64,000 bases of DNA. It comes from an uncultured Gemmatimonadaceae bacterium. Lineage in GTDB: Bacteria; Gemmatimonadota; Gemmatimonadetes; Gemmatimonadales; Gemmatimonadaceae. A program made the position numbers and the translations under genes. How positions within the stretch are numbered: position 1 is the stretch's first letter; each line of letters opens with the position of its first letter. Below the pieces are notes generated by a model. The model searched no databases. It had not been told where the DNA came from and was given only the letters and a program-made list of their open reading frames with translations. The DNA is taken from positions 288,001 to 352,000 of the forward strand of contig CAWFQK010000001.1 in assembly GCA_963817955.1 (NCBI GenBank), in the 5' to 3' direction. This document shows positions 1 to 64,000 of this stretch, piece after piece.

Positions 1-215
1 AGATAGCGCGGAAATACGTCGGCGTCGGCCAGCAGCAGGAGGTCGGGCGTCCGGTGCAGTTCGGTAATCTTGCGCACGTGCTCGAGCGACGCGCCGCTTT
101 CCCGCTGGATGACGGTGCCCGTTCGGGCCGCATAGGCATCCAGTACCGGCTGGAGCGGCCGATTCAGGCTGGCGGCAACATAGATCAGTAACGTGTCGGT
201 AAGGAGGCGCAACAT
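1..215 (-). CDS. Partial (5' part only) molybdate/tungstate ABC transporter substrate-binding protein, ModA/WtpA family
   Basis: Manual translation, not in the ORF track: MLRLLTDTLLIYVAASLNRPLQPVLDAYAARTGTVIQRESGASLEHVRKITELHRTPDLLLLADADVFPRY. It matches the AxSL...ESGxS..vRKIT.L....D...lAD N-terminal pattern of WtpA/ModA. The gene runs off the window edge; the start could instead be GTG at 251. Confidence 0.75.
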   Translation of the reverse strand, partial: MLRLLTDTLLIYVAASLNRPLQPVLDAYAARTGTVIQRESGASLEHVRKITELHRTPDLLLLADADVFPRY

Positions 216-359
216 GCTGCAAAGAAAGCTGGATGGAACAGGCGCCGCCACAGTCGAAACTTCACGGAGGGACGAAACGTCGTATAATGGAGGTCTGCAA
301 CGCAGGTGTTTGTCCTATTTTGGTAGCACAAACCGCAGACCCGCCTTCCTTCCCCTCCC

Positions 360-1325
360 ATGTCCAGCCTCGCAATCGACATTTGCAAGGTCCAGAAGCG
401 GTACGAAGAGCATGTCGCAGTACGCGACCTTTCGCTCCAAGTACCCGAAGGATGTGTGTACGGACTCCTCGGCCCAAATGGCGCCGGGAAGACGACCACC
501 ATCCGCATGCTTCTCGACATCATCCTGCCCGACTCCGGATCCATCTCGTTGTTCGGCAAGCCGAACACGGACCTCGCCGTGCTCGACCGCGTCGGGTATT
601 TGCCCGAAGAACGTGGCTTGTACAAGAAGATGCAGGTCCGTCGGGTGCTTCAGTTTCTCGCCGAGCTCAAGGGCGTGAGCGCCGCGGACGCCGCTCGCCG
701 CATCGACGAGTGGCTGGAGCGGTTCAGCCTCAAATCCGATGAGAAGAATTGGGGCGACGCAAAAGTGGACGAATTATCGCGCGGTATGCAGCAGAAAGTG
801 CAGTTCATCGCCACACTGCTGCACGACCCGGATCTCGTCATTCTCGACGAACCGTTCAGCGGTCTCGATCCGATCAACGCGCAGGCACTGAAGGATGCGG
901 TACTCGATCTGAAGCGGCGCGGCAAGACGGTGATCTTCTCGACGCACGTGATGGACAACGCCGAGAAGATGTGCGATTCCGTGTGCATCATTGCGCGCGG
1001 AGAAAAGGTGCTCGACGGCACCGTCGCGGGTGTGAAGCAGGACGCAGGCGCCCGGAACGTGGCGCTGGCACTGGCTGGCGGCGCGCAGAACGGAGTCAGC
1101 GAGGTGCTGCGGGACACTCAGCTCGTCTCGAAAGTGGACGAGACCAACAACTACTTCGAGCTCGAAATGGCGCCGAACGGCGACGCGCAGGTTCTGCTGC
1201 GACGACTCATCGATGCGGGAGCGAATATCGAGCGGTTTGAGCTCGTCCAGCCGTCGCTCCATCAAATATTCTTGCAGCGCGTCGGCGCGCGCGGCGTCGA
1301 AACGGGGATGTCCGGCCATGGCTAA
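360..1325 (+). CDS. ABC-2 type transporter ATP-binding protein (NatA/YhaQ-like)
   Basis: Walker A GPNGAGKTT, YLPEERGLY, signature LSRGMQQK, Walker B ILDEPFSGLD, H-loop STH. Confidence 0.95.
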   Translation: MSSLAIDICKVQKRYEEHVAVRDLSLQVPEGCVYGLLGPNGAGKTTTIRMLLDIILPDSGSISLFGKPNTDLAVLDRVGYLPEERGLYKKMQVRRVLQFLAELKGVSAADAARRIDEWLERFSLKSDEKNWGDAKVDELSRGMQQKVQFIATLLHDPDLVILDEPFSGLDPINAQALKDAVLDLKRRGKTVIFSTHVMDNAEKMCDSVCIIARGEKVLDGTVAGVKQDAGARNVALALAGGAQNGVSEVLRDTQLVSKVDETNNYFELEMAPNGDAQVLLRRLIDAGANIERFELVQPSLHQIFLQRVGARGVETGMSGHG

Positions 1326-2655
1326 CAAGATCTTCATCGTCGCGAAGCGCGAGTATCTGGAGCGCGTTCGTTCGCGCACGTTCGTGGTCATGACGCTCCT
1401 CGTGCCAGTGCTCATGGCGGCGGCGTTCTTCGTTCAAGTGTACATGGCGACGCGAGGCGGTACATCGCCGAACCTGCGGCGCATCCGCGTTCTCGATGTA
1501 TCGGGTGCCGCCATCGGCCAACGGGTCGCCACGACGCTTCGCGCTGACAGCGCCACCTCCGACACGACAGCTGGCCCGTTCGTCATGAACTTGACGCCGG
1601 CCGAGCTTCCGGCGGCGGAAGAGGCAGCAGCGCGCGAAGTCATGAAACCCAATTCGCTGATCGGCTACCTGGTGATCGACGATAGCACGCTCGCCGGCAA
1701 GCGGGCGCGCTATGCCGGGCGTAATGCGTCGGCCATGTCCGACATGGAGCGGCTGCGGTCGGCAATCCGCCAGTCGGTGATGATGGTGCGTCTCGAGCAC
1801 GAGGGCGTGAACAAGGCAACCGTCGACGAGCTGACGAAATCGCATCTCGAGATGCCGGCGGAACGACTGACGGAGAAGGGGCGCGGTGGATCCGGTATGA
1901 GTGGATTGTTCGCCGGAGTCATCGTGGGCGTCATGCTCCTCATGTCGATCATCGTGCACGGCCAGAACGTCATGCGCGGCGTGCTCGAGGAGAAGTCGAC
2001 GCGCGTGGCCGAGATCGTGATCTCGAGCATCAAACCGGAATCGCTGCTCGCCGGCAAAGTGCTTGGTGTTGGCGGCGTGGGCTTGACGCAGATCATCGCC
2101 TGGCTCCTGCTGGGTAGCTATCTCACGAACTTCTTTTTGCCGCTCGTGCTCAAGGCATCGGGCGCGGCGGCAGCACTTGGCTCGGCGGGCGCGGGCGCGG
2201 GCGCGGGTCCCATGGCCTCCACACTCGGCGGCATGAGCATTGGCGTGCTCGTCATTGCCATTGTGTACTTTCTGCTCGGATTCGTGTTCTATGCCACGTT
2301 GTTCGCGGCGGTAGGCTCAATGGTCACGAGTGAACAGGAAGCGCAGCAAGCCGTCATGCCCGTCATGTTGCTGCTGATGAGCGGATGGATATTCGTGAAT
2401 CCGGTGCTGATGAATCCAAACAGCAAGCTGGCCGTGGTGTTGTCCTGGCTTCCGTGGGCCTCTCCGATCCTCATGCCTATTCGCATGGGCCTCACAGCCG
2501 TGTCTCCACTATCGGTAGCTGGGTCGCTCGTCGTGGCGCTGATCGGTTCGCTGGGCGCCGTCTGGCTGGCGGCACGCATCTACCGCGTGGGCATGCTGAT
2601 GTACGGAAAGAAGCCAAGCCTCGCCGAGTTGGCGAAGTGGATTCGGTACGCGTGA
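1318..2655 (+). CDS. ABC-2 type transporter permease (NatB/YhaP-like)
   Basis: Starts MANKIFIVAKREYLERVR, overlapping the ATPase stop. Has the EEKSTRVAEIVISS motif, six hydrophobic segments and C-terminal AARIYRVGMLMYGKKPS. Confidence 0.9.
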   Translation: MANKIFIVAKREYLERVRSRTFVVMTLLVPVLMAAAFFVQVYMATRGGTSPNLRRIRVLDVSGAAIGQRVATTLRADSATSDTTAGPFVMNLTPAELPAAEEAAAREVMKPNSLIGYLVIDDSTLAGKRARYAGRNASAMSDMERLRSAIRQSVMMVRLEHEGVNKATVDELTKSHLEMPAERLTEKGRGGSGMSGLFAGVIVGVMLLMSIIVHGQNVMRGVLEEKSTRVAEIVISSIKPESLLAGKVLGVGGVGLTQIIAWLLLGSYLTNFFLPLVLKASGAAAALGSAGAGAGAGPMASTLGGMSIGVLVIAIVYFLLGFVFYATLFAAVGSMVTSEQEAQQAVMPVMLLLMSGWIFVNPVLMNPNSKLAVVLSWLPWASPILMPIRMGLTAVSPLSVAGSLVVALIGSLGAVWLAARIYRVGMLMYGKKPSLAELAKWIRYA

Positions 2656-2666
2656 GCGTTCGGTAT

Positions 2667-2693
2667 AGACGGCGGTGCTGAGCGCCGCCGTCT
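2667..2693. terminator. GC-rich hairpin between convergent genes (probable bidirectional terminator)
   Basis: AGACGGCGGTGC / GCGCCGCCGTCT stem; weak U-tracts. Confidence 0.55.
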
Positions 2694-2702
2694 GACCAAC
2701 GT

Positions 2703-3086
2703 TCAGTCTGCCCGAACTGGCATCGTCGAGCTCGTCGACGTCGGCGCGCCAATCGTGCTCTTCAGCTCGTTCACCCAACCGTTCACGCGGTTTTCGACGG
2801 CGCCTTGGACGCCAGTCAAGAGCGTCGCGACCACGTCGTCGAACGCCTCGCCAATCTTCGAGCGCGCCCCTCGCGTGGCACCAGCCGTCGCCGCCGCGGC
2901 TTTGATGTCGGCGCCCGACTGGCTGAGGAGAACACCTGCACCGACGGCAACCGCAAGCGCGGACCATGGATGCTCGCGCACCATCTGCATGACGTTGAGT
3001 TTGTTCTCCAGCTCGTCGAGCGTGCTCGACATCCGCTCGCGCGTCAGCTCGATGTCGCGCCGGACGTCAGCCGTTGTTTCAACCAT
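2703..3086 (-). CDS. DUF3618-like protein
   Basis: N-terminal DVRRDIELTRERMSSTLDELENKL followed by a HPW-hydrophobic segment; third gene of a YqjD/YqjE/YqjK-like trio. Confidence 0.75.
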   Translation of the reverse strand: MVETTADVRRDIELTRERMSSTLDELENKLNVMQMVREHPWSALAVAVGAGVLLSQSGADIKAAAATAGATRGARSKIGEAFDDVVATLLTGVQGAVENRVNGWVNELKSTIGAPTSTSSTMPVRAD

Positions 3087-3472
3087 TCTGAATCCTCCTT
3101 GAGCGTCGTCACCGTTTCATGTGGGGCGAGCTGGGACGGCGACAGGAGCGCCATGCCGCGTCTTGCGAACCACGCGGCCAACACGCCAGTGATCACCAAC
3201 AGGATGAGTGCCGCGAGCCAGTAGAGATCGGCGGGTAGCCACTGATCGCCCACCAGGAGAACAACGCCGGCAAGCAACGACAGTGTGCCGAGCAGCGCGA
3301 GCACGGCGCCCAGCGCGACGAATGTCGTACCTTTGCCGATGCCTGTGGCCACGCCGGCGATCTCTGTCTTCGCGATGCGCACTTCACCGCGAACGAGTGT
3401 CGCGCTCCCCTCCGCGAGATCGCGAAGGAGAGCGCCGATGCCGCGACGGCCATCACGTCCGTCGAGCGCCAT
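3044..3472 (-). CDS. Holin-like membrane protein (Phage_holin_3_6 / YqjE-like)
   Basis: IGALLRDL...LVRGEVRIAKTEI, two TM helices, P..TVTTLKED..WLK tail; GGAGG RBS. Confidence 0.8.
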   Translation of the reverse strand: MALDGRDGRRGIGALLRDLAEGSATLVRGEVRIAKTEIAGVATGIGKGTTFVALGAVLALLGTLSLLAGVVLLVGDQWLPADLYWLAALILLVITGVLAAWFARRGMALLSPSQLAPHETVTTLKEDSEWLKQRLTSGATSS

Positions 3473-3481
3473 GACTACCTC

Positions 3482-4021
3482 CTACTTCCGGAATGCTTTG
3501 CCGAGGAGATACCCAACGCCGACCGCCATGAGTAGCGTGCGGCCAGGATGCTCCTTGACCTGACGTTCGACGCCCAGCTTCATGGTGTCGAGGTCAGCCT
3601 CGCGGAGCCAATCGGCGGTCGCGTCCATTCCAGTCGCCACACGGTCGGCGACCTGAACGACACGCGCGTTGGTGTCTGTAGATAGGTTGCCACTCGTCGT
3701 CGAGCTCACGAACTGACGACTGCCGCGCTGCCGCAGCCGATCGGCGCCAGACGCGAGAGCATCGGCGACCGAGTCCTTGATATTGCCTGCGCGTTCGCGA
3801 ACGGCCGGAGTGACATCCGCCAACTTATCCTTCGCTTTCTCCGTCACGTCACGCGCGCGGTCAGCCAGTTCCTGCCCTTGTTCCGAGCGAATGCTCGTGT
3901 CGGCGTTCGCGCCGAAGCCCTGCGTACCCGACGTAATCCCCGAATTCCCCAAGCCGCTGGACGTCGATCCCCCCGTCTGTCCCTGGCTCGTGTCTCCCGA
4001 CGAGAAACCGTTCCGTTCCAT
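3482..4021 (-). CDS. DUF883/YqjD-ElaB-like tail-anchored protein
   Basis: C-terminal VKEHPGRTLLMAVGVGYLLGK anchor; GGAGGAG RBS before ATG at 4021. Confidence 0.75.
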   Translation of the reverse strand: MERNGFSSGDTSQGQTGGSTSSGLGNSGITSGTQGFGANADTSIRSEQGQELADRARDVTEKAKDKLADVTPAVRERAGNIKDSVADALASGADRLRQRGSRQFVSSTTSGNLSTDTNARVVQVADRVATGMDATADWLREADLDTMKLGVERQVKEHPGRTLLMAVGVGYLLGKAFRK

Positions 4022-4188
4022 GTGAACTCCTCCAAAGATGGCTACCGCTGCGTCTGCAGATGGTGTGCCGGACGTCATGGGAGGAGCAATTCTCGTATCG
4101 CGCTTGCGCCGACACGTTGCACGTTGAAGTGATCGAGAGGTATTGCGTGGAGCAGGAGCGGTACGACGACCGTTGGTCGCTGACTCCT

Positions 4189-5385
4189 TTAGCGGCGACG
4201 AGCCGTGATCAGGACGGCGATCTCGTCCGGTCGTGCGTTGATGAAATCGAGACGGACACGACCGTCAGCTGTCGTGGTCACGGTCGCCGGTATGGAGCTG
4301 TTCGTGAGCAACCAGCCTTCGGGCAGGACGACGGCATTCGCCGGCCGGCCGAAGCTTCGGTCCCAGACAAGCTCATCGCCCACGAGCGTGTAGCGGACGC
4401 TGTCGCTGTACGTCTCGAACATGCGTAGCCGCACGGACTCGCCGGTTCTGACAGTAGGAAAGTGGAAGACGACGGCTTCGGTCGCCGAGGTCACCGCCGG
4501 CAGCTGCACGCCGCCGCGGCGGATCTCGTCTCCCCTGAGAATCTCCCAGCGGAGCTCCTCACCTGTGTCCAGGTTACGGGCCGACGGCCGCGACACGGTA
4601 CTTCCCGCACGTACTTCATTGACATACGTCGAGACGCCGACGCGAGACTCCGTATAGTCATGATACAGATTGAACGCGTGCGTCTCTGGCTGCTGCAGGA
4701 AATAGACGATCTTGCGATTCTGGTGCGCGCGTTCGTCGAGTCGCGACGAGACGCTCGATGCAGCCGCCGCCCTACGCGCTGGACGAGCGCGGAGCAGGAG
4801 TGGCGCTTCAGCCGGCGTGGCGTTCCAGAAGCTGATGGCAATGCGCCCGTCGGTCTCCAACAACACCTGCGACGGATAGTTGCAGAAGGTCAGCTCATAT
4901 CCGGCCGGCAATACCACCGCATTGCGTTTGATGCCGAGCGGTCGCGAAAAGATGACCGTGTCGCCGCGCACGAAGTAGCTCGTCGCATCTTCGTAGGTCT
5001 TGTCGATGAGGACGCGCGCCTCCCCGCCATTCGCTGGAACCGGATGCGCGAGCGTGACGCGAATGTAGGTCTGTGTCGTGTCGGGATTGCGTACACCGCC
5101 CGCGCGAGCGACGCCACTCCCGACGACGTCGAAGGCCAGCGGTTGGCCGGAAGCGCGATCGCTGACATGTTCGTCGCTGGCGACGCTGCCCTTGCGGATC
5201 GGATTGAAATAATACGCGGCGCCCGGCGTAGTCGCCGTCACTTCATAAATGATGCGAAACTTCGCCGAGCCCGGCGCGAGCAATTCGTAGCGCGTGTACG
5301 CGTCGGATTCGGTTTGGACCGGCGCCTGCGCACGCGATGAACGCGCGACCGCCAGCGCCGCGATCACGGTGAACAGGCGCCGCAT
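4189..5385 (-). CDS. Secreted hypothetical protein made of two tandem homologous domains
   Basis: Signal peptide MRRLFTVIAALAVARSSRA. Internal repeat: TYEDATSY...NAVVLPAGYEL vs TYSDSVRY...NAVVLPEGWLL. The 536-aa ORF-track call is an artefactual fusion with the upstream gene. Confidence 0.8.
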   Translation of the reverse strand: MRRLFTVIAALAVARSSRAQAPVQTESDAYTRYELLAPGSAKFRIIYEVTATTPGAAYYFNPIRKGSVASDEHVSDRASGQPLAFDVVGSGVARAGGVRNPDTTQTYIRVTLAHPVPANGGEARVLIDKTYEDATSYFVRGDTVIFSRPLGIKRNAVVLPAGYELTFCNYPSQVLLETDGRIAISFWNATPAEAPLLLRARPARRAAAASSVSSRLDERAHQNRKIVYFLQQPETHAFNLYHDYTESRVGVSTYVNEVRAGSTVSRPSARNLDTGEELRWEILRGDEIRRGGVQLPAVTSATEAVVFHFPTVRTGESVRLRMFETYSDSVRYTLVGDELVWDRSFGRPANAVVLPEGWLLTNSSIPATVTTTADGRVRLDFINARPDEIAVLITARRR

Positions 5386-5390
5386 GACGT

Positions 5391-5793
5391 CTACTTCTTC
5401 CCGGCGGTCACCGAAAAACTGCTGCGAATCTTCGCCAGCTCGTTGCGCTGCTCGGGATTCGTTTCCATGATGTCGCCGAGGAGCGTCGCCATCATCTCGT
5501 CGTCGATCACGACGGGCTCGGGCGAGAAGCGCTTGCCGCCGCCCATATGGCGGCCTGGATCGAGCCGGAGCTCGTGCTTCAGCACGACGTCGTCGGTGCC
5601 AAGCCTGTACGCGCACGGCCGCGAACTTCTTGCCGGCCTTCTCCATGTAATGCACGCGCACGCCATCCACGTCCGCAGGTACGACGGGCAGCGAATGTAC
5701 CGATCCATCGGTGCCCTCGAACACCGTAGCACCTGGCGAGAGTTTCGGGAAATTCCGTTCGAAACCGCCATGGTACACCAAGCAATGATGCAT
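5391..5793 (-). pseudogene. Hypothetical protein interrupted by a +1 frameshift near 5604 (or a sequencing error)
   Basis: Frame 1 reads MHHCLVYHGG...KKFAAVRVQ and continues in another frame as LGTDDVVLKHELRLDPGRHMG...AGKK*. The span is 403 nt (134 codons + 1). GAGGTG RBS. Confidence 0.7.
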
Positions 5794-5895
5794 CGTCACC
5801 TCGGGTGGGGCGTGGGACTGCGGTGGGCGGCAAAAGGTAAGGTCCCTGCCGCGCAGGCGCTATCCTGGCCGGTGGCCGAGAACTGACAGATGACC

Positions 5896-5931
5896 AAAAA
5901 AAAGGCCCCCGCCGGTCGGAACGGGGACCTT
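5896..5931 (-). terminator. Intrinsic terminator
   Basis: Minus strand AAGGTCCCCG-loop-CGGGGGCC followed by T8. Confidence 0.85.
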
Positions 5932-6075
5932 CAAACAACTCTGCTACACAGGGGAAGACGAACAGGAGTCAGACGCCACGCATGATTTCCCACCCACCCC
6001 TCATGACGGGAACACCCAAGCTCCTGCCGTCTAGACCGATACCACCGAGAACTTTTGGGGGGCACCCGGTGGCAC
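5896..6075 (-). ncRNA. Putative structured small RNA or leader RNA (~180 nt)
   Basis: Stem 6065-6075/6039-6049 and long stem 6021-6032/5956-5968, both with G-U pairs that work only on the minus strand. Bounded by a -10-like box and a strong terminator; no credible ORF. Confidence 0.55.
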
Positions 6076-6080
6076 GTGAG

Positions 6081-6128
6081 AAACTATGGTCTGGTGGCGT
6101 TTCAGTGGGTAAAGATCCCACAAAGATC
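6081..6128 (-). promoter_or_regulatory. Putative OmpR/PhoB-family binding box plus -10 element
   Basis: Minus strand GATCTTT-N4-GATCTTT (6128-6111, 11-bp period) and TAGTTT at 6086-6081, immediately after the kinase stop. Confidence 0.5.
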
Positions 6129-6139
6129 AAACCACGCGA

Positions 6140-7693
6140 CTACACCGTTTGCTCGAATGCTTCGGGCCGCAACTCCGTCGCTGGCAATCGCAAAGCAAAG
6201 ATGCTCCCGCCGCCTGGACGCGGCTCGTACTCCACCGTTCCGCCCTGGATCTCGGCGAGCGTCTTCGCGATGGATAATCCCAGCCCGGCGCGTCCGGCAT
6301 CCGGCGCCATTCCGCGCGCGCGATAGAACGGTTCGAAGATGCGCGGAACGTCCCGCTCATCCACCCCCGAACCGCTGTCGGCGACGGTGAACACCAGCTG
6401 ATCACCGTCGCGCCGCGCGCCGAGCTCGATGGGCTGGCTCGGCCCTGAATAGCGAACCGCGTTCTCCAGCAGATTGCAGAGCACGCGCAGTGACTGAGAA
6501 AAATCAAAACGTCCTACGAGCGCGGGGCTGTCGAGGTCGATGACCGTGCGCAGCAGGCGGTCGCCAAACAGGCCGCGCGTCTGCCGCACGGCCGCGCCGA
6601 TGAGATCCTCCGCCGTATTCAACTCCGGCGTCGCCGAAAAGCCCCCGCCTTTGAGGCGCGACAGATCGAGCAGATCGTTCACCAGCCGCGTGAGCCGGTC
6701 CGCCTGTTCGTCGATGGCCGCCGCGGCCTCGTTGCCCTGCAGGGCCTCACTCTCCGCCAAAGCCTTGATCGTGGTCAGCGGCGTACGCAGATCGTGCGAC
6801 ACCGACGCAAGCACGATATCCTTGAGCCGATCAGCCTCTCGCAGGGCTTCGGCGTGTGCCGCTTCCGCCACCAATCGGACACGATCGACGGCGAGGGCCG
6901 CGTAGTAGGTGATGGCGTCGACAAAGCGCCGCTGAGCGGCATCGAGCCGTATCGGAGCACGATTCGCCAGCCGCATGACCCCCACCACTCGACCTTGCAC
7001 GGTGAGCGGCATGAGAATTGTCTGAATTCCCTCGGCAGGGGTGTTCGGCGCCGCACGAGGTTCGTCCCGGGCCAACCGAAAGACCTCGCCGCCTGGCTGG
7101 ACCCAGGTGGGCCCGGTATGGTCGATGGCCACCTGGAGCGCCGCGGTCTCGGTCGGCCCGAGGGGGCCCCCGCCAGCTCGCTGCGGTCGGAATCCGTGCT
7201 CCGCGTCCCAGGCGACGATCGCGCACTCGTCCACACGAAGTGTCGCCTGAATCACGTCCGCAATGCTCGCCAGCGCGTCTTCCGCGCGCCCGGCGCTCAG
7301 GGTCTCCGAGCCAAGCCGAGCGAGCGACGATACCTCGATTGTGCGCCGCTCCGCCGCTTCTGCTTCTGCCTGCGCCCGCGCGAGGAGATGCGTCGCGACG
7401 AGTGCCGTGAGGAGAAACGACGCCAGCGTGATGAAATCGAGCGGTTTGCCGTCACCGATCGCGTAGTACGGCGGCTGAAAGTAGTAATCAATGAGGAGTA
7501 CGCCGGCGCAGGCCAGCGGCATCGCCAACATTCGTCCGCCCGACGTGCTCGCGCCGAGTACGAGCAGCAGGTATACGAGAACGACGTGCACCTGGTCGAT
7601 CTCGCCGCGCACCTGTACCATCGTTACGGTGCACAGGATCATCAACGTAATCCACGCCACCCAGACCAGGATGTCGCGGCGGCGGAGCGACAT
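6140..7693 (-). CDS. kdpD: KdpD-like sensor histidine kinase (DUF4118 4TM + GAF + HisKA + HATPase); lacks the N-terminal KdpD/Usp cytoplasmic domains
   Basis: DYYFQPPYY membrane motif, H-box SVSHDLRTPL, NLLENAVRY, GLGLSI. Confidence 0.8.
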   Translation of the reverse strand: MSLRRRDILVWVAWITLMILCTVTMVQVRGEIDQVHVVLVYLLLVLGASTSGGRMLAMPLACAGVLLIDYYFQPPYYAIGDGKPLDFITLASFLLTALVATHLLARAQAEAEAAERRTIEVSSLARLGSETLSAGRAEDALASIADVIQATLRVDECAIVAWDAEHGFRPQRAGGGPLGPTETAALQVAIDHTGPTWVQPGGEVFRLARDEPRAAPNTPAEGIQTILMPLTVQGRVVGVMRLANRAPIRLDAAQRRFVDAITYYAALAVDRVRLVAEAAHAEALREADRLKDIVLASVSHDLRTPLTTIKALAESEALQGNEAAAAIDEQADRLTRLVNDLLDLSRLKGGGFSATPELNTAEDLIGAAVRQTRGLFGDRLLRTVIDLDSPALVGRFDFSQSLRVLCNLLENAVRYSGPSQPIELGARRDGDQLVFTVADSGSGVDERDVPRIFEPFYRARGMAPDAGRAGLGLSIAKTLAEIQGGTVEYEPRPGGGSIFALRLPATELRPEAFEQTV

Positions 7694-7695
7694 GG

Positions 7696-8439
7696 TCAGC
7701 GCGGCAACTCGGCGCGATAACCGACGCCCGGTTCAGTGATGATGAGTTGCGGCGCGGCGGGATCGACCTCGATCTTCCGGCGCAGATTGGTGATATGCAC
7801 GCGCAAGTATTGTTGCGGACTGCCGAATTCCCGACCCCACACGGCATCGAAGATTTGCTGGTGCGTGAGCGTACGACCCGCGGCCGCGAGCAGGGTGGAG
7901 AGAATCTGCCATTCGATCGGCGTCAGGTGAAACGGCGTGCCGTCGCGCGACACTTTCCGCGCGACCGTATCGATCACCAGCCCACCTACCACAACAGGGG
8001 CCGAACTCGCGGCCGCCGCGGCGACGGTCTTGGCGCGACGGATCTGCGCCTTGGCGCGCGCCGCGAGCTCGAGGACACTGAATGGCTTGGTCACGTAATC
8101 GTCGGCGCCCGCGTTGAGCAGATCGACTTTCTCGTGCTCGGAGTGGCGCGCCGACAGCACGATGATCGGCACGGCCGAGCGCTGTCGAATCTCGCGGCAG
8201 ACGTCCACGCCCGCCATGTCGGGCAGTCCAAGATCGAGCACAACGAGATCGGGGCGCCCGGTGGTTGCCGCGTCGACACCGTCACTTCCATTCGCCGCTT
8301 CATCGACGCGCACGGTCACGTTTCGCAGCGCATCACGCACCGCGCGACGAATCTGCGGTTCGTCGTCGATCACCAAGACCAGATCGGCGTCAGGCATTTC
8401 AGCGGCAACCGGTGGAGTGGGTTCGTGAAATATGACCAT
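7696..8439 (-). CDS. kdpE: KdpE-like OmpR-family response regulator
   Basis: VIDDEPQIRR, LDLGLPD, GADDYVTKPF, HLTPIEW, QYLRVHITNLRRKIE, ITEPGVGYR. Alternative start at 8397. Confidence 0.85.
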   Translation of the reverse strand: MVIFHEPTPPVAAEMPDADLVLVIDDEPQIRRAVRDALRNVTVRVDEAANGSDGVDAATTGRPDLVVLDLGLPDMAGVDVCREIRQRSAVPIIVLSARHSEHEKVDLLNAGADDYVTKPFSVLELAARAKAQIRRAKTVAAAAASSAPVVVGGLVIDTVARKVSRDGTPFHLTPIEWQILSTLLAAAGRTLTHQQIFDAVWGREFGSPQQYLRVHITNLRRKIEVDPAAPQLIITEPGVGYRAELPR

Positions 8440-8535
8440 GCTATCAAGCTCATTGGTCACAGTTGCGCCCGCATCCGCGTGTATAATTCTTAGCGCGCGC
8501 GGAGCAGCGGCACAGAATCTGTCCTGTGTGTCGGC

Positions 8536-8961
8536 ATGCGCACGCATCCTGTCCTCATCCTTACGGTCGCCACGGTCGCCGCTGCCGCGCTCGCTGCGTG
8601 CGATCAGGCGACATCGCCTACTATCGCCGGCCTCGGCGGTCAGACGGCTGCGTCAGGCACTATCGGTAACGCTGTTCCTCTGATCATATCGCCCACCGTC
8701 GTTCAGCTCGGCGTGGGGGCATCCTTTCAATTCACGACCAACGCACCTGTCGGGCAACAGGGACAGGTGCAGTGGAATTCGCTGCAGTCCACCGTTGCAA
8801 CCGTATCGCCGTCGGGACTGGTGAACGCGGTCGCAGCGGGAACCGCTGTCATCGTCGCCCGGTTTTCGTTCGACACAACGAACGTCGCCGTGGCAACAGT
8901 CATCGTGTCGGGTACGACGACGGGCGGCACAACGAGCAGCAGCACCCCAGGAGTCCCGTAA
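8536..8961 (+). CDS. Lipoprotein with bacterial Ig-like (Big_2) domain
   Basis: Lipobox ALAAC; VQWNS...VATVSPSGLVNAVAAGTAVI Big_2 pattern. Confidence 0.8.
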   Translation: MRTHPVLILTVATVAAAALAACDQATSPTIAGLGGQTAASGTIGNAVPLIISPTVVQLGVGASFQFTTNAPVGQQGQVQWNSLQSTVATVSPSGLVNAVAAGTAVIVARFSFDTTNVAVATVIVSGTTTGGTTSSSTPGVP

Positions 8962-9082
8962 TGAAATCCAGACCTAGTCCCAGCTCGCGATCGCACACGC
9001 ACCAGCCGGGGCACGAAACGCCTGCCGGCGGCGGCGCGACGTCGCCAGCCCACGATCATTATCGCCGAGAAAAGGAGCGCCG

Positions 9083-9247
9083 ATCACGCCTGCCTCCCCC
9101 CTGAACGAGGCTCTCGAGGCGGCGAAGCGCGAGTATCTGGCCCTGCTCGAGGCCGAGGCCGCCAAGGGCAAGGGCGGACGTCCCAAGAAGAACCCGGCGA
9201 AAGCCACGAACGACGAGCTCGACGCGGAGGACGCAGACGCAGAATGA
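9083..9247 (+). CDS. Possible 54-aa small protein with a non-canonical ATC start and an AT-hook-like GRPKK motif
   Basis: AAAGGAG lies 5 nt upstream of ATC. Frame reads (M)TPASPLNEALEAAKREYLALLEAEAAKGKGGRPKKNPAKATNDELDAEDADAE* with gene-like codon usage. Confidence 0.45.
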   Translation: MTPASPLNEALEAAKREYLALLEAEAAKGKGGRPKKNPAKATNDELDAEDADAE

Positions 9248-9279
9248 CAAGTGGGGTTCATTTGTGCTTAATTGCGTGA

Positions 9280-9465
9280 GTGCGCCTCGATCGTAAACTG
9301 CTGCTCATTGCACCGACCATCGTGTTGTTCTTCGCGGCAGGCATTCTGTGACACGCCGCGCTCCAGGTCGAGCCTACACGGACGGCGGCGACCACGGCGA
9401 GCCGTGACCTCCTCGAGGTGCTGGGCGGGTTCGCCGCGCTGCTCGTTTTACATGGCGCGCAGTAA
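9280..9465 (+). pseudogene. Possible small membrane-protein gene with in-frame TGA at 9349 (or a 23-aa hydrophobic peptide)
   Basis: GTG-RLDRKLLLIAPTIVLFFAAGIL*HAALQVEPTRTAATTASRDLLEVLGGFAALLVLHGAQ*. Confidence 0.3.
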
Positions 9466-9538
9466 GTGTGCCCTGCGACACACGGTAATATCCCAGTACA
9501 TTCTCGGTATGAAAGACGCCAGTCGGAGATCGGCCACG

Positions 9539-10054
9539 ATGACGATGACACAATCGGTGTTCGTCACCGCAGCACTCGCGCTGCTGGTACCGTTTGCTTC
9601 GCTCGCCGCTCAGCGGTGCCGAGGATGCGCCGCTGAAGACACCGTGCGGCGGACCCACGTTTCGCCCGCGGTGGGCCTGCATGTTGGAACGCCGGAAAAA
9701 GCGTCGCTGACACTCGGCGTCCTGCTGGGCGAAGAATGGCAGCAAGGCGGGCGCGACCATTCGCGCAATGTGGCGTTGCTAGCCGAACCCGGGTTCGGCG
9801 CCGGACGCGCTTCGGTCGCACTCTTCGACCACGGGTATGGGAACTTCGGGTCCGGGTTCGGAGTCGCCGGCACGATCCTGCGGACGTGGAAGAACCCATG
9901 GACCGTGCCGCCGAATATGACCTACGCCGGCGGCGAGTTGATTCTCTGGCCGATTCTGTTCGTGGGCCCGCGGATCGGCGTGTTCCATCGCGTTGGCGGC
10001 ACGACGATGAACTACAAGTGGCTCGTCGGTCTCGATTTCGGAATCGGCCTGTGA
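9539..10054 (+). CDS. Secreted/outer-membrane beta-rich hypothetical protein
   Basis: GGAG RBS, signal peptide ending LAA-Q, alternating beta-strand pattern, C-terminal WLVGLDFGIGL. Confidence 0.7.
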   Translation: MTMTQSVFVTAALALLVPFASLAAQRCRGCAAEDTVRRTHVSPAVGLHVGTPEKASLTLGVLLGEEWQQGGRDHSRNVALLAEPGFGAGRASVALFDHGYGNFGSGFGVAGTILRTWKNPWTVPPNMTYAGGELILWPILFVGPRIGVFHRVGGTTMNYKWLVGLDFGIGL

Positions 10055-10061
10055 GTCACGT

Positions 10062-11237
10062 ATGACGAGCCGGCTCTACTACACCGACGCCTATCGCACG
10101 CAGTTCACCGCGAAGGTCGTGGATCGCAGCGAGGACGACAGGCGAATCTACCTCGACGAGACAGCGTTTTACCCTACCTCCGGGGGTCAACCGCACGACG
10201 CCGGCAGCCTGGGTGGCGTGGACGTCGTCGATGTCATCGACGAGGGGGAGCGAATTGCCCACGTGCTTGCCGCTCCGCTCGCTGGATCGGCATCCTTGGT
10301 CGAAGGCCACATCGATTGGGCGTGGCGCTTCGATAACATGCAACAACACACCGGACAGCACCTGCTCTCGGCGGTGTTCGAGGATCTGTACGGCGCAAAG
10401 ACACTGAGTGTGCACTTTGGGCCGGACGACTCCACGGTCGATCTCGACGCGGAGTCGTTATCGCACACGCAGCTCGTCGTAGCGGAGGCACGCGCCAACG
10501 CCGTCGTGGCCGAGGCCCGCCCGGTAACGGTCGCATTCGAAGACGCGACGGCGGCAGCGGGCCTGCGCAAGAGTTCGGATCGAGAGGGCCTGTTACGCAT
10601 CGTGTCGATCACGGATCTCGACCGCAGCGCGTGCGGCGGCACGCACGTGCGGTCGACTGCCGAGATCGGCGTCGTACTGCTTCGCTCGGTCGAAAAAGTC
10701 AGGAAGACGACGCGCGTGGAGTTCGTCTGCGGCGGTCGTGCGATCGCGCGGGCGCGCCGCGATTACGAGTCATTGACGGCCATCGCGACATCGCTGTCAG
10801 CGGCGTTCGACGACGCACCATCGCTCGTCGCGGCGCAAGCCGAGCGCATGAAAGAGGGCGATAGCGCGCGAAAGAAACTGGAGAAAGAGCTCGCGACATT
10901 CCGCGCACGCGGACGATACGACGCCGCGGTACCCGATGTGGACGGCATACGCACCCTCGTCATTCGCGACGCCATTTCGTCCGACGAGTTACGCGCCCTG
11001 GCACAGGCGGCGTTCGTTCTCCCGCGTGTGGTGGTCGTGGGAGCGCTCGACACGCCGCCGTCCGTACTTGTCGCATCATCGGAAGACTCAGGCGTAGACG
11101 CTGGCAAGCTGCTGAAGGAGAAGCTATCGGCGATTGGTGGTCGGGGGGGTGGCTCACCGCGTCTGGCGCAGGGCAGCGTACCCGATGCGGCGGCACTGGA
11201 ACTGGTCGTGACGCAGCTGCTCAACCGCTCCCACTGA
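10062..11237 (+). CDS. alaX: Alanyl-tRNA editing protein AlaX with DHHA1 domain
   Basis: FYPTSGGQPHD, Zn ligands QQHTGQH and CGGTH, C-terminal GGRGGG. Confidence 0.9.
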   Translation: MTSRLYYTDAYRTQFTAKVVDRSEDDRRIYLDETAFYPTSGGQPHDAGSLGGVDVVDVIDEGERIAHVLAAPLAGSASLVEGHIDWAWRFDNMQQHTGQHLLSAVFEDLYGAKTLSVHFGPDDSTVDLDAESLSHTQLVVAEARANAVVAEARPVTVAFEDATAAAGLRKSSDREGLLRIVSITDLDRSACGGTHVRSTAEIGVVLLRSVEKVRKTTRVEFVCGGRAIARARRDYESLTAIATSLSAAFDDAPSLVAAQAERMKEGDSARKKLEKELATFRARGRYDAAVPDVDGIRTLVIRDAISSDELRALAQAAFVLPRVVVVGALDTPPSVLVASSEDSGVDAGKLLKEKLSAIGGRGGGSPRLAQGSVPDAAALELVVTQLLNRSH

Positions 11238-12303
11238 CGATCGCCTCGTTCCAGACCGCGTCGACGGCGCGAAGCATTCGCTCGACGCCCAGTGTCGCCA
11301 GTGTTGGCTCGGGATGTTCGACACTTTCGCCGATGGTGCCGTAGAGTCCCCATCGTTCGGCCGACCCGCGCACATACATCGCGACGCACGGCGTCTGAAA
11401 AGCCGACGCGGCGTGCGCGATGCTGGTGTCGGGGGTGAAGACGAAGTCTGCCGTTGCCACGAGCGAGAACGCATCGCGAATGGTTGGTGTCGCAACGAAG
11501 GCGCCCCCGCCCTGCCGGGCAACGTACTCGCCGCGGCTCGACTCCGCCGGCGCGCTGATCACGCGAAACGCGACTCGCGCATGTTGCGCGCGGATGTGCC
11601 GCATGACGGCGACGTAATGGTCGTCTGGCCACAGGCGGGCTGACGTTCCGGCCGAGACGTTCACGAGCACGCGTGCACCCTCACGCGCGCCCCACGCCGC
11701 TTCGGCGCGCTGTCGCTCGTCACCTGTGAGCGTGACCACGGGCTGGCGTTCCGCGCGGTCGCGCTCAACGTCGAACGCCGGAACGAGCGCTGCCAGAAGG
11801 TCTACCATATGCGCGTCAGGGCGCGTCTCAGGCGGTACCGTGACGTTGAACGCGGCGTCATTGCCCCGGCCGGCAATGCCGACGCGATACCGCGCGCCGC
11901 TCGCGTAGATCAAGAGCAGCGTCGTCAACGATGGCGCGGTGACCATGCAGTCGATCACCGCGTCGTAGCGCTTGCCACGCAGCCGCAGCGCCGTCGGGAG
12001 ATATTGGCCGAGCTTCTTCTTGTCAAAGACCACCACGTCGGCCACGTAGTCCGCCGCCTCGAGGATGGCGGAGTTGGCCGGCGACGCGAGCACATCGAGC
12101 GTGATGGTCCGATGCGATCGCGCGATCGCGCGCATGACGCCGGTAGACAGGATCATGTCGCCCGCACGGTCGTGCCGTAGAAACAGGACGCGGAATGGCC
12201 GCGACGCCCACGCGGGCCGGGACCCACCGGACCGCCGCATGATCCGCACGAGAATCCGGATCCAGAGCGCGCGCCACCACAGCTCGAGACTCTTGAGACG
12301 CAT
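11221..12303 (-). CDS. Glycosyltransferase family 9 (LPS heptosyltransferase-like)
   Basis: RHDRAGDMIL, YDAVID, DTSIAHAASA motifs. Confidence 0.85.
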   Translation of the reverse strand: MRLKSLELWWRALWIRILVRIMRRSGGSRPAWASRPFRVLFLRHDRAGDMILSTGVMRAIARSHRTITLDVLASPANSAILEAADYVADVVVFDKKKLGQYLPTALRLRGKRYDAVIDCMVTAPSLTTLLLIYASGARYRVGIAGRGNDAAFNVTVPPETRPDAHMVDLLAALVPAFDVERDRAERQPVVTLTGDERQRAEAAWGAREGARVLVNVSAGTSARLWPDDHYVAVMRHIRAQHARVAFRVISAPAESSRGEYVARQGGGAFVATPTIRDAFSLVATADFVFTPDTSIAHAASAFQTPCVAMYVRGSAERWGLYGTIGESVEHPEPTLATLGVERMLRAVDAVWNEAIVSGSG

Positions 12304-12419
12304 TGTAAGGAAAGTATAGCGAGTTGGCACGCGGTCATTGGCGATTGCCGCACGACGATTCATACTTCTCTCGGACGCCGCGTGCGCGTCCGTCCACCCA
12401 TCTGCACGAGGAATCGATC

Positions 12420-13859
12420 GTGAATCGCACCGTTCGACTGCGGTGGTGCGCGCTCGCGCTTGCCGCTGCCACACTGGCGCCGCTGGCGCCCGCCCTGGCT
12501 CAGGCGACCCCGAACCGCACCGCCATCCGCATCCCGTTCGAGAAGTACACGCTCGCGAACGGCCTGACCGTGGTGCTGTCGGAAGATCATGCCACGCCGA
12601 CCGTGGCGGTGGAGGTCATCTACCACGTCGGCTCGAAGAACGAGATCGTGGGCCATACCGGCTTCGCGCACATGTTCGAGCATGTGATGTTCACCGGGTC
12701 AGGTCACGTGCCGTACGGCACGCACGACAAGTTTACCGAAGGCGTGGGCGGATCGAACAACGGCCAGACCGACTTCGACTGGACCCGCTACTACGAGACG
12801 GATCCCGCGAACTACCTCGAGACAACGCTCTGGCTCGAATCGGATCGCATGGGGTTTCTCCTCGATTCCCTCGACGATGCAAAGTTCCGCGCCCAACGGG
12901 ACATCGTGAAGAACGAGCGGCGGCAGAGCTACGACAACCAGCCATACAATCGCGATCGCGAGATTCTCGGTACGTATCTGTACCCGAGCGGGCACCCGTA
13001 TTCGTGGCCAACGATCGGCAGCATGGCGGATCTCACCAACGCGACCGTGGAGGACGTGAAGAATTTCTTCCGCCTCTACTATGCGCCGAACAACGCCACG
13101 CTGGCGATCGTCGGCGATTTCAAGCCCGCGCAGGTGAAGCCGTTGATCGCCAAGTACTTCAGCGGCATCCCACGCGGCAAGCCGATCACCCGGCCAACGG
13201 TGGGGCCGTCGTCGCTCACGACTGAGAAGCGCCTCACCTTTGAGGATCGGGTGCAGGTGCCGCGGCTGACCATCCAGTGGCCGAGCGTTGGCGTGCACAG
13301 CGAGGACCAGCCCGCGCTCGATCTGTTGAGCGATATCCTCGGAGGCTCGCGCATTTCGCGGTTGACCAAGGCATTGGTGTACGATTCACAGAGCGCGGCG
13401 AACGTGTCGGTGTATCAGAACCCGGCAGAGAATGTTGGCGATTTCGACATCATCGCCACACCGCGTCCCGGACACACACTCACCGAGCTCGAGACGCAGG
13501 TGGACTCCATCCTCAGCCGCCTCAAGCGGGAGGGGCCGACCACCGATGAGCTGAAGCGCGTGAAAGCGGGCCAGGAGTTGGGTTTCCTCAGTGGGCTGCA
13601 GTCGAATCTCGGCAAGGCATTCCAGCTCGCCGAAGACCAGACGTTCTTCAACGACCCCGGGCACTTCACCCTCGAATACGCACGCACGCAGGCTGTGAGC
13701 GCCGCAGACATCAAACGCGTGGCGAACAGGTACCTGGGTTCGGCGCGCATCGTGTTGAGTGACGTACCGATCGGCAAGCCGGAACTGGCGTCCCATGCCG
13801 ACAGGAGTACCGTCGTCACGGATCCATTCACCGAAAAGACTCCGGAGAGCAAGCCATGA
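12420..13859 (+). CDS. M16 family (pitrilysin/PqqL-like) zinc metallopeptidase, catalytic subunit, exported
   Basis: GFAHMFEH inverted zinc motif, VKNERRQ, YYAPNNATL, signal peptide; GTG start with GAGGA RBS. Confidence 0.9.
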   Translation: MNRTVRLRWCALALAAATLAPLAPALAQATPNRTAIRIPFEKYTLANGLTVVLSEDHATPTVAVEVIYHVGSKNEIVGHTGFAHMFEHVMFTGSGHVPYGTHDKFTEGVGGSNNGQTDFDWTRYYETDPANYLETTLWLESDRMGFLLDSLDDAKFRAQRDIVKNERRQSYDNQPYNRDREILGTYLYPSGHPYSWPTIGSMADLTNATVEDVKNFFRLYYAPNNATLAIVGDFKPAQVKPLIAKYFSGIPRGKPITRPTVGPSSLTTEKRLTFEDRVQVPRLTIQWPSVGVHSEDQPALDLLSDILGGSRISRLTKALVYDSQSAANVSVYQNPAENVGDFDIIATPRPGHTLTELETQVDSILSRLKREGPTTDELKRVKAGQELGFLSGLQSNLGKAFQLAEDQTFFNDPGHFTLEYARTQAVSAADIKRVANRYLGSARIVLSDVPIGKPELASHADRSTVVTDPFTEKTPESKP

Positions 13860-15334
13860 TCCCGCGCACGCTTCGCGCCGGCTCGCGCGCTGCGCTGGCC
13901 CTGGCGCTCCTGATCGCCGCGCCGCTCTCGGCGCAACAGCAGACAAACAAGCAACCGGCATTGGATCGCCGAGTGGTGCCGGCGGCGGGCAAAACGCCGG
14001 AGCTACACGTGCCGTCCTGGACCAAGACGACATTGTCGAACGGCGCACAGCTCATCGTGTCGGAGAGGCACGGCCTGCCGCTCGTCTCCTTCCAGATCAA
14101 CTTTGTCGGCGGCGCGTATCAGTATGAGCCGGCGGACAAGACCGGGCTGGCGAATTTCGTTTCGTCGATGCTGACGGAAGGCACGACGCATCGCACCGGC
14201 GACCAGATATCAAATGACCTCCAGTTGCTCGGCACCAACGTCGGCGCATCGATCAGCGGCGAGCAAGGACGCATTGCCTTCCTTTCGACCAAGGACAAGT
14301 TCGCGCCGGTACTGTCCATTCTTGCCGACATACTCGAAAACCCGACGTTCCCGCAGGCAGCGCTCGATCGATTGCGCTCACGAACGCTGGTCGCGTTGAC
14401 GCAGAACCGCGATCGCACGACCGGCATAGCCGGCATCGTGTTCCCGAAGGTGCTGTACACGACAGCCAATCCGTATGGCCGCAGTCCCAACGAGGCCTCG
14501 GTAAAGGCAATCACACGCGATGATCTCGTGTCGTTCTACAACACGTATTTCCAGCCCGGGCACGCGATCATCACTGTGGTGGGCGACGTCACGACCGCGA
14601 ACGTGAAGCGCGTTGTCGAACAGGCGCTGGCCGGGTGGAAGACGGGCGGCGCGATGCCGCGCTTCGATTATCCAGCCCCCCCAGCGCCGAAGCCGACGAC
14701 GATCTACCTGGTGGACAAGCCCGGCGCTGCCCAGTCCACATTCGCGATCGGCGAAGTGGGACCGCCGCGCGACACACCAGACTACTATGCGTTGCGCGTG
14801 ATGAACGAGATGTTGGGTGTCCTGTTCCAATCGCGGCTCAACCACGACATCCGTGAGGTGAAGGGCTACAGCTACGGCGTGGGGTCGAGCTTCTCGTTCG
14901 GCCACGGGCCGGGTCCGTTCCGAGCCGGCGGGGACGTGGTGACGGCAAAGACCGACAGCGCGTTGATCGAGTTCATGAAACAGCTTCGCGACATCCGTGG
15001 CGCCCGTCCGCCGTCGGACGACGAAATGGCACAGGCGCAAGCGAGCCTGGTGCAGAGCCTGCCGGCGTCGTTCGCGTCGGTGACCGGGGTGAACGGCAAC
15101 ATTGCGTCGATCTACACGCAGGGACTGCCTGAGACGTACTACCAGCAGTTCGCCAAGGCAGTGGACGCGGTGACCAAGGCCGACGTCGTGCGAGTTGCGC
15201 GGACGTATATCGATCCCGATCACCTGTCGATCGTCATCGTCGGCGACCGGTCGGCGATCGAAGCCCCACTCGCTGCCACCAAGATCGCTCCGATCGTCGT
15301 CCTGGATGTGAACGGCGATCCAATAAGCAAATGA
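13856..15334 (+). CDS. M16 family peptidase-like non-catalytic subunit, exported
   Basis: HXXEH replaced by GLANFVSSML; SRLNHDIREVKGYSY R/Y motif; ATGA overlap with its partner. Confidence 0.88.
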   Translation: MIPRTLRAGSRAALALALLIAAPLSAQQQTNKQPALDRRVVPAAGKTPELHVPSWTKTTLSNGAQLIVSERHGLPLVSFQINFVGGAYQYEPADKTGLANFVSSMLTEGTTHRTGDQISNDLQLLGTNVGASISGEQGRIAFLSTKDKFAPVLSILADILENPTFPQAALDRLRSRTLVALTQNRDRTTGIAGIVFPKVLYTTANPYGRSPNEASVKAITRDDLVSFYNTYFQPGHAIITVVGDVTTANVKRVVEQALAGWKTGGAMPRFDYPAPPAPKPTTIYLVDKPGAAQSTFAIGEVGPPRDTPDYYALRVMNEMLGVLFQSRLNHDIREVKGYSYGVGSSFSFGHGPGPFRAGGDVVTAKTDSALIEFMKQLRDIRGARPPSDDEMAQAQASLVQSLPASFASVTGVNGNIASIYTQGLPETYYQQFAKAVDAVTKADVVRVARTYIDPDHLSIVIVGDRSAIEAPLAATKIAPIVVLDVNGDPISK

Positions 15335-15458
15335 ATTCAGGGTTGGCAGTCTCGGGGTCCCTTTGTCCCTGGCGCGTCCTCCCCGCGCCAGGCGTTCGGT
15401 CGCATATTTTCATCTCGCAGCAACTCCTCCGCCTGATCGCACGTCACGCCATCAAACC

Positions 15459-16814
15459 ATGACGCAGACATCCGCCAACGCTCACTCGCCCGCACTCTCG
15501 CCGACGGTTTCGTCGCTCGAAGAGCTGTGGATGCCCTTTACCGCGAACCGCGCATACAAGCATGCGCCCCGGTTGCTCGCCTCTGCCAAGGACATGTACT
15601 ACACCACGGCCGATGGGCGACAGATTCTCGACGCCACCGCGGGCTTGTGGTGCGTGAACGCCGGCCATTGCCGCGAGTCGATCACCGCGGCCATCCGGCA
15701 GCAGGCGGGGACGCTGGATTACGCCCCCCCATTCCAACTGGGTCATCCACTCGAGTTCGAGCTCGCGCGCCGACTCGCGGCCATGCTTCCGGGCGACATC
15801 GACCACGTGTTCTTCGGCAATTCCGGATCGGAGGCGGTGGACAGCGCGCTCAAGATTGCCCTTGCCTACTGGCAGGCGAAAGGTGAACCGGAGCGCGTGC
15901 GATTCATCGGACGTGGGCGCGGTTATCATGGCGTCGGATTCGGCGGAATGTCGGTGGGTGGCATCGAGGCAAACCGCAAACAGTTCGCCGCGCAATCATT
16001 GCCGGCGGTGAGTCATCTGCCCCACACGCACGACCTGTCGCGCAACGCGTTCACGCGCGGACAGCCGGAGCACGGCGTCGAATTCGCGGATGCGTTGGAG
16101 GCGCTGGTCGCCGAGCATGGCGCATCGACGATTGCCGCTGTGATCCTCGAGCCAGTTGCCGGCTCAACGGGCGTGCTCGTACCGCCGCGTGGCTATCTCG
16201 AGCGCATCCGTCAGATCTGCGACCGCCACGGCATTCTGCTCATTTTCGACGAAGTGATTACCGGATTTGGCCGGCTCGGGGCATCGTTCGCCGCGACGAA
16301 ATTCGGCGTGCTCCCCGATATGATGACGATTGCAAAGGGAGTGACCAATGCCACGGTGCCGATGGGCGCGGTGGGCGTGCGTCACGCCGTCTACGACACA
16401 GTGGTGAATCATTCCGCGTCGGCCATTGAGTTGTTCCATGGATATACCTACTCCGGCCACCCACTGGCCGCGGCAGCCGCGCTGGCGACGCTCGATCTGT
16501 ACGCAACCGAAGGGCTGTTCGAGCGAGCCGCATCACTGGAATCGTACTGGGCCGACGCGGTGCACGCGCTCCGCGGCTCACCCCATGTGATCGATCTTCG
16601 CAATATCGGGCTCGTTGCCGGCATCGAGCTCGAGTCGCGGCCGGGCGCTGTCGGCGCGCGCGCCTTCGACGTCTTTCTCAAGTGCTTCGAGGCCGGCGTG
16701 CTCGTTCGCTCCGCCGGTGACACCATTGCACTCTCGCCGCCACTGATCATCGAACGTGAGCAGATCGACCGCGCCTTCGATCTGCTCGGGACCGCACTGC
16801 GGAGTGTGGACTGA
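15459..16814 (+). CDS. Class III aminotransferase, omega-amino acid (beta-alanine):pyruvate type
   Basis: LWMPFTANR, GLWCVNAGH, RGYHGVGFGG, FDEVITGFGR, TIAKG (PLP Lys), FHGYTYSGHP. Confidence 0.9.
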   Translation: MTQTSANAHSPALSPTVSSLEELWMPFTANRAYKHAPRLLASAKDMYYTTADGRQILDATAGLWCVNAGHCRESITAAIRQQAGTLDYAPPFQLGHPLEFELARRLAAMLPGDIDHVFFGNSGSEAVDSALKIALAYWQAKGEPERVRFIGRGRGYHGVGFGGMSVGGIEANRKQFAAQSLPAVSHLPHTHDLSRNAFTRGQPEHGVEFADALEALVAEHGASTIAAVILEPVAGSTGVLVPPRGYLERIRQICDRHGILLIFDEVITGFGRLGASFAATKFGVLPDMMTIAKGVTNATVPMGAVGVRHAVYDTVVNHSASAIELFHGYTYSGHPLAAAAALATLDLYATEGLFERAASLESYWADAVHALRGSPHVIDLRNIGLVAGIELESRPGAVGARAFDVFLKCFEAGVLVRSAGDTIALSPPLIIEREQIDRAFDLLGTALRSVD

Positions 16815-16815
16815 C

Positions 16816-17778
16816 GTGGGGCGATACGGACGGTCTGTGGCGGCGTTACTCGTGTTCGTCGCGAGCGCATGTACTCTCCAGGAAGCGGGCACGCGCCCCG
16901 ACACCGCGGCGTCGGCGAACCCATCGCGACTGAGCACGAAACCATGGAATCCCAACACGTGGCAGCCGCCAGTGGTGGACAGCACGCCGGATGATCCGTT
17001 CGAAGCCTCCGTGTACCGCGGCCTGGCGCTGATTACCCACACGCGCGACAGCCTTCCCGCGTACGTGGGAGGCACCCTCAATTGTACGAGTTGTCACCTA
17101 GAAGAAGGGCGCCGCGTGAACGCGGCGCCGCTCGTCGGTGTGGTGGCGCGGTATCCGATGTACATGGACCGCACGGCCGCAGTCGTGCCGATCGAGGATC
17201 GCGTGAACTACTGCTTCACGCGCAGTCTCGCCGGCTCCAAGCTACCGCCGGACAGCCGCGAGATGCAGGACATCGTCGCCTATCTCGCATACATCTCGCG
17301 CGGGGTTCCGACGGGAGAACACGTGCGCGGCGAGGGATTGGCGAGTATCCCCAAATTGACTGGCGACTCGGTTCGGGGCCGAGCGCTGTTTGTCCAGAAC
17401 TGCGCCCGGTGTCACGGCAATAACGGCGCTGGCATGGGACCGATTCCTGCCCTCTGGGGCGCGAAATCGTTCAGCATCGGTGCCTCGCTGGCGCGCCAGG
17501 AACGCGCCGCATCGTTCATTCGACACAACATGCCTCTCGATCGTCCAGGAACGATCTCGGATCAACAGGCGTTCGATCTTGCCGCGTACGTGACGTCGAT
17601 GCCGCGGCCCGATTCCCCTGGCAAGGAGTTGGATTGGCCAACTGGCGGTGCACCGGCCGACGTGCCGTACGCCACGAGAGGTCACGCGGCGTATCGGCCG
17701 CCAAAGTTGTTGCCGCGCACGACCAACCCCACCGCGGCAATCGTCGGACCGCCAGCGTCAGTGCTGAAATCCAGATAG
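16816..17778 (+). CDS. tsdA: Diheme cytochrome c lipoprotein, thiosulfate dehydrogenase TsdA family
   Basis: Lipobox VASAC; two CxxCH motifs (CTSCH, CARCH); catalytic Cys in RVNYCFTRS; ALWG..SFSIGA; FIRHNMP. Confidence 0.8.
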   Translation: MGRYGRSVAALLVFVASACTLQEAGTRPDTAASANPSRLSTKPWNPNTWQPPVVDSTPDDPFEASVYRGLALITHTRDSLPAYVGGTLNCTSCHLEEGRRVNAAPLVGVVARYPMYMDRTAAVVPIEDRVNYCFTRSLAGSKLPPDSREMQDIVAYLAYISRGVPTGEHVRGEGLASIPKLTGDSVRGRALFVQNCARCHGNNGAGMGPIPALWGAKSFSIGASLARQERAASFIRHNMPLDRPGTISDQQAFDLAAYVTSMPRPDSPGKELDWPTGGAPADVPYATRGHAAYRPPKLLPRTTNPTAAIVGPPASVLKSR

Positions 17779-17940
17779 TAAGGGGGAGGCGCCATCAATC
17801 GCCGGTGCACCATGGGTCGGGAGCTGGACCGTTTTGCTCCCACCGTTGTCAAAACGCCTTCGCAAGCACATATTCGCCATACGTTCGTCACGCAGTTCCG
17901 GAACGGACCCGACGATGGGTCCCCCGCGGAGTTATCAACC

Positions 17941-18255
17941 ATGGGTACGGCCAGCAGTGTCAGCGCCACCTTGGCGGTGATCCCGAACAAGGAGGACGCG
18001 CCTCGCGTCATCCAGCAGTTCACGTCGATCTTCCTCGTCGGCCGCTACGGCTGCCTCTGGCGAGTCTATGATACCGCGGCGCCCAATAGCGCCGATCGAC
18101 GGATGCCATCGGCAGGAACGAGCCTCTCCACCAGGATCTTCGTCGCGCTTGCCCGCAAGGCTGAAGAGCGGGCGTACTCGTTCGTACCCGGCGAATCACA
18201 CGACATCGATCCGGTGAGCCTCCAGCGTCAGCTCGACGAGAGCGCTTCGCAATAG
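17941..18255 (+). CDS. Hypothetical protein
   Basis: Fills the gap between tsdA and the convergent peptidase; WRVYD...RIFV...LQRQL pattern; start uncertain (17812 possible). Confidence 0.6.
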   Translation: MGTASSVSATLAVIPNKEDAPRVIQQFTSIFLVGRYGCLWRVYDTAAPNSADRRMPSAGTSLSTRIFVALARKAEERAYSFVPGESHDIDPVSLQRQLDESASQ

Positions 18256-18285
18256 CGGAGCGCCCCCGCCGGCAGTACGAATTGC

Positions 18286-19419
18286 TTACGGCTTCAAATT
18301 GCGCTCGAAGAACGCCCAGGTGCGATTCCATGAATCGATCTGCTCGGGCGAGTCTTCGCGTTCGAGCGTTTCGCGGTTGACACGGCGGCTGAACGTGTGG
18401 CCACAGCCGGCAGGGCCCGGCGGCGGATCCTTGTAGATCTTCGTTTCGGCCAGATTCGGCTTGAGCGCCATCAACGTGTAGACCATTTGCTGGTCTTCAC
18501 GGAAGAAGACGTCGCAGTCGTTGGTCGCCACGTGCACCAACATCGGGACTTTCAGATTGTCGGCGTGGAAGACGGGCGAGCGCTCCAGGTAGACGTCGAT
18601 ACAATCGCGGTTGTGCTGTTCCCCGCAGTTCTGCTCGAAGGGCATGCCTTGAATCCCCTCCTCGGCCGCGTAGCTGCGCGCGTAGCCGGGACCGTGATCC
18701 ATGAGCCGGAACACGAGATTGGTGACCGGCACGATCGCCGCACCGGCCTTGAACGGGTTGTCGTTGCGAAAGAGAATGTGAGACGTGATGAACCCGCCAT
18801 GGCTCCAGCCCATGATGCCCAGCTTCGTGGCGTCGACCGACGGCAGGGTCGCGAGGTAGTCGACCGACGACAGCACGTCGTCCACTTCCTTTCCGCCGTA
18901 GTCGATCTTCTTGAGCCACTCGTCGCCATAGCCGGTGCTGCCACGGTAGTCCGGCGTGAGCACTACGTATCCACGCTTCACGGCTTCGACGACGAATGGA
19001 TAGAGGGAGGTGTCCCAGTCGCCGTGGACGCCGCCGTGCACCCAGACGAGCGCCGCATGCTTGCGGCTGCCATTGTCGATCGGCGAGAAGACATACGCCG
19101 GAATCTCCAAGCCGTCGGCGCGGCTCTTATAGTGGATCTTCTGAAACTGATAGTTGCCCGGCGCCTTGGCCGTGTACACGCTGTCCGTGCGCCGCTTGTT
19201 CGTGATGTACCGCTCGCATACGGCGGGCGTGCATCCCTGGAGATCACTGGGGTTCTTGCTGACGTAAAGCTCCCGTGCGCGCACGGAATCCGTCGCGGCA
19301 CGCCAGGGGGATGGCGGCGCGGCGCGACTCTGATCGCGCGGTGGGCCACCACGGCCGGTGGGTTGCTGTGCAACGAGTGGGGCGGCGACGAGAAGCGCCA
19401 AAAGGGCAAGTCGGTTCAT
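18286..19419 (-). CDS. Exported S9 family (prolyl oligopeptidase-like) serine peptidase
   Basis: Signal peptide, VHGGVHG, PDYRGSTGYG, nucleophile GWSHGG, GHTF. Confidence 0.9.
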   Translation of the reverse strand: MNRLALLALLVAAPLVAQQPTGRGGPPRDQSRAAPPSPWRAATDSVRARELYVSKNPSDLQGCTPAVCERYITNKRRTDSVYTAKAPGNYQFQKIHYKSRADGLEIPAYVFSPIDNGSRKHAALVWVHGGVHGDWDTSLYPFVVEAVKRGYVVLTPDYRGSTGYGDEWLKKIDYGGKEVDDVLSSVDYLATLPSVDATKLGIMGWSHGGFITSHILFRNDNPFKAGAAIVPVTNLVFRLMDHGPGYARSYAAEEGIQGMPFEQNCGEQHNRDCIDVYLERSPVFHADNLKVPMLVHVATNDCDVFFREDQQMVYTLMALKPNLAETKIYKDPPPGPAGCGHTFSRRVNRETLEREDSPEQIDSWNRTWAFFERNLKP

Positions 19420-19476
19420 TCGAGCCTCGGAGAGAAGTTCAGCGAAGCGAATGTACGAAACCGTCAGCCACCTTGG

Positions 19477-20415
19477 CTACTTCACCTCTGACGGCGACTG
19501 CCAGGATGCCACGTTGAGATCTACGGGCAACTTAAGGTGTCCCACCGACCGGGCGACATCGAGCACACCCTGCCAGACGCCCGCAAACGCGTAGCCCACG
19601 TCCTGTGGCGCACGGCTCTCCTGAAAACCCTTGCCGCCGGCAATCCACATGCGCGGGGTTTCCGTGTCGCCGGCCGCCCGGAGGACGTCACGCACGTCAG
19701 TAAAGACCACTGGTGCGTTGTGCTGGTGCGTGTAGAATCCGGGCCGGAATTGGCCGTTGGCGATCATACGCGCCGTCCATGCCTTGTAATAGTCGCGCAT
19801 GGCGTCAGGAATCGTCTCCATTCGCTCGAGGTCGAGAAACACGACGGAGCCGTGCGCGAAACCTTCGGCCGACGCGCGCGCCGTGGCGTCGTCCGCGTTC
19901 CGTGTGCCTTCATCTGCACTCACCAGGTCCGATGCACACGCATCGTGCTTGCGCACCGCATCGCGTTGCGAGGGTGTCAAGGGCCGCGGCGTTCTGCCCC
20001 AGGTCTGTTCGCCAACGTACACAATTGCCAGCCCCCAACCCATGGCCTGGAGGGTATCGCGCTTGCCGGTCCACGATGCATCGGCATGACAGGGCGACGG
20101 GAGATAATAACCCACCCATTTGTACGGCGACCCAGGCGTATTCTTCCACGCCCGCATGGTCGCCGTGCCGGGATAGGTATGGGTATCGAATCCGAGGAAC
20201 CGACCCTTCTGAACATTGTTGGCGATCGGGGCACCCTCGCCGGTCACCGCGGCGGCCGCTTGCGCGACATCAGCCGCGACGCCCACGATGGACGGCCGGT
20301 GTGTCGGATCTGTCAGCGCGGCGTTGCAGGCGGCCACAGCGACGGTTATGCCCAATGCGAAGAGCCGTGCGCGACGAGTCCGTACCGATCTGATCGTTAT
20401 CGTGTGGCGTGGCAT
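19477..20415 (-). CDS. DUF1906 / Rv2525c-like glycoside hydrolase lipoprotein
   Basis: Lipobox VAAC; GFDT, WVGYYL, GWGLAIVYVG, VFLDLE, WQ motifs of GH25-like Rv2525c proteins. Confidence 0.75.
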   Translation of the reverse strand: MPRHTITIRSVRTRRARLFALGITVAVAACNAALTDPTHRPSIVGVAADVAQAAAAVTGEGAPIANNVQKGRFLGFDTHTYPGTATMRAWKNTPGSPYKWVGYYLPSPCHADASWTGKRDTLQAMGWGLAIVYVGEQTWGRTPRPLTPSQRDAVRKHDACASDLVSADEGTRNADDATARASAEGFAHGSVVFLDLERMETIPDAMRDYYKAWTARMIANGQFRPGFYTHQHNAPVVFTDVRDVLRAAGDTETPRMWIAGGKGFQESRAPQDVGYAFAGVWQGVLDVARSVGHLKLPVDLNVASWQSPSEVK

Positions 20416-20481
20416 ACCGCCATACAAATGCAACGACCGTACTTCGGGCGGTCGCCCATCAGACCACCATTACCTTCAGGC

Positions 20482-22293
20482 ATGGCCAAGTATGACAAGA
20501 CCCGCGCCTGGAACGGGGCGCGTGAACTCATCCGGGAACATCGCGCGTCGCTCACCGTGGGCCTCATACTCATGGTGATCAACCGCCTCAGCGGCCTCGT
20601 TCTGCCGGCGACGTCGAAGTTCTTCATCGACGATGTTCTTCAGAAACACCGCGGTGACCTGCTCATCCCGCTCGCCGCGGCCGCCGCAGTGGCGACGGTG
20701 GTGCAAGGCGCGACGTCCTTTGCGCTGTCGCAGGTCGTGAGCATCGCCGCGCAACGCGCAATCACAGAGATGCGCAAGCGCGTGCAGGCCCATGTGCTGC
20801 GGCTCCCGGTGTCGTACTTCGACTCGACTAAGACCGGCGTGCTCATCTCGCGCATCATGACAGACGCCGAGGGAGTGCGGAATCTCATCGGGACAGGACT
20901 CGTCCAGCTGGTGGGCAGCATGCTGACCGCGGTCATTGCGGTAGGCGTTCTGTTTTACGTGAACTGGAAGCTCACCGCGGCCATGCTCGTCATCCTCAGC
21001 GCATTCGGCTGGATGATGACCACGGCATTCAAGCGCCTGCGTCCATTGTTCCGCGAGCGCGGAGCGATCAATGCCGAGGTGACGGGGCGGCTCACGGAAA
21101 CGATTGGCGGCGTGCGGCTGGTGAAGATCTATACGGCCGAACCACGCGAGCGGCTGGTGTTCGCGCGCGGCGTACACAAGCTGTTTCGCCTGGTGGCGAA
21201 GACCATCACGGGAACGTCGGCCGTCGGCGCAGGTACGGCCGTGATTACCGGAATCATTGGCGTGCTCGTGATCGTCATTGGCGGCCGTGCGATTCTCGCC
21301 GGCGCCATGACCACCGGCGATCTATTCATGTACATCTTCTTCGTCGGGCTGTTGGCCGCGCCCCTCGTGCAGATTGCCTCGATCGGGACGCAAGTGAGCG
21401 AGGCGTTTGCCGGTCTCGATCGCATTCGCGAAATTCGCGAGATGCCAACCGAAGACCAGAACGACGCCAGCAAGGCATCGCTGGCCGACGTCGATGGTTG
21501 CATCGAATTTCACGACGTGTCGTTCGAGTACGTGCCGGGCGTGGAAGTGCTGAAACACGTGTCGTTCACTGCGCCCGCCGGCTCGACCACCGCGCTCGTC
21601 GGCTCCAGCGGCTCCGGCAAGAGCACGCTCATCGGACTGGTGATGGCATTCAATCATCCGAAACACGGACGAGTGCTCGTCGATGGCCATGACGTCGCGA
21701 ACGTGCGGATGCGCGACTACCGCTCGCACGTCGGCGTCGTCATGCAGGACAACTTCCTGTTCGACGGCACGGTTCGCGAGAACATCGCGTTCAGCAAACC
21801 TGGTGCGACGGACGAAGAGGTGCGCACGGCAGCGCACGTCGCCCACTGCGACGAATTCGTGAATCGATTCGCGGATGGCTACGAGACGATCGTCGGCGAG
21901 CGCGGCGTCAAACTGTCCGGTGGACAGCGGCAACGCGTCGCCATTGCCCGCGCCGTCCTTGCGGATCCACGAATTCTCATTCTCGACGAGGCGACATCGA
22001 GCCTCGACAGCGAGAGTGAGGCGCTGATTCGCGACGGGCTTCGTTCACTCCGCCGCGGTCGCACGACGTTCGTCATTGCGCACCGCCTCTCCACCGTCGA
22101 GAGCGCCGATCAGATTCTCGTGATCGAGAACGGAGAGATCGTCGAGCGCGGTACGCACCGTGAGCTCCTGGATCTGGGCGGGCGCTACCGCCAGCTCTAT
22201 GAGAAACAGTACGGCGCCGAGACGGACCGGTTCATCAATCCCGGCGAGGATTTCTTGCGGGTCGGCCCGAGGGACGAAGTCCGGAAGATGTAA
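20482..22293 (+). CDS. ABC exporter, fused permease/ATPase (MsbA/MdlB-like)
   Basis: Six TM segments, GSSGSGKST, LSGGQRQR, DEATSSLD, AHRLST. Confidence 0.92.
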   Translation: MAKYDKTRAWNGARELIREHRASLTVGLILMVINRLSGLVLPATSKFFIDDVLQKHRGDLLIPLAAAAAVATVVQGATSFALSQVVSIAAQRAITEMRKRVQAHVLRLPVSYFDSTKTGVLISRIMTDAEGVRNLIGTGLVQLVGSMLTAVIAVGVLFYVNWKLTAAMLVILSAFGWMMTTAFKRLRPLFRERGAINAEVTGRLTETIGGVRLVKIYTAEPRERLVFARGVHKLFRLVAKTITGTSAVGAGTAVITGIIGVLVIVIGGRAILAGAMTTGDLFMYIFFVGLLAAPLVQIASIGTQVSEAFAGLDRIREIREMPTEDQNDASKASLADVDGCIEFHDVSFEYVPGVEVLKHVSFTAPAGSTTALVGSSGSGKSTLIGLVMAFNHPKHGRVLVDGHDVANVRMRDYRSHVGVVMQDNFLFDGTVRENIAFSKPGATDEEVRTAAHVAHCDEFVNRFADGYETIVGERGVKLSGGQRQRVAIARAVLADPRILILDEATSSLDSESEALIRDGLRSLRRGRTTFVIAHRLSTVESADQILVIENGEIVERGTHRELLDLGGRYRQLYEKQYGAETDRFINPGEDFLRVGPRDEVRKM

Positions 22294-22325
22294 CGACCGT
22301 CGGGATCGCTCCTGCGGCACGGACC

Positions 22326-23114
22326 ATGAACCGAGGTCTTCGTGCCATGCGAACCCTACTGCTGGCCGCCGCGCTGGCTGGCCTCGTCGTCACCGCCGAT
22401 GTTTCGTATTCCGCCGTTTCGGCTCACTCGGCCGAGCCCGCTGTGGCTCCGCGTGCGATGCCGTTCCATGTGGGCGAAAAGCTGACATATCAGGCGAAGC
22501 TCAATTTCGTCAATGTCGGCTCGGCGACCATGAGCGTTGAGGACATCGAAGACATCCGCGGGCAGGCGACGTATCACACGATATTCGACATCCAGGGCCG
22601 GGTGCTGTTCTTCCATGTGAACGACCATTACGAGAGCTGGTTCGATACGACGGACATGGTCTCGCTACATCACGTGCAGCACATCGACCAACCGGGCCAC
22701 CGGATCGATCGCGTGTACGATTTCTATCCCGACAGGCAGATCTACGTGCGCAACGATACCGTGGGCCGCAGCGTGGCGATGCCACTCGACGAAGGGTCCT
22801 TCATCTACTTTTTGCGGTCGATCCCGCTCGAGGTGGGGAAGACGTATAGCTTCGATCGGTACTACCATCTCGAACGAAATCCGGTCGTGATCAAAGTGGT
22901 CCGCAAGGAACACATCTCCGTGCCGGCCGGCGAGTTCGACGCGATCGTTGTTGATCCCGTCATCAAGTCCAAAGGCCTCTTCTCGGAGAACGGGCATGCC
23001 GAGGTGTGGCTGGCCGACGACAGTGCGCGCACTCTCCTGCGCCTGAAGTCAAAGCTTCCGATGGGCACGTTGTACTTGGAGCTGAAACAAGCCGAGTACA
23101 CCATGCGGAGGTGA
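22326..23114 (+). CDS. DUF3108-like exported protein
   Basis: Signal peptide; PFHVGEKLTY, E.ISVPAGEFDA, GLFSENG.AEVWL motifs. Confidence 0.75.
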   Translation: MNRGLRAMRTLLLAAALAGLVVTADVSYSAVSAHSAEPAVAPRAMPFHVGEKLTYQAKLNFVNVGSATMSVEDIEDIRGQATYHTIFDIQGRVLFFHVNDHYESWFDTTDMVSLHHVQHIDQPGHRIDRVYDFYPDRQIYVRNDTVGRSVAMPLDEGSFIYFLRSIPLEVGKTYSFDRYYHLERNPVVIKVVRKEHISVPAGEFDAIVVDPVIKSKGLFSENGHAEVWLADDSARTLLRLKSKLPMGTLYLELKQAEYTMRR

Positions 23115-24613
23115 ATCCAGCACAGGTTCGCACCCCTTCCGCCCGGAAGATGCCCAGCGATTCATTGCGGGCTTCAAGGCCAGAAAGGGCCGCACAGGCT
23201 GACGTTGTCTTGTTGATCGTCGTCGCATCGCTGGCACGGCTGGCGCTGGCGGCAACGATCGGCCTCGGCGTCGACGAGTCGTACGCATTTGCCGTTTCGC
23301 GCCCCCTGAGCCTCAGCTATTTCGATCACCCACCGCTCGTCTTCTGGTTGGTGAGCGCAGCGCGCGCCCTCGGCTCGAGCCCCGTGGTACTGCGGTTACC
23401 ATTCATCGCGCTATTCGCAGGAACCACGTGGTACGTCGCTCAGCTCACTGCCACGCTATTCGGTGCACGTGCCGGTCTGTACGCAGCCATCGTGCTGAAC
23501 CTGATCCCCGTGTTCACGATCAGCTCGGGTGGATGGATGCTGCCCGACGGACCACTCCTGTTCGGCGAATCGTTGGCCGCCTACGCGGTCGCGCGGGCGA
23601 CGTTTGAGCCGGAGCGCGCACCGCGGGCCGCGTGGGTATGGATTGGCGTCGGCGTTGGCATCTCGCTCCTGTCCAAGTATCACGCACTGCTGTTCGTGGC
23701 CGGTCTGCTGCTCTGGTGCGTCACATCGCCACGCGGCCGTTTCTGGCTGCGCTCACCACGAACGCTTGGGGCAATCGTCATTGCAACCATGCTGGCGCTC
23801 CCGGTGGTAGTCTGGAACGCGCAGCACGACTGGGCATCGATTCGCTTTCAGCTCGCGCGCTCCGTCGGACACCAGAGCGCAATCAGTGCGCTGGCGCAGA
23901 ATGTCGCCGGCCAGGCCGGTTACATCCTGCCGTGGATCTGGGTCCCCATGCTGTGGCAACTTGCGGTGGCAATGCACCGGGGGCCGCGCGACGATCGGCG
24001 ATGGTTTCTATGCTGTCTGGCGATCGTGCCCATCGTCCTCTTCACGCTCATGTCCCTGCGTGGCAACCCAGGCCTCCCACATTGGCCGGCTCCGGGGTAC
24101 GTCTTCGTCGTGCCGCTCGTCGCATATGCCATCGTCAGGCTCGAGGAGCGCGTGGGCGTCGCGGGCGTACGCCGGCGCATCATCTATGCAACGGCCAGTC
24201 TCGTGGTGCCGGTGCTGTTGGTCGTGAGCCAGGTGAGCACCGGATGGATGCAGTCGGTCACTCCGTCCCTGTTCCGCCGCGGCGATCCATCTCTCGATCT
24301 GGTCGATTGGGGGAGTCTCCGGCCGCAGCTCGTCGACGCTGGGCTGCTGCCACCAGGCCGCATCGTTGCTGGCACGTCGTGGATCGACTGCGCCAAGCTG
24401 GGGTATGCTCTCCAACCGGTGCCCGTCCGTTGTCTCACCGACGATCCGCGACACTTCCAGTTCCTGCCCATTGTGCCGGACTCACGCGGTGTCCTCGTGA
24501 TTCAACGTGCAAACCCCAGCGGTAGCGGGAGGAGGCTTTTTGGCGTGACGCGAAACGGACGACGGGCAATTCAGTTCACGGCGTATCTGTTGCGCCATGC
24601 CGTCGATCGCTAG
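23111..24613 (+). CDS. GT-C membrane glycosyltransferase, family 39/83 (ArnT/PMT-like)
   Basis: VDESY, SYFDHPP, PDGPL, LSKY, WNAQHDWAS.RFQ motifs; many TM helices; GTGA overlap with the upstream stop. Confidence 0.85.
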   Translation: MNPAQVRTPSARKMPSDSLRASRPERAAQADVVLLIVVASLARLALAATIGLGVDESYAFAVSRPLSLSYFDHPPLVFWLVSAARALGSSPVVLRLPFIALFAGTTWYVAQLTATLFGARAGLYAAIVLNLIPVFTISSGGWMLPDGPLLFGESLAAYAVARATFEPERAPRAAWVWIGVGVGISLLSKYHALLFVAGLLLWCVTSPRGRFWLRSPRTLGAIVIATMLALPVVVWNAQHDWASIRFQLARSVGHQSAISALAQNVAGQAGYILPWIWVPMLWQLAVAMHRGPRDDRRWFLCCLAIVPIVLFTLMSLRGNPGLPHWPAPGYVFVVPLVAYAIVRLEERVGVAGVRRRIIYATASLVVPVLLVVSQVSTGWMQSVTPSLFRRGDPSLDLVDWGSLRPQLVDAGLLPPGRIVAGTSWIDCAKLGYALQPVPVRCLTDDPRHFQFLPIVPDSRGVLVIQRANPSGSGRRLFGVTRNGRRAIQFTAYLLRHAVDR

Positions 24614-24643
24614 TCGCCGCGGTGCTTCTCACCGACTGTAGCT

Positions 24644-25477
24644 TTGGAGCCGTCACCAATTTCAGTGGTCGCTGTGGTCTCCTCCTTTTTATTTGCGCTC
24701 ACGCTCGCCACGCCCTTTCAGACGGCCACCGCCGACCCGGGACGCTGTTCGCTGACGGAGACGCATGTCGGCTCGTCTCAGATGGTATGGCCAGCGGTGC
24801 ACCGCATGCCCTTTGCATCCGGCGAGGTGTTGGAGTACAGCGTGAATTTCGGCAGGCTGCACGTCGGCTCCGGCGTGATGACCTTATCCACTGATACGAC
24901 GCGCGGCCAGCCAACGTGGAAAGCGATGTTGGCAATCTCGGGCGGATTCTCGTTCGTCAGCGTACACGACACGAGCACGAGCTGGTTCGACACGTCGTTC
25001 AACTCGCTGCGATTCGTGCAGGGACTCCACGAGCCACGCTACCACGCCAATCGCGACACGCAGATCTATCCCGATCGGAAGATGTACCGCACGAGCAACG
25101 ATCCGGAGCAGCAGTCAGTGACCAGCCCGCTCGATGAAGTTGCGCTGGTGTACCTGGTTCGCACGCTCCCGCTGCAACTCGGCCAGTGCTATGAGTTCAA
25201 TCGGTATTTTCAGCCAAGTGGCAATCCGGTCATCGTGCATGTGGTGCGGCGCGAGCGGATCACCGTTCCGGCGGGCACCTTCGACGCCATTGTCTTACGC
25301 CCGGAGATCACGACCTCCGGTATTTTTTCACAGAATGGGCGCGCCGAGCTCTGGCTGTCGGACGATTCATCCCGCGTCGTCCTGCAGATGAAGTCGAGCC
25401 TGCCGTTCGGCTCGATCAATCTCTATCTGACGCACGCCGGGAGCGTGCCGGCGCCCAGCGTCTCAGCGCGCCGCTGA
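24644..25477 (+). CDS. DUF3108-like exported protein (second paralog)
   Basis: PFASGEVLEY, ERITVPAGTFDA, GIFSQNGRAELWL; clearly paralogous to 22326-23114. Confidence 0.75.
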   Translation: MEPSPISVVAVVSSFLFALTLATPFQTATADPGRCSLTETHVGSSQMVWPAVHRMPFASGEVLEYSVNFGRLHVGSGVMTLSTDTTRGQPTWKAMLAISGGFSFVSVHDTSTSWFDTSFNSLRFVQGLHEPRYHANRDTQIYPDRKMYRTSNDPEQQSVTSPLDEVALVYLVRTLPLQLGQCYEFNRYFQPSGNPVIVHVVRRERITVPAGTFDAIVLRPEITTSGIFSQNGRAELWLSDDSSRVVLQMKSSLPFGSINLYLTHAGSVPAPSVSARR

Positions 25478-26326
25478 ACGACTGGCCATCGACGACCAGC
25501 CGATATTCATCCGACCATCAGGTGCTGGAGACACGGTGAGCCCTGCGGTGATCCGGCTCATGAGATCGTGGCGATAGGCGTGCGCCTGCACGGCCTGACC
25601 GCTCCATGTCCCGATGAGCACCGCCAGGGGCAGATCGCTCGGCCAATGCACGCGTTGAACGAGACGCGCCGCACCGACGGCACCGGCGAAGGCGAAGGCG
25701 AAATGGTCGACCGTCGGCTCCAGATCGGGATGCAGGCGTCCAATCTCGCCGCTGAGCGTCGCCGCCATTGCGAACGCTGCCGCGGTGTGACCTGAAGGAA
25801 AGGACACGAACGGTCCGTTGCCTTCATGGAAGCCGCGGCCGAACGAGAACCCGCGGCCTTTTTGAACGGTCGGGAGCGCACGCCCAGTCACCCCCTTGGC
25901 GAATCCGGTGATGCCGGCGGCCAGCACCGTTGCCTCCAGATTGTGCATCGCGGCGCTCGCGAGCGGATCGATGCCGGTCACGAGTCCGCCCGCGTACAGG
26001 AGCCCGCTGATGAGGAACGGTCCATCGCCGCCGAAGTACGCCACATTGTTGGCCGTTCGTTGTAGCGTCCGGTTCCCCTGCCAACGAGGCTCGCCGAGCT
26101 CACCGGAGATCGTCCGATCCAGCGGGGCGAGCAGCACGGTGGCGCCAGCCGCCGCGAGCGCCGCCACACCGTTTCGCCGCGTTACCCACGGCACGCGCGC
26201 GGACACGCGCGCGCCGGAAGAATCGCCGCGAACAGAATCTCGTCGCGTGACCGGAGCCTGTGCGCGTGCGATAGACGCGTAGCAGATGAACAACAGCGCG
26301 CCGCTACTGCACCGTGGCGAAGCCAT
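25463..26326 (-). CDS. PAP2 family phosphatase
   Basis: KGVTGRALP, SFPSGHT, ARLVQRVHWPSD motifs. Confidence 0.85.
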   Translation of the reverse strand: MASPRCSSGALLFICYASIARAQAPVTRRDSVRGDSSGARVSARVPWVTRRNGVAALAAAGATVLLAPLDRTISGELGEPRWQGNRTLQRTANNVAYFGGDGPFLISGLLYAGGLVTGIDPLASAAMHNLEATVLAAGITGFAKGVTGRALPTVQKGRGFSFGRGFHEGNGPFVSFPSGHTAAAFAMAATLSGEIGRLHPDLEPTVDHFAFAFAGAVGAARLVQRVHWPSDLPLAVLIGTWSGQAVQAHAYRHDLMSRITAGLTVSPAPDGRMNIGWSSMASRSAAR

Positions 26327-26788
26327 ATGCCGTATACAGAGGAGTCGGATTGGATGATCCGCCTGATGCACCCTCTGGGCCACAAATACAATCGAATGCC
26401 CGGCCCGCGGCGCTGGTACAGGCTCGAGCTGCGTCGGCGAGCAAGCGAACGAGACCGGAGAACCGTGGGTAGCGCCGGTCGGCGCGGAATACGGGTGCTG
26501 GATCGACGAGAAGTCGTTTTATAGCGCGCTCCTAATGAAAGAGCTGTAATGCCGCCGCTACCGTGGCTGCGCGTCGTTGCTTTTGGGCCCCCGTCCAACG
26601 GCGCGACGCTCCGCTCGCAACACCGTCTGTTGGGGGCGTTAAGAAATCTGAACACCCAGACCCGGGCGTCCCCACAAGCTCGCGGTGTGCGGAACGGCGT
26701 CGGCCGGTTGGGTGACTTCCAACCTCCTGCGTGGTTGGTGCGTAGCAATGATGTCGAACACGCTCCTGCAACTTTTCTCGAGGTTTCC

Positions 26789-29700
26789 GTGTCAGCTCGC
26801 CGCACATTGTTCCTGCTCGTCCTCGCTCTCCTGGGCGGTTTCGCGCCGCTCCACGCCCAGGATACGCCGGACATCATCCGTGGCCGCGTGATGGGACCGG
26901 ACAAGAAGCCGGTAGAGAACGTCACGGTCACCGCCACATCGCTCACCAATCAGACGTCGCGAACGGCCAAGACGAACAAGGACGGCCGCTTCTCCATCAT
27001 CTTTTCCGGTGGTGGTGGCGATTACATGATGGCCTTCACGTCGATTGGCTTTCAGCCGACGCGGTTCGAAGTGAAACGCGAGGTGGACGAGGACGTACTC
27101 GTTGCCGATGCGTCGATGAGCAAGACGGCGGTGTCGCTCGACGCGATGCGCGTTACCGCGGGCCGAGAGCGTCCTGACCGCAATGGAAACCAAGCGGAAG
27201 TCGGTGGCCGCGAGCAGAGCATCAATCCCAATAACGTACCAATCGACGTCCTCGGCGACCTCTCGGCCATGGCGGCAACACTCCCGGGCATCACCCTCAT
27301 TCCCGGGGCCGACGGAGCCGCGAATGGTTTCTCGGTGCTCGGACTGACGGCCGATCAGAACAACATCACGCTCAACGGCCTGAATTTCTCCGGCACCGAT
27401 CTGCCGCGCGACGCGACGTCGCAGACGCGCGTCACGACGTCGAGCTACGACGTATCGCGTGGCGGCTTCTCCGGCGCCCAGATCGCGCTGCGGACCAACA
27501 GCGGCTCGAACTACACCACGCGGTCGCTGCATCAGACGGTGGACGCGCCAAGCCTGCAGTACACGGACGCCATCGGCCGCTCGCTCGGCCAACAGTTCAC
27601 CAATCTGCAACTCAGCGGCAGCGCGGCAGGCCCGATCACCTTCGACAAGGCATTCTATTCCTTCTCGTGGCAGCTCGGGCGCCGATTCAGCGGGCTTCAG
27701 GATTTACTCAACACCGATCCCCTCGCGCTCGAGCGCGTCGGTGTGTCGGCCGATTCCGTAAGACAGCTGATCGCCATGCTGCAGTCCTCGGGCATTCCGC
27801 TCTCCTCGCCGGCTATCCCGAACAACAAACTGACGCAGAACGGCTCGTTCATCTCGAGCTTCGATTTCGCGCCATCGGGAACGCACACGTTCAACATCAC
27901 CATGAATGGCCGGTGGAGCGGCGCAGACGCGACGAATCTGTCGACGACGGCGGTACCGATCCACGGCGGCCAGACGAGCAGCTACGGCGGTACGCTCCAG
28001 GGGCGCCACTCGGCCTACTTCTGGGACAACTTCCTCAACGAGACGAGCGCGTCGGTCCAGGAGAGCGTGTCGTTGGGCGATCCATATGTCGATCTGCCGT
28101 CGGCCACGGTGCGCGTCAACTCCAATTTCGCCGATGGCACAGCGGGCGTGTCGAATCTGCAGTTCGGTGGCAACTCCGGGCTGCCGCGGAACTCGAACAC
28201 GATCAACAGCGAGGTGCAGAACCAGCTGTCCTGGATCAGCCTCGACAACCAGCACCGCTTCAAGTTCGGCGTCGATCTGCGGTACAATCGCTACTCGCAG
28301 GACAACACGAGCAACCGCCTCGGCACATTCGTCTACAATTCACTGTCCGATTTCCAGAACGACATTCCGGCGAGCTTCTCCCGGCGTCTGCAGGTCAACC
28401 GCCGGCTTGGCGACGACCTTGGGGCGTCGGCGTGGCTCGGCGACTCGTATCGTCGCACGCCGCGTTTTCAGGTCACCTACGGCTTGCGCGTAGACGCGTC
28501 GCACTTTCAGGGCAACCCCGCATTCAACCCCGTCGTCGATTCGATCTTTGGGGCGCGCAATGACGCGGTACCGCGCGGCGTGTACGTGAGTCCGCGACTC
28601 GGATTCAGTTGGACCTACGGCACCAATCCGCAAATTGGCGGGTTCGACGGCGCGGCGCGCGGCTCGCGCGGCCAGATCAGCGGTGGCATTGGGCAGTTCC
28701 AGAATCTGCCGAGCTCCCAGCTCATTGCCGGAGCCGTGGACCAGACCGGTCTCCCGTCAGCTGCACAGCAGTTGAGCTGCATTGGGAGCGCGGTGCCGGC
28801 ACCGGATTGGCTTCAGTATCTGCAAAACACGGGGACCATCCCGAGCACCTGTACCGGCGACCTGACGTCGTACAGCAGCACCGTGCCGAACGTGTCGCTG
28901 TTCGCGCCCGACTATATCCCGCAGCGGAGCTGGCGCGCGAACCTGGGCTGGAACATGCCGGTGCTCAACAACCGCTTCCGGTTGTCGAGTGGCGCCACGT
29001 ACTCGCTCAATCTCAATCAACAGAGCCAGATCGACCTGAACTTCAATCATCAGGTACGATTTACTCTGCCAGATGAAGGGCGGCCGGTGTTCGTGGATCC
29101 GGCGAGCATCGTTCCGACCACAGGCTCAATTCTGTCGCGCGATGCCCGCGTGACGCAGAATTTCGCCCAGGTCACGGATTATCTGTCCGACCTCCAATCG
29201 CACAGTTCGCAGCTCAGCTTTGGCGTCTCGCCAATCGCCTTCAACTCGTCGCTTCAGTGGAGCGCCACGTACATCTGGCAGAAGGTGGTGGAGCAGACGC
29301 GTGGCTTCGGCAGCGGTGGTACAGCGAACGATCCGTACAACATTCAATGGGCGCGCAGCGATCGCGACGCGCGGCATCAGATCACGTACAACATCGGCTA
29401 CACGTTCCACCAAGCGGTGAGCGTGACCGCGTTCGGCCGGTTCCAGTCAGGCAATCCATTCACGCCGATCGTGCAGGGCGACGTGAACGGCGACGGCTAC
29501 GGCAACGATCGCGCATTCATCTACAACCCGGCCGCTCCGACAACCGTTCCGGCACTCGCGTCAGCCATGCAGAGTCTGCTGACGTCAGCGCCGAGCTCGG
29601 TGCGCGACTGCCTCAACAAGCAACTCGGCACCATCGCTGGCAAGAACAGTTGCGAAGGACCGTGGTCGACGAGCCTCAGTTTACGCGTGTCGCTGGTGTC

Positions 29701-30454
29701 GCAGGCGCTGAAGATCCCGGACCGCGCCACGATCTCGCTCGGCATCGCGAATCCACTCACGGGCATCGACGCCTTGGTGCACGGCTCGAACAACCTGCAC
29801 GGGTGGGGCGCGCCGTCCACCGTCGATCCCACGCTGCTCTACGTGCGCGGTTTCGATCCCATGACGCAGCGCTACACCTACGACGTCAACCCGCGGTTCG
29901 GCGCGAATCGCCAGGCGAGCGCGCTCAATCTGGCGCCGATGCAGCTCACGCTCGACGTACGCCTCGACGTCGGCCCCGAACGGGAACGGCAGGATCTCTT
30001 CCTCCGGCTCCGCAGCGGCCGCGGCGGACGCGGCAACAAGCTGAGCGAGTTGCAGGTCAAGCAACAGTACATCCGCAGCTATCCAAACCCGTTCGAGCAG
30101 ATGCTTCGGCAGGGTGATTCGCTCGGCCTGAGCAATGAAGCCGCCGACAGCATCGCGATCCTCAACAAGACGTACGGCAAGGTCATCGATTCGATCTGGA
30201 CGCCGGTTGCAAAGTACCTGTCCGCGCTTCCCGACAAGTACGACCTCGACGAGGCGTACAGCCGTGTGAGCGAGGCGCAGAACAAGTCCCTCGACCAGAT
30301 GGGGATATATGGGCCCGCCGCGAAGCTGCTGCTGACCGATGAGCAAATTCGCAAGCTGCCCCCGTATATCGCGCTGTTCCTCGACAACCAGGCCATTCGC
30401 CAGGTTCGTCCCGGCCGCGCTGGCGGCGGACGCGGTGGGTTCTTCGGGGGCTGA
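26789..30454 (+). CDS. Oar/TonB-dependent receptor-like outer-membrane protein with carboxypeptidase-regulatory-like N-domain
   Basis: Signal peptide, IRGRV..PDKKPV, TNKDGRF, plug-like region, beta-barrel strands (SPRLGFSW), GDVNGDG; GAGG RBS before GTG. Confidence 0.8.
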   Translation: MSARRTLFLLVLALLGGFAPLHAQDTPDIIRGRVMGPDKKPVENVTVTATSLTNQTSRTAKTNKDGRFSIIFSGGGGDYMMAFTSIGFQPTRFEVKREVDEDVLVADASMSKTAVSLDAMRVTAGRERPDRNGNQAEVGGREQSINPNNVPIDVLGDLSAMAATLPGITLIPGADGAANGFSVLGLTADQNNITLNGLNFSGTDLPRDATSQTRVTTSSYDVSRGGFSGAQIALRTNSGSNYTTRSLHQTVDAPSLQYTDAIGRSLGQQFTNLQLSGSAAGPITFDKAFYSFSWQLGRRFSGLQDLLNTDPLALERVGVSADSVRQLIAMLQSSGIPLSSPAIPNNKLTQNGSFISSFDFAPSGTHTFNITMNGRWSGADATNLSTTAVPIHGGQTSSYGGTLQGRHSAYFWDNFLNETSASVQESVSLGDPYVDLPSATVRVNSNFADGTAGVSNLQFGGNSGLPRNSNTINSEVQNQLSWISLDNQHRFKFGVDLRYNRYSQDNTSNRLGTFVYNSLSDFQNDIPASFSRRLQVNRRLGDDLGASAWLGDSYRRTPRFQVTYGLRVDASHFQGNPAFNPVVDSIFGARNDAVPRGVYVSPRLGFSWTYGTNPQIGGFDGAARGSRGQISGGIGQFQNLPSSQLIAGAVDQTGLPSAAQQLSCIGSAVPAPDWLQYLQNTGTIPSTCTGDLTSYSSTVPNVSLFAPDYIPQRSWRANLGWNMPVLNNRFRLSSGATYSLNLNQQSQIDLNFNHQVRFTLPDEGRPVFVDPASIVPTTGSILSRDARVTQNFAQVTDYLSDLQSHSSQLSFGVSPIAFNSSLQWSATYIWQKVVEQTRGFGSGGTANDPYNIQWARSDRDARHQITYNIGYTFHQAVSVTAFGRFQSGNPFTPIVQGDVNGDGYGNDRAFIYNPAAPTTVPALASAMQSLLTSAPSSVRDCLNKQLGTIAGKNSCEGPWSTSLSLRVSLVSQALKIPDRATISLGIANPLTGIDALVHGSNNLHGWGAPSTVDPTLLYVRGFDPMTQRYTYDVNPRFGANRQASALNLAPMQLTLDVRLDVGPERERQDLFLRLRSGRGGRGNKLSELQVKQQYIRSYPNPFEQMLRQGDSLGLSNEAADSIAILNKTYGKVIDSIWTPVAKYLSALPDKYDLDEAYSRVSEAQNKSLDQMGIYGPAAKLLLTDEQIRKLPPYIALFLDNQAIRQVRPGRAGGGRGGFFGG

Positions 30455-30484
30455 GAGACGGGAGACAGCAGGCGATCGTGAAAC

Positions 30485-30523
30485 GAAACAGGCCGGAGCG
30501 ATGACGTCGCTCCGGCCTGTTTC
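30485..30523. terminator. Perfect 17-bp inverted repeat between convergent genes (bidirectional terminator)
   Basis: GAAACAGGCCGGAGCGA-TGACG-TCGCTCCGGCCTGTTTC. Confidence 0.8.
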
Positions 30524-30564
30524 ATATCTGCTGATGTCTACCGTCTAGCATCTCACGTCGAGCA

Positions 30565-31821
30565 CTAGCGTCTAACGCTTGTCCCGGTGAGCTGCGCGAG
30601 CCCCGCCAACGTGGTCTGGGCGGCATTCAGCCCCAGCCTGAAATCCTTTTCACTGTAGGTCGCGAAGACATCGGTTGGTTGGTGCCACTGCGGATCCCAG
30701 CCCGCGCCCACCTGTGCACCGCGCTCATTCTCGCGCAGGCTGATCGCCGGAATGATGTCCTTGAATGGATCGGAGTCGGTGTTCGTCATATGCGGTCCGA
30801 CCGCCGCGGGATAATCGGTCGCGTACTTCTCATTCGCTGCCTTGAGGAACCAGGCCAGCTTCTGCGAGGCGTCGGCTTCCTTGGCAGCGGACGCAAACTC
30901 GATGTTCACGTCGGCTTCCAGACGCTGCTCCTTACTCATGGTGCCGTCGGGGCGCGGCATGCCGTGATCGAACAGCATCATGTCGTGCTGGATCATGCCA
31001 AGCCATTTCGGCTCCGGGTACTTGCCGGAAGCCGCCGGACTTTCCTTGCCCTGGAGCGCCTGCCGCTGTGCGATGTAGGCGCGGGCGCCGTTCAGGCCAC
31101 TCTCCTCATTGTTCCAGAGGACGAAGCGAATGGAGCGGTCTGTCTTGACGTCCGGCCCGCTGAACACGCGCGCCAATTCCATCACCAGTGCCGTGCCCGA
31201 GCCATCATCGTTCGCCGCTTCGCCCCAGCCAATGCCGTCCATGTGGCCACCAACGATGTACATCTCCTCGGGGTGAGTCGTCCCGATCTTCGTGCAGTAG
31301 ACCTCTTGCCGCTCGCCAGGGGTGCTCGGCTGCGCATCAATGGCGCGGATGCGCGGATCCGGTTGTGCGAGCGAATCGTTATTGACTCCGGTGCGGGTGC
31401 GAACGCCGAACATTCGGCTGCCCCCCTGCCCATTCGCTGGGCCAACTCCGATCACATTTCCTCCGGCTCCCCCGGCTCCCGCTGCTCCGCGTCCGCGTCC
31501 GCGTCCAGCACCCGGCGCTGCAGCCGCACGCGGCGGCGGCGGCTCGTACTGGTACGTGATCCGCTCGGTATTCGTGCAGCCATAGCTCTTGAGCTGTGCC
31601 TCGATCCAGTCCACCGCCGCGCGATTGCGGTCGGTGCCCTGGCGACGGTCTCCGAATTGGGTAAGACCCTTGATCGTCGCCTGGTACTTCCCGAGGTCAA
31701 GGCGCCCTACGAGGGTGCGCACGGGGTCGTTTGCCGTATCGGCGGTGGCTTGCGCGAAAGCCTGGGCGCTAGTCAGAACGAGTAGCCCGCAGGCAATTCG
31801 AATCTTGGAAATCGAACGCAT
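30565..31821 (-). CDS. Exported M28 family metallopeptidase
   Basis: Signal peptide; GGHMD, ANDDGSG, NNEESG, QHDM, WHQPTD metal-binding motifs. Confidence 0.88.
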   Translation of the reverse strand: MRSISKIRIACGLLVLTSAQAFAQATADTANDPVRTLVGRLDLGKYQATIKGLTQFGDRRQGTDRNRAAVDWIEAQLKSYGCTNTERITYQYEPPPPRAAAAPGAGRGRGRGAAGAGGAGGNVIGVGPANGQGGSRMFGVRTRTGVNNDSLAQPDPRIRAIDAQPSTPGERQEVYCTKIGTTHPEEMYIVGGHMDGIGWGEAANDDGSGTALVMELARVFSGPDVKTDRSIRFVLWNNEESGLNGARAYIAQRQALQGKESPAASGKYPEPKWLGMIQHDMMLFDHGMPRPDGTMSKEQRLEADVNIEFASAAKEADASQKLAWFLKAANEKYATDYPAAVGPHMTNTDSDPFKDIIPAISLRENERGAQVGAGWDPQWHQPTDVFATYSEKDFRLGLNAAQTTLAGLAQLTGTSVRR

Positions 31822-31921
31822 CAGAATCCTGTTCAGTGGTAGGCGCCGGCCACGCGGCAGTTCCGCCGGCACTGGATCATGGATTTTGAGCGGTGTATCG
31901 GCAAGTGGCCGCACAAACTGC

Positions 31922-31964
31922 GGGACACGGACACGAGACACGAGACACGGGACACGGACACGGG
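31922..31964. repeat. Short tandem 6-7-mer repeat (G[GA]GACAC-type)
   Basis: GGGACAC GGACAC GAGACAC GAGACAC GGGACAC GGACAC GGG. Confidence 0.8.
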
Positions 31965-31969
31965 ATCCC

Positions 31970-31997
31970 TGTCATCCTGAGCGGAGCGAAGGATCTC
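31970..31997 (+). repeat. REP-like palindromic unit
   Basis: TGTCATCCTGAGCGGAGCGAAGGATCTC with an ATCCT/AGGAT stem; resembles the widespread GTCATCCTGAGCGnAGCGAAGGATC intergenic repeat type. Confidence 0.6.
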
Positions 31998-32033
31998 CGT
32001 GACCGGCGGGGAGACTCGTGTTCGACGCGTGGT

Positions 32034-33172
32034 TCAGCGCGCCGGTTTCGGCGCAGCGTCCGGCGGATCGAACTGCAGACCAGGTCCATCGGCGAACCCG
32101 CGTCCCAGATCGAGCAGCAGTCCGCGGGCGTCGGGGGTTACCCGTCGCGCCGCCACCATGTGGTCTACAAACCATTCGCCACGCTGCGTCGACAGATCGT
32201 CGTAGCGCACGCCACCGCCGCTCGAGCTCGAGTGGATGATACGATTACGCCCCGCATAGATCGCGACATGCCCAATACGGCCATTCTCCTCGAACATCAC
32301 GAGGTCGCCGGCCGAAACGGCGCGCCAGTCAGGTGACAGCGCCATCCCAACTTGTGCCTGCTCCTGCGAGGTACGTGGAAGCTGCACGCCTTGCCTGGCG
32401 AAGACATACTGCACGAAACCCGAACAGTCGAATCCCGAGTTGGGCGACGTACCGCCAAACCGATACGGCACGCCGAGGTACTCTTCTGCCGTACCGATCA
32501 CCCGCGCCGAACCGGCGGAGGTGGTGGGACGGCCGGTGGAGGGAAGACTCGACGGCATTGCACTGACGCGGCTGCTGCGCGCGCGTGAATCAGCGGCGTG
32601 CGCTCGGCCAGGTGAGCCAACATGGAACGAAACGCCGACGCGGAACTCAGTCGTCGGTGATGGCGCGGACGCCGCCGTCGGCAACAGGTACTGCGACATC
32701 CGCCAGCGCGACTCGCCGAAGAGATCCACCGCGCTGCCGAGTGGGATCGTGGTGCCGAGGCCGTAGCTCCAATTGTTGCTGATGGTAGTCGAGCCACTGT
32801 TGTCCCCCCCGCCGTGCCGATGCCGGCGAAAACGTAGGGCGCAAAGGTGCGAGACCTCTTCGTCGCACCTCTCCCGATGAAGAGCATGACGTCGGCGTCC
32901 GCTCCCCAAGGGCGATAGGTGCCGGTTGCACCAAATCCGTAGCTGTTCGCATTCTCCATGGCCATGTGGCCGCTCGCTCGCAGGCCGAACCCGCCATTCC
33001 CGGCAAGTGTGAGCGCGAGGCCGGCCAACGGGCTGACCCCGGCGCTCGGCAAAAACGAGACGAACGGACTCACGAACAGATCGGATTGCTGCGCACCTGC
33101 CGGCGAGATCGGTGCGAACGTGGCGGCGCAGAGGACGGCGACCACGGTGGAGGTGGGGATTGGACGGAACAC
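32034..33172 (-). pseudogene. OMP beta-barrel-like domain + NlpC/P60 (C40) peptidase, frameshifted in a G7 run at 32804-32810
   Basis: Frame A: signal peptide...FAPYVFAGIGTAGG. Frame B: DNSGSTT...EFRVGVSFH...YLGVPYRFGG...GFDCSGFVQYV...GHVAIY...IIHSS. G8 restores a single ORF. Confidence 0.8.
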
Positions 33173-33376
33173 TGGAACTCCGGAACATGTGTGTTCGGCC
33201 ACCTATGCACGACCGCTGCCATTGCCTGGAATCATCTTAAGACATTGCGACTGAACGATTTGGGAGACTGACACTGGCTGGTTCCAAGCCACCGGCGTCC
33301 TGGTAGCGGGACACTACGTGTCACAACCAGAGAACAGCGGAACGCGCGCCGCTTCACCCGTGTCGCTGTGTTGGCG

Positions 33377-34741
33377 TCAGCCCGCGTATACGTGGATGCT
33401 GATCGGCAACGGGACGTCCACGCACTCCTCGACACTGAGCCGGACACGCCGCACTGTCGCGGGCGCAAACCGGTCGAGCTTGCGAAAGCCGATCGTCGTT
33501 CCTGATGACAACGTTCGCCATCCGTCCAGTGTCTCTCCCTCGAGACGATAACGAGCGACGCGTTGACCGGTGGCGATGTCTTCACGCAAGTCGGCAATGG
33601 CGATGGAGACGAACGACCCCATGTCGACCTGTCCGACCTCCGTCCCCGCGCCGGTCGGCTGCCAGGAGAACGGCTGCCCGCCTGCAACCTCGGCCGCCAG
33701 CATAGCGCGGAGTCGACCGTTCATGCCGGCAAGCCGCGCCACGTCGACGTCGTGCAACAATCCATTGCGCGTCGGCGGCACGTTGAGCAACAACTTCGAA
33801 TTGCGGCCGACCGACGTGAAGAACAGACTCACCAGGTCGTCCACGCTGCGCACACGCGCATCCTCGGCTGCGTGATGGAACCATCCTGGCCGTATCGACA
33901 CATCCGTCTCACCCGGCCGCCATGCGGTTCCGCTCGGATCACCCTGCTGGAGCATCTGCATGACGCGATCTCCCGTCGCACCGGGAAACGGCACCACTGA
34001 CGGATCCACGGTCGACCAGTTCGTCTCACCAGCGGCACCGCGCTCGTTACCAATCCAGCGAACGTCGGGGCCGGCGTCGGAGAAGATCACAGCATCTGGC
34101 TGCAGCCGGCGGACCGTAGCCCAGATTCGCGGCCAATCGTAGACCTGCCGCCGGCCATTCGGCCCTTCGCCATTCGCCCCATCGAACCAGACTTCCGCGA
34201 TCGGTCCATAGCGCGTCAGCAGCTCTGTAAGTTGATCGCAGTAGAAATCATTGTAGCGCGGTGAATCGCCGTACACGGCCGCATTCCGATCCCAGGGCGA
34301 CAGGTACAAACCAGCTTTCAACGATTCGGCGCGGCAAGCGTCGACGAACTCGCGAACGACGTCGCCCTGCCCGTCGCGGAACGGACTCCTTGCGACGGAA
34401 TGCGCGGTGGTCGCCGTGGGCCACAGGCAGAATCCGTCGTGATGTTTGGCGGTGAGGATCATCGCCCGGAATCCCGCCGCCCGCGCGGCACGCGCCCATT
34501 GTCTGGCATCGAGCGCTGTCGGCGCGAAGATCGCCGGGTCTTCCCGCCCGTCGCCCCATTCGCGATCGGTGAACGTGTTGACGCCGAAATGGAGGAACAG
34601 CGCGCGCTCATCGCGCTGCCACTCGAGCTGCGCGGCGGACGGCGCCGGTCGCTGGCGACGGCTGCCTCGAACATTCTCCCCCCGTAGCGAGCCGGCGAGA
34701 ACGACCGCTGCGCCGCTCGCGAGAAACTCTCGGCGATTCAT
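33377..34741 (-). CDS. Alpha-L-fucosidase (GH29) with Tat signal
   Basis: MNRREFL, FLHFGVNTF, LTAKHHDGFCLW, YLSPWD, VWFDGA, SIRPGWF. Confidence 0.92.
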   Translation of the reverse strand: MNRREFLASGAAVVLAGSLRGENVRGSRRQRPAPSAAQLEWQRDERALFLHFGVNTFTDREWGDGREDPAIFAPTALDARQWARAARAAGFRAMILTAKHHDGFCLWPTATTAHSVARSPFRDGQGDVVREFVDACRAESLKAGLYLSPWDRNAAVYGDSPRYNDFYCDQLTELLTRYGPIAEVWFDGANGEGPNGRRQVYDWPRIWATVRRLQPDAVIFSDAGPDVRWIGNERGAAGETNWSTVDPSVVPFPGATGDRVMQMLQQGDPSGTAWRPGETDVSIRPGWFHHAAEDARVRSVDDLVSLFFTSVGRNSKLLLNVPPTRNGLLHDVDVARLAGMNGRLRAMLAAEVAGGQPFSWQPTGAGTEVGQVDMGSFVSIAIADLREDIATGQRVARYRLEGETLDGWRTLSSGTTIGFRKLDRFAPATVRRVRLSVEECVDVPLPISIHVYAG

Positions 34742-37398
34742 CGAACGACGAGCGTGCCGCGCAACCGAATGTCCTTCGACGACGCGCCAACCATCACGCG
34801 GAACGCGCCCGGCTCCACGACCCAGTGTGAATCGCGATCGAGCATCTGCAGCTCGTCGCGCGACAAGGTGAACGACACGTCGCGCTCCTCACCGGCCGCG
34901 AGGTGCACGCGCCGGAAGCCTTCGAGCTGCGTGACGGGCCGAGCGACGCTCGCCAGGTCGTCGTGGACGTACAATTGGACGACTTCGTCGCCCGCCCGCC
35001 CACTGGTGTTCCGGACCCGGCAGCGTATGACCGCCGAGCCATTCGTCGCAATCGTGTCCGGCTCGATGCCGAGATGAGAATATTCGAATGACGAGTAACT
35101 CAGACCAAACCCGAACGGGAATGACGGCTGTCCCGTCAAGTCCAGATAATCGTCGCCACGGCCCGTCGGCTTGTGGTTGTAGATGAGCGGGAGCTGGCCC
35201 TCGGATACGGGGAAGGTGATCGGCAACCGCCCGGCGGGATTGGCATCGCCAAACAGGATGTCGGCCACGGCACGTCCCCCCTGTTCGCCGGGATACCAGG
35301 CGTCGATCACCGCGGCCGTCCGATCGATCCAACGGCTCATCGCAATCGCGCTCCCGCCCACGACGACGACGACCACAGGCGTTCCAGTCGACGCCACGCG
35401 TTCGATCAACTCCTCCTGATGCCCGGGCAATCCGAGGAACGCGCGATCGCGGAACTCCCCTTCTTCGATTCCAGCGACGACGATCGCGACATCGCTGGCT
35501 TTCGCCAGCCGCACGGCCGAATCGATCTGCGCACGCCAGACATTCGGCACGCCGGCGTCCCACACCAGCTTCACCCGTGCGTTGCCGGTGCTCTCGAAAT
35601 ATTCCAGCCGGATGTCGTGCGTCGATCCCGGAGGAAAGTGCACGTCGGTCCACCGCGTGCCGAACGACTGCTTGTGCCAGTCGTCGATCACCAGCGTGCC
35701 GTCGAGATACAGACGATACCCGTCGTTTCCCTGTACGCCAATGCGATGCACGCCGCTCGGCGGAACCCGCACGCGGCCCGTCCAACGGACGGAATACCAG
35801 TCGAACGGAATGCCGCGCGCCGGCGAGTTGAGCGTCCACCCAAAATTGACGGACTCGTCCAGGCGCACCACGCGCGGCTGCCCGTCCAGGCGATTGTTAT
35901 CGAAGTACTCGCCGCGCAGTCCATGCACCTCACGCCCGTCCCGTGCGCTGACCAGATTCTCTGACGGTATTGCTACCGACTCGAGCGTGATACGACCCGG
36001 CCCGCTCACGAAGCGCACTCGCGCCGACCCGACCTTTTCTCGGATGCCGTCGAGGAGAGAGATCTTCTGGATGCCCGGGCCGCTATAGCCACCCAGTCGC
36101 GCCTCCGACGCATCCGCTCCAATCACCGCGATCGACTTCAGCGTCTTGTTCAGGGGCAGCGCCTGGTGCTCGTTCCGGAGCAGGACGATCGATTCCTGCG
36201 CCGCCTCGCGCGCCAACGCCAGATGCGCAGGGTTCCCATTCCAGTACGCCGCGCTGTCCGGACTCACGTACGGCGTCTCGAACAACCCGAGCTCGAATTT
36301 CGCGCGCAGCACGCGCGCCACCGCGGTATCGATTACGGCCACGTCGATGGTGCCGCGACGAAACGCATCCAGATACGGCCGGTATTGCGGGTACGAAGAC
36401 TGAAAGATCACATCGAGGCCGGCGTTCAATGCGTCCGCGGTCGCCGTGGCCGTACTCTGCTCGGTGTGGTGCAGCACCTTCGCTCCGCCCACCGCTGCCT
36501 GATCGGAAATTACGAATCCTTTGAAGCCCCACTCGTCGCGCAATTTGCCGGTCAACAGTGCGCGGTTCTGTGAGGCAGGGGATCCGTCGACCGCGTTGTA
36601 CGAGCTCATGATGGAGCCGGCGTTCGCCTGCATCACGGCCGCTTTGAATGGCGGAAAGAACTCCTCGTCGAGCAGGCGCGCGCTGAGATCGATCGGATAG
36701 CTGTCCCGACCACCGTCGCCGACGTTCGCGATGAAGTGTTTGGGCGTCGCGATGATTCCGTTGCGTTGCATGGTGCCGACGAACGTCAGCGCCAATTGCG
36801 AGGAGAGATACGGATCTTCGCCATACGTCTCCTCCACGCGTCCCCAGCGTACGTCATTCGCAACGTTGATCACGGGCGACAGCACCTGGCGAATGCCCCG
36901 GCTGCCGGTTTCGCGTGCAATGGCCGTCGCGACCCGGCCCGTCAACGCAGTGTCCCACGTCGCGGCGAGCGCGATTGCTTGCGGAAACACCGTTGCCCCA
37001 TCGCGTCCGAGACCGTGTACCGCCTCTTCGAACGGAATGATCGGAACGCCGAGCCGCGTTCGCTCTACGAAATACCGTTGGATGGCGTTGATGCGCTCGG
37101 CGTGCAGGCGTGCCGCGTCGTGCGGCGGCGGCGGCGGCGTCCCCGCCGCGTGCGTCGAGATCTGCAACCCGAACACGCCGTGCGAGTAATCCTCGGTCGA
37201 GTCGTCGAGGCTGCCGGGAATCATGAACAACTGCCAGAACTTCTCCTCGAGCGTCATGCGGCCGAGGAGGTCGTGTACTCGCGCGTCGACGGACAGGTGC
37301 GGATCGTGATATGGTGCACGATCCGACGCCTGTGCCGACACCCGTCCCGCCGCCAACCACATGAAGCCAAAGCACAACAGCAGGCGGCGGGACGACAT
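34738..37398 (-). CDS. GH3 beta-glucosidase/xylosidase with PA14 insert and Fn3-like domain
   Basis: MTLEEK, EAVHG, WGRVEETYGEDP, PKHF, GFVISD (nucleophile), PFGFGLSYS, L.GFRRV. Confidence 0.92.
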   Translation of the reverse strand: MSSRRLLLCFGFMWLAAGRVSAQASDRAPYHDPHLSVDARVHDLLGRMTLEEKFWQLFMIPGSLDDSTEDYSHGVFGLQISTHAAGTPPPPPHDAARLHAERINAIQRYFVERTRLGVPIIPFEEAVHGLGRDGATVFPQAIALAATWDTALTGRVATAIARETGSRGIRQVLSPVINVANDVRWGRVEETYGEDPYLSSQLALTFVGTMQRNGIIATPKHFIANVGDGGRDSYPIDLSARLLDEEFFPPFKAAVMQANAGSIMSSYNAVDGSPASQNRALLTGKLRDEWGFKGFVISDQAAVGGAKVLHHTEQSTATATADALNAGLDVIFQSSYPQYRPYLDAFRRGTIDVAVIDTAVARVLRAKFELGLFETPYVSPDSAAYWNGNPAHLALAREAAQESIVLLRNEHQALPLNKTLKSIAVIGADASEARLGGYSGPGIQKISLLDGIREKVGSARVRFVSGPGRITLESVAIPSENLVSARDGREVHGLRGEYFDNNRLDGQPRVVRLDESVNFGWTLNSPARGIPFDWYSVRWTGRVRVPPSGVHRIGVQGNDGYRLYLDGTLVIDDWHKQSFGTRWTDVHFPPGSTHDIRLEYFESTGNARVKLVWDAGVPNVWRAQIDSAVRLAKASDVAIVVAGIEEGEFRDRAFLGLPGHQEELIERVASTGTPVVVVVVGGSAIAMSRWIDRTAAVIDAWYPGEQGGRAVADILFGDANPAGRLPITFPVSEGQLPLIYNHKPTGRGDDYLDLTGQPSFPFGFGLSYSSFEYSHLGIEPDTIATNGSAVIRCRVRNTSGRAGDEVVQLYVHDDLASVARPVTQLEGFRRVHLAAGEERDVSFTLSRDELQMLDRDSHWVVEPGAFRVMVGASSKDIRLRGTLVVR

Positions 37399-37405
37399 GA
37401 TTGTC

Positions 37406-40400
37406 CTACCTCACGGTTGGCGGGACGGTGAGCGTCACGTCGTACGTCTTGAGCGCCTGACTCATGGCCGCGGCGCGAGTCAGCAGTGCGTTCGCGTCGG
37501 CGATCGCCTTGGGAAGCGCCACCTTCACGTCGTTGTACTGACGGACCGAGGACGCACTCGGCGCCTCCCAGACAGCCATGAGCTGCGTCTTGAGCGACGT
37601 CGTGCGCGCCAGAACATTCTCCGGATCGGGCGCTGCGCCACGACCGCCACCGCCGCCGCGGCCACCGGCGCCAAGGTTGAGCGGAACACCGAATTTCTTG
37701 CGAACCACATCCATGCTCTTCGTGAGAGCGGCAAACTGGGACGTCACGTTCGCCGGTACGGCGGTGTTGCCGGCGAGCTTCTTGGACACATCGGCGAATT
37801 GGGCGTGGAGCGTGTTGAGTGCGCTCGCCGCTGCGACGCCGCGCCGCTGCAAGGCGTGCAGATCGCTGACGATAGCGGTGTAGCGGTCGTGCGCACCCGG
37901 CGCAAAGTGCACGGCGGGGTCGAACGACAGCTTTAGCGCTTTAGAATCGAGTACCTTTCCGCCGCTCGTGAGTGCCACGGTATACGTGCCGGGCATGACG
38001 GACGGGCCAGGACCGCCCAGTCCACCGCCGCCAAAGCCGCCGCCCCCCTGCCCGCGTCCTGCGGAGCTGTCGGACGCCACGACGCAGGGATTCGCGGCGT
38101 TGTAGGCTGCAGGCACCGGCTGCGGGACGCCCGGTGCTGCTGGGGTGCCACCGCGGCCACCGCGACCACCGACGCCGCCACGAGCTCCGCGGCTGGCCGC
38201 CGCCGAATCCGCTGGCGCGGTGATCGGCTCTATGCGGAGATCCCAGCAGGCGCTCTGAATGCCCGGCTGCGCCTTGGCGGCAGGGATCGCGATGATGCGA
38301 ATCGTCTTGCCCGCAGCGTCGCTCACGCGTAGCCCGAGATCCGCCACCGGTTTCTTCACGATGTACTGGATCACCGCCTCGCTCGACGGATTCTCACCAA
38401 CGAAGTACTGGTGACCCCAGAATTCCTCGTTGCGATCGTCCTTCGTCCTCCACTCCAGTGCGGAGCCCACTGAGAACAGCTTGACGTCCGCGTTCGCCGT
38501 CTGCGTGGCGGCGTACTCCTGAATCGGTTCGAGATGGTCGAGAACCCACAATGCGCGGCCATGCGTGGCCACGAGCATGGCGTTATCGCGCGGATGGAGC
38601 GTGATCTCGTCGACCCGTACGTCCGGGAGGTTGGCCTTGAGCTTCTGCCAGCTCGTGCCGCGATCGAGCGACAGCAAGATCCCCGTCTCCGTGCCGATGT
38701 ACAACACGTCGCGGTTCCGCTGATCTTCCGTGAGCGTGCGCACGTTCTCGCTGGCCAGATTGTTCACGATCGAATGGAATGTCTGGCCGAAGTCTGTGCT
38801 CACCCACATGTACGGGGCGTAGTCGTTCTGGCGGTGATTGTCCACGGTGACGTAGACCGTACCGGCGTCGTAGCGCGACGGCACGACCTCGCTGACGAAC
38901 GCGCCGGCCGGAAAGCCTGGAATGTCGTGCGTGATATTCCGCCAATTCTTGCCATTGTCGCGTGACACGAACACCAGACCGTCTTCGCTCCCGGTGTAGA
39001 ACACTCCGGGCTGTTTCGGCGACTCGGCGAGCGATACGATCGTTGGCCATTGTGAAACGCCGTCATCGCGTGACAGGCGGATATCCGCGTCCTTGGCGCC
39101 CATCGTGACGACGGTATCGCGGCTGGCGTTGGTCGTGAGGTCGGGGCTGATCGTCGTCCACGAGTCGCCGCGGTCATGCGACACGAACACCCGGTTCGCC
39201 GCCACGATCAGCATGCCGGGGTCGTTCGGCGAGATGATCATTGGAGTGTCCCAATGCCACCGGAACGTCTCGCCCGCCTTTGGCGCCGGCGACACATTCA
39301 GCGCCATCGGGCGAATGCTCTTCGATTCGCCCGTCACCTTGTTGCGGCGAATCATGCTGCCATCCTGGATCTCGCTGTAGATCCAGCGCGAGTCCCGACG
39401 ATCAGGAATAGCGACAAACCCGTCGCCGCCCTGAATCTGGAACCAGTCGTGGTTCAGGATGCCGGTGGTCTGTCTCACCTGGCTCGGTCCACACCACGCG
39501 TAATTGTCCTGCATCCCGCCGCAGATATTGTACGGCGTCTCCATGTCGTAACTGACGTGATAGAACAATCCAACAGGCAGGTTGCCGTAGAAATTCCATG
39601 TCTTTGCGCCGTCATACGACGTACTCAGGCCGCCGTCGTCGCCGATCAACATGTGATCGGAGTTGTTCGGATCTATCCAGATCGCGTGGACATCGTCGTG
39701 CGCGGCCAACGATGCCTGCCCCTCGGTGGTTTTCCCCCCATCGATCGTCAGTGACATCTTCACGCCACCCTGGAATACGCGATCTGCGTTGTTCGGGTCG
39801 ATGCGCACCTGACTGAAGTAGAGCGGACGCGGATTGGTCGTGCTCACGCGCTTCCACGTCGCGCCAGCATCATCCGACCGATACAGCCCGCTCTCGCCGG
39901 CCGCGGCGCCGGCGCCGCCCCGGCCACCACCACCCGCACGACCGCCACCCGGCGGCAGCGTATCGGCTGCCTCGCCGGGCACCGGCGCACCGCGCCCAGC
40001 GGGCGTCGGTGCCTCGATCGACGCGTATACGATGTTACCGTTTCTCCGATACGTATCGAGCCCGATGCGGCCGAGCGAGCCAGCGGGAATCCCGTTCGAG
40101 AGTCGCGTCCAGGTGTCGCCAGCATCGGTGGATTTCCAGATGCCGCTTCCGGGACCGCCGCCGTTCACGCAGCAGCCAGTGCGCCGACGCTGATAGGTCG
40201 ACGCATAGAGAGTTCTCGGATCGGTTGACGACACAATGAGATCGTTCGCGCCGGTTTCCTCATCGACGTACAGCACACGCTTCCACGTCTTTCCGCCGTC
40301 GATGGTCTTGTATACGCCGCGCTCGCCGCCCGGGCCGAACAGCGGGCCGGTGGCGGCAACGAGGACCACGTCGTTGTTGGTGGGATCGATGACGATCCGA

Positions 40401-40849
40401 TTGATGTGCTTGGAGTCGCGCAGACCAACGTTCTGGAAAGTCTTGCCGCCGTCCATCGACTTCCATACACCATCGCCCCATGACGTGCTCTGGCGGTTGT
40501 TCGACTCGCCTGTCCCGACCCACACCACGTCGGGGTTAGACTGCGACATCGTGACGTCGCCGATCGACATCAGACCGTGGTCTTCAAAGATCGGCGTAAA
40601 CGTTGCGCCATTGCTCGTCGTCTTCCATACGCCACCATGGGCGGCTCCGACGAAGAATATCGCGGGGTTCTTCTCATACACGGCGAGATCGGCGATGCGG
40701 CCAGACATGATCGCCGGGCCAATCGAACGGAAGTGTAGTTTGTCGAATTGATGCGCTACCGGTGTCGGGCCCTGCGCGGCAAGGAACCGGCACGCGACGA
40801 GCAGAGTGGTGGCGACAGAGGGCGCGAGGCGACGAAGGTGGCTGGGCAC
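37406..40849 (-). CDS. VPS10/sortilin-like BNR (Asp-box) repeat exported protein
   Basis: FRSIGPA..SGRI, repeated SxDxGxTW Asp-boxes, GGMQDN, ISPDLT, ATHGR. Confidence 0.85.
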   Translation of the reverse strand: MPSHLRRLAPSVATTLLVACRFLAAQGPTPVAHQFDKLHFRSIGPAIMSGRIADLAVYEKNPAIFFVGAAHGGVWKTTSNGATFTPIFEDHGLMSIGDVTMSQSNPDVVWVGTGESNNRQSTSWGDGVWKSMDGGKTFQNVGLRDSKHINRIVIDPTNNDVVLVAATGPLFGPGGERGVYKTIDGGKTWKRVLYVDEETGANDLIVSSTDPRTLYASTYQRRRTGCCVNGGGPGSGIWKSTDAGDTWTRLSNGIPAGSLGRIGLDTYRRNGNIVYASIEAPTPAGRGAPVPGEAADTLPPGGGRAGGGGRGGAGAAAGESGLYRSDDAGATWKRVSTTNPRPLYFSQVRIDPNNADRVFQGGVKMSLTIDGGKTTEGQASLAAHDDVHAIWIDPNNSDHMLIGDDGGLSTSYDGAKTWNFYGNLPVGLFYHVSYDMETPYNICGGMQDNYAWCGPSQVRQTTGILNHDWFQIQGGDGFVAIPDRRDSRWIYSEIQDGSMIRRNKVTGESKSIRPMALNVSPAPKAGETFRWHWDTPMIISPNDPGMLIVAANRVFVSHDRGDSWTTISPDLTTNASRDTVVTMGAKDADIRLSRDDGVSQWPTIVSLAESPKQPGVFYTGSEDGLVFVSRDNGKNWRNITHDIPGFPAGAFVSEVVPSRYDAGTVYVTVDNHRQNDYAPYMWVSTDFGQTFHSIVNNLASENVRTLTEDQRNRDVLYIGTETGILLSLDRGTSWQKLKANLPDVRVDEITLHPRDNAMLVATHGRALWVLDHLEPIQEYAATQTANADVKLFSVGSALEWRTKDDRNEEFWGHQYFVGENPSSEAVIQYIVKKPVADLGLRVSDAAGKTIRIIAIPAAKAQPGIQSACWDLRIEPITAPADSAAASRGARGGVGGRGGRGGTPAAPGVPQPVPAAYNAANPCVVASDSSAGRGQGGGGFGGGGLGGPGPSVMPGTYTVALTSGGKVLDSKALKLSFDPAVHFAPGAHDRYTAIVSDLHALQRRGVAAASALNTLHAQFADVSKKLAGNTAVPANVTSQFAALTKSMDVVRKKFGVPLNLGAGGRGGGGGRGAAPDPENVLARTTSLKTQLMAVWEAPSASSVRQYNDVKVALPKAIADANALLTRAAAMSQALKTYDVTLTVPPTVR

Positions 40850-41001
40850 GAGGCCTCCAGACGAGCGGCGCGGTGGGATGACGGGAAGGATCTGCGAAAC
40901 GCAGATGGTCGGCCGCAGAAGCTAACCCGCGGACAAGCGGTCGGCGAGGCAGGCCGGCAAACATGAACGCGCGACCACCAGGCTGGTCAAGAGACGCATA
41001 T

Positions 41002-41562
41002 ATGACGCACTCGCTGAGCGAAGCCGTCCGCAATCTGCTGGCACTCTCACTTCTCACCGCGGCATGTTCACGCGACGCGACGCGTGAGTCCGCGCGCACC
41101 GACACGGCCGTCGTGCCCGCCGAAACACACGCCGCGACGGTTGCCGGCCAACCCGACCCATATGTCGGCATCCACTACGATCCGCTTCCACCGGGTACGA
41201 CGTACGAAGGCGGCGCCATTCTCACCGGTCCGGACGGCAGACCAATCAGCTTTGCCCTCACGCACGTCCTGACGCCGCGTGGAAACTATTTCTGGCTCGA
41301 CAGCCTGCTTCCGGACGATGGCGCGCACCGCTCGCGGATCGTGCGCGCCGCGCTGCGCGTGCCTTCCCTGGCGCGAGACGAGCAGATGTTCGTCGGCTCA
41401 TGTGACGTGAACGGCAAGCTCGATCCAGCGGTGGTGGCTATAGCCGTCACCGAGCGCGCCGTCACCCGTTATGCCAAGATCCGTCAGGCATGGCGGGCCT
41501 ATCCGAGGTCGGCGACGTTCGAGGTTATTCCTGTGGCCGGTATCGTGTGCGAGGAACCGTAG
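41002..41562 (+). CDS. Hypothetical lipoprotein
   Basis: Lipobox LTAAC; gene-like codon usage. Confidence 0.7.
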   Translation: MTHSLSEAVRNLLALSLLTAACSRDATRESARTDTAVVPAETHAATVAGQPDPYVGIHYDPLPPGTTYEGGAILTGPDGRPISFALTHVLTPRGNYFWLDSLLPDDGAHRSRIVRAALRVPSLARDEQMFVGSCDVNGKLDPAVVAIAVTERAVTRYAKIRQAWRAYPRSATFEVIPVAGIVCEEP

Positions 41563-42077
41563 TTGGGACACGGGACACGAGGAGACGGGGAAACTCACTA
41601 CGCACCACTCATAACTGGAAACTCGAACCTCGCCGACCGGTGGGCCGACCGCTACGGAGCCGCCAGCGACATCCCGCCAGAATAGAGCCCGGAGGCCAAT
41701 CCCCGCCTCGCGATCGGTAGCCAGCGACATCCAGCCGGTCAAAGTCCGGAGGCCAATCCACTATCACCGGCCGGCGAGAGCGGCTTGCGAGCCACGGCCC
41801 CCGCGCGACCACGCTGCACAATTCTATTTCGGTCTGAACGTGGCGCGCGACTCAATGTCACCGAACCTTCGCGAAGGTCATTAGGGCTGCCGGATCAATT
41901 CCTTCCCTTTCGCTCGGAATTGTCGCATCACGATGCAGTCTGGCGAGGTGGACGTCTCGGAATGTGGGCGATTGGTAAGCGGAATGAAGCCACCGCGCCC
42001 CGATCCTGGCCCGCCGCGGGCTGCCGTTACTCGGCCGCGGCCAAGAGTAACGCTGCCGCGCGCGGTTCCCGAACGTG

Positions 42078-42200
42078 CCGCGCTATCGATCCGCCATACC
42101 GCGCTATCGATCCGCCATACCGCGCTATCGATCCGCCATACCGCGCTATCGATCTGCGTGCCGCGTTATCGATCCGCGTGCCGCGCTATCGATCCGCATG
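42078..42200. repeat. Tandem array of six 20-21-bp units
   Basis: 3x CCGCGCTATCGATCCGCCATA, then three 20-bp variants (CCGCGCTATCGATCTGCGTG etc.). Confidence 0.9.
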
Positions 42201-42384
42201 GCGCGCGCTGGCCGCAGAACTCCGCAAAATGAAGTCGGCGTACCGCGCGAGCCGCGACACCGTGCCATTCCAAGTCGGCGGGTAGGCGCGTGGACAACCG
42301 GTGTTGCCGCGCGCGCCGGTCGGATGCCGCCGACTTTTGAGCCGTGCCGCGCGTGGCCCCGCACGCACAAACGCTTTCCGCCGG

Positions 42385-42434
42385 CGCGGCGCGCCGGATG
42401 CGACTACGCCGCGAGTTGCATCCGGCGCGCCGCG
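42385..42434. repeat. 21-bp-stem inverted repeat
   Basis: CGCGGCGCGCCGGATGCGACT-N8-AGTTGCATCCGGCGCGCCGCG. Confidence 0.75.
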
Positions 42435-42668
42435 GTCGGAGGCCAGAAGCCGCGGCGAGAGCACGTTGCGCCGCGCCCGGGAGCCTGACGCCATTGCCGG
42501 TCGGTGCGGCGTGGATTGGGTTGTGGGTGTTGACCTGCTGGTTGTCGCTGGCTGCTCCGTACCCGTCGGCCCACCGGTCGGCGAGTTTCGAGTTGCCAGT
42601 TGTGCGTTGTGAGTGTCCCGTGTCCCCTATACGCGCTTCCCTCTGCGCGTCTCTGCGCCCGGGCGGTC

Positions 42669-42708
42669 AAAAACAAGCCGTCCGGCCCTCGAGACGCCCG
42701 GGACGGCA
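42669..42708 (-). terminator. Probable intrinsic terminator of the groES-brx unit
   Basis: Minus strand GCCGTCC...GGACGGC stem followed by TTGTTTTT. Confidence 0.6.
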
Positions 42709-42735
42709 AAGCCAGTCGGCCGCAACCCGTCATAC

Positions 42736-43173
42736 TTACGACGCGCAGTACCGATTGAACGCGTTCACCAGGTCGTGCGCGATCTCCTCTGGGGGACGAC
42801 CCTCGATCTGCCAGCGCTCGAGCATGAAGACGAGCGCACCGTCCTTCATCAATGCGATCTGCGGCGACGATGGCGCATAGCCCGTGAAATAGCTGCGCGC
42901 TCGTGCCGTCGCCTCGGCGTCCTGCCCGGCGAACACAGTCGTGAGCTGATCCGGCTTCACGGGATTCCCGAGCGCGATGGCAACGGCCGGACGCGCCATG
43001 CGCGCCGAGCAGCCGCACACGGAGTTCACCGCGACCAGAGTCGTTCCCTTCGTATTCTTGAGGGCGGCATCGACCTCATCGGCCGTGCGCAGCTCCTTCA
43101 GACCGAGTCGCGTCAGGTCCTGACGCATGGGCGTGAGAAGTCGTTCGTCGTACATCTGCTGTGGAAGACGCAT
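42736..43173 (-). CDS. BrxA/BrxB (YphP/YqiW) family bacilliredoxin
   Basis: NSVCGCSA CGC motif, TVFAGQD.EAT..AR, PSSPQIALMKDG, IEG. Confidence 0.9.
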   Translation of the reverse strand: MRLPQQMYDERLLTPMRQDLTRLGLKELRTADEVDAALKNTKGTTLVAVNSVCGCSARMARPAVAIALGNPVKPDQLTTVFAGQDAEATARARSYFTGYAPSSPQIALMKDGALVFMLERWQIEGRPPEEIAHDLVNAFNRYCAS

Positions 43174-43202
43174 ATGCTGATGTTTCGCCTGGAAAGTGCG
43201 TG

Positions 43203-43562
43203 CTATTCGTCGCGTACGAGTGCAAGAATTGCCGCTTGAGGCACGACGAGATAGCGGTCGCCTTCGAACGTGATCTCGACGGCAGCCTTGCGAAAGAACA
43301 GTACATAATCGCCGGTGCGCGCCTGCATGGGAACGAACCGCGTCGCCCGCTCTGGCGTGCGCCAGGGCTCGTCGGACAGCGAGTCCGGACTCGGCATGGG
43401 CAGACCCGGACCGGTCGCGACGATCCTGCCGCCCTGCACTGCCTGATTGTCGATGGCTGTCGGCGGCAGGTAGAGGCCGACGTTCGTACGCTCTTCGCCT
43501 TCCTCGACGCGCACGAGCACGCGGTCGCCGACCACGATGAGCTCTCTGTCTCGCTTGATCAT
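43203..43562 (-). CDS. groES: Co-chaperonin GroES-family protein (orphan, extended roof loop)
   Basis: VGDRVLV, GLYLP, G.IVATGPG, GDYVLF, YLVV...AILA; GGAG RBS; no groEL adjacent. Confidence 0.8.
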   Translation of the reverse strand: MIKRDRELIVVGDRVLVRVEEGEERTNVGLYLPPTAIDNQAVQGGRIVATGPGLPMPSPDSLSDEPWRTPERATRFVPMQARTGDYVLFFRKAAVEITFEGDRYLVVPQAAILALVRDE

Positions 43563-43831
43563 TGGTGCTCCGAAATCAACGCGTGCCTGGTCCCCTGATT
43601 CGCTGAAAGATACGCTCAGACAGAGGTCGGCACGAGCGGCGGAGCTCAGAGCCAGGCGACGCCGATTGCCAGCGGCCCGATACAGACTGAGAGGCGGAGA
43701 GGAGTGACAGCGGGATGGCCGACTGTAGATCCTCGGCACACCCCGCTGACCCTCTTACCCCGGAACGCCGGCCTGCCCCCACCCGGACCCGCACGACGTT
43801 CGCGAAGCACTGCTTGGTACTACCTCCAAAG

Positions 43832-43857
43832 GACACGCGGCTGCGTGACCACCCCTA
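43832..43857 (-). promoter_or_regulatory. Putative ECF-sigma promoter (copy 3)
   Basis: TAGGGGTG-N13-GTGTC on the minus strand. Confidence 0.5.
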
Positions 43858-43862
43858 CGACA

Positions 43863-44330
43863 TCAACCAACCGTGACTGTTCCTGCCGTGGAATCGTACA
43901 CGGCCGAATACGACGTCATATCGGATGTCGGCTGACCACCAATCCAATGGCCGTTCTTGTCGAACGTGGCGCCATGATTTGGGCAGAAGAAACCGCTACC
44001 CGTGGCGCTCAACGTACCCCCCGCGTGCGGACAGATGCGCGAGAAAGCAGAAAAAGCCGTGCTTCCCTCGCGCACGATCGCGACCGGGACGCCGTTAATC
44101 GATGTCGTCGCGACACCGCCGACACTCGTCAGCGCCGGGAAGTCGGAAATCTTGAGAATTGTGGTCGGCACCGTTGTGCCGGTCAGGTCTCCCGGTGCAC
44201 ATGCCGCGAGAGCCATGGCGGCAAGCGCGGCCGCTCCGTACGCCATGAACTCACGACGCCCCAGCAGACGCTCGCCTGATGCACTGGCACCACACGAGCA
44301 CATAGGTCCGCAGCGCGTGTCCGCCACCAT
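43863..44330 (-). CDS. Tat-exported Rieske [2Fe-2S] lipoprotein
   Basis: GRREFM Tat motif, ALAAC lipobox, CPH and CPNH Rieske ligands. Confidence 0.85.
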   Translation of the reverse strand: MVADTRCGPMCSCGASASGERLLGRREFMAYGAAALAAMALAACAPGDLTGTTVPTTILKISDFPALTSVGGVATTSINGVPVAIVREGSTAFSAFSRICPHAGGTLSATGSGFFCPNHGATFDKNGHWIGGQPTSDMTSYSAVYDSTAGTVTVG

Positions 44331-44394
44331 CTCATCTTCTTTCTGCATCAGCAACTCCCGATTCAGTGAAGTAACGACTATTTCGTCACCAACA

Positions 44395-45312
44395 TCACTG
44401 GCAAACCAAGCGTCCGTGCGGCAACGGCAGCGTGCAGTTCTGCGTGGTGCCATTCAGCGTGATGACCACCTTGGCCGTGGCCGACCCATCATAGGTCACG
44501 ACCTCGCGCCGCGACGTCGTCGCCGGCGATTGTCCAGTGATGGTGATCGTCGCCGACATCGCGCGAATCACCGTTCCGGCCGTCGGGAACGGATGCGGGT
44601 TGGTGGACGAACGCACCGGCATAATGAGACCGGTTGTTGTGTCGCCGACGGTACGGCTTGCAGTGAATGTCCCCTGCATCGACGTGCCGGTCGTGCTCTC
44701 CGTACCACCGGACGTGCCGCTCACCGTAACCTGCGTGCTTCCTGCGGCGAGACCCGTGACCGTTCGTGTGCTTGCCTCGTTCACCGTACTCGTACTGCTG
44801 TCACGCCGCGTTGCGGTGCCCTTCACCGTTGCCGTCGAGACCACCTTGTCCGTCGTGCTGTCGATCTTCTGTTGCGCTACGCCGGCGGCTGTCGTGAACT
44901 GGAACGTGCGGGTGATCGTCAGGCCATTATGAACCGTCGGTCCGCACGTGAGGGTGCCCGCTGCGAACGCACACGCGGTATCGCTGTGGAAATCGTCACG
45001 GCCAAAGCCGTCACCGAGGAAGCCACCGCCAAGTCCGCCCCCCATGAGGCCGAGCCCAAAGCCCGGTCCGTCTCCACGGCCATCGAATCCGTGATCGCCA
45101 CCATGACGCATGAGGCCGAACCCAGGCTCGAACGTGGCGCCAGAGTCGCCGAAACTTGTCGACAGCGACCCGAAGCCGGTGGGCGTGGATGAGTACGCCG
45201 ACGCCATCGTGATCGCCAGCTGGCTGCTGGGAGCGGTGTTCGTGCCGGTATCGCTACAGGCGGTCGCGACGACAGCGGCCGCGGCGGCGCCAAGAACGAG
45301 GAATGTGCGCAT
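44395..45312 (-). CDS. Thr-rich hypothetical lipoprotein with Gly/His-rich insert
   Basis: Lipobox ATAC; GLMRHGGDHGFDG... segment; two Cys pairs. Confidence 0.8.
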   Translation of the reverse strand: MRTFLVLGAAAAAVVATACSDTGTNTAPSSQLAITMASAYSSTPTGFGSLSTSFGDSGATFEPGFGLMRHGGDHGFDGRGDGPGFGLGLMGGGLGGGFLGDGFGRDDFHSDTACAFAAGTLTCGPTVHNGLTITRTFQFTTAAGVAQQKIDSTTDKVVSTATVKGTATRRDSSTSTVNEASTRTVTGLAAGSTQVTVSGTSGGTESTTGTSMQGTFTASRTVGDTTTGLIMPVRSSTNPHPFPTAGTVIRAMSATITITGQSPATTSRREVVTYDGSATAKVVITLNGTTQNCTLPLPHGRLVCQ

Positions 45313-45347
45313 GGAGGTTGATCCCGTGATGAAGGTGACGTCCAGAG

Positions 45348-45373
45348 GACACTCGATTCCCAAGGTACCCTGA
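45348..45373 (-). promoter_or_regulatory. Putative ECF-sigma promoter (copy 2)
   Basis: CAGGGTA-N13-GTGTC on the minus strand, 35 nt upstream of the lipoprotein ATG. Confidence 0.55.
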
Positions 45374-45415
45374 TCGTGTCCCATCGGTACACAAAGCTTC
45401 TTTGATCGCGTCCCA

Positions 45416-45967
45416 TCAGAGTTCCTGGCCTTCAGGAAGCCAGGTTGACAGACGGAGCCGTAAGTGGCGTAGCGCTTTCCCCATCTGTGACTCTACCGTC
45501 TTAATAGAAATGCCAAGCGTGGTAGCGATTTCCGCGTACCGAAGTCCCTGGCCTCGGCTCAGCTCGAACACCTGCCGACACGCGGGCGGCAGTTCCGCGA
45601 CGGCGTCCGCGAGCGCGTCGCGGAGCTCGCCGGCAACGAGTTTCGTGGCACCCGTGGCAGCGATCGTTTCCTCGCCAACGAGCTGTGGCTCGGCACGGCG
45701 CTGCACGTTGGCATGCCGAATTTGATTCAGCGACCGGTTTCGCGCCGCCCGCAGCAAGTATCCGTGCAGAGACTCCTCGATGTGCAGTTCCCCCCGGCGA
45801 CGCCAGAGCTCGAGCATGACTTCCTGCACCACGTCTTCCGCTGATGCGCGCTCGCGCAGCAGCCCCAGCGAGAAGGCCACAAGTTGCGCGTAGTGAGCGC
45901 GGAAGATGGAATCGAATGCGGCCTCATCGCCCGACCTGAGGCGATCGAGGAGCTCGCGGTCGTCCAT
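45416..45967 (-). CDS. ECF RNA polymerase sigma-70 factor (FecI-like)
   Basis: GDEAAF, AEDVVQEVMLELW, YLLRAARNRSLN, LP..CRQVFELSR..GL.YAEIA..LGISIKTVE. Confidence 0.92.
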   Translation of the reverse strand: MDDRELLDRLRSGDEAAFDSIFRAHYAQLVAFSLGLLRERASAEDVVQEVMLELWRRRGELHIEESLHGYLLRAARNRSLNQIRHANVQRRAEPQLVGEETIAATGATKLVAGELRDALADAVAELPPACRQVFELSRGQGLRYAEIATTLGISIKTVESQMGKALRHLRLRLSTWLPEGQEL

Positions 45968-46064
45968 GTGTTCTCGACGAGGAAAGAAGGTTCCGGTTTG
46001 GCCGCTCCGTCTGTTCTCAACAACGGCATTTCCCTATACTCCCGCGACGCATACATGATCCGCA

Positions 46065-46090
46065 TAGGGGTATTTGTTCGCCCATGTGTC
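46065..46090 (+). promoter_or_regulatory. Putative ECF-sigma promoter (copy 1)
   Basis: TAGGGGTA-N13-GTGTC ending 8 nt before the fecR ATG. Confidence 0.55.
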
Positions 46091-46098
46091 GATAGAGC

Positions 46099-47154
46099 AT
46101 GTCCGTACACCGTTCGTCCTCCGATCCAATGAACGCGCCAGACTGGGACGCAATCGCGCGATACCTCGCCGGCGAGAGTTCGGGCGAAGACGCAGAGCGC
46201 CTGCGACGGTGGCTGGAGGACCATCCCGTCGACTGCGAGCTGGTGGAGCGTCTAAAGGATGCGGCGCACGTTGAGCCGGTTGAGGTGGATGTGGAAGCCG
46301 CACTTCGCCGCGTACATGCGCGGATGCACGAGCCCGCACCTTCGGTTTCCGTCCCGCGGCTCACGCTGCACCGTGTCGAGGCACACGATGTCCGCCTACG
46401 AGTGGCAGGACTAGTCACGGTACTCGCCGCTGCCGCCGCTGTCTTTGCGTTGATCAGACCGCGTCAGCAAGCCGTTGGATCGTCACCGGTTGCGCGCTCG
46501 TACGTTACAGCGATCGGCCGCCGAGACTCCGTGCTCCTCGCCGACGGATCGCGCGTGGTGCTTGGCCCAGACAGTCGCCTCACTGTTCCGGGCGATTACG
46601 GCACGACCGTTCGATCGGTCACACTGCATGGAGACGGCTACTTCGAGGTGCGGCACGATGCGGCAAAGCCGTTCTCCGTGCGGGTCGATCGGGCACTCGT
46701 GGAAGACATTGGCACCACATTCACCGTCGAGAGCGATGACAGCGGCTCGACCACAGTGGCTGTGATGAGTGGGAGCGTACTGCTGCGCCCGGTCGATATG
46801 CCGGCGAAGGCCGGCGCGGTGCTTGCCGCTGGAGACCGTGGATCGTTGACGCCGGACGGTACCGTGCATTCCCATCCGCGGTCCGTCGCAGACGATGCGG
46901 CGTGGACGACGGGTCGTCTAGTATTGCGTGATGCATCGCTGGCTCGTGTTGCGGGTGAGCTGCACCGCTGGTATGGTGTGGAACTACGCGTCGCGGATTC
47001 ATCGTTGTTGTCGCGGCACGTGACGGCATCGTTCAATGGAGAATCAGTGGATCGGGTTCTCGAGATCATCGGCCTCGCACTCGGTGCACGCATCGAGCGC
47101 TACGGAGACAGCGCGACCATTCATGCGATTCACGGGTCCGCTGTAGCGCGGTGA
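46099..47154 (+). CDS. fecR: FecR-family anti-sigma factor
   Basis: IARYLAGE...RWL N-terminus, one TM, LADGSRVVLGPDS, GDGYFEV, GTTFTV, AWTTGRLVLRD. Confidence 0.9.
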   Translation: MSVHRSSSDPMNAPDWDAIARYLAGESSGEDAERLRRWLEDHPVDCELVERLKDAAHVEPVEVDVEAALRRVHARMHEPAPSVSVPRLTLHRVEAHDVRLRVAGLVTVLAAAAAVFALIRPRQQAVGSSPVARSYVTAIGRRDSVLLADGSRVVLGPDSRLTVPGDYGTTVRSVTLHGDGYFEVRHDAAKPFSVRVDRALVEDIGTTFTVESDDSGSTTVAVMSGSVLLRPVDMPAKAGAVLAAGDRGSLTPDGTVHSHPRSVADDAAWTTGRLVLRDASLARVAGELHRWYGVELRVADSSLLSRHVTASFNGESVDRVLEIIGLALGARIERYGDSATIHAIHGSAVAR

Positions 47155-49682
47155 CCGACTCGGCAAGCCGGCTACGCCGTGCACTCGGCTGCGCGTCCGT
47201 GGCGCTCACTTTGGCGCGTCCATCACTCGCGCAGTCACGTCCCTGCAGTGTTGCCCCAAGCGATCCTGCCACGGTGTCGGCAACTTTGTTGTCGTCCCCA
47301 CTCGATCGGATCATCTCGCTTCAGGCGACGGGTATCTCGCTACGCGACGCGCTCGACCGCATTGCCGCGTTGGCAAAGGTGCGTCTGTCGTACAGCGCCG
47401 AAGCACTGCCGCTCGATCGTGCCGTCTGCGTGCTGGCTGACCGCGTGGCCACCGGCCATGTACTGGCAGAGCTGCTGGTCGGCACAAATGTCACGGCGGT
47501 CGCGGCGGGAGCAGACCAAGTGGTACTCGCGCCGCGACCTCCCCGCGCAGTCACGACCGACGACATGGCGCATTCCCTCGGCGTCCTCGATCGCGTCGTC
47601 GTCACCGGGAGCGCCGTTGGCGCGTCCGAACGCGAGCTCACGGTGGGCCTCGATGTTGTGACCGGACGACAGCTCGCACGCGAGAACGCCGGCACGCTCT
47701 CTACCGCTCTCGACGGACACGTGCCCGGGGTGTGGAGCTGGGCACAATCGCCGAGTACCGTGCTCGGGACGTACGGCAGCATTCGAGGCGCAAGTTCGTT
47801 TGGACTCAGCTATCCCAAGATCTACATCGATGGAATCGAGGTAGCGAACCCACTGCTCATTAGCCGCTTCGCCCCAGATGCGATCGAGCGGATCGAGGTC
47901 ATCCGCGGTCCACAGGGATCGGCGCTGTACGGCACCGACGCCATCAGTGGCGTGGTGAACATCGTGACGCGCCACGACGGCACGGACGCCGACGGCTCGC
48001 ATACGTCGCTACGGACGACCGCAGGAGTCACCCAAAGCGCGTTCGCCAATGATGTGCTGACGCAGGACCACGCGGTGTCGTTTGCCACCGGGAGCAGCAC
48101 TCGTTCGGCGGATCTGCGCGTTTCCGCTGGAAGCATGGGCGATTTCATTCCGAACGGATATAGCCGCGATATCATGGCGAGCAGCAGCGCGCGAATCGTT
48201 GGCGCGCGCGGTACTCTCAGCGGCACCGCGCGCCTGCTCATGGAAAATGCCGGTAGTGCGATGAGTCCGCTTCTTGTCCGCCCGACGTTGTCTACCTCTG
48301 CGTCGGACACGTTGTATGAAGACATGCTGCAACGCAGCACGCAGCCGCAGTCCATTCGTGAATTCACTGTTGGGACCGCCGCGACGCTGACCCCGTCGGA
48401 GCGTTGGACACACTCGTTCGTCGCCGGAGTGGACGGATATCACCTGGCCAACGTGCAGACCAACTTCACGCCAATCCCCACGGTCGCCGACTCAGCGCTA
48501 CGCGCCGCGCAGGGCGGAGCGGCCCGCGGGACGTTGCGGGCAAGCAGCGTTTTGCATGTTCACGGTAACGACCCGACGCGAGCCACCATCACATTCTCCG
48601 CCGAGCATGCAGTTCTGCGGGAGACCGTAGCGGTGGATGATGTTACGACTACGGTGGCACATGGGGCGACGGTGGCATACGGGTCGACGCCAACGCACAC
48701 CGAGGTTGCGCAGAACGCGGTACAGTGGCAGACCAATACCGGCCTTACGACCCAGGCGAGCGGCACATGGAATAACACGCTGTTTGCCACCGGCGGAGTT
48801 CGCGTCGAACGTGATAGCCGGCTCACGGCCCCGCAGCGGACCGCGACACTGCCAATGTTCGGCGTGGCCGCCATCGAAGACTACGGTCCTCTTACCGTGA
48901 AGCTTCGGGCGGCGTACGGCAAGGGCATCCGTCCGCCATCCACCCTCGGCCACGAAGAGTTCTGGCAGCCCGCGGCGCGCTCGGCAACACAGCCTTCGCT
49001 ACGTGCCGAAGAGCAGGCCGGCACCGAAATCGGGGTCGACGTGTTCCTGCGGCAAGCGCTGGCATTCAAAGTCACGCGTTTCGACCAACGCGCCTCGAAT
49101 CTCATCCAGCAGGTCGCGATTGCGGCTGACTCGAACTATGAATCGCATCGCGTGGCATATGCGCTGGAGAATCTCGGCGAGATCAGCAATCGCGGATGGG
49201 AGCTGGAAGCATCGAGCGGCTTCTCACGGCTGACCATCTCGGGAACGTTGTCGTTCGTCGACAGCCGGGTGCAGAAGCTCGCGAACGGGTACACGGGCGA
49301 CCTGCTCACGGGTGATCGCATGCTCCAGGTGCCGGCGCGGACGGGGGCCATGAACTTCTCGTGGGTCGGCGACCACTGGTACGCGACGCTTGGCGGCTCG
49401 CGTGCTCTGGACTGGATCAACTATGACGAGCTGGCGCTGACCAATGCTTTCCTGAGCGGACGTCATACAGCGCGCGATCTGCTCGGTTTGCAGCTCCGGC
49501 AGTACTGGGGTCAGTACAACGGCGGCTTGCGTGTCCGCGCCTCGGTGTCGCGAGATCTTCTCGGCATGTTCGCCGTGGAGATCAGCGGCGACAACCTGTT
49601 GAACTATCAGCGCAACGAACCGGACAACATCACGGTGGTGCCGGGCCGCACGATCATGACGGGATTGCGCATCAAGTTCTGA
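47151..49682 (+). CDS. TonB-dependent receptor with N-terminal signalling (STN-like) domain
   Basis: LRDALDRIA...VRLSYS signalling domain, LDRVVVTG TonB box, IERIEVIRGPQGSALYG..AISGVVNIVT plug, C-terminal GLRIKF. Confidence 0.9.
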   Translation: MTDSASRLRRALGCASVALTLARPSLAQSRPCSVAPSDPATVSATLLSSPLDRIISLQATGISLRDALDRIAALAKVRLSYSAEALPLDRAVCVLADRVATGHVLAELLVGTNVTAVAAGADQVVLAPRPPRAVTTDDMAHSLGVLDRVVVTGSAVGASERELTVGLDVVTGRQLARENAGTLSTALDGHVPGVWSWAQSPSTVLGTYGSIRGASSFGLSYPKIYIDGIEVANPLLISRFAPDAIERIEVIRGPQGSALYGTDAISGVVNIVTRHDGTDADGSHTSLRTTAGVTQSAFANDVLTQDHAVSFATGSSTRSADLRVSAGSMGDFIPNGYSRDIMASSSARIVGARGTLSGTARLLMENAGSAMSPLLVRPTLSTSASDTLYEDMLQRSTQPQSIREFTVGTAATLTPSERWTHSFVAGVDGYHLANVQTNFTPIPTVADSALRAAQGGAARGTLRASSVLHVHGNDPTRATITFSAEHAVLRETVAVDDVTTTVAHGATVAYGSTPTHTEVAQNAVQWQTNTGLTTQASGTWNNTLFATGGVRVERDSRLTAPQRTATLPMFGVAAIEDYGPLTVKLRAAYGKGIRPPSTLGHEEFWQPAARSATQPSLRAEEQAGTEIGVDVFLRQALAFKVTRFDQRASNLIQQVAIAADSNYESHRVAYALENLGEISNRGWELEASSGFSRLTISGTLSFVDSRVQKLANGYTGDLLTGDRMLQVPARTGAMNFSWVGDHWYATLGGSRALDWINYDELALTNAFLSGRHTARDLLGLQLRQYWGQYNGGLRVRASVSRDLLGMFAVEISGDNLLNYQRNEPDNITVVPGRTIMTGLRIKF

Positions 49683-49702
49683 CGCGCGATCCCGATGGCG
49701 GC

Positions 49703-50212
49703 CTACGGTGTGCCAACCTCGTCGGGCTCTGCATCCTCGTGCACGATCGTCCGGCGGGCCAACTGCACTACGCCCGCGAGCACCATCCCCCACACCACGA
49801 TGGACAGGCCGCGGGTGACCAGCGCGTTGAAGGCCATTCCCGCCCAGTCGTCCCAGTGCGCGCGCACCGTACCGTTGGCTTCACGACCAACGAGGATCAG
49901 GAGCGCGCTCGTCGTCATCTCCGCGGCCACTTCGATTACGGCAAATACAGGGGCGCGCCAGAGGTACTGGTGGAGCGGATAATTGGCCAGGTGTGTGGTG
50001 AGCATGCCGAGCAGAAGGATCAGGCCCAGCGCGAACGTGCTCCCCAGATACAGCCAGTTGTTGGCACCGTGCGTGAAGATGAGCAGACGATAGATGCGCA
50101 CGAGCACACCCGTCACCACTGCCATCTCCACGAGCGAAAACGAGAAGCGCCGAAACGTTCTTGGCTCCTCGAGTCTCAGCTCGAGGGTCCGTCTCGGAAA
50201 GAAAGTCGCCAT
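49703..50212 (-). CDS. Hypothetical membrane protein (4 TM)
   Basis: Four hydrophobic segments; GGGGTGAG RBS-like sequence. Confidence 0.75.
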   Translation of the reverse strand: MATFFPRRTLELRLEEPRTFRRFSFSLVEMAVVTGVLVRIYRLLIFTHGANNWLYLGSTFALGLILLLGMLTTHLANYPLHQYLWRAPVFAVIEVAAEMTTSALLILVGREANGTVRAHWDDWAGMAFNALVTRGLSIVVWGMVLAGVVQLARRTIVHEDAEPDEVGTP

Positions 50213-50267
50213 GGCTCACCCCTGTTAGACAAACGAATTGCCGAAAGGGTGGCAACGTGACATCAAA

Positions 50268-52643
50268 TCACGGCCAACCAGCGGATGCGGCCACTGGAGC
50301 GCCGCGCATGACAGCAACGAGTGTCTCCTCGAGCTTCTCGAAGGCGAACGGCTTCATGATCACCGGCTGCCGATTGGCGGCGTTCCGTCCAATGGCAGTG
50401 ACGACGTCACCCGTAATGAACACTGTTCTCGCCGCCAGTCCAGGCCGCTCGCGGCGCAACCGTTCATGGAACGCTGGGCCATCCATTCCTGGCATGCGCA
50501 GATCACACACGATTGCGTCGACCGCCGCCGTGCGCACCATCTCCAGCCCTTCAATGCCGTCTCCGGCCGTGACCACGGTAAAACCGCGTATTTCACCGAA
50601 GGCGCGTACGCCGCTGCGTAACGCCGATTCGTCATCAATGAACAATAAACGGATGCCGGCCAGTGGCGAGCGGAGCACCAATCCACCGGACTCGCGCCTC
50701 GCATTGTCGTTCGCCTGTTCGTCAACCGCGGGGAGCGTGACGCGGAACGTCGAACCAGCATTCGACGTGTTGGCCACCTCAATCCTTCCGCCGTGGGCGG
50801 TGATGATCCCGTAACTCACGCTCAAACCCAGGCCGGTCCCTTCGCCCTCTCCCTTCGTGGTGAAGAAGGGCTCGAAGATATGAATTCGCGCCGCCTCGGG
50901 AATACCCGGCCCGGTATCGCGCATGTCGAGTACGACGTGCACTCCGTCGCGCCGCGTCGACACGAAGAGCGTGCCGCCGCCAAGCGTCGCCATCGCCTGG
51001 ATCGCGTTCGTCACGAGATTCAGACAGACCTGCTGCAACTGCCGTGCGTCGCCGACGACGGCGGGTAGCTCGGCAGCCAGATCGGTCTCGACGTTGACTT
51101 TGTTGGATGTGAGCTGATAACCGCGCAACCGGAGCGTTCGTGACAGCACGCTGTTCAAATCGAGCGGCTCGCGCTGGGGCTCGCTGCGCCGGGCGAACGC
51201 CAGCAGGTCCTTGACCACCTGGGCCGCGCGCAGCGTTTCAGACTTGATCACCTCGATCGAATCGCGCTGTGCCGCGGTGAGTCCGCCGTCGCGCAGGAGC
51301 AACTGAGCGAACGCGCTGATGCTGCTCAGCGGATTGTTCACTTCGTGCGCCACACCGGCCACCAGCTCGCCGACGGCGGCAAGGCGGTCGGACTCCATGA
51401 GCCGCGCACGCATGTCGCGCTCGCTCGTCATATCTCGGCCCACCAGCAGGACGGCCGGCGGATCAGCCTCCGGCAATCGGCTCATGGCGAGCGCCACGAC
51501 GCGACGGCTCGTCGCTCCGTGCGACTCGTGCTGGAACGATACTTCCACGCGCGCCGGCGATCCGGCGAACGTCGCCTCGAGCGAGCCGCACAGCTTTTCG
51601 CGGTCATCCTCGGACACGAGGTCCGTCACTCGCCGTCCGACAACCTGCAGCGGGTCGACGCCGGTGACGTCACGCACCGCATCGTTCGCCTCGCGAATGC
51701 GACCACTCTCGAGTACCGTGAACACCGCGTCCGGCGCGGCGCGGAAGAGTGTACGGAATCGCCATTCAGCCTGCCGGAGTGTCTCCACGAGCTCGGCGTT
51801 CTCCAGCGAGACGGACAGCAGGTCAGCCATCGCCTCGATGCGCTCGAGATCCGCGGTTGTGAATTTGCGAGCGTCCTTCGTGCCCAGAGTCACTGCACCG
51901 ATACGCTCGCCGCGCCGAGCGATCGGCACGATGGCGACCCCCTTGATGTGTTCCTTGACGCGTTCGTAGATCAGATCCGACACCTGGCCGGCCTGCGCCG
52001 GCAGGTCCGACGTCGTCCAGGCCGTTCCGGTACGAATCACACGACCCATGGCGGAGCCGGAGATCGGGATGGTCATCCCGGTCAAGTCCGCGCCGATCCC
52101 GGCGCCGACGACGACGCGAATCTTACCGTCGTCTCCAGTCAATCCGACGATTCCCCCCTCGGCTTGCGCAATGTCGACCACCGCCTCGAGGAAGCGTTCC
52201 AGCACGCGCTGCGGATTCAGCTCCAGCGCGATTTGCTGCCCAAGCCACCACATGCGCTGCAGCACGCGTTGCGCGTCGTCCAGCTCCGTCGTGCGGCTGA
52301 CCACCGCCCTCTCGAGCGTGGCGCTGATCTGTCGTTCTTCGGTGATGCGCCACGCGAGCTTCTCCACGGAGCGCCGTTCGTTCGTCGCATTGAGGAGCGC
52401 GAGCAAGCCGCTGCCCGCCGCACAGAGGAAGAGGCCGAGCAACATGACACTCGGCTGATCCCGCCAAAGCTGTATCAGGAGTATGGCGCCGATCCCGACG
52501 ATCGCGAGCTGCCCCAGGATGATGATCTTGGTGGCGCTGGTGATGTGGGAGAGCAACCGTCGCATGAGGCGAGTGGAAGGAGGGCGCGAATCGCCGTTGA
52601 CGTCAAGAATGCGTCGAGCAGCAAGGGAAATGGTACGCGCCAT
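50268..52643 (-). CDS. Hybrid sensor histidine kinase (2TM-GAF-PAS-HisKA-HATPase-REC), NtrB-like core
   Basis: GVAHEVNNPL, NLVTNA, FEPFFTTK, GTGLGL, C-terminal IDDE...CDLRMPGMDG...KPF; start may be 52565. Confidence 0.9.
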   Translation of the reverse strand: MARTISLAARRILDVNGDSRPPSTRLMRRLLSHITSATKIIILGQLAIVGIGAILLIQLWRDQPSVMLLGLFLCAAGSGLLALLNATNERRSVEKLAWRITEERQISATLERAVVSRTTELDDAQRVLQRMWWLGQQIALELNPQRVLERFLEAVVDIAQAEGGIVGLTGDDGKIRVVVGAGIGADLTGMTIPISGSAMGRVIRTGTAWTTSDLPAQAGQVSDLIYERVKEHIKGVAIVPIARRGERIGAVTLGTKDARKFTTADLERIEAMADLLSVSLENAELVETLRQAEWRFRTLFRAAPDAVFTVLESGRIREANDAVRDVTGVDPLQVVGRRVTDLVSEDDREKLCGSLEATFAGSPARVEVSFQHESHGATSRRVVALAMSRLPEADPPAVLLVGRDMTSERDMRARLMESDRLAAVGELVAGVAHEVNNPLSSISAFAQLLLRDGGLTAAQRDSIEVIKSETLRAAQVVKDLLAFARRSEPQREPLDLNSVLSRTLRLRGYQLTSNKVNVETDLAAELPAVVGDARQLQQVCLNLVTNAIQAMATLGGGTLFVSTRRDGVHVVLDMRDTGPGIPEAARIHIFEPFFTTKGEGEGTGLGLSVSYGIITAHGGRIEVANTSNAGSTFRVTLPAVDEQANDNARRESGGLVLRSPLAGIRLLFIDDESALRSGVRAFGEIRGFTVVTAGDGIEGLEMVRTAAVDAIVCDLRMPGMDGPAFHERLRRERPGLAARTVFITGDVVTAIGRNAANRQPVIMKPFAFEKLEETLVAVMRGAPVAASAGWP

Positions 52644-52713
52644 TCTCCCGCAACGCCAAACAGCGCTCCCAATTACAGACGCGTGACCGGCGATTCCGTT
52701 GCACTCTCCAGCG

Positions 52714-53547
52714 TCACTTCACCCAGTGTCCGATTCGACCCCAGCGGATATCGGTGAGCGCCGGCATCGGCCGATCGCTCACGGTCCCACTGCACTCGCC
52801 GGAGTCGTCACCTGGACCTGGCACGTACGAGTAGTACACGAACAGCGGCCGGCCACGAAAGTTGGCCTTGGGTACGGTGCCCCAGTAGCGGCTGTCCTTG
52901 GAGCAGTATCGGTTGTCGCCCATCATGAAATAATGATCGGCTGGGATCACGAGCGGTCCCCAGTTGCCGAGCGTTGGCTGAGCGGGGGCCGGCCCGAAAC
53001 GCGAGCTCTTCAGCTCGATGTTGTGCTGCCAGTCGAAATTCGGCGCAACCGAATTGTCGTCACCTCTGGGGTTGCTCGCGGCGAATCCCTGGCGTTGCGG
53101 AATGCCATTGAGGTACAGCTGACCACCACGCATGTACAGCGTATCGCCCGGCATGCCGATCAATCGCTTCACGAGTGTCGGCGTGAAGTCCGGCGCATTG
53201 TCGGCTTGGTATGGGGACTCGAACACCACCACATCGCCGTGCTTCGGCGACGTGTAGCCCGGCAAATGCGAATTCGTGAACGGAATCGTCGGCCCGTACA
53301 CGAGCTTGTTCACGAAGAGCCAGTCGCCGACGAGCAGCGTCGGAATCATGCTGCCCGACGGGATGCGGAACGCCTCGACGAACAGCGTCTTCACGAACAG
53401 GTAGATGATGATCGCGCCGGCGAGCGACTTGAAGTTCTCCCACAGCCAGCGTCCCGCGGGCTGTGCCGACTTCTTCTTCGCCCCCGCGCCGCGCGCCTGC
53501 GCGACGACGTTGGTCGGTTTGGACGGCTTCTCTGTGCGTTTGGCCAT
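52714..53547 (-). CDS. lepB: Signal peptidase I
   Basis: IPSGSMIPTL (catalytic Ser), VKRLIGMPGD (catalytic Lys), MGDNR..SKDSRYWG. Confidence 0.95.
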   Translation of the reverse strand: MAKRTEKPSKPTNVVAQARGAGAKKKSAQPAGRWLWENFKSLAGAIIIYLFVKTLFVEAFRIPSGSMIPTLLVGDWLFVNKLVYGPTIPFTNSHLPGYTSPKHGDVVVFESPYQADNAPDFTPTLVKRLIGMPGDTLYMRGGQLYLNGIPQRQGFAASNPRGDDNSVAPNFDWQHNIELKSSRFGPAPAQPTLGNWGPLVIPADHYFMMGDNRYCSKDSRYWGTVPKANFRGRPLFVYYSYVPGPGDDSGECSGTVSDRPMPALTDIRWGRIGHWVK

Positions 53548-53683
53548 GATGCGAATGAGCGGGGCACCGACAATCTAGCTGTCCTACGGCGGAAGCAGGC
53601 GAGGCGTTCCAACGGCAGCGGATGGATATGCAGCGGGGGGACGTGCATTGCGCACGCCCCCCCGAGTGCAGACCAGCGACCGA

Positions 53684-54085
53684 CTACTTGATGTGCTTGT
53701 TGACGAGCTTGGTCATCTCGAACATCGAGACTTTGCCCTTGCCGTTGAACACCAGCTTGAGCTTGTCGTCGGCGTTGATCATGCGACGCTCTTTCGCGTC
53801 TTGGAGATTGTTGCGCTTGATGTAGGCCCAGAGCTTTTTCGTGATCTCTGTGCGCGGAATGGGCGTGTTGCCGACGACCGCGGCGAGTGCCGGAGACGGC
53901 TGCATCGGCTTCATGAAGGCGGCGTTCGGGGTGCGCTTTGCACCCTTTTTCGCGACGCTCTTCTTCGCGACGCTCTTCTTCGCGACGCTCTTCTTCGCGA
54001 CAGTCTTGGCGGCCTTTTTCGCGCCGCCTTTCTTGGCGCCAGCCTTCTTGGCGGCGCTCTTCTTGGCACCCTTCTTTGCAGCCAT
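53684..54085 (-). CDS. SWIB/MDM2-domain protein with histone H1-like Lys/Ala-rich N-tail
   Basis: AAKK repeats, 3x KKSVA; RTEITKKLWAYIKRNNLQD, INADDKL, VSMFEMTK. Confidence 0.9.
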   Translation of the reverse strand: MAAKKGAKKSAAKKAGAKKGGAKKAAKTVAKKSVAKKSVAKKSVAKKGAKRTPNAAFMKPMQPSPALAAVVGNTPIPRTEITKKLWAYIKRNNLQDAKERRMINADDKLKLVFNGKGKVSMFEMTKLVNKHIK

Positions 54086-54137
54086 TCTCTCTCCCGGTAG
54101 ATGGAATGGTTGAGGATGAAAAACCACGAAGACAATC

Positions 54138-54324
54138 GATTTCCCCTATGAAAAACGATCGTCTTCGAGGGCGAAAGGTATAATCATCGCCGTAGGACGC
54201 AATAGGGAAATTGCGTTTTCCCCCTATGAGAAGCGACGATTTTCCCTATGAAAACTGCCGACGATCTCTCGATCGCGATGCAATCTTCCCTCTGCGCAAC
54301 GACGATTTCTCCTCTGTGATCACG
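54138..54324. repeat. Cluster of degenerate ~22-bp direct repeats plus one inverted copy
   Basis: CGATTTCCCCTATGA (54138), CGTTTTCCCCCTATGA (54214), CGATTTTCCCTATGA (54237), CAATCTTCCCTCTG (54281), CGATTTCTCCTCTG (54303); inverted ATAGGGAAATTGCG near 54202. Confidence 0.6.
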
Positions 54325-54403
54325 CGCAGCGCCACGCTGAAGCGCTCCGCGCGCGCGGGCCTGATCGAGCTCGTGTCGATCGTGTGGGCGCCGACCCAGT
54401 GAG

Positions 54404-55111
54404 TCACGTCGGACGTTCCTTCCAGAGGTTGATCATTCGCGAACCGCCAACGTAGTCGACACTCTCCGGGTTCTTCAGTCGTCGCAAGCTGCGCACGACA
54501 TCGGCGATTCGCAGCGCTTGTTCGTGAATGACGTCGATCAGCTCATTCCGCTCGCCCCGTTCCTCGAGTTGCATGATCATCAGCTCGGCATTGCCGAGGA
54601 GCGCCGAAAGCGGGTTGTTGATCTCGTGTTGCAATGCGAGCATCGCTTCGCCGATGCCGGCAAGCCAACGCGCCTCCGACAACTCCGCTTCGGCGCGCCG
54701 CCGCGCGGCCTCCTGTGAAATACGCTTGCGCGCCACGATGAGTCGCGCGCGCAGATCCTCCGGTGTGGTCGGTTTGACGATGAACTCGTCGCCGCCCGCG
54801 TCGAGCACGCGCTCCAGGCTCTCCGGATGATCCCGTCCCGTGAGGAACAGCACGAACACCTCGGGTCTGTCATGGACCTCACGAATGCGCCGGCAGAGTT
54901 CAAGTCCGCTCACGTCGGGCATTTCAACATCCAGGATCACGAGGTCGGGATGCCACTCCTCGAACAGGTGCCACGCATCGGCGCCAGTCGAGGCAACCTC
55001 CATGTAGTGGCCGAGCTCGGCGAGCACCGCGACGACCAGCAGCCGCACGATCGGGTCGCCATCAGCCACCAACACTCGGAGCGGCATCGGCCGCGCGGTG
55101 GGATCGCTCAT
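54404..55111 (-). CDS. Response regulator with C-terminal HisKA-like dimerisation domain and no ATPase domain
   Basis: VLVADGD, ILDVEMPD, FIVKP, then LQHEINNPL; ATGA overlap with the upstream gene. Confidence 0.8.
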   Translation of the reverse strand: MSDPTARPMPLRVLVADGDPIVRLLVVAVLAELGHYMEVASTGADAWHLFEEWHPDLVILDVEMPDVSGLELCRRIREVHDRPEVFVLFLTGRDHPESLERVLDAGGDEFIVKPTTPEDLRARLIVARKRISQEAARRRAEAELSEARWLAGIGEAMLALQHEINNPLSALLGNAELMIMQLEERGERNELIDVIHEQALRIADVVRSLRRLKNPESVDYVGGSRMINLWKERPT

Positions 55112-55893
55112 CGGATCCGGCCGATCCGCACGACGCGCGATACGATCGTGTCCGCGGCACCAATTGTCGTCCAAGACACGGCGAGCGTCGGCCCGCGCAA
55201 TGCGACCAGCGGCGACGAGGCGATGTCCACATCGCGCGACGCCGTCGCGTGCCACTCGAAGATATGCCCTTGCGTCATCGACAGCGCGACGTCCACCTGC
55301 CGGCGCGATCCGTTGGGTTCTTCGTACGCCACGGCGACGCGATCGCCCTCGGCCGCTATCGCGGTCGGAACGAGACGCTCGCCGTAGATCACAGGAACAG
55401 GAGAGTGGAGCATGGAGCCCATGAAGTGCGCGAAGAACACACCGGTGCCTTCGGAGGCCGTCATCGAATACGCGACGTGCACGTCGTCGCCCACCGTTGT
55501 CAGCGACGGTGGTGGCCGGTTACAGCCGCGGGAGCTGACGTCCGAAGTATCGACCGCCGCGGCCTTTCCCCAAGTCTTGCCAGTATCGGGCGACTCCGCC
55601 GCATACAGCACCGCGCTGCTGTCCGGTCGCACGCTCCACCACGCAGCGTGCAGATGCGACGTGCCGAGCGCCGTACGCAGCGACACGACGCAGAGCCCGA
55701 CCGCTGACGGCGACGCCACAACGCGAGCAGTATCGACGATGAGCCGCGGCTGACCCGCCGAGTCGATGACGAGCCGGTCGCCGCCGGCAGTGGCCGCGAT
55801 TTCGGAGGGATCGTTCCACTCGACGCGAGGTTTGTCGCAGGCGAGGAGCGCAAGGAGCGCAAGGACACACGAGGCAGGGCGCATGGCCCTCAT
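55108..55893 (-). CDS. Hypothetical lipoprotein with Asp-box (BNR/sialidase-like) repeats
   Basis: Lipobox LLAC; SPDTGKTW and SMTQGHIF. Confidence 0.7.
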   Translation of the reverse strand: MRAMRPASCVLALLALLACDKPRVEWNDPSEIAATAGGDRLVIDSAGQPRLIVDTARVVASPSAVGLCVVSLRTALGTSHLHAAWWSVRPDSSAVLYAAESPDTGKTWGKAAAVDTSDVSSRGCNRPPPSLTTVGDDVHVAYSMTASEGTGVFFAHFMGSMLHSPVPVIYGERLVPTAIAAEGDRVAVAYEEPNGSRRQVDVALSMTQGHIFEWHATASRDVDIASSPLVALRGPTLAVSWTTIGAADTIVSRVVRIGRIR

Positions 55894-56011
55894 CTTAGTC
55901 GGTAAGATTATCTTCCGGCTATCGGCCATCGGCTGGTTATCCGCTCGAGACGGATGGCGCCACAGGCGATAGCCGGGATCCGATCCCCGTGCCCTAACGA
56001 CAAGGATTGAT

Positions 56012-57724
56012 ATGGCCGTCACTTCCGCCCCCTCTCGCTCTGCCGCCGAATCGGTTAAGGCGGAGCGCACCGTTTCGCCACGTTCCGCACCGCTGGCAGC
56101 CTTCAGTGGCACGCGCCGTGTTCCGCCGCCTACGAACGAGCCGATCAAGAACTACGCGCCGGGATCGCCTGAACGCGCTGGCCTCAAGGCGCGACTCAAG
56201 GAGATGTCCGCTGAGCGTGTGGACATTCCGATCATCATCGGCGGCAAAGACATCCGGACGGGCAAGACAAAGCAGACAGTGATGCCGCACAATCACAAAC
56301 ACGTGCTCGCCGACTGGCACAAGGCGTCGAACGAACACATCCACCAAGCAGTTGACGCTGCGCGAGAGGCGCGCGCCGAATGGGGCAATTGGGCATGGGA
56401 AGATCGTGCCGCCGTGTTCCTGAAGGCCGCTGAGCTGCTCGCCACATCCGGGCGCGCGACGCTGAACGCCGCCACCATGCTCGGGCAGTCGAAGACCGCC
56501 TTCCAGGCAGAGATCGACGCAGCGTGCGAGTTGATCGATTTCTGGCGCTTCAATCCAGCCTACGCGCAGGAACTGTACGACGAACAACCGTTGTCGAACA
56601 ACACGATGTGGAACCAGCTCGACTACCGCCCGCTCGAAGGGTTCGTGTATGCGGTGACGCCGTTCAACTTCACGTCGATCGCCGGCAATCTGCCGACCGC
56701 CCCGGCGTTGATGGGCAACTCCGTCATCTGGAAGCCGGCATCGTCGGCAATGCTGTCGGCCTACTACATCATGCGCCTGCTCGAGGAAGCGGGACTCCCG
56801 CCCGGCGTCATCAATCTGGTGGCGGGCGATTCGGCGGAGATCTCGAACACGCTCCTGTCCCATCGCGAACTGGCAGGCGTGCACTTCACTGGCAGCACTG
56901 CCGTGTTCAACAGCATGTGGAAGACGATCGGCGCGAACATGTCCCATTACGCCGCGTATCCGCGCATCGTCGGCGAAACGGGCGGCAAGGACTTCATCGT
57001 CGCGCATCAGTCGGCTGATCCGCAAGCGCTTGCCGTCGCGATCGTACGCGGCGCATTCGAGTACCAGGGCCAGAAGTGCTCGGCGGCGAGTCGCGTCTAC
57101 GTGCCGCGCTCGATCTGGCGGGACGTACGCGACCGCGCCGTTGCGATGATCGAAGACATCCGCATGGGCGACGTGATGGACTTCCGCAATTTCATGGGTG
57201 CGGTGATCGACGAGAAAGCGTTCCAGAAGATCAGCGGATATCTCGATGACGCGAAGCAGAACGCGACGATCGTGGCCGGTGGTACGGCACACGGCGACGA
57301 AGGCTACTTCGTCAAGCCCACGCTCATCGAAGCGAAAGAGCCTGGCTACCGTCTGCTCTGCGAGGAGATCTTCGGTCCCGTGGTGACGGCATACGTCTAC
57401 GACGACTCGAAGTGGGACGAGACACTCAAGATCGTCGACGCGACGTCCCCGTATGCACTCACCGGTGCCGTGTTCGCCAATGATCGTAGCGCCGTGCGAG
57501 AGGCCGCGATGGCGCTGCGCAACGCTGCCGGCAATTTCTACGTCAACGACAAGCCCACTGGGGCCGTCGTCGGCCAGCAGCCGTTCGGTGGCGCCCGCGG
57601 ATCGGGCACCAACGACAAGGCCGGTTCCAAGCTCAACCTCGTCCGGTGGATCAGCGCCCGTTCGGTCAAAGAGACCTTCTCACCGCCACACGACTACAAG
57701 TATCCGTTCATGGCGGAGGAATGA
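56012..57724 (+). CDS. pruA: L-glutamate gamma-semialdehyde (P5C) dehydrogenase
   Basis: NEPIKNYAPGS, TPFNFT, FTGST, GETGGK, YQGQKCSA, EEIFGP, QQPFGG.R.SGTNDK. Confidence 0.95.
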   Translation: MAVTSAPSRSAAESVKAERTVSPRSAPLAAFSGTRRVPPPTNEPIKNYAPGSPERAGLKARLKEMSAERVDIPIIIGGKDIRTGKTKQTVMPHNHKHVLADWHKASNEHIHQAVDAAREARAEWGNWAWEDRAAVFLKAAELLATSGRATLNAATMLGQSKTAFQAEIDAACELIDFWRFNPAYAQELYDEQPLSNNTMWNQLDYRPLEGFVYAVTPFNFTSIAGNLPTAPALMGNSVIWKPASSAMLSAYYIMRLLEEAGLPPGVINLVAGDSAEISNTLLSHRELAGVHFTGSTAVFNSMWKTIGANMSHYAAYPRIVGETGGKDFIVAHQSADPQALAVAIVRGAFEYQGQKCSAASRVYVPRSIWRDVRDRAVAMIEDIRMGDVMDFRNFMGAVIDEKAFQKISGYLDDAKQNATIVAGGTAHGDEGYFVKPTLIEAKEPGYRLLCEEIFGPVVTAYVYDDSKWDETLKIVDATSPYALTGAVFANDRSAVREAAMALRNAAGNFYVNDKPTGAVVGQQPFGGARGSGTNDKAGSKLNLVRWISARSVKETFSPPHDYKYPFMAEE

Positions 57725-57742
57725 GGTCCAGCGTTTAGGACC

Positions 57743-58744
57743 ATGTTGATCCTCTCCCAAGCTGACGTCGAATCGCTGCTGCCGTTGTCCGCATGCATCG
57801 ACGTGATGGCCTCGACGCTGGCCGCGCTGGCACGCGGCGAGGCCATCTTGCCGTTGCGAACGGTCATTCGCATTCCGCAATCGAGTGATGCGTTCGCGGT
57901 GATGCCGGCGTTCCTCGCCACGCCGAAGACCATCGGCGCCAAGATCATCACGGTATACCCAGGGAATCATGGCACGGCGTTCGATTCGCATCAGGGCGCC
58001 GTGCTGCTATTCGATCCGGAGAATGGATCGCTCGTTGGGTTGCTCGACGCTACAGCGATTACCACCGTGCGCACGGCGGCGGTATCGGCAGTCGCTACCC
58101 GCGCGTTGGCGCACGAGCATGCTTCCACGCTCGCCATCATCGGGGCCGGTGTGCAGGCCCATGCCCATCTCGAGGCGATGTGCGCGGTCCGGCCCATTAC
58201 GTCGCTACGCATCTGGAGCCGCAATGGCCTGCACGCACAGGCGCTCGCCACCGCGGCGCGGGACCGCTTCGACATTCGCGCCGACACATTCGACACAGGG
58301 GCTGGAGCGGTTGATGGTGCGGACATCATCTGCACCACCACGTCGTCTGTCGAGCCGGTCCTCTGCGGCGACTGGCTCACGCCGGGAACGCACATCAATG
58401 CCGTCGGCGCCTGTACGCCAAACGCCCGCGAGCTCGACACCAACGCGGTCGTGCGTTCGCGCCTGTACGTCGACCGGCGCGAATCGGCACTCAAGGAGCC
58501 AGGGGACATCGTTACACCGCTGCAGCACGGCGCCATCGGTCCGGAGCATATCGTTGGCGAACTGGGCGAGCTGTTGATTGGTCGCGCGCCGGGCCGGTGC
58601 GAGGCAGCCGAGGTGACACTGTTCAAGTCACTTGGCCTTGCCATTGAAGATCTGGCTGCTGCGTCGTACGTACAGGCAGAGGCCGAGCGGCTGGGTGTCG
58701 GCATACGAGTACACCTGGGAGGGGCAAGGCATGCGGCGCATTGA
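57743..58744 (+). CDS. Ornithine cyclodeaminase / mu-crystallin family protein
   Basis: AKIITVYPGN, ITTVRTAAVS, IGAGVQA, HINAVG, FKSLGLAIED. Confidence 0.9.
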   Translation: MLILSQADVESLLPLSACIDVMASTLAALARGEAILPLRTVIRIPQSSDAFAVMPAFLATPKTIGAKIITVYPGNHGTAFDSHQGAVLLFDPENGSLVGLLDATAITTVRTAAVSAVATRALAHEHASTLAIIGAGVQAHAHLEAMCAVRPITSLRIWSRNGLHAQALATAARDRFDIRADTFDTGAGAVDGADIICTTTSSVEPVLCGDWLTPGTHINAVGACTPNARELDTNAVVRSRLYVDRRESALKEPGDIVTPLQHGAIGPEHIVGELGELLIGRAPGRCEAAEVTLFKSLGLAIEDLAAASYVQAEAERLGVGIRVHLGGARHAAH

Positions 58745-59678
58745 ACCATTGACGATCGATGATATATGTGCCGCGCGCGAGCGGATTTCGTCCTCCGTGC
58801 TGCGCACGCCACTCGTGCGGCTCGAGGTAGACGCACCGGCGGAGATATACCTCAAACTCGAAACCTTACAGCCAATCGGGTCGTTCAAGCTGCGCGGCGC
58901 GATGAACGCCATTCGTCAGCTATCACCAGAGGCACTGCGGCGGGGCGTCTACACGGCAAGCGCCGGCAATATGGCGCAGGGGGTAGCGTGGGGAGCACGC
59001 ACGCTCGGCATCGCCTGCGCCGTCGTCATGCCGGATAGTGCGCCGCGCACCAAGCTCGACGCCGTAAAGCGGCTCGGTGCAGAGATCGTGCAATTGCCAT
59101 ACGACGAGTGGTGGCAGACTCTATCCGATCACGGTCGAGCCGGGATGCCAGGCACGTTCATCCATCCGGTCGCGGACCGCGCGGTGATGGCGGGGAATGG
59201 CACGATCGGGCTGGAGATCATGGAGGATCTTCCCGACGTGGATGCTGTTCTCGTTCCGTTCGGCGGCGGCGGACTGGCGACAGGCATTGCCGCCGCGGTG
59301 CACGCACGCTCGCCGCGGGCGAAGGTCTATGGCTGCGAGGTGGCGACGGCGGCCCCGCTCACCGCCGCGCTCGCCGCGGGGCGGCCGGTTCAGATAGACC
59401 GGGAGCCCAGCTTCGTGGATGGGATTGGCGGTCGTGGCGTGCTCGCTGAAATGTGGCCGTTGGTCGAATTGCTCGACGGAGCATTGGTGGCGTCGCTCGA
59501 CGAGGTCGCCGACGCGGTGCGGCTGCTCGTGCAGCGCGCGCGTGTCGTTGCCGAAGGGGCAGGTGCAACGCCGGTGGCCTCGGCGCTCGCAGGCCGCGCT
59601 GGCAGCGGGCGAATCGCGTGTGTCGTCTCCGGCGGGAACATCGACATCACGACCCTCGTCACGTTGCTCCAGCATTGA
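58731..59678 (+). CDS. PLP-dependent threonine/serine dehydratase family protein
   Basis: LKLETLQPIGSFKLRGA, ASAGN, PFGGGGL, VVSGGN. Confidence 0.9.
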   Translation: MRRIEPLTIDDICAARERISSSVLRTPLVRLEVDAPAEIYLKLETLQPIGSFKLRGAMNAIRQLSPEALRRGVYTASAGNMAQGVAWGARTLGIACAVVMPDSAPRTKLDAVKRLGAEIVQLPYDEWWQTLSDHGRAGMPGTFIHPVADRAVMAGNGTIGLEIMEDLPDVDAVLVPFGGGGLATGIAAAVHARSPRAKVYGCEVATAAPLTAALAAGRPVQIDREPSFVDGIGGRGVLAEMWPLVELLDGALVASLDEVADAVRLLVQRARVVAEGAGATPVASALAGRAGSGRIACVVSGGNIDITTLVTLLQH

Positions 59679-59801
59679 GGCAACGACCTCCTCGCACCGC
59701 GCGATCCTGCAGCGTGTCCGTTCCGAACGATGCTGGCACCCAAAGTGCCTTTGGTGATTGCGCGATGGCGGGGCGTAGGCGACTGGAGGCGGGCAAAATC
59801 A

Positions 59802-60068
59802 ATGCGGACACTCACTGATTCCACGGGCGTCACCTGGACAGTTTTCGAAGTAAAACGACAGGGAACTGAGGTCCAGTGGTCGTATCTCCCGGAGGAGTTC
59901 GGCGAGGGATGGCTGTGCTTCGAGTCCGCTGTGACCAAGCGACGGCTCACGCCAATTCCAATTCGGTGGCGCGAGCTCAGCGACGAGGAACTCGAGCGTA
60001 TGCTGCAGCGGGCGCAGATAGCAAACCGTCCCAATCGCGATAGCGCGGATCGACCGACAGCGGGCTAG
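59802..60068 (+). CDS. Small conserved-looking hypothetical protein
   Basis: GGAGG RBS; MRTLTDSTGVTWTVFEV...GWLCFES..KRRLTPIP..W.ELSDEELERML. Confidence 0.75.
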   Translation: MRTLTDSTGVTWTVFEVKRQGTEVQWSYLPEEFGEGWLCFESAVTKRRLTPIPIRWRELSDEELERMLQRAQIANRPNRDSADRPTAG

Positions 60069-60140
60069 GCGCCGTGGGGCGTGGCTTGACCTGAAATCGT
60101 TACCAGTCGATCAGGATCAGCATCGCTACATTCTTCTCCC

Positions 60141-61049
60141 ATGAACGCTCGCTACCTCACCGCCGACGTCTTCACAGATCAGAGATTCGGGGGCAACCAG
60201 CTCGCGGTCTTTCCAGACGCCCGAGAAATCGCTCCAGAGCTCATGCCACGGATCGCACGAGAGTTCAACTACTCCGAGACGACGTTCGTGCTGCCGCCTG
60301 ACGACCCCAGCCATCTGGCGCGCGTGCGCATCTTCACTCCGGGTGGTGAGCTGCAATTCGCGGGACATCCAACGGTCGGCACGGCGCACGTGCTGGCTGC
60401 AATCGGCGCATTCCCGCTCATCGGCCCCGAGACGAAGATCGTGCTCGAGGAAGGTGTGGGGCCCGTACCCGTTACGGTTCGATCCGAACACGGCCGGCCG
60501 GTGTTCGCCCAGCTCACTGCGGCCATGCTGCCGGAAGTGGGCCCTCCGCCGCCGTCGGCCGCTGATCTGGCAGGGATGCTCTCGTTAGCCAACGCCGAGG
60601 TGCTAGACAGCGAGATGTCACCAGAGTCCGTGTCCTGTGGAACCCCGTTTCTTTTCGTGCCGTTGCGCAATCGCGCCGCGGTTGCGCGCGCGCGCCTGAA
60701 GCTCGATCTGTGGGAATCCCTGCTCGGGAGCTACCTCACGAACCACGTGTTCGTGTTTGCGATGGAGGGCGAGCGGGCCGGTTCGCACGTGCGTGCACGC
60801 ATGTTTGCGCCGGGGATCGGCGTGCCAGAGGATCCTGCCACGGGCAGCGCGTGCGTCGCGCTCGGCGGTTACCTCGCTACACGGGACGCGCGGGCCAACG
60901 GCACACTCCGTTGGATGGTCGAGCAGGGATTCGAGATGGGACGGCCCAGCATTCTCGAAGTCGAAGCAGACAAGCATCAGGGTAAGGTCACGGCAGCGCG
61001 CGTTGGCGGGCAGACACAACTCGTCTGCGACGGCGTGATGTCGCTGTAG
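60141..61049 (+). CDS. PhzF family isomerase/epimerase
   Basis: DVFT...GGNQLAV, NYSETTF, RIFTP..EL.FAGHPT, EDPATGSA, QGFEMGRPS. Confidence 0.92.
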   Translation: MNARYLTADVFTDQRFGGNQLAVFPDAREIAPELMPRIAREFNYSETTFVLPPDDPSHLARVRIFTPGGELQFAGHPTVGTAHVLAAIGAFPLIGPETKIVLEEGVGPVPVTVRSEHGRPVFAQLTAAMLPEVGPPPPSAADLAGMLSLANAEVLDSEMSPESVSCGTPFLFVPLRNRAAVARARLKLDLWESLLGSYLTNHVFVFAMEGERAGSHVRARMFAPGIGVPEDPATGSACVALGGYLATRDARANGTLRWMVEQGFEMGRPSILEVEADKHQGKVTAARVGGQTQLVCDGVMSL

Positions 61050-61060
61050 ACGCGACAACA

Positions 61061-61804
61061 ATGACGATCGAGTCGGAGTCCGACCTCCAGGGCATGCGCG
61101 CCGCAGGAAAACTCGTCGCACGCGCGCTCCGTGAGATGCGTTCAGCGGCGCGCGCTGGGATGACGACGGAGCAACTGGATGACATCGGCGCCGCATTCCT
61201 CCGGCGGCATGGCGCGCGATCGGCTCCGCAGCTCACGTACGATTTTCCGGGTTTCAACTGCATCAGCGTGAACGATGAAGTCGTGCACGGCGTGCCGGGC
61301 TCGCGCGTGCTGCGGCCTGGGGACGTCTTGAAGATCGACGTCACCGTGGAGCTCGACGGCTACATCGCCGACGCGGCGATCACGGTGGTGCTGCCGCCCG
61401 TGAGCGCTGAGGCGCGCGATCTGGTGCTGTGCGCCGAAGCAGCTTTCGCCAGGGCACTCCACGTGGCTGAGGTGCAGGTGCGGATCGCGGAACTTGGCCG
61501 CGCGGTGGAGGGCGAAGTGGAGCGTTGGGGCCGTTCCGTCATCTATGACCTGTGCGGCCATGGCGTTGGTCGCGCACTGCACGAGCCGCCCACGGTGCCA
61601 AACTTTTTCAGCCCGTTCACTCCCGGGCGGCTTCAGAATGGGCTCGTGATTGCGCTGGAGCCGATCATCAGCCAGTCACCATCTACCGTCTACGAGGACG
61701 ACGACGGCTGGACCATGCGTACGACGACCGGATGCCTGGCCGCGCATTACGAGCACACAATCATCATCCGCGACTGTCGGCCGGAAATCCTCACCGCCGC
61801 GTAA
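61061..61804 (+). CDS. map: Type I methionine aminopeptidase
   Basis: CISVNDEVVHGVP, D..VELDGYIAD, GHGVG..LHEPP, ALEP, AHYEHT. Confidence 0.93.
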   Translation: MTIESESDLQGMRAAGKLVARALREMRSAARAGMTTEQLDDIGAAFLRRHGARSAPQLTYDFPGFNCISVNDEVVHGVPGSRVLRPGDVLKIDVTVELDGYIADAAITVVLPPVSAEARDLVLCAEAAFARALHVAEVQVRIAELGRAVEGEVERWGRSVIYDLCGHGVGRALHEPPTVPNFFSPFTPGRLQNGLVIALEPIISQSPSTVYEDDDGWTMRTTTGCLAAHYEHTIIIRDCRPEILTAA

Positions 61805-61899
61805 TCGTCAGGTCACATCGTTGAGACTGCGGGAAGCTCCGGCGTCGGCTACGAGGCCATGCCGAATTCCGCCGCGGCCAAGAGCTTCCCGTCCCGACC

Positions 61900-62151
61900 T
61901 CAGGACTTGCTCCTTCGGCTGCTGCTTCCGCTGTGGCTGCGCTTGCCGCCCTTTCGAGCCGACGTGTGGCTGGATGCCTTGCCACGGCCGGAACCGGACT
62001 TCTTGCCGCCTTGGTCCTGCTTGTTCACGGTTGCCCAAGCGCGCCGCGCCGCCTCCTTCTCGTTCACACCACGATCCTCGTAGCCCTCTTCGATGTGTTG
62101 CGCCTCGCGTTTCTGTTTGCTCGAGTAAGAGCTCTTGTCGCCTTTTGGCAT
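61900..62151 (-). CDS. Small basic protein (MPxGDKSxY type, often annotated plasmid-stabilisation/stress protein)
   Basis: MPKGDKSSYSSKQKREAQHIEEGYE.RG...KEAARRAWATVNK; GGGAGG RBS. Confidence 0.8.
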   Translation of the reverse strand: MPKGDKSSYSSKQKREAQHIEEGYEDRGVNEKEAARRAWATVNKQDQGGKKSGSGRGKASSHTSARKGGKRSHSGSSSRRSKS

Positions 62152-62310
62152 ACGACCCTCCCTATACGATGAAGCGTCCGTGATCCGTCAGCCGCTTCGC
62201 AGATAGCATGCCTTTGGATGCGGGAATGACGACGGCCGGCGAGTGCCATTGACTCCCTCGCGTCACGCGCGGAGTTTCCTCGAACCTTCACGCTGTCGGA
62301 GTTCCTGTCG

Positions 62311-64000
62311 ATGCTCGCACTATCGGCGATTGCCGCACTGATCTTCCAAGCCACCGTTACATCGCCCAACCCTGCCCCGCCCACCGCCGGCGCACGAAAC
62401 CCCGCGTACGCGCCCGATGGGCGTCTCGCCGTAAGTGTCGAGGGCGATCTCTGGGTCATTTCGACCCGAGGCACGTGGAGTCGACTCACCGCCGGCCCGG
62501 CATGGGACCGCGAGCCGACATGGACACCGGACGGATCGGCGATCGTTTACTCATCAGACCGCGCCGGGAGCTTTGCTCTATGGCGGGTATCCGTCACGGC
62601 AAACGGCGTTGCGGGCGACCCGGAGCGCGTAACGACATCGTCACTGCCGGACGGACAACCGGCGGTCGCGAGCGACGGACGCATCATCTTCGTTCGAGGA
62701 CGGCTCGGCGCAGCGGCCCTATGGGTCCGGCAGCCCAACGGTGTGGAATCGCGCCTGACGAGCGACGGCGCGGTGGAGCAGTGGCCCGCGGTGTCGCGTG
62801 ATGGATTACGAGTTGCGTACGTCTCCATGGCCGATGGAACGCGTAAGCTGCACGTCCGCACGCTGAACTCCGGGCGAGATACCGTCGTGCTCACGGATGC
62901 CCGGTTGGAGCATCCCGCGTGGGCGCCAGCGGGTGATCGCCTCTCCTGGACCGCCACGGGCGGGCGCGGGCCGGTGTACGTCACACCGCTGGACGGCCGC
63001 TACGTGAATCTCGTGAGCATGCGTCACGCGGAATCCGCCTGGAGTCCTGATGGCAAAACACTCGCGCTCGCCGACATCCCGGCCACAGATGCCATTCCGC
63101 CAGTCAGCTACAATGGCGATCCGGATCGCACCGGCGATCGCGAGGCGAATTCGCTCGCGATGTCGAACGGACGGTTGTGGACCGTCGACGCACCGACGGC
63201 TCCCGACCAGCAGCTCGTGGTACAAACGGGCAGGCCAGCGGCCAGCGATCGCGCGCGCCACAACGCTGATGCCTTCGATCAATTGTGGGACCGGACGGCG
63301 GCGCTGTACTACGCCACGCCCGACGCCGCCTCTCGACGCGCGCAGTGGGAGATTCTGAAAACTCGCTTCCGCCCGCGCGCGCTTGCCGCGACGAGCGACG
63401 ACGAGCTCAAGTCAGTGCTGCACGACATGTTGCGCGAACATCCGCCCTATCGGCAATCGGCGACCGGTCGCGCCGCTGTCTCGAGCGCCCATCCTGTCGC
63501 CACAGCGGCGGGAGTCGAGATGCTCGCCAAGGGCGGCAACGTCGTCGACGCCGCCGTCGCCGTATCGTTCGCGCTCGGGGTCGTCGAGCCTGACGCGAGC
63601 GGCCCTGGCGGATACGGTCAGCTGTTGGTGTACCAGAAGGGCATGGAGCGGCCGCAGCTCATCGAGTTCATGTCGCGCGTGCCGGAAGACGCAGGGCTCG
63701 CCAATACGTCGCTCCTCCAGAATGGACGGTTATCCGATGGTGGCCCGTCCGTCGTAAACGTGCCCGGCACAGTCGCGGCCATGTACCTGGCCTGGCAGAA
63801 GTTCGGCAGCAAGAAGCTCACGTGGGCCGATTTGCTCCAACCAGCCATCCGCGCGGCGCGCAATGGGTATGTCGTCAGCGAGGGCCTGGCGACGACCCTT
63901 GCCACGGAGCGTGATCAATTCATGAAGTACGAGGGAAGCCGAGCGTTGTTCTTGCGTGGCGGCCGGCCGTTGCACGCCGGCGATACGCTGAAGAATCCGG
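62311..64000 (+). CDS. ggt: Partial secreted PD40 beta-propeller / tricorn-C1-like / gamma-glutamyltransferase fusion
   Basis: Manual translation, open to the window end: signal peptide; PAYAPDG, PTWTPDG, PAVSRDG, PAWAPAG, SAWSPDG repeats; then VSSAHPVATAAGVEMLAKGGNVVDAAVAVSFALGVVEP.ASGPGG and VPGTV GGT motifs. Confidence 0.85.
   Translation, partial: MLALSAIAALIFQATVTSPNPAPPTAGARNPAYAPDGRLAVSVEGDLWVISTRGTWSRLTAGPAWDREPTWTPDGSAIVYSSDRAGSFALWRVSVTANGVAGDPERVTTSSLPDGQPAVASDGRIIFVRGRLGAAALWVRQPNGVESRLTSDGAVEQWPAVSRDGLRVAYVSMADGTRKLHVRTLNSGRDTVVLTDARLEHPAWAPAGDRLSWTATGGRGPVYVTPLDGRYVNLVSMRHAESAWSPDGKTLALADIPATDAIPPVSYNGDPDRTGDREANSLAMSNGRLWTVDAPTAPDQQLVVQTGRPAASDRARHNADAFDQLWDRTAALYYATPDAASRRAQWEILKTRFRPRALAATSDDELKSVLHDMLREHPPYRQSATGRAAVSSAHPVATAAGVEMLAKGGNVVDAAVAVSFALGVVEPDASGPGGYGQLLVYQKGMERPQLIEFMSRVPEDAGLANTSLLQNGRLSDGGPSVVNVPGTVAAMYLAWQKFGSKKLTWADLLQPAIRAARNGYVVSEGLATTLATERDQFMKYEGSRALFLRGGRPLHAGDTLKNP

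Follow-up and report, generated by a model that had tools for sequence, protein, structure and literature searches.

The window analysed here is a 64,000-nt stretch of DNA from an uncultured Gemmatimonadaceae bacterium (GCA_963817955.1, contig CAWFQK010000001.1, positions 288,001-352,000 of the forward strand). The source genome comes from soil, where Gemmatimonadota are a common phylum. On its minus strand the window carries a response regulator gene and a histidine kinase gene, followed between 6128 and 5893 by a compact block in which direct reading reveals a direct repeat with 11-bp periodicity, a -10-like hexamer of the TAnnTT type, two hairpins and a T8 terminator. An earlier note on this DNA had pointed out the repeat, the hexamer, the hairpins and the terminator, and each was found again on re-reading at its claimed minus-strand coordinates. 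The features of the locus are the following:

7696-8439, minus strand: response regulator resembling OmpR/KdpE, 247 aa with its start codon ATG at 8439 (Pfam, NCBIfam).
6140-7693, minus strand: histidine kinase corresponding to the C-terminal half of KdpD, 517 aa (Pfam, NCBIfam).
6142-6140, minus strand: stop codon TAG of the kinase gene, separated from the box by an 11-nt gap.
6128-6111, minus strand: direct repeat GATCTTT-N4-GATCTTT (direct sequence reading).
6108-6128, minus strand: KdpE-type box, half-sites TTTGTG (6124-6119) and TTTACC (6113-6108) with a 5-bp spacer, within GATCTTT-N4-GATCTTT.
6081-6086, minus strand: -10-like hexamer TAGTTT, of the TAnnTT type, with TA..TT kept in the alignment.
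6039-6075, minus strand: hairpin 1, with the C-rich loop UGCCCCCCAAAAGUU at 6064-6050 (reading and fold).
5957-6031, minus strand: hairpin 2, a long stem with the apical G-rich loop GGGGUGGGUGGGAAA at 6000-5986 (reading).
5893-5932, minus strand: intrinsic terminator, stem 5932-5901 (13 bp) and then T8 (terminator scan).
5599-5834, minus strand: small gene with an ATG at 5793, at least 65 aa, C-rich 5'UTR at 5834-5803; candidate target.

Pfam assigned Response_reg and Trans_reg_C domains to the regulator and a DUF4118-GAF-HisKA-HATPase_c organization to the kinase. KdpE (NF007820) was the top of the 90 NCBIfam models matching the regulator, with 222 bits, under the equivalog cut-off of 325 bits. 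The top model for the kinase was KdpD, matched over positions 398-884 of 895 with 172 bits against a cut-off of 1123. According to Pfam the kinase contains neither KdpD-N (PF02702) nor a Usp domain and does not show the whole KdpD architecture; the absence of these N-terminal domains, already noticed earlier, is borne out by Pfam and NCBIfam, which both find the C-terminal part alone. The genes kdpA and kdpB are located on contig C2 and adjoin a different regulator/kinase pair. The kdpFABC operon is thus not beside the pair of the window; the earlier note had seen no kdpFABC in the window. The same note called the pair an orphan, a term in need of qualification: the genome holds three paralogous KdpD(C-half)/KdpE pairs, of which this is one. 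All three kinases lack the N-terminal part of KdpD, which is encoded at the kdp locus on contig C2 as a separate 430-aa protein composed of KdpD-N and Usp. The three paralogous regulators are mutually 57-62% identical. In the source genome, similar boxes come after the other two pairs as well, preceding kdpFABC in one case and an APC permease (Pfam-confirmed) in the other; in other genera, paralogues are followed by box pairs before transporter genes of Kup type (L133) and APC type (L152), as read by eye from their N-termini. No box was seen upstream of the regulator gene that would point to autoregulation.

The RNA block is present in a single copy in the source genome. Of 24 genomes sampled from the same genus, a single genus of Gemmatimonadaceae, 23 contain a match to the DNA between 6126 and 5957; 16 genomes of two other families contain none. 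A pattern built on the two loops occurs at 26 places among 185,579 species genomes, and a covariance model confirms 24 of them; the two others, labelled Propionibacteriaceae and Holophagae, do not match the model and are attributed to chance. In metagenomes the pattern was found at 71 places, with 61 contigs confirmed by the model and 10 places not matched. Under strict filters, the covariance model scored in each of the three genomes sampled from the genus, and in none of the 147 that represented 76 further genera of the family. Across the phylum, in 150 genomes besides that of the window, strict filters left only one match of 31 bits, in G227; it was rejected as a chance hit on a long G/C hairpin beside a coaE start identified by eye, with no C-rich loop and no box. 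Even with filters off, no match was obtained downstream of the kinase in the two sister-genus orthologous loci. Scanning the whole window against Rfam 15 at gathering scores gave no match. In E-value mode, the region 5700-6250 returned six matches, which scored 13-17 bits where thresholds of 37-52 apply and had E-values of at least 0.76; five of them span the terminator hairpin, the exception being SNORD10 at 5951-6000. The earlier note had not recognised the RNA as a known Rfam family, and this covariance-model scan agrees.

Folding of the single sequence is unexceptional (z = -0.73, 44 of 200 shuffles folding at least as well), and the case for structure thus rests on comparative evidence. 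In the alignment of 26 sequences, 91.5% of the cells are paired and 18 of 39 pairs show compensatory changes, compared to 8.4±1.9 in shuffled alignments, none of 500 reaching the observed value, and to 3-6 pairs in slid controls. A second alignment of 54 distinct metagenome sequences, fitted to the covariance model, led to the same picture: 97% of the cells are paired and 14 of 33 pairs are compensatory, a value again reached by none of 500 shuffles. Hairpin 1 has 7 compensatory pairs out of 11 in the first alignment, and all 7 of its model pairs co-vary in the second. For hairpin 2, 11 of 28 pairs are compensatory and 94.9% of the cells are paired in the 26 sequences; its stem holds an invariant 6-bp segment, CAGGAG/CUCCUG. 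While the stems vary, loop 1 is nearly invariant and loop 2 is invariant. The strand-fixing G-U pairs reported earlier are real: alignment columns 79/122 are UG in 21 of the 26 sequences, and columns 8/47 are GU in 13. The search for covariation in relatives that had been proposed thus revealed pairs kept by compensatory change, well above shuffles in both sets, as expected of a structured non-coding RNA. A coding reading was rejected: in one clade, single-base insertions in loop 2 (columns 94 and 106) abolish the 11-codon open reading frame that spans it, which argues against coding. We also discarded a pairing between the CGUC of loop 1 and the base of hairpin 2, because this base changes in L019 with loop 1 unchanged. 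Judged from these sequence comparisons, the RNA is a conserved structured element outside Rfam, and the block is probably an sRNA gene.

The earlier note had described an OmpR/PhoB-type repeat with 11-bp periodicity in front of the RNA, and the comparative data agree with it. Promoters activated by OmpR/PhoB/KdpE-type regulators have two direct-repeat half-sites of 11-bp periodicity upstream of, or overlapping, the -35 position, and the box corresponds to this arrangement. The box is kept in all 24 aligned loci; among 51 distinct upstream sequences from metagenomes, 50 have it, with its spacing fixed. The form TCTTT-N6-TCTTT has one match in the 64-kb window, and none of 100 shuffles contains any. 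A genome scan for the repeat, suggested in the same note, showed that the box, when defined more strictly, occurs just once in the 4.5 Mb of the genome. Within the genus, the box pattern gave 49 matches in 29 of 31 genomes, compared to 12 for the reversed control. In the window TTTGTG-N5-TTTACC (6124-6108) lies 21 nt upstream of the -10-like hexamer. A hexamer of the TAnnTT type (regular expression TA-N2-[T/C]-T) follows in 41 of 50 box-bearing metagenome upstream sequences, and in 37 of these 41 its spacing to the box falls into two adjacent classes. A scan of the region for the sigma-70 consensus revealed no promoter. The accessible text of one study describes E. coli KdpE sites with the half-site layout TTTATA-N5-TTTACA (PMC3264566); the box has the same layout, with half-sites beginning TTT and a 5-bp spacer.

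From this arrangement we infer a transcription start near 6074±3. The promoter would consist of the TAnnTT -10 element and of the KdpE-type direct repeat TTTGTG-N5-TTTACC at about -52 to -34. As this repeat is of the type bound by such regulators and lies beside the pair, the pair probably switches on the RNA. The adjacent KdpD-like kinase would phosphorylate the adjacent response regulator, which would probably bind the repeat as a head-to-tail dimer and thereby activate transcription. The signal is probably related to K+ or ionic stress, to judge solely from the paralogy with pairs standing before K+ uptake genes. Three paralogous regulators have similar boxes in this genome, and the protein binding the 6108-6128 box could differ from the adjacent regulator. 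In one soil metatranscriptome run, a single 80-nt contig of depth 2 covers 5960-6014, a signal too weak to indicate expression.

The kinase gene is found immediately upstream of the RNA in 15 of the 24 loci examined. In five out of five searched genomes where it lies outside the flank, a kinase orthologue with 71-77% identity is present 3.3-3.4 kb upstream; one such insert was examined, and there the space between kinase and RNA is taken up by a Ser/Thr kinase-TPR gene. Wherever checked, the kinase/regulator pair is linked to the RNA at a distance of 0-3.4 kb. This proximity is relevant to another origin of the RNA, as a 3'UTR-derived processing product of the regulator-kinase mRNA which may feed back on the two-component system. 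No terminator separates the kinase stop codon from the RNA, and in several species the box starts 0-3 nt from this stop codon, making read-through likely. However, the box and TAnnTT are conserved at a fixed spacing even at loci where a 3.3-kb gene lies between kinase and RNA, and a pure processing product would need neither element. We therefore consider an exclusive 3'UTR origin unlikely. An own promoter and 3'UTR processing are non-exclusive routes, and read-through from the kinase gene may supply a basal level of an RNA otherwise made from its own promoter.

The 3' side of the RNA is less uniform than its core. Of 26 loci, 8, the window included, have a canonical terminator (T6-T12) no more than 170 nt away, and 18 have none; in 2 of the 8 the T-run comes immediately after hairpin 2. 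The T8 terminator is specific to the source species and a few others, and the 3' end differs among species. The length of about 180 nt given in the earlier note applies to the source species, where the T8 terminator is counted in, but not elsewhere: the conserved RNA core measures about 125-135 nt.

Downstream of the RNA are a small gene, a gene for a secreted protein, one for a Gly/Ser-rich protein and one for a Holin-X family protein. The RNA could be a cis-acting 5' leader, an attenuator or riboregulator, with transcription from the box promoter continuing past the hairpins into these genes. In 5 species of the genus, 78-125 nt separate hairpin 2 from the start of the small gene, and the lack of a canonical terminator in most loci would permit such read-through. 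The sister genus G044 also points in this direction: after an orthologous pair, with 69% identity for the regulator and 59% for the kinase, comes the same box, followed by a region of about 250 nt containing GGGGGUGGGUG and the complementary ACCCGCCCCC (pairing read by eye), and then by homologues of the Gly/Ser-rich (58%) and Holin-X (68%) proteins. As the same box precedes a protein-operon leader in this genus, a cis-acting role retains some likelihood. Against it, strong terminators follow the RNA in the eight loci mentioned above, and the small gene lies 0.6-2.3 kb away in at least 9 loci. Moreover, a small-gene homologue was found in only 16 of 27 loci, whereas the RNA is constant, and a conserved motif of its own, which ends in a -10-like TAGCTT about 45 nt before the start codon, precedes the small gene. 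With an RNA-to-gene distance ranging from 78 nt to 2.3 kb among species and a promoter-like motif of the gene's own, the earlier suggestion of an attenuating leader for the gene at 5793 is weakened, and we regard a leader function in general as rather improbable.

If the RNA is instead an independent sRNA, it would expose a C-rich and a G-rich loop, both single-stranded and invariant, on stems that co-vary, and would most likely act in trans on mRNAs through these loops. No match to an Hfq gene (PF17209) was found in the 94%-complete genome, and the action would be independent of Hfq. The start regions that we scanned were taken from an approximate gene call of 3,645 ORFs, which cover 67% of the genome. 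Loop 2 is not enriched at gene starts, with 692 regions at -18 kcal/mol or stronger compared to 667 when the loop is reversed. For loop 1 the enrichment is slight, 27 versus 15. K-mer counts revealed no clear enrichment for the loops either. Genome-wide, these data give little weight to the proposal that the loops pair with the ribosome binding sites of targets. The kissing interaction proposed between the two loops also loses ground: about four consecutive pairs could form at most, and invariant loops offer no covariation. The top site for loop 2, a 12-nt perfect match before a gene for a 129-aa VOC/glyoxalase-like protein (assigned by eye), is not preserved among 19 homologues, nor is the top site for loop 1, which precedes an ammonium transporter gene, preserved among 9 relatives; both were rejected. 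For 10 of 16 small-gene 5'UTRs, the predicted pairing with loop 2 reaches at least the strength of -21 kcal/mol, compared to 3.7% of the start regions of the genome. A reversed-loop control is nevertheless as strong as the loop itself (-21.8 versus -21.6 kcal/mol): as loop 2 is almost symmetric, the pairing signal shows merely that this UTR is unusually C-rich. The C-rich 5'UTR of the small gene is thus the best, and sole, candidate target, and a weak one on these predictions.

The loops could also be the binding sites of a protein, CsrA or another, which the RNA would bind or sequester through them and through the CAGGAG/CUCCUG stem rather than pairing with mRNA. The invariance of the loops and of the 6-bp stem segment exceeds what the structure needs, a CsrA gene is present in the genome, and the search for a conserved mRNA target gave no convincing candidate. 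Known CsrA sponges, however, carry many GGA motifs; here only two or three are found, one of them inside a stem. Protein binding or sequestration seems to us an improbable function. Less likely still is an intermolecular, K+-dependent G-quadruplex of the GGGGUGGGUGGG loop, by which the RNA itself would become K+-sensitive, because only three G-tracts are conserved.

Taken together, the sequence data favour, with reasonable but limited confidence, reading 6128-5893 of the minus strand as an independent sRNA gene activated by the adjacent KdpE-like regulator and most likely acting in trans. Activation of sRNAs by OmpR/PhoB-family regulators is presented as a general point in the accessible part of one article (PMC9262595). 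A similar gene order is described for CrcZ of Pseudomonadaceae: this sRNA is encoded directly downstream of its activating two-component operon, CbrA/CbrB, and a processed form arises when transcription of the regulator gene runs on into it (PMC6292655). The likeness to our locus lies in this position just downstream of two-component genes. CbrB is a sigma-54 activator, whereas the regulator here is of OmpR/KdpE type; CrcZ titrates Hfq/Crc via A-rich motifs, whereas the search for an Hfq gene gave no match here; and the RNA has no sequence or structure similarity to CrcZ and matches no Rfam family. In enterobacteria, OmrA and OmrB (EnvZ-OmpR) are among the sRNAs activated by OmpR/PhoB-family regulators, and here too an OmpR-family regulator would drive an sRNA from a direct-repeat site. 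Those genes are, however, not adjacent to their two-component system, the RNAs are Hfq-dependent and their sequences are unrelated to the present one. The system shares with E. coli KdpD/KdpE the top KdpE and KdpD model scores, the 6-bp half-sites starting with TTT and the 5-bp spacer. It differs in scores under the equivalog cut-offs, in a kinase lacking KdpD-N and Usp, and in a putative target that is an RNA gene, kdpFABC being located elsewhere beside another paralogous pair. The Firmicutes sRNA RsaE/RoxS combines C-rich single-stranded motifs with two-component control; the RNA described here has one C-rich and one G-rich loop, does not match Rfam and comes from a different phylum.

In the portions of the literature accessible to our search, we found neither an sRNA controlled by KdpE nor a paper describing sRNAs in Gemmatimonadota; within these limits, the locus would be the first case found of a KdpE-type regulator driving an RNA instead of a K+ pump. 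Because its promoter element and its likely regulator are defined and about 80 sequences have been aligned, the candidate is directly testable, and the RNA would be suitable for submission as a new family. The locus would also illustrate how duplicated K+ sensor pairs diversify, being placed before kdpFABC, an APC-type permease, Kup- and APC-type genes assigned by eye, and here apparently an RNA. A more specific scenario, which we put forward tentatively and think possible rather than probable, is that this KdpD/KdpE paralogue has lost its protein-coding targets and retains as sole direct output a riboregulator, formerly a leader, that pairs in trans. The RNA would then derive from the 5' leader of a membrane-stress operon, a state still seen in the sister genus, where the G-rich motif and the complementary C-rich motif occur in one leader. 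The invariant G-rich loop would now pair with C-rich 5' ends, that of the neighbouring small-gene mRNA and perhaps others. Were this scenario true, the RNA would constitute a post-transcriptional arm in the ion-stress control of Gemmatimonadota.

All elements described in the earlier note were found at their claimed minus-strand positions when the sequence was read directly. The host assembly is a Gemmatimonadaceae genome, 94% complete. The regulator and kinase genes, which form a KdpE/KdpD-like pair, are followed by the putative promoter and the RNA:

7696-8439, minus strand: regulator, receiver domain and winged-helix output domain
6140-7693, minus strand: kinase, DUF4118-GAF-HisKA-HATPase_c
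6142-6140, minus strand: kinase stop codon, then 11 nt before the direct repeat
6128-6111, minus strand: direct repeat GATCTTT-N4-GATCTTT, read from the sequence
6086-6081, minus strand: -10-like hexamer TAGTTT, read from the sequence
6075-6065 with 6049-6039, minus strand: hairpin 1, 11-bp stem, loop UGCCCCCCAAAAGUU
6031-5957, minus strand: hairpin 2, long, apex GGGGUGGGUGGGAAA
5932-5901, minus strand: 13-bp stem of a predicted terminator, then T8
4021-3482, minus strand: Gly/Ser-rich protein gene, further downstream
3472-3044, minus strand: Holin-X protein gene, further downstream

The best NCBIfam models are KdpD for the kinase (C-terminal half only) and KdpE for the regulator, both far under the equivalog cut-offs.

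Folded alone, the sequence has an ordinary minimum-free-energy structure (z = -0.73), so the case for structure rests on comparison with relatives. Covariation, a check proposed in the earlier note, was tested on a MAFFT alignment of 26 sequences with the two-hairpin structure drawn by hand. Standard pairs occupy 91.5% of cells, and compensatory changes occur at 18 of the 39 pairs against 8.4±1.9 in shuffles, none of 500 reaching 18; sliding the 3' partner by 1-3 columns left 3-6 compensatory pairs. Covariation among relatives is thus borne out. When 54 distinct sequences from metagenomes were fitted to the model, all 7 pairs of hairpin 1 co-varied and 97% of cells were paired, a count biased by that alignment toward the model's structure. 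G-U pairs are frequent in the alignment and fix the strand, as had been proposed. The G-rich apical loop of hairpin 2 (loop 2, GGGUGGGUGGGAA) is invariant, and the C-rich loop of hairpin 1 (loop 1, CCCCCCAAACGUC) is almost so, the exceptions being AAAAGUU in the window and UCUCCC in one species; a 6-bp segment of hairpin 2, CAGGAG/CUCCUG, shows no variation. A coding reading of the small ORF that spans loop 2 in other species was rejected, since single-base insertions in one clade (alignment columns 94 and 106) destroy the frame there. These comparisons indicate that the element is a structured non-coding RNA whose single-stranded loops are constrained in sequence.

The RNA interval is single-copy in the host genome. 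Of 24 sampled genomes from this genus, 23 gave a match to positions 6126-5957; 16 genomes representing two further families of the order gave no match. With strict filters, a covariance model of the RNA, derived from 24 sequences, recovered it in all three genus members included in a family-wide search and gave no match in 147 genomes from 76 other genera of the family; a phylum-wide search of 150 genomes besides the window's own gave one chance match outside the genus. The exact two-loop pattern, searched in one genome for each of 185,579 species, occurs at 26 places, 24 of them confirmed by the covariance model and all 24 labelled Gemmatimonadaceae, Gemmatimonadales, Gemmatimonadetes or 'bacterium'; in metagenome contigs 61 of 71 places were confirmed. 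An Rfam search returned zero family matches, in line with the earlier impression that the family is not a known one, and at the level of titles and abstracts we found no published account of this RNA, of any Gemmatimonadota small RNA or of a KdpE-controlled small RNA. The RNA, well supported as structured, is restricted to one Gemmatimonadaceae genus among the genomes searched.

The direct repeat in front of the RNA, hereafter the box, had been likened to the repeats bound by OmpR/PhoB-family regulators. According to the account in PMC3264566, the E. coli KdpE site consists of two 6-bp half-sites 5 bp apart, TTTATA and TTTACA, whose leading T's are invariant; read as TTTGTG-N5-TTTACC, the box has the same layout. 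The repeat is kept in 24 of 24 aligned loci and, among 51 distinct upstream sequences from metagenomes, in 50, the lone exception having a single mismatch. TCTTT-N6-TCTTT occurs once in the 64-kb window, with no match in any of 100 shuffles, and a stricter form is unique in a scan of the 4.5-Mb genome. Scanned over 31 genomes of the genus, the box pattern turned up 49 times, in 29 of them, versus 12 matches with the reversed control. The putative RNA promoter accounts for one match in each genome; the further matches with compared surroundings include three that precede APC-type permease genes and one behind a different regulator-kinase pair. An intergenic stretch of tandemly repeated short units, such as CTCTTTGCAGT and GTGTCCC, at G000:C2:316100-316400 (plus strand; contig C2 of the host genome G000) also matched a loose form of the pattern and is apparently unrelated. 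Judged from the position of the -10-like hexamer, the RNA would start at hairpin 1, which places the box at about -52 to -34. By regular-expression search, 41 of the 50 box-bearing metagenome upstreams contain a TAnnTT-type hexamer, and in 37 of the 41 its distance from the box falls into two adjacent classes. A sigma-70 consensus scan found no promoter in the region, which fits an activator-dependent promoter and is no proof of one.

The RNA lies directly downstream of the kinase in 15 of 24 loci examined, and in all five searched genomes with no kinase in the flank an orthologue (71-77% identity) was found 3.3-3.4 kb upstream. In the single insert examined (L018:3217-6165, minus strand, a relative's locus), a Ser/Thr protein kinase of at least 982 aa with TPR repeats separates kinase and RNA promoter; a gap of about 3.3 kb is found at the same place in G005, G017, G019, G020 and G012. 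The box remains with the RNA despite the insert. The genome holds three paralogous pairs, with regulators 57-62% and kinases 40-48% identical, each followed by one or two boxes and a putative target:

Window: pair, one box, RNA
Contig C2: pair, TTTTAC-N5-TTTTAT and TTTGTG-N5-TTTGTG, kdpF/A/B
Contig C4, G000:C4:1108011-1112289 (locus L062): pair, two tandem boxes, 665-aa APC-family permease with a long C-terminal extension

The pair had been called an orphan: kdpFABC is indeed not beside it, kdpF/A/B following the pair on C2, but it is one of three. In other genera, paralogous kinases (L133, L140, L152) end inside a box, TCTTTGTGAAATCTTA, followed by a second box and TAGCAT/TAGCGT; behind these lie transporter genes of Kup type (L133) and APC type (L152), identified by eye from N-terminal sequence. 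The recurrent order of pair, box and target supports the view that the adjacent regulator drives the RNA, and paralogy with pairs ahead of K+ uptake genes suggests that the signal has to do with K+ or ionic stress. The C4 permease may take up K+ under the control of a KdpE-like regulator, and cross-talk among the three regulators may occur. KdpD is split in G000, as all three DUF4118-type kinases lack its N-terminal and Usp domains; their absence from the window kinase had been noted, and they form a separate 430-aa protein near kdpFABC (G000:C2:19261-20553; L063:2261-3553, minus strand). The kdpA matches (G000:C2:26237-27835; L026-L031) are spread over several frames with internal TGA stops; the gene may be frameshifted, as a pseudogene or through assembly error.

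The earlier note offered, as an alternative to a separate RNA, a leader for the gene starting at 5793. The 536-aa ORF there (4189-5799, minus strand) is a run-on of two genes, a small gene (ATG 5793) and, from 5385, one encoding a secreted protein of about 398 aa; in relatives the matches to the two parts lie in separate frames. The missing stop between them in the window may reflect a frameshift or an assembly error. The small product (about 65 aa, MHHCLVYHGGFERNFP...) is conserved, and the larger protein has a signal peptide and is internally duplicated (residues 146-326 resembling 366-535); neither matches any Pfam or NCBIfam model. The small gene was found in only 16 of 27 loci, and its distance from hairpin 2 is 78-125 nt in five species and 0.6-2.3 kb in at least nine. 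It has its own conserved promoter-like motif, GATAGGATGGCG (window 5835-5870, minus strand, and L003-L019), about 17-20 nt before a TAGCTT-type -10-like hexamer, the hexamer being roughly 45 nt upstream of the start codon. At 8 of 26 loci a canonical terminator comes after the RNA, at two of them directly behind hairpin 2. Although read-through may occur in the other 18, the variable distance, the patchy small gene, its motif and the terminators favour a separate RNA gene, independent of the small gene.

The proposed modes of action fared less well. Only about 4 consecutive pairs could form between the two loops, and a kissing interaction within the RNA is not supported. Pairing with ribosome-binding sites was scanned over 3,643 start regions from rough in-house gene calls: strong duplexes are not enriched for loop 2 (692 versus 667 for the reversed loop) and only slightly for loop 1 (27 versus 15), and k-mer counts agree. 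The two strongest single sites, a 12-nt match before a VOC-like gene (identified by eye) and a site upstream of an ammonium transporter gene, were rejected as targets, neither being kept in relatives. The genome has one CsrA gene; an Hfq gene was not found in its 94%-complete assembly. Only one signal recurs: the neighbouring small gene has a C-rich 5'UTR (CCCACCC-type, CCCACCCACC in two species), for which pairing with loop 2 is predicted at -21 kcal/mol or below in 10 of 16 orthologous UTRs versus 3.7% of host start regions. Since reversed loop 2, which is near-symmetric, scores equally and the orthologues are not independent, we rate this candidate target as a lead only.

The closest kinases outside the genus, in the sister-genus genomes G044 (about 59% identity) and G086 (about 57%), have a box of this kind behind them. 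In G044 (L128, 1230-1500, minus strand) the box precedes a region of about 250 nt holding GGGGGUGGGUG and, about 45 nt on, ACCCGCCCCC, between which 10 base pairs are possible as read by eye; the genes that come next are homologous to those for the Gly/Ser-rich and Holin-X proteins. The covariance model matches neither kinase-downstream region, leaving the box, the position and a short G-rich motif in common as the sole grounds for homology. The RNA may have descended from a leader of the Gly/Ser-rich/Holin-X operon, and pairing of G-rich with C-rich segments may be its working principle.

At the sequence level, an RNA with a conserved KdpE-type promoter box, constantly linked to a KdpD/KdpE-like pair, is well supported. 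In architecture the nearest precedent is CrcZ, encoded downstream of cbrB, the present RNA likewise lying beside a two-component pair. It would belong to a known kind, small RNAs under two-component control and encoded beside their system, the control here being putative.
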